Shown here: one piece after another, positions 1 to 12,540 of the stretch
Layout: every line of letters starts with the position of its first letter
How positions within the stretch are numbered: position 1 is the first letter of the stretch
Assembly: GCA_016839815.1 (NCBI GenBank)
Contig: JAEOTM010000059.1
Span: 1-12,540, forward strand
Reading direction: 5' to 3'
Length of the DNA stretch: 12,540 bases
DNA from: Candidatus Hodarchaeota archaeon
GTDB lineage: Archaea > Asgardarchaeota > Heimdallarchaeia > Hodarchaeales > Hodarchaeaceae
The notes under the pieces: generated by a model
What the model saw: only the letters and a program-made list of their open reading frames with translations
Told to the model about the DNA's origin: nothing
Database searches by the model: none
Program-made: the position numbers and the translations under genes

Positions 1-1
1 T

Positions 2-736
2 ACCGTAATCGTCACTGGGATCGGACAAGCAGGTAAATTCAGCCATTTTATTGAAGGAAATATGATAAATGGACTTCATGGCCGATATCTCTCTAATGCA
101 TTAGCAATCAAAGCATCGAATCCTCAACTTGAGGTTTTTGCAATTTCAGGAGATGGGTGTACATATAGTGAAGGGGGAAATCATTTTTTGCATACAATAA
201 GGTATAATCCCTCCATAGTGAACATAGTCCATGATAATTCGGTATATGGACTCACAAAAGGACAAGCTTCTCCAACTAGTCAGATTGGGGTAAAAACAGG
301 TGTCCAGACACTCGGAGTATATAATTCTCCCTTTAATCCAATCGCTGTTGCTATTGCTCAGAATGCTTCATTTGTTGCGAGAGCGTTCGTAGGTCATGCA
401 GAACAGACAAAAGAAATATTGAAGAAGGCAATAACACACAAAGGATACGCATTAATTGATTTATTCAGCCCTTGCGTAAGTTTCAACCGTATAAATACGT
501 ATCAATGGTATAGAGAGAATACTTACTATCTAGACGACTCTTATTCTCCTTATAATCAGAAAGAAGCTCTGGGAAAAGCATTAGAACAAGGAAAGTTACC
601 ACTAGGTGTATTTTATATCAATGAAAGGCCCACCTACGAAGATAACATCCAAATTTACAAAAACGATAATCGACCATTATGGCAACGAGAACTATCGATG
701 GAAAAATTAACAAATCTCATTAACCAGTTTAAATAA
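2..736 (+). CDS. korB: 2-oxoacid:ferredoxin oxidoreductase beta subunit (TPP-binding), 5'-truncated by the window edge
   Basis: The frame is open from base 2 (TVIVTGIGQAGKFSHFIEGN-MINGLHGR), so the ATG at 62 is internal. Motifs: GIG..., LHGR, TPP-binding GDG...N (SGDGCTYSEGGNH...HDNSVYGLTKGQASPT) and SPCVSFN. Substrate specificity (Kor/Por/Vor) cannot be determined from sequence alone. Confidence 0.92.
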   Translation, partial: TVIVTGIGQAGKFSHFIEGNMINGLHGRYLSNALAIKASNPQLEVFAISGDGCTYSEGGNHFLHTIRYNPSIVNIVHDNSVYGLTKGQASPTSQIGVKTGVQTLGVYNSPFNPIAVAIAQNASFVARAFVGHAEQTKEILKKAITHKGYALIDLFSPCVSFNRINTYQWYRENTYYLDDSYSPYNQKEALGKALEQGKLPLGVFYINERPTYEDNIQIYKNDNRPLWQRELSMEKLTNLINQFK

Positions 737-765
737 GAAAAGTCCATTAGACTTAATGAACAGCT

Positions 766-1851
766 GTGATAAATATGACAACAACTCAAATGACTCTAGA
801 AGATGTACGGAACAAAGCACGTGAAAAACTGAAAGCAGCTCAATTTTGTATGGTGTATAAAGACTGTGATGGTGGTCCAACTCGTTTTTGCCAAGGTCAG
901 CATTATGGCAGACGTCTTGGCTTTGGAGGAATTGGCAGTGGGGCCTCATTCCATAATAACTGGTTAGCACTTAGAAAGCTCACTCTTAAAATGAAGCTTA
1001 TTGATAGTGAGCAGATGGCTCAATCAGAACCTGATACACGGTTCAATTTTTTTGGTAAAGATCTTTCAATGCCAATTATGTCAGCTTCAGTATCAGGAGT
1101 AAACTCATTTGGAGGAGATTCGGTGATCACAGAACGAGAGTTCTGTCATGCAGTAATTAACGGGTGTCGTGATGCGGGAACGATTGGTTGGCGTGGAGAT
1201 ACTTATACATATTCATTAGAAAATTCTTATGGTCTTGATGCCATTGCTGAAGGGAAAGCAGGGGGTGTTAAGATTGTTAAACCTCGAGAACAGGCGGTTA
1301 TAAAGCAATTCTTTAAGAAAGCTGAAGAAAGCGGAGCGACAGCTGTCGGTGTTGATACTGATGGAGCGGGGAGCTATGCTATGCGTACGAATAATAAACC
1401 CGTATTCAGAAAAACACCTGAAGATATTTCTGATTTAGTAAATTCTACTTCATTACCTGTTGTAATTAAAGGTGTAATGTGTGTCGAAGACGCAGTGGAA
1501 GCTGCTGATGCAGGAGTAAAAGCAATTGTTGTTTCCAACCATGGAGGTCGTGTTTTAGACCACACTCCCGGGACTGCTGATGTGTTACCTGCAATTGTTG
1601 ATGATCTAGAAGGCATGAGAGTCATGATAGTGGTCGATGGTGGGATTAGAACAGGATATGATGTGCTTAAGATGCTCGCATTAGGCGCTGATGCTGTTCT
1701 CATTGGTAGAGACATCGTAAGGGCAGCTATTGGTGGAAGTAGTGAAGGAGTTCGTCTACAAATGGATTTTCTACAGAAAACACTAGCCAAAGCGATGTTA
1801 ATGACTGGTTGTGTCTCTTTAACAAAAATTACGCGAGATATTCTTGACTAA
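766..1851 (+). CDS. FMN-dependent alpha-hydroxy-acid dehydrogenase/oxidase (L-lactate dehydrogenase/glycolate oxidase family) with Cys-rich N-terminus
   Basis: Motifs PVVIKGV, VVSNHGGRVLD (catalytic His/Arg), VDGGIRTGYDVLKMLALGADAVLIGR and AMLMTGC. The start is GTG 766 or, more likely, ATG 775. Confidence 0.93.
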   Translation: MINMTTTQMTLEDVRNKAREKLKAAQFCMVYKDCDGGPTRFCQGQHYGRRLGFGGIGSGASFHNNWLALRKLTLKMKLIDSEQMAQSEPDTRFNFFGKDLSMPIMSASVSGVNSFGGDSVITEREFCHAVINGCRDAGTIGWRGDTYTYSLENSYGLDAIAEGKAGGVKIVKPREQAVIKQFFKKAEESGATAVGVDTDGAGSYAMRTNNKPVFRKTPEDISDLVNSTSLPVVIKGVMCVEDAVEAADAGVKAIVVSNHGGRVLDHTPGTADVLPAIVDDLEGMRVMIVVDGGIRTGYDVLKMLALGADAVLIGRDIVRAAIGGSSEGVRLQMDFLQKTLAKAMLMTGCVSLTKITRDILD

Positions 1852-1885
1852 CAAATGGAAGTTTTAAACGCTTCTAGTTGTTTCC

Positions 1886-3001
1886 TTAAACTGAGAGTTC
1901 ACTCAACAATTCACTTAAGAGTCCTAGTCCTGCGAGAAAGTAATCTTTCTCAGAACCAATTCCAACACGAATATAATTATCCAATCCGAAACAATCTCCA
2001 GCAACAATGAAGCAGCTTTTTTCTTCTCTGAGTTTTGTAGTTAATTCTGTTGAGTTGATGGAGAAGTTATAACGTAAAAAAGCGAGTCCTCCTGCTTTCG
2101 GGGGGATGAAAGAAAATTTTTCCCCCTGATTCTCGACCCACTTTTGAAGAACAATTAGGTTTTCTTTTAACATTCTTCGATTACGGGTGAGGATTTTCAT
2201 TCGATTATCAGGCTGAAGTGCTTTAGTTGCTACCCAATTACTCAAAAATCCTGCTGATATTGAAGTATAATCATGGTAAGACCATGCTTTTTCAATAAAT
2301 GACTTAGGACCTAATAACCAACCAATTCGTAGACCTGGAAGAGCATACGCTTTGGAGAGACCACAAGCAATAATGGCTTTTTCATATCGTCCCCAGAATG
2401 TCGGTGTTTCTTTCCCATCTAATTCTGCACCTCGATACACCTCGTCTGCATACAACCACGCTCCTGCCTTTTTGGCTAGATCTACCAATTCATTCATCGC
2501 ATCTTCACTTAGAACAGCTCCTGTCGGATTATTAGGGTTGCAAACGGCAATCATCTTTGTCTTCTGAGTAATTAATCCACGAACTTCATCTAGATCTGGT
2601 TGCCAATCTAACTCCTCCTTCAGATGAAATGGACGTACTTTTACTCCAAACGATCGTGCAATTCCCCAGATTTGCATGTAGTTTGGAAGCATCAATATCA
2701 GTTCGTCTCCAGGTTCTAATAAACTCCAGATCACTACAAAATTAGCCTCTGATGAACCATTTGTCACCAAGACATTATCATGATCTGATTCAGGATAGAT
2801 CTGACTGATTGTATACCGTAATTCATCTGAGCCATTGGTTTGTCCATAACCTAAACGAAGTGTTAGTAATTCCTTTTGTTCTTCTTGGTTAAGAAGTTCT
2901 GTGAGTTTATATGGATGTACTCCACTTTCAGTCAAATTAAATTTCACTCGATTTTCCCAGATAGATTGCCTTCTTTCAAGTTCAAATGTTTCAATTTTCA
3001 T
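1886..3001 (-). CDS. PLP-dependent aminotransferase class I/II (aspartate/tyrosine aminotransferase-like)
   Basis: Motifs VTNGSSEA, CNPNNPTG, ADEVY and GLSKAYALPGLRIGW (PLP Lys), plus C-terminal YIRVG. Confidence 0.93.
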   Translation of the reverse strand: MKIETFELERRQSIWENRVKFNLTESGVHPYKLTELLNQEEQKELLTLRLGYGQTNGSDELRYTISQIYPESDHDNVLVTNGSSEANFVVIWSLLEPGDELILMLPNYMQIWGIARSFGVKVRPFHLKEELDWQPDLDEVRGLITQKTKMIAVCNPNNPTGAVLSEDAMNELVDLAKKAGAWLYADEVYRGAELDGKETPTFWGRYEKAIIACGLSKAYALPGLRIGWLLGPKSFIEKAWSYHDYTSISAGFLSNWVATKALQPDNRMKILTRNRRMLKENLIVLQKWVENQGEKFSFIPPKAGGLAFLRYNFSINSTELTTKLREEKSCFIVAGDCFGLDNYIRVGIGSEKDYFLAGLGLLSELLSELSV

Positions 3002-3005
3002 CTGA

Positions 3006-3983
3006 TCAGCTCGAATTTTTTTTATTTTTTGATAAGTATCCTTCGTATATTGCTTTTGAAATTTGAATGTCTTGGACTGCTACTCCTGTCAGATCAACGA
3101 TTGTTATTTCATCATCATTAGCTCGTTGAAGTTTTGGATTAAGAATCATGTTTCCTAATTCTATGATGTCAGTTATCTCAATATCATTATTACTTAATGC
3201 ATGAAAACACTCCCCTCGTGATTTAGCTTGAGAAAGACTATCGACAATAACACGATCTGCTTTAGCAAGTAGAGTTGAATCGAGTTCTTGTTTCTCTGCA
3301 GTATCTGATCCCATAGCAGTAATATGTGTTCCTTTAAGTACCTGATCAACCGTTATTAGGGGGACTTTTGATGGTGTACAAGTTACAATTAAATTACAGG
3401 AATTAGTAATTTCTTCAATATTCATAGTGGTCTCAATATCAAAATCTTCATAGCTCATGGATTTCTGATATTGTTGAAGAGAGTCTTCATTCCTTCCCCA
3501 AACCAGTGCTTTTCTGCAAGTAACTACAGCTTTCAAATACTCCAATTGCATTTTTCCCTGTACCCCCGTACCAAGAATTCCAATTCGGTTTACATTCCGC
3601 GGGGCTAAATACTTAGCAGCAATTGCACCAGCACTGGCGGTTCTAACGTCTGTTAAATATCCCTCATCTAATAAAATACATTCAATAGCTCCATTTTGCT
3701 GATTAAATACGATATTAAGACCGTTACCAGAAGGTAATCCGAGTTTCGGATTATTGTAAAAACCTTGCGCAATTTTAATGACGTAATAAAGATCATTTTT
3801 AATAAAGCCATATTTAATGTGGCAATCTCCAGGATAATCTGGGTTATCAAAAGTCATTTCCCCTACAGGAGGAACAATAACTTTCCCTTGAGAATATGCA
3901 ACAAATCCCTCTTCTATAAGTCGGATCGGATCAATATCTTGAAGAATTTCCTTAATTGTGTCTAATTCAATAATTTCAGTCAT
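3006..3983 (-). CDS. Ornithine cyclodeaminase/mu-crystallin family NAD(P)-dependent enzyme (EutC-like branch)
   Basis: Motifs GFYNNPKLGLPSGNGL, LTDVRTASAGAIA, Rossmann GTGVQG, HITAMGSD..KQELD and DLTGVAVQD. Confidence 0.92.
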   Translation of the reverse strand: MTEIIELDTIKEILQDIDPIRLIEEGFVAYSQGKVIVPPVGEMTFDNPDYPGDCHIKYGFIKNDLYYVIKIAQGFYNNPKLGLPSGNGLNIVFNQQNGAIECILLDEGYLTDVRTASAGAIAAKYLAPRNVNRIGILGTGVQGKMQLEYLKAVVTCRKALVWGRNEDSLQQYQKSMSYEDFDIETTMNIEEITNSCNLIVTCTPSKVPLITVDQVLKGTHITAMGSDTAEKQELDSTLLAKADRVIVDSLSQAKSRGECFHALSNNDIEITDIIELGNMILNPKLQRANDDEITIVDLTGVAVQDIQISKAIYEGYLSKNKKNSS

Positions 3984-3986
3984 TAT

Positions 3987-4775
3987 TTAATCCCTCTTAA
4001 GAAAACTCTGAATAACTGAATAAAGATGTCTTGGATTTTGTTCTGCCATTTCATGGTCACTTTCAGCTATATAGAAGATTGTAACACCTCTATTAAATAG
4101 GATTTGTTCTGCAGGGTATTTTCCTTTATTATTCTCACCATAAATATAACATTTTTTAATAGGTAAGGAAATATAATCTTCTAGTAATTGAGGATTCCTT
4201 GATAATCTAACTGTATCATCTGCACTCTTGTGGAGAGCAGTTGATGATGATTTTTGAAACTCTTGTAGATAAGAAGGATAATCTATCAGTAGTTGTTCGA
4301 ATTCCCCCCTTCCAGAATCTAAAAACTCGTCATATGTATAATCAAGAATTTTTCCAGTGACAAAACAGTCATCAAGTGTAAGATTTCCTTCTAAATTAAT
4401 AAAAGAGAGTACTTGGGGAGGTGATTGATTGATCATCTCCATAGCTACTAATCCGCCCATTGAGTGTCCACAAAGATGAAATGAATCTATTTCCAACTGA
4501 TTTAACACTTGAAGCATTATAGCTGCTTGATTTGACATCTCATAGCTGAAATTCTCGTGTTTAGTACTTTTTCCAAATCCAATGAGATCTAGTGAAACCA
4601 AAGGATACTCTTTAAGGGAAGGATCATCAAATGCAAATCGAAAAAACTCTTTAGATGACCCAAATCCGTGGATAAATACGACAGAGGGTTTCATTCCTTC
4701 TTCATTTATTCGTCTTGTGTAAGCGACATCAAGTTCTTTACCGATTGGCAGTAATTCTTCGACAACAGATGACAT
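3987..4775 (-). CDS. Alpha/beta-fold hydrolase
   Basis: Oxyanion motif VFIHGFG, DLIGFGKS, nucleophile elbow GHSMGG and C-terminal catalytic His (SDHEM). Confidence 0.9.
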   Translation of the reverse strand: MSSVVEELLPIGKELDVAYTRRINEEGMKPSVVFIHGFGSSKEFFRFAFDDPSLKEYPLVSLDLIGFGKSTKHENFSYEMSNQAAIMLQVLNQLEIDSFHLCGHSMGGLVAMEMINQSPPQVLSFINLEGNLTLDDCFVTGKILDYTYDEFLDSGRGEFEQLLIDYPSYLQEFQKSSSTALHKSADDTVRLSRNPQLLEDYISLPIKKCYIYGENNKGKYPAEQILFNRGVTIFYIAESDHEMAEQNPRHLYSVIQSFLKRD

Positions 4776-4784
4776 AAACGAATT

Positions 4785-4790
4785 CCACCT
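4785..4790 (-). promoter_or_regulatory. Shine-Dalgarno-like site (AGGTGG) for the alpha/beta hydrolase
   Basis: The minus strand reads AGGTGGAATTCGTTT-ATG(4775). Confidence 0.5.
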
Positions 4791-4807
4791 AAATCTTCAT
4801 AAAAATG

Positions 4808-4821
4808 TTAAGACATCTTAA
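4808..4821. promoter_or_regulatory. Inverted repeat TTAAGA-CA-TCTTAA, possible operator overlapping a TATA-like element
   Basis: Perfect 6-bp arms with a 2-bp spacer in the 65-bp intergenic gap upstream of the hydrolase-cyclodeaminase-aminotransferase genes. Confidence 0.3.
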
Positions 4822-4840
4822 ATGTGGTGATTGAGGGAAA

Positions 4841-5656
4841 TTAGGTCTTCGAAAAACCTCCATGATGAAATTCGATTTTGTACTCTAATTTCTCTTTCTT
4901 ACAAAAATCCCTTATGGCTACTTCTACTGATTCCCAGTAACTTCGATCTTTTCGTAATTCTTCATACACAGGAAGATGTTGTGGGAAATTTTCTTTAATT
5001 ACTTGAAGAATGCGGGGAACATTATGGGGGCGGAAATTTAAGTTTTCAAACATATATTCGTGAGTAAATTCTTTTGTCTGGGTGATTAGTTCCTTAAAGT
5101 CTGTGATTTCAGGAAAGTAGGGGGAAATAAATGTGTAGGTATCAATTCCTGCCTCTGAAATCTCTTTAAGTGCGGAGATTCGATCTGATGGTTTAGATGC
5201 TCCTCTCTCGATAGTTTTTGCAAAAGAATCATTTAGTGTGCTAATAGAAATACCGACTTTGATGTTCTTATATTGTTGAAAGAGATCGATATCTCGGGTA
5301 ACCAGCTTAGATTTCGTAAGAATCGAGAGTTCTGCTTCTGTTTCGACAAGTTTCTCTAAAATCTTTCGAGTATTTTGATATTTCTTTTCGAGGGGGAGAT
5401 AAGGGTCTGTAACGGAACTCAGTAATAAGGTCTTACCATTATATTTTCGTGGTTTTATTTTATCAAAGTCGTATTTCTTAATATCAAGGAACTCCCCCCA
5501 TTTTTCCCCTTTATGACCTGTAAATCGAATCATGAATTCTGCATAGCAGTAAATACATCTATGTTGACAACCAGTGTAAGGATTAATCACAAAATCTACA
5601 GAAGGAATATTACTTTTAGTGATTATACTTTTAGCTTCGCGAAAATTAATTTTCAT
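4841..5656 (-). CDS. Radical SAM protein, spore-photoproduct-lyase-like (SplB/Rv2578c-like) family
   Basis: INPYTGCQHRCIYCYA (CX3CX2C), LSSVTDPYLPLE, ILTKSKLVTRDIDL, and ASKPSDRISALKEI...GI.TYTFISP. Confidence 0.88.
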   Translation of the reverse strand: MKINFREAKSIITKSNIPSVDFVINPYTGCQHRCIYCYAEFMIRFTGHKGEKWGEFLDIKKYDFDKIKPRKYNGKTLLLSSVTDPYLPLEKKYQNTRKILEKLVETEAELSILTKSKLVTRDIDLFQQYKNIKVGISISTLNDSFAKTIERGASKPSDRISALKEISEAGIDTYTFISPYFPEITDFKELITQTKEFTHEYMFENLNFRPHNVPRILQVIKENFPQHLPVYEELRKDRSYWESVEVAIRDFCKKEKLEYKIEFHHGGFSKT

Positions 5657-5677
5657 CTCAATAAAACCTATTCTGTA

Positions 5678-6709
5678 TTATGATTCCATAATAATCTTCT
5701 GTAACAGTTCTTTATCAATATTCCCTCCACTAAGAATGCATACTACATTCATATCTGGAGTTACTGAAATTTTTTGAGCATAAAGAGCTGCTATTCCTGC
5801 TGCTCCAGCAGGTTCGGACACAAGCTTTGTTTGAAGAAGAAGTAGCCGAATAGCGTTAATAATCTCGCTATCCGACACAAGAACAATTTCGTCCACGAAT
5901 TGTTGTACATGTGCTAGGGTAAATTTTCCAGCAAAAGGAGCAGCTAGGCCATCAGCAATGGTATTTATTTCTTTTAAGGATACTACAGAATTTTGACGAA
6001 GACTTTCATGCATTGCTGCGGCACCAGTTGGTTCAACACCTATCACCCTAACATTAGGATATTGTAATTTAATTGCTGCTGCAACACCCGAGATCAGTCC
6101 TCCCCCTCCAACGGGAACAATAACCAAATCAGGAATTGTGGAGATGTCCTCTAATACTTCTAATCCTAATGTTCCTTGTCCAGCAATAATTGATAAGTCA
6201 TCGAAAGGATGTATTAGAGTTAAACCTCTTTCTACTTGTATTTCCTTCAATTTCTCCATAAATGCGCTTGAATTTTCAAGAGAAATGACTTCTGCTCCAA
6301 GTTGTCTTGTGGTTTCCACTTTATTTTGAGCGGCATAATAGGGCATGATAATTACGGCATGAATTCCTTCGTTTTTACAGGCATAAGCGAGACTTTGCGC
6401 ATGATTACCTGCAGAAATAGTGATTACACCATCCTTTTTTTCCTTCTTAGTAAGGGATTGAAGTTTGTTCAGCACCCCTCGTAATTTAAATGAACCCATT
6501 TTTTGAAAAATTTCCGCTTTAAGGTGAAGATTGAGATCAAGATTTTTAACTAACTTTTTGGATGAAATTAAAGGTGTGTGATAAACTTGACCAGAAATCA
6601 CATCTTTAGCGTCAATGATATCCTGTAAAGTTACTAATTTCTCCTTTCGTACCATTTTAACCAACATAGGATTTTCATTTGGTAGATTAATTAAGGTGTA
6701 TTCCTTCAT
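5678..6709 (-). CDS. PLP-dependent serine/threonine dehydratase (fold type II), no ACT domain
   Basis: Motifs TPL, LKAEIFQKMGSFKLRG (PLP Lys), SAGNHAQ, HPFDD..IIAGQGT, PVGGGGLISG, EPAGA and LSGGN. Ala in SAGNH (Ser in racemases) favours a dehydratase. The true start may be the downstream ATG at 6667 or 6655. Confidence 0.92.
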   Translation of the reverse strand: MKEYTLINLPNENPMLVKMVRKEKLVTLQDIIDAKDVISGQVYHTPLISSKKLVKNLDLNLHLKAEIFQKMGSFKLRGVLNKLQSLTKKEKKDGVITISAGNHAQSLAYACKNEGIHAVIIMPYYAAQNKVETTRQLGAEVISLENSSAFMEKLKEIQVERGLTLIHPFDDLSIIAGQGTLGLEVLEDISTIPDLVIVPVGGGGLISGVAAAIKLQYPNVRVIGVEPTGAAAMHESLRQNSVVSLKEINTIADGLAAPFAGKFTLAHVQQFVDEIVLVSDSEIINAIRLLLLQTKLVSEPAGAAGIAALYAQKISVTPDMNVVCILSGGNIDKELLQKIIMES

Positions 6710-6755
6710 TCATGAATTTTTTCATAAGATAAAGAATATAGAATTATGTGTAAGC

Positions 6756-6763
6756 TTTTTAAC
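6756..6763 (+). promoter_or_regulatory. Putative archaeal TATA box (TTTTTAAC) for a leaderless transcript of 6787..7911
   Basis: It lies 24-31 nt upstream of ATG 6787 in the divergent intergenic region, and there is no clear SD before that ATG. Confidence 0.3.
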
Positions 6764-6786
6764 AAGAGGCCCAACCTAAGTAATTT

Positions 6787-7911
6787 ATGTCTTCCAGAAC
6801 GGTTCCTATTTCTAGGGGAGTTATCTTACTGTTTCTTACCTTATTATTCACCTTACCAACCTCACTATTTAGTCATGGTTATACAATTCCGAATAAACAA
6901 GAATTTCAACCCGCAGAAATAGCGCATACTGAATCAGCACCAAATTTAGTCGTTACGGAACCTGAAAACCTTTCTGTGATAAGTGGTTGGTTTTTTATTT
7001 TAGTAACTGCTACAGATGATGTTGCAGTGGACAGTGTAATCTATCGTGAGAGAGATTCTACAACTTCTATTCCTTTAGCTCAAAATAGTACAAACCCTTC
7101 TCAATTTAGAGCAATTGTTGATTCTCGTACTTTTTCCAATGGAATCAAATTTCTAGAAGTAGTCGCTTATGATACGAGTAATAATTTTACTCAAGTTCTC
7201 TTAATTCTAGCTTTTCAGAACTTGGAAGCAGAAGCAGACATATATGGATATAATGCCTCAAGATTAGCAAAAGATTGTCCTTGTTTGACTGATGATAATG
7301 TTAGTTCGTTCTGGACGTTTGTACCTGCGAAATCAATTCCCGAATTTGGAGGATATGTTAAATTTGCTCATAACTTCTCTGATATATACGGACTCTTTGT
7401 GTATGATAGCTCATTAACATGGATAAGTCTTCAGTTTGACAATGACGGTAATGGAATATGCATGGAAGATGGTGAGGATATTTGGTGGTTTCTAGAAGGA
7501 AGAACAGAAACCGATTACACAGCCAATAGCTTTAAGGTACCAGTCATAGATCTATCTCAAGATCTTGAATTTGAAAGGGGATCGATAATAGGTAATAACA
7601 CAGATTTGAAATTTATTGAAATAACCCGTCCTTTTAAAACAGATGAGGCAACAGATGTGGAATTCACATTTGGATTCCCCGTTGGAATGATCTTTGCGAG
7701 TGATGCAGTACATCAAGGAGGAATTAGAGCAAATTTTACCTTAGCTCTCAGTTCCAAAATACCAGAAAATCTAACAGAGACCGACTCAACTGAGCTCCCC
7801 GGAATTGCGAAATCAGATCGATTTGCTGAATTAATATATTTCGGTGGATTGGGATTCGGAATCAACGTTATAATCATATTAGGGTTACTTTTTTACAATA
7901 AGAGACGATAG
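6787..7911 (+). CDS. Secreted, C-terminally membrane-anchored protein with an Ig-like domain and a DOMON-like domain
   Basis: N-terminal signal-peptide-like hydrophobic stretch. Ig-like segment (PNLVVTEPENLSVISG...VTATDDVAVDSV...DSRTFSNG...LEVVAYDTSNN). DOMON-like pattern (VKFAHNFSDIY, WISLQFD, CM..G.DIW, EITRPFKT....DV.F, IFASDAVH). C-terminal TM followed by NKRR. Confidence 0.65.
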   Translation: MSSRTVPISRGVILLFLTLLFTLPTSLFSHGYTIPNKQEFQPAEIAHTESAPNLVVTEPENLSVISGWFFILVTATDDVAVDSVIYRERDSTTSIPLAQNSTNPSQFRAIVDSRTFSNGIKFLEVVAYDTSNNFTQVLLILAFQNLEAEADIYGYNASRLAKDCPCLTDDNVSSFWTFVPAKSIPEFGGYVKFAHNFSDIYGLFVYDSSLTWISLQFDNDGNGICMEDGEDIWWFLEGRTETDYTANSFKVPVIDLSQDLEFERGSIIGNNTDLKFIEITRPFKTDEATDVEFTFGFPVGMIFASDAVHQGGIRANFTLALSSKIPENLTETDSTELPGIAKSDRFAELIYFGGLGFGINVIIILGLLFYNKRR

Positions 7912-7944
7912 CAACTTAAAATTAAATGATAGGAATTATAAATC

Positions 7945-8649
7945 ATGGTTTTACATGCCCCTTCAATACATTTTCATATTGGTGCTTGGTTCGTAACAGC
8001 ACTTTGCACAACACTTGTATTAATCATTAATTTATTCAAACAAAAGAATTTCTTGAACTTTCAAGACAGGGTAAGTGAGGAAACCATCCAGAATCTAGAT
8101 TTTGCAGCTCATATTGGTGGTATTATTGGTCTAGGAGGAATTCTGGTGGCTGGATACCTCGGATTGATAGATGCTTCTGGAGTAGACTTTCACATAGCAG
8201 TCTCAAGTATTGAAGAAATATTTACCACAGTTCTTTTCTTTTTTGATTTTGGCGTACCCCTTCAAGGATTGGAAAAGTCAATTAATCAACCACAATTGGG
8301 ATATAAAGTCGTATGGACGGTGGTAGGGATGCAACTATATTTCATATCGGGGATTATTAGATTTTATTTTGTTACACTTAAGAAAAATAAAATATCAGAT
8401 ATTCACTTAGGTATTCAGTCGATTTATAGTGGCGCTGCCGTATTGGGGTTTATTATGATGGTCTCGATATCTGCTACCGGAGGAATCTATACCTTCAATG
8501 AATCATTTCTTACAGACTTGCCAATATTAAATAATTTGTTAGCAGGTTCGAATGTACCTCTTCTACAAATATTAACTGTTTTCTTTGGGATTTTTGTTTT
8601 AGCTATGATACTATTCGTCATTGTTTCAACAAAGAGATCAGAGAAATAA
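7945..8649 (+). CDS. Multi-pass membrane protein, DUF2231-like (His-rich N-terminus)
   Basis: N-terminal LHAPSIHFHIG resembles the LHPxxVHFPIA motif. It also has AGYLG, a late SATGGIY motif and about 5-6 hydrophobic helices. AGGA lies upstream of the ATG. Confidence 0.6.
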   Translation: MVLHAPSIHFHIGAWFVTALCTTLVLIINLFKQKNFLNFQDRVSEETIQNLDFAAHIGGIIGLGGILVAGYLGLIDASGVDFHIAVSSIEEIFTTVLFFFDFGVPLQGLEKSINQPQLGYKVVWTVVGMQLYFISGIIRFYFVTLKKNKISDIHLGIQSIYSGAAVLGFIMMVSISATGGIYTFNESFLTDLPILNNLLAGSNVPLLQILTVFFGIFVLAMILFVIVSTKRSEK

Positions 8650-8782
8650 GGAGTTCGATCAGGTTTTTGAACAAGATAATAAAAAAGAGGATTCTTAACT
8701 TCAAAGCATTTAACACCAATATTGTTGCAGGTAAGAATATTAAAATACAGTTTTCCATTTCAACTTCAGGGTTCGGCCTGAT

Positions 8783-10714
8783 ATGAAAGAAACTCTCAAA
8801 GTTTTTGATATTCTTAGTCAAGAAATTCGCTTTGAAGTTGTAAAGCAGCTTAATTTCAGTAGAAAGTCCTTTTCGGAATTATTAGCATGCTTTGAGGGTA
8901 TTAGAAGTAATAAATTTAGTTTTCATATTAAAAAACTAGTTGAATCAAACTTAATACAGAAGAAGGAATCATATTACGAACTTACTGAATTTGGAATTAC
9001 TACCCTAAAGTTCATAGAAGCCTATGAAATGGATCAAATAGATTATATTCAACTTTCTGGAGCAGGATCAGTTGTCGGTTCAGAAGTACGCATTACCAGT
9101 GGCCTATTGTCTGAACCAATTTCTCTTCCTAAAAGACCAGATGAATTACCACCTAGCATACGATCATTTAATTTTTTTGTAGGAAAAAATACACCAATGA
9201 TGGAAGAAAACATATTTCTTCCTTTACCAGAACCAATAGAACAGTCAATTTCACCTCGTGAATGGATCAAACAATTTATTAAACCATTAGATGCATTATT
9301 GGGAGAAGATTACTCTAAAAAATGGTTAGAAGATCGTCTATTAAAATTAGCATATGGAACACGGGGATTACAAGATTTTTGCTTAATGGATGCATCGTTA
9401 TCCGTACCCCCTCTCAAATCTTTGATTCAACCGATGCAAGAAGTTCTAAAGACTCGCGGAAAAGCAGGCCTATTTGCTACAACAGGGATGGGGAAGAGTC
9501 GGTTATTGTTATATATTGCGAGTTGGTGGGTGCGTTTATTCCAGACACCAGTTTTATTTATTGAGAATCCCAAAGATATGGGTGAGGTAGAGTGGGATTC
9601 CCTGTTTTCTATTTTATTAAGTAATATGTCAAAAGAGAGAGAAACTCCTAGATGGCTTGTTATAATTGAAGATGTGCACTTGGTCCCATTCGAAATTCTT
9701 GAAAAAATCCAGAAATTGGTCACTGATGCAGGGACACAATCATGGTCAGTTCTCATTGCATTCACACAGTCAGTGATACAGAGTTCCCCACAATCCGCAC
9801 CAGGAAAGCAAGAATTTCTCGCATTAGTAGAAAAATTACAACTGGAATTACAACCTCTTGAAGTTGCTCTTCAATTCGATTTAAACAGCATTTGGGATGA
9901 TTGGCGTCCATATTTTTCTGAATGGGTGAAATGGGTCGGACTCGATGTTCTTGTTACCATTATTCCATGGACTAATCGACCTTCTGAACCCTACAAAACA
10001 TTCGAGTCACCTTGGGCAATGGTTGTTTCTTTGGGTTTTTTGAAAGTCGCTTTGGCAAATTTACAAAAATCTGTCATTGATAATACATTCCCGCTTGTGC
10101 TTTATTCATTAATTTCACTATTGTATTCATTACGCGGTGAAAAAAAAATCTTGCAACTCAAACTAATCTTATTTCTTGAAAATACGTTTAAACAAGAATT
10201 AACTGAATTATATCCTGAAGGAGATTGGAAAACTAAAGTTAAATCCACAGTAGCTCATTGGACAAATCCTTTCATTAGATTATTACCCCCTATAAAGTAT
10301 GAGAGTTCATCTAGTAGCCTTAAAAAACTTGAAATTATTTCCTTTTATCACCAAGAGTGGGCTACAGAAGTATGTAAGATCATTCTTGATCCAAGATCGT
10401 CAGATATCTATTCTTTTCTCAAACGAAAATTCGAGACCCTTGTTCCATCTGTATACACGATTTGGGAATCGATAAATCAAGTAAATATTGACAAACCAAT
10501 AGATTTTTTTCATTGGCTTTGCCTTAATACACGCTTCGAATTGAATAATGAGGGTAAATTAGTATTAATACATTTAAAACTTGATCCTGACGATGTTAAG
10601 AATTTAGGGGAAAATTTAGAACTAAAAATAGGGTCAAAGAATCTAAATAATGTCCAATTGTTGAATTGGACTTTTATCAAGAATGTAGTGGCAAATTACA
10701 AGCAATATGGGTAG
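8783..10714 (+). CDS. Winged-helix (ArsR-like) + P-loop NTPase protein, STAND-like putative regulator
   Basis: N-terminal FDILSQEIRFEVVKQL...SFSELL...SNKFSFHIKKLVESNLIQK...YELTEFG (wHTH). Walker A ATTGMGKS and Walker B WLVIIEDVH. Confidence 0.7.
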   Translation: MKETLKVFDILSQEIRFEVVKQLNFSRKSFSELLACFEGIRSNKFSFHIKKLVESNLIQKKESYYELTEFGITTLKFIEAYEMDQIDYIQLSGAGSVVGSEVRITSGLLSEPISLPKRPDELPPSIRSFNFFVGKNTPMMEENIFLPLPEPIEQSISPREWIKQFIKPLDALLGEDYSKKWLEDRLLKLAYGTRGLQDFCLMDASLSVPPLKSLIQPMQEVLKTRGKAGLFATTGMGKSRLLLYIASWWVRLFQTPVLFIENPKDMGEVEWDSLFSILLSNMSKERETPRWLVIIEDVHLVPFEILEKIQKLVTDAGTQSWSVLIAFTQSVIQSSPQSAPGKQEFLALVEKLQLELQPLEVALQFDLNSIWDDWRPYFSEWVKWVGLDVLVTIIPWTNRPSEPYKTFESPWAMVVSLGFLKVALANLQKSVIDNTFPLVLYSLISLLYSLRGEKKILQLKLILFLENTFKQELTELYPEGDWKTKVKSTVAHWTNPFIRLLPPIKYESSSSSLKKLEIISFYHQEWATEVCKIILDPRSSDIYSFLKRKFETLVPSVYTIWESINQVNIDKPIDFFHWLCLNTRFELNNEGKLVLIHLKLDPDDVKNLGENLELKIGSKNLNNVQLLNWTFIKNVVANYKQYG

Positions 10715-10731
10715 GATTCATTCCGAGGCTT

Positions 10732-11367
10732 TTAAAATGAGCAAAAATAACTCACATGATCGTTAGTGACTTTTTTACCAATTAATCCCATATCTTGAAG
10801 AGATTCTAAATTGTTAACTGTATCTTCGATGCTCTTTTCACTTTCAGAGGCGATTTCTTCGACATTCCCCTCCTTTAAAGCTATCATTGCTAGTGCAGTG
10901 GGTTGTAAGTGAGATGGTAGCTGATACAATTCGCCAGAACTAAATTTTTTTGTGGGGATTATCATCTTAGAATTATCAATAGTTAGCTCTTCTCTCACGA
11001 TTTCGTTAATTGTATCACTAAATGGTTGGAAAGTGTTAAGATCGAGTGAATCTTTGATCAGCTGTTCTCCAAAATCTTTCATGAATTGTATACCCAATCG
11101 GTGGAGCACATTTTCTGGAGTCTCAGGTAAATCTGTTACTAAAACAATTTGGTATTGGCCAAATGATTTGAAGTGATAGGATAAATTATCAATTTTAATA
11201 CTTTTTAAACCAGATTTACCTTGGCTTAATTCAGTAGCGACCCCTTGAAGAGCAGTCATTAATCCTGCTAACAACATTTCATTGGGAATAGTCTCAGCGG
11301 ACTGAAAAGTTTCCGAAACAAGTGGTCTTCCATCCATTGAAATGACATAAACTGCATAAGCAATCAT
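10732..11367 (-). CDS. Longin-like domain fused to a C-terminal winged helix-turn-helix
   Basis: N-terminal beta-beta-alpha-beta-beta-beta-alpha-alpha pattern: YAVYVISMDGRPLVS / LLAGLMTALQGVATEL / LKSIKIDNLSYHF / IVLVTD / LHRLGIQFMKDF / FQPFSDTINEIV. C-terminal LPSHLQPTALAM...NVEEIASES...TVNNLESLQDMGLIGKK...VSYF (wHTH). Confidence 0.65.
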   Translation of the reverse strand: MIAYAVYVISMDGRPLVSETFQSAETIPNEMLLAGLMTALQGVATELSQGKSGLKSIKIDNLSYHFKSFGQYQIVLVTDLPETPENVLHRLGIQFMKDFGEQLIKDSLDLNTFQPFSDTINEIVREELTIDNSKMIIPTKKFSSGELYQLPSHLQPTALAMIALKEGNVEEIASESEKSIEDTVNNLESLQDMGLIGKKVTNDHVSYFCSF

Positions 11368-12210
11368 TCAGTTGTTGTCTCCGAATAGGTTATTAGCTAA
11401 TTCTTTGATAATCTTAGAAATGATATGGTCTGGTTTGTCTAGTGTGTGAATCATTCTTCTTGTAGGGTTTCCTTCTAGAGTTTTTATTGCTGTTTCGAAT
11501 TCAGTTTTGTATAAGTCCAGATCATTCGGTATCCATCCCATGAAATCTACAGTTTTATCACCAAGATCTTTTTTAAGCAGATTCTCAATCAATTTTTGAA
11601 AATGTTCTTTTCTAATTTGGTCATTTAAAAAGTCTGAGGGAATTTGATTAGCAATAATTTTTGTTCTACTTTTAAGTTGTTTATGTAATCCTTCAATCAT
11701 GTGTGAGGTTCCAATAATATCAGCATTTGTTACTTTAACCATAAAGAGTATAATTTCTGTAATGACCATTACATTGATGGTTGAAAACCCTGTCCCAGGT
11801 GAACAATCAAGAATTAGGTAATCGATGGAATATGGCTCCTCTCGTAACATACTCTTCATTTTCATGAGATAATGGAGCATTTTCATTGAAGTGTTTTGAT
11901 CAAGACGGATTACATTCTGGATTGATTCTGGTGTGGGATCAGCAAATGCAACTAGCAATTTTCCTGATAAGGCTAAATCGTTACTTAAATCCTGTAAACA
12001 TTCCTCGAGAGAAGAATCACCTGTTAGAAAACTGTTAATCCAATGGATCTCCGATTTGGGAGTAAAGAAAGTTAAGATTGAAGGTCCATGAAAATCACTA
12101 TCGATTAGGCAAATATTTTTACCCTCTGCTGCTAAATGAATGGCTAAATTTACCGCTAAACTTGTTTTACCAACTCCACCTTTGTGTGATAATATTGCCA
12201 ATGATTTCAA
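11368..12210 (-). CDS. MinD/ParA-family (SIMIBI) ATPase
   Basis: Deviant Walker A SHKGGVGKTS, LIDSDF, Walker B YLILDCSPG and IIANQI. TTG start with a GGAGGA SD upstream. Confidence 0.9.
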   Translation of the reverse strand: MKSLAILSHKGGVGKTSLAVNLAIHLAAEGKNICLIDSDFHGPSILTFFTPKSEIHWINSFLTGDSSLEECLQDLSNDLALSGKLLVAFADPTPESIQNVIRLDQNTSMKMLHYLMKMKSMLREEPYSIDYLILDCSPGTGFSTINVMVITEIILFMVKVTNADIIGTSHMIEGLHKQLKSRTKIIANQIPSDFLNDQIRKEHFQKLIENLLKKDLGDKTVDFMGWIPNDLDLYKTEFETAIKTLEGNPTRRMIHTLDKPDHIISKIIKELANNLFGDNN

Positions 12211-12216
12211 TCTAAA

Positions 12217-12222
12217 TCCTCC
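12217..12222 (-). promoter_or_regulatory. Shine-Dalgarno GGAGGA for the MinD/ParA gene
   Basis: The minus strand reads TTTGGAGGATTTAGA-TTG(12210), which supports the TTG start. Confidence 0.6.
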
Positions 12223-12540
12223 AAATATTCATAATAAATTTGAATTCATGAATTGTAACTAAAAAATCTTTGTCCTGAATTTCGATCTATTTTGGATAAA
12301 CCAACTATCTTGATAGAAAAACGTTAATTATTAATTAGTACACAATTGATCTTTCTTGAAAAATTGAAAGTTAATATGAATTTAATGTTTTACTCAATAA
12401 AAATTGACCAGCTGGATACTTCTCTATAGAATGAGAGTAACTAGAGGTTAATATCAATGAATTAGACGAATTATTCATTGTTCTAAAGGATCAATACCAG
12501 ATATTACTATAGAAATTGGTAATTTACGAAATAGAAGTGA

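Follow-up and report, generated by a model that had tools for sequence, protein, structure and literature searches.

Introduction

The closest described counterparts of the locus analysed here are the archaeal ParA-wHTH systems, a computational prediction within the ConB2 ParA assemblage by Li, Burroughs and Aravind (bioRxiv 10.64898/2026.10.19.760177). The core of such a system consists of two genes, one for a ParA-type NTPase and one for one or more wHTH proteins; it is mainly archaeal, an anti-invader role has been proposed for it, and an effector is not obligatory. The wHTH partner has an elongated helix before a rapidly evolving wHTH, sometimes with a fused profilin-longin-like domain, and the ConB2 ParA proteins are marked by an Arg replacing the Walker A Lys and by a PG motif after sensor-1. 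In some cases reported in the same preprint, ParA replaces MglA beside MglB-like proteins; Asgard lineages are not named in its main text (bioRxiv 10.64898/2026.10.19.760177).

Asgard longin-GTPase fusions have been described (PMC10933270), as have NPRL2/NPRL3-like longin proteins in Asgard archaea (Liu et al., bioRxiv 10.1101/2020.10.19.343400). The gene pair studied here is not mentioned in the 2021 Asgard comparative paper, the Arf preprint or the roadblock/longin structure paper. It lies in a window of 12,540 nt, the whole of the Candidatus Hodarchaeota DNA that was analysed (contig JAEOTM010000059.1). At present the Hodarchaeales are considered the archaea most closely related to eukaryotes. 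In eukaryotes, longin domains are a hallmark of small-GTPase regulation, and in Asgard archaea they belong to the eukaryotic signature proteins; in this locus a predicted longin has been linked stably, through long evolution, with a ParA/MinD-type ATPase and a winged helix. A first-pass annotation had labelled the combination a candidate undescribed module, a label that no longer applies, since the October 2026 preprint defined 'ParA-wHTH systems' of archaea and included some that have a profilin-longin-like domain.

Organization of the Gene Pair

The features referred to in the text are the following.

10732..11367, minus strand: partner gene (predicted longin, conserved linker and winged helix), ATG start, 211 aa
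10735..10911, minus strand: wHTH, aa 153-211, with the recognition helix at about aa 180-192 and the wing at aa 193-211
10912..10977, minus strand: linker, aa 131-152, with the family-wide motif I-x-P-[TS]-K-x-[LF], here IIPTKKF
10978..11367, minus strand: predicted longin domain, aa 1-130, in the order beta-beta-alpha-beta-beta-beta-alpha-alpha
11365..11370, minus strand: gene junction TGA-ATG, 0-nt gap
11368..12210, minus strand: ParA/MinD-superfamily ATPase gene, TTG start, 280 aa
12211..12540, no strand assigned: upstream intergenic region to the contig end, with GGAGG and the palindrome AATTCATGAATT

At 11365-11370 the plus-strand sequence is ...catTCA...; on the coding strand, the ATPase stop codon TGA runs straight into the ATG of the partner (0-nt gap), which suggests translational coupling of the two genes. 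The locus had been described beforehand as a tight two-gene unit with no MinC, MinE or ParB nearby, and both statements hold: the two ORFs share the minus strand and abut at this junction, and none of the window's ORFs belongs to the MinC, MinE or ParB families. GGAGG is found 7 nt 5' of the ATPase TTG start, at 12218-12222. Across 29 unique pairs the spacing of the two profile matches is mostly 3-10 nt, and it reaches up to about 43 nt in remoter pairs. The gene neighbours within the window are metabolic.

The ATPase

Judged by its motifs, the first protein is a catalytically intact MinD/FlhG/FleN-like enzyme of the deviant-Walker-A type. It exceeds the Pfam thresholds for ParA/NUBPL (PF10609, 2e-18), AAA_31 and CbiA, and carries a deviant Walker A motif, SHKGGVGKT, with the signature Lys10, followed by DSDFHGPS and the Walker B motif LILDCSPGTG; K10, K15, D39 and D135 are invariant among 37 homologues. 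The closest solved folds to its AlphaFold model (pLDDT 89) are FleN (5j1j), FlhG (4rz3) and MinD (1hyq/4v02), with TM values of 0.73-0.83. These three rank above Soj/ParA, and FleN-FleQ complexes are among the closest folds.

Against several curated models the protein stays below the cut-off. It scores 38.3 against minD_arch (cut-off 201.75), 39.3 against minD_bact (cut-off 212.9), 49.6 against NCBIfam ParA_partition (cut-off 180) and 52.6 against the NCBIfam KGGVGR model (cut-off 90), and the Fe-S carrier models give 65.8 for MrpORP (cut-off 450) and 49.8 for ApbC (cut-off 348). An Mrp/NBP35/ApbC Fe-S carrier was considered, as GPS and SPGTG are present, but it was rejected because the C-terminal CxxC motif is missing; no Cys follows C136. 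Relatives above 42% identity were found in Asgard records only, and the clade thus appears to be Asgard-specific; among these records is a locus of Candidatus Heimdallarchaeota archaeon B3_Heim (NJBF01000012.1), 99% identical. The C-terminal helix (muH 0.57 here; family average 0.37, with fewer than one basic residue on average) is a candidate membrane anchor, amphipathic in this copy and only weakly so across the family.

The Partner Protein

The partner has 26 close homologues, those named by source being all Hodarchaeales or Hodarchaeota, and belongs to a wider family of 185 cluster representatives (E <= 0.001). At the sequence level the longin is seen faintly: Fuz_longin_1 matches with E 0.0055 and 17.3 bits (cut-off 26.1), and no Pfam longin model exceeds its cut-off. 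The AlphaFold model has a pLDDT of 71.6 overall (43-78 in the N-domain, 82-95 in the C-domain). When this model was compared with the whole PDB, the top 30 matches were all longin domains. Sec22b matches the N-domain with Z 13.8 (rmsd 3.0, 123 residues aligned), and other solved longins among the matches are sedlin (Z 13.2), synbindin (Z 13.4), SRX (Z 11.9) and VAMP7 (Z 12.7); the Lokiarchaeal longin 8yqg matches with Z 10.6, and the roadblock protein MglB, at Z 9.6 over 101 residues, falls below the longins. The modelled N-domain, of only moderate pLDDT (43-78), is thus predicted to be a true longin.

SRX had been proposed as a precedent for a longin acting with a SIMIBI NTPase. It does match the partner longin, but the precedent is weaker than stated, as the solved entries (5ck3, 1nrj) are of SRX bound to SR-beta. 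SR-beta is a small GTPase, and SRX is merely fused to the SIMIBI NG domain of SR-alpha.

In the model, helix 110-127 precedes the linker and the wHTH. Among 61 diverse family members, the linker retains P138 in 52, a basic residue at position 140 in 43 and L/F142 in 57, which makes its motif a candidate contact or activation site for the ATPase. Residues 143-211 match the winged helices of TFE-alpha (Z 9.9, rmsd 1.7, 69 residues) and MarR (Z 9.5), as well as RPC62 and Fur; by sequence, TrmB (E 0.07) and ArsR/CzrA are sub-threshold. The original reading of this protein as longin plus wHTH is therefore upheld by the fold searches at both ends of the chain. The chain ends in a conserved YFCSF, the end of the wing. 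Variation is greatest in the recognition helix, with 39% mean identity versus 53-63% elsewhere, but conservation of the entire wHTH is similar to that of the linker. In this copy the net charge is -6 for the wHTH and -4 for the recognition helix. The wHTH may bind DNA.

Conservation of the Pair and Exchange of the N-Terminal Domain

The ATPase gene stands directly upstream in 24 of 29 partner loci, which come from different genomes, and in 18 of 24 ATPase loci the next gene downstream is a partner; every one of these loci is Asgard. Of the remaining six ATPase loci, three have Roc fusions, two are variants with the wHTH upstream and one is cut off by the contig end. Paired loci hold the ATPase with one or two partners, and solo partner copies without an adjacent ATPase occur at L003, L020 and L024. 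Identity matrices of the two proteins, calculated for 29 unique pairs, correlate with r 0.955 (Mantel 0/2000), a value confounded by shared ancestry, and ATPase and partner have the same nearest neighbour in 22 of the 29 pairs. Two paralogous pairs of the present genome (49% and 46% identity) are included in this co-divergence. Across Asgard archaea the two genes are passed on together as one unit, and the pair recurs far beyond chance.

There are 1-4 copies per genome, with tandem duplicates of the partner. Within the genus a strong match was detected in about 13 of 21 genomes, and none in two genomes that are 91-94% complete. Three short representatives with only a wHTH are uninformative about a minimal system of that kind: the first is a fragment at a contig end with a ParA gene after it, the second neighbours an NAPRTase gene and the third is on an 838-nt contig.

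Beside the same ATPase clade, the longin protein can be replaced by LRR-wHTH proteins or by proteins with another domain fused to the wHTH, in all of which the linker motif is retained. A 235-aa variant aligns with the partner from helix 110-127 onward. What stays with the ATPase is the linker together with the wHTH, and it is the N-terminal domain (longin, LRR or another) that is swapped. Since the longin is replaced while the linker and wHTH are kept, it would seem to be a replaceable domain for input or dimerisation and not an obligate activator.

Two further observations connect the pair to GTPases. The partner longin aligns with the N-terminal longin of an Asgard longin-Roc/Arf GTPase fusion (hhalign probability 97%, E 1e-10), and profile comparison thus indicates that it is homologous to the longin of Roc/Arf-like (Rag/Arf-like) GTPase fusions in other Asgard archaea. 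In addition, an ATPase paralogue, 54% identical, is fused to Roc and a DUF4145 domain, DUF4145 being a HEPN family (PMC3710099). Both longin-less variant loci adjoin a small GTPase gene, against a background of about 57 Ras-family genes in 4.2 Mb; overall, small GTPases account for 3 of 80 flanking proteins, which is not clearly above background.

Predicted Complex

Complex modelling of the pair, suggested in the first-pass annotation, was carried out with two ATPase copies, ATP and the partner. The ipSAE was 0.37 (0.37, 0.10 and 0.40 in the individual runs) compared with 0.00 for the best control; this mark is reached by 58 of 80 solved complexes (only 7 of the same 80 with scores <=0.60) and by 2 of 110 mismatched pairs. 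The runs share at least 87% of contacts, and the partner pLDDT is at least 72. The modelling weakly favours binding of the partner to the ATPase, but it returned no interface and so cannot say which domain binds.

Discussion

On balance, the two genes probably encode a cognate NTPase-switch pair that lies within, or is sister to, the predicted archaeal 'ParA-wHTH' modules. The most likely form of such a pair is an ATP-gated DNA-binding switch, whose output we would place in surveillance or regulation of DNA in preference to chromosome partition or Min-type division control. To the observed anatomy, folds, linkage, co-divergence and domain swapping, this proposal adds partner-ATPase binding, ATP gating and DNA binding, which we infer. 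The ATPase would form ATP-sandwich dimers, and the ATP-bound dimer would engage a dimeric partner, so that the nucleotide state would control the grip of the winged helices on their target, most likely DNA. ATP hydrolysis could be stimulated by the conserved basic residue of the linker, which would reset the switch. The longin would serve as an exchangeable platform for dimerisation or input, the linker (IxP[TS]Kx[LF]) and wHTH being the part tied to the ATPase. Several observations sit uneasily with the proposal: DNA-binding domains are not usually as acidic as this wHTH, with its net charge of -6 (-4 in the recognition helix), the orthologues share no upstream motif, partner genes also occur alone, the complex score is weak, co-divergence is confounded by shared ancestry and the N-domain model is of moderate confidence.

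It is possible that the pair is instead an anti-invader (conflict) system, a reading that we hold tentatively, in which the wHTH would recognise foreign DNA, the ATPase would multimerise on it or sequester it, and the longin would aid multimerisation. The published ParA-wHTH description fits (archaeal, two genes, a wHTH sometimes accompanied by a profilin-longin-like domain), and the fusion of the ATPase paralogue to Roc and a HEPN-family domain, the 1-4 copies with tandem partner duplicates, the patchy spread through the genus and a recognition helix that is the fastest-evolving part of the partner point in the same direction. The module of one paralogous lineage also adjoins a DEAD/DUF1998 helicase that matches DruE/DrmA-type models. 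However, the 80 flanking proteins hold no recurrent nuclease or toxin and, beyond this helicase, no defence family; no effector gene is linked to the pair, whose own PADLOC matches are marginal and whose neighbours in the window are metabolic genes. The ConB2 signatures are absent, and mean identities of 0.47 and 0.40 for the two proteins (29 unique pairs) mean slow evolution for immune genes.

A FleN-FleQ-like transcription switch, in which ATP-dependent binding of the ATPase would tune the wHTH factor while the longin dimerises or senses a ligand or partner, with possible autoregulation, seems doubtful to us. It draws on the folds: FleN, including its FleN-FleQ complexes, and FlhG are the closest to the ATPase, the wHTH resembles MarR, Fur and TFE-alpha (with ArsR/TrmB sub-threshold by sequence), and CodY, which combines GAF and wHTH domains, is among the whole-chain matches of the partner. 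It also draws on the upstream region. A perfect 12-bp palindrome, AATTCATGAATT, lies at 12243-12254, about 35 nt 5' of the ATPase start, and ATGAATT is enriched there, with 4 of its 11 matches in the window falling inside the 330-nt region 12211..12540, which may, with low confidence, hold a promoter and operator. The palindrome is kept in a 98-99% relative only, however, and not in remoter orthologues; inspection by eye of 24 upstream regions revealed no shared motif. The wHTH has an acidic recognition helix, and no regulon is evident because the neighbour genes differ between genomes.

The first-pass annotation proposed that the longin may serve the ATPase as activator, exchange factor or adaptor while the wHTH tethers it to DNA. 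We now judge it unlikely that the longin regulates the SIMIBI ATPase in the manner of a GAP, GEF or activator, with the ATPase in the usual place of a small GTPase and the wHTH no more than a DNA tether. One part of this idea stands, in that the longin belongs to a type found together with NTPases, being homologous to longins fused to Roc/Arf-like GTPases; the occurrence of ParA in place of MglA beside MglB-like proteins (bioRxiv 10.64898/2026.10.19.760177) and the small GTPase gene beside both longin-less variant loci are in keeping with it. In per-domain mirror-tree analysis the longin matrix follows that of the ATPase slightly better (partial r 0.65) than does that of linker plus wHTH (0.37), a comparison that does not separate either domain as the co-evolving, ATPase-touching part. 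The other part is less likely, since an LRR or another domain substitutes for the longin and it is the linker and wHTH that stay. Moreover, the longin-GTPase fusion loci have no ParA nearby, small GTPases make up just 3 of 80 flanking proteins and the complex prediction returned no interface.

A DNA partition or cargo-positioning cassette, with a small ParA and a wHTH centromere-binding adaptor as in type Ib par loci, was also entertained at the outset and would suit the gene order (ATPase first, small putative DNA-binding adaptor second, translational coupling) and the signature lysine of the Walker-type ATPase, but it is very unlikely, given that the upstream region has neither iterated centromere-like repeats nor a conserved motif, that genomes carry 2-4 chromosomal copies and several near-complete genomes of the genus have none, that viral contigs scanned with the partner alignment gave no relative, and that the ATPase falls short of the ParA_partition cut-off and has FleN, FlhG and MinD above Soj/ParA in fold.

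If the two proteins do form the ATP-gated switch that we favour, they would widen the range of NTPases served by longin platforms and offer a tractable two-protein system for probing the roles of Asgard longins. Were the module immune, it would be one of the first Asgard-specific defence systems. A bolder version of the switch, which we put forward as improbable, has a true longin as the regulatory platform of a ParA/MinD-type (SIMIBI) ATPase in place of a Ras-like GTPase, with a winged-helix output and the whole wired into the Roc/Arf GTPase network; hints of it come from the ParA-Roc-HEPN fusions and from the LRR-wHTH variants with the small GTPases beside them. Such a prokaryotic, nucleotide-gated longin switch would join the two great GTPase classes.

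Comparison with Known Systems

With MinD, FlhG and FleN the ATPase shares the deviant Walker A motif and its signature lysine; its locus differs from theirs in having no MinC, MinE, FlhF or flagellar context. The parallel with FleN, which acts on the DNA-binding regulator FleQ, is one of functional analogy.

The predicted longin has the same fold and secondary-structure order as Sec22b, sedlin/TRAPPC2, the AP sigma subunits, SRX and Mon1-Ccz1 (Z 10-14). Unlike eukaryotic and other Asgard longins, it is fused to a wHTH and stands beside a SIMIBI ATPase rather than a Ras-like GTPase, and no GEF or GAP residue can be assigned in it. The partner resembles the NPRL2/NPRL3-like proteins in having an N-terminal longin and then a small C-terminal domain, but with 211 aa it is far shorter and carries just one wHTH; no NPR2/NPR3 Pfam match was found in it at E up to 1, and GATOR1 chains are absent among its best 50 structural matches.

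The likeness to the ParA-wHTH systems is the closest: a conserved ATPase-wHTH neighbourhood in archaea, here in all cases Asgard, and a partner composed of helix 110-127, linker and wHTH with a longin N-domain. The ATPase differs from the ConB2 proteins in that its Walker A motif is KGGVGKT, with K15 invariant in the 37 homologues and not replaced by Arg, and in that DxD is followed by GPS, as in Mrp/NBP35, and not by PG. Its Walker A starts with Ser, as in the PriB2 clade (bioRxiv 10.64898/2026.10.19.760177), and the wHTH is only moderately variable. The value of the present locus is tempered by the fact that the general module type was already predicted in the 2026 preprint; what it adds to that prediction is the constant linker and wHTH with a swapped N-domain, the homology of the longin to longin-GTPase fusions, and the fusion of a paralogous ATPase to Roc and a HEPN domain.

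The ATPase and its partner are inherited as a pair

The two genes lie head-to-tail on the minus strand of the window:

11368-12210, minus strand: ATPase ORF, 280 aa, TTG start, GGAGG 7 nt upstream
10732-11367, minus strand: partner ORF, 211 aa, ATG start

Re-reading both ORFs confirmed the coordinates in the first-pass annotation and its 0-nt junction, at which the ATPase TGA abuts the partner ATG. As it also stated, no MinC, MinE or ParB is encoded among the window ORFs scanned; the remaining ones are metabolic genes, two without a Pfam family and one for a 643-aa DUF7347/HTH_20 protein. The genome carrying the window comprises 4.24 Mb in 206 contigs (the window is C205) and, judged by the source names of homologues, belongs to Hodarchaeales; Candidatus Heimdallarchaeota archaeon B3_Heim has a 99%-identical locus.

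The DUF7347/HTH_20 gene (8783-10714, plus strand) is convergent with the partner gene, 17 nt separating the stop codons. The genome has a single copy of this gene, which keeps its position in all orthologous loci to ~60% ATPase identity (L004, L005, L018, L019, L049, L050) and is absent beside paralogous ATPase-partner pairs. Two adjacent plus-strand ORFs (6787-7911 and 7945-8649; 374 and 234 aa) belong to no Pfam or PADLOC family, a faint Big_7 match being the sole hint.

Starting from the partner, we surveyed 29 loci in different Asgard genomes, with partner identity down to 22%. In 24 of these the gene immediately upstream, in the same orientation, encodes an ATPase of the same clade, some then having two tandem partners; the other five comprise two solo partners, one locus cut by a contig end, one variant and one with a weak ParA-like match on the partner's far side. 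When the survey was based on the ATPase, a full-length partner was found directly downstream in 18 of 24 Asgard loci, the other six being three Roc fusions, two loci with an upstream wHTH protein and one contig-end cut. The pairing is thus conserved in Asgard genomes, and the genes flanking it vary among lineages. The pairwise-identity matrices computed for ATPase and partner over 29 unique pairs are correlated (r 0.955, Mantel 0/2000), which, since shared ancestry inflates such correlations, is evidence of co-inheritance and not of contact; in 22 of these pairs both proteins have the same nearest neighbour. A second pair, on contig C21 of the same genome, encodes an ATPase 49% and a partner 46% identical to those of the window. 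Each C21 protein clusters with its own orthologues, so duplication and divergence affected the pair as a unit.

The C21 genes (L012:854-2337, minus strand) overlap by 4 nt. The ATPase gene has ACG exactly at the orthologues' ATG, with no canonical start in frame ahead of the P-loop, and an identical ACG occupies this position in another genome (L029); the C21 ACG may serve as a non-canonical start or mark a decaying gene. Solo longin-wHTH genes with no adjacent ATPase occur at L003 5001-5639, in L020 and in L024 (= L047:16942-17574), one beside NUDIX and NAPRTase genes and another preceded by a TPR protein. Their products may act in trans, with an ATPase from another locus.

Predicted folds and complex

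The ATPase scores above the Pfam thresholds for ParA/NUBPL, AAA_31 and CbiA, and reaches none of the curated NCBIfam cut-offs (MinD, ParA, Mrp, KGGVGR variant). Across 37 homologues there is no variation at the signature Lys10, Walker A K15, D39 or Walker B D135, so the enzyme should be active and dimerise. Its motifs DSDFHGPS and DCSPGTG are Mrp/NBP35-like, and no CxxC was found downstream of them in the ATPase sequence. The AlphaFold model (pLDDT 89, pTM 0.90) is closest in fold to FleN, FlhG and MinD (TM 0.73-0.83). Relatives above 42% identity are Asgard records only, and the next matches, at ~35% partial identity, come from Atribacterota and others. The C-terminal helix is amphipathic in the window copy (muH 0.57), not convincingly so across the family.

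Sequence models match the partner faintly (Fuz_longin_1, E 0.0055; TrmB, E 0.07). Its structure model, built from a 22-sequence alignment (pLDDT 71.6; N-domain 43-78, C-domain 82-95), has the order beta-beta-alpha-beta-beta-beta-alpha-alpha, followed by a linker and a winged helix. Foldseek matched Fuzzy, MON1, AP sigma and mu, TRAPP, Sec22b and zeta-COP. In an independent structural search of the whole PDB the top 30 rows were all longins, with Z scores of 13.8 for Sec22b, 13.4 for synbindin, 13.2 for sedlin, 12.7 for VAMP7, 11.9 for SRX and 10.6 for a Lokiarchaeal longin; the roadblock protein MglB reached 9.6 with fewer residues aligned than the longins. Residues 143-211 matched TFE-alpha (Z 9.9, rmsd 1.7), RPC62 and MarR. 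These matches bear out the earlier description of the partner as longin plus wHTH, at the level of predicted fold. The precedent proposed for a longin acting with a SIMIBI NTPase, SRX, fared less well. Its link to the SIMIBI domain of SR-alpha is one of fusion only, and in the matching solved entries, 5ck3 and 1nrj, the protein that SRX binds is the small GTPase SR-beta.

The complex was predicted, with controls, from two copies of the ATPase, ATP and one partner, and had an ipSAE of 0.37 (runs 0.37, 0.10, 0.40), against 0.00 for the best control. At least 87% of contacts agreed between runs, with partner pLDDT at least 72. Of 80 solved complexes, 58 reach the ipSAE mark, as do 2 of 110 mismatched pairs, but just 7 of the 80 solved complexes have scores of 0.60 or below. 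The model of the pair suggested in the first-pass annotation stands above its controls and lends weak support to ATPase-partner binding; the output named no interface. When co-variation with the ATPase was compared domain by domain, neither the longin nor the linker plus wHTH stood out.

The N-terminal domain is exchangeable

Two ATPase loci lack the longin protein and have, upstream of the ATPase, a gene for a 397-aa LRR protein or a 235-aa protein:

L062:1191-3958: variant module, LRR-wHTH protein upstream of ATPase
L066:1661-3927: variant module, 235-aa wHTH protein upstream of ATPase

The C-termini of these proteins align with the partner's linker and wHTH (hhalign probability 98.6-98.8%, 31-39% identity), including the P-x-K/R-x-L/F motif and the C-terminal YF(C/R)S. 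In a comparison of 61 diverse family members, nothing else in the partner's C-terminal half is as well conserved as the linker motif I-x-P-[TS]-K-x-[LF]. Together, these alignments and this conservation identify linker and wHTH as the ATPase-linked module, with an N-terminal domain that can be exchanged. Directly downstream in both loci lies a convergent gene for a small Ras/Roc- or Arf-like GTPase, to be read against a background of ~57 such genes in 4.2 Mb; over all loci, however, GTPases account for only 3 of 80 flanking proteins. LRR, Roc and winged helix are likewise building blocks of ROCO proteins.

The partner longin is homologous to the N-terminal longin of ~300-aa longin-Roc/Arf GTPase fusions (hhalign 97%, E 1e-10, 30% identity, 122 columns), a protein type already described (PMC10933270). 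These fusions are common in another Asgard family, with no ParA nearby. The partner profile matches in 80 of 135 genomes of that family, mostly such fusions among the matches listed; one lies at L129:4761-5648 (plus strand), with similar ORFs in L130-L132, and no ParA-type gene was found within 4-5 kb of these ORFs.

A third paralogue of the ATPase clade in this genome (54-55% identical) carries a fused Roc GTPase domain:

C162 = L011:2-1738, minus strand: ATPase-Roc fusion, runs off the contig

Its full-length relatives (P0296-P0299) are ~900 aa and end in a DUF4145 domain, a HEPN family (PMC3710099); the ~360 residues between Roc and DUF4145 matched no Pfam family.

DNA binding and distribution

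DNA binding by the wHTH family is plausible, not assured, because its mean net charge is -1.5 (-6 in the window copy, with -4 in the recognition helix), the recognition helix varies more than any other segment (39% identity) and the wing has a mildly basic character. Upstream of the operon lies a palindrome, conserved only in the near-identical relative:

12243-12254: perfect palindrome AATTCATGAATT

The window has 11 ATGAATT matches, four of them in the 330-nt upstream region.

The module is accessory, not core. Of 21 genomes in the genus, ~13 have a strong match (1-4 copies each), and no match was found in two that are 91-94% complete. Relatives of the partner were not found on viral contigs. 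In one paralogous lineage it stands beside a DEAD/WHD_HRQ1/MZB (DUF1998) helicase matching DruE/DrmA-type PADLOC models.

In these helicase-linked loci (L047:125-7079, on a complete Asgard chromosome, L051-L055 and L071) the module follows the helicase. The L047 helicase is itself preceded by an SMC-like ATPase; L047 also has three partner copies within 12 kb, and a 2438-aa NosD/beta-helix protein.

Possible roles and relation to known systems

We lean slightly towards a cognate pair of ATP switch and adaptor, in which linker and wHTH would be the output coupled to the ATPase and the longin a replaceable platform for dimerisation or input, taken from the GTPase toolkit of Asgard archaea. Overall, the first-pass interpretation is partly supported. 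The pair may act against invaders, and interception of invader DNA has been predicted for ParA-wHTH systems (bioRxiv 10.64898/2026.10.19.760177, October 2026); no recurrent nuclease or toxin occurs among the flanking genes. It may also be a regulatory switch like FleN-FleQ. DNA positioning is the least likely role, and no repeat array was found upstream of the operon.

Whichever role the pair has, it can no longer be called undescribed, as it tentatively had been at first, since its kind is computationally predicted in that preprint and its architecture matches the ParA-wHTH system there. The main text names no Asgard lineages. The ConB2 ParA assemblage, in which the preprint places its ParA-wHTH system, has Arg at the Walker A residue, whereas Lys is invariant in the window ATPase family, and the motif after sensor-1 is PG in ConB2 but GPS in the window ATPase. 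Ser at the Walker A start, a feature of the preprint's PriB2 clade, is present. Because the architecture fits, although the ConB2 signatures do not, we place the pair with the ParA-wHTH kind already predicted, and its family probably falls within the preprint's set.
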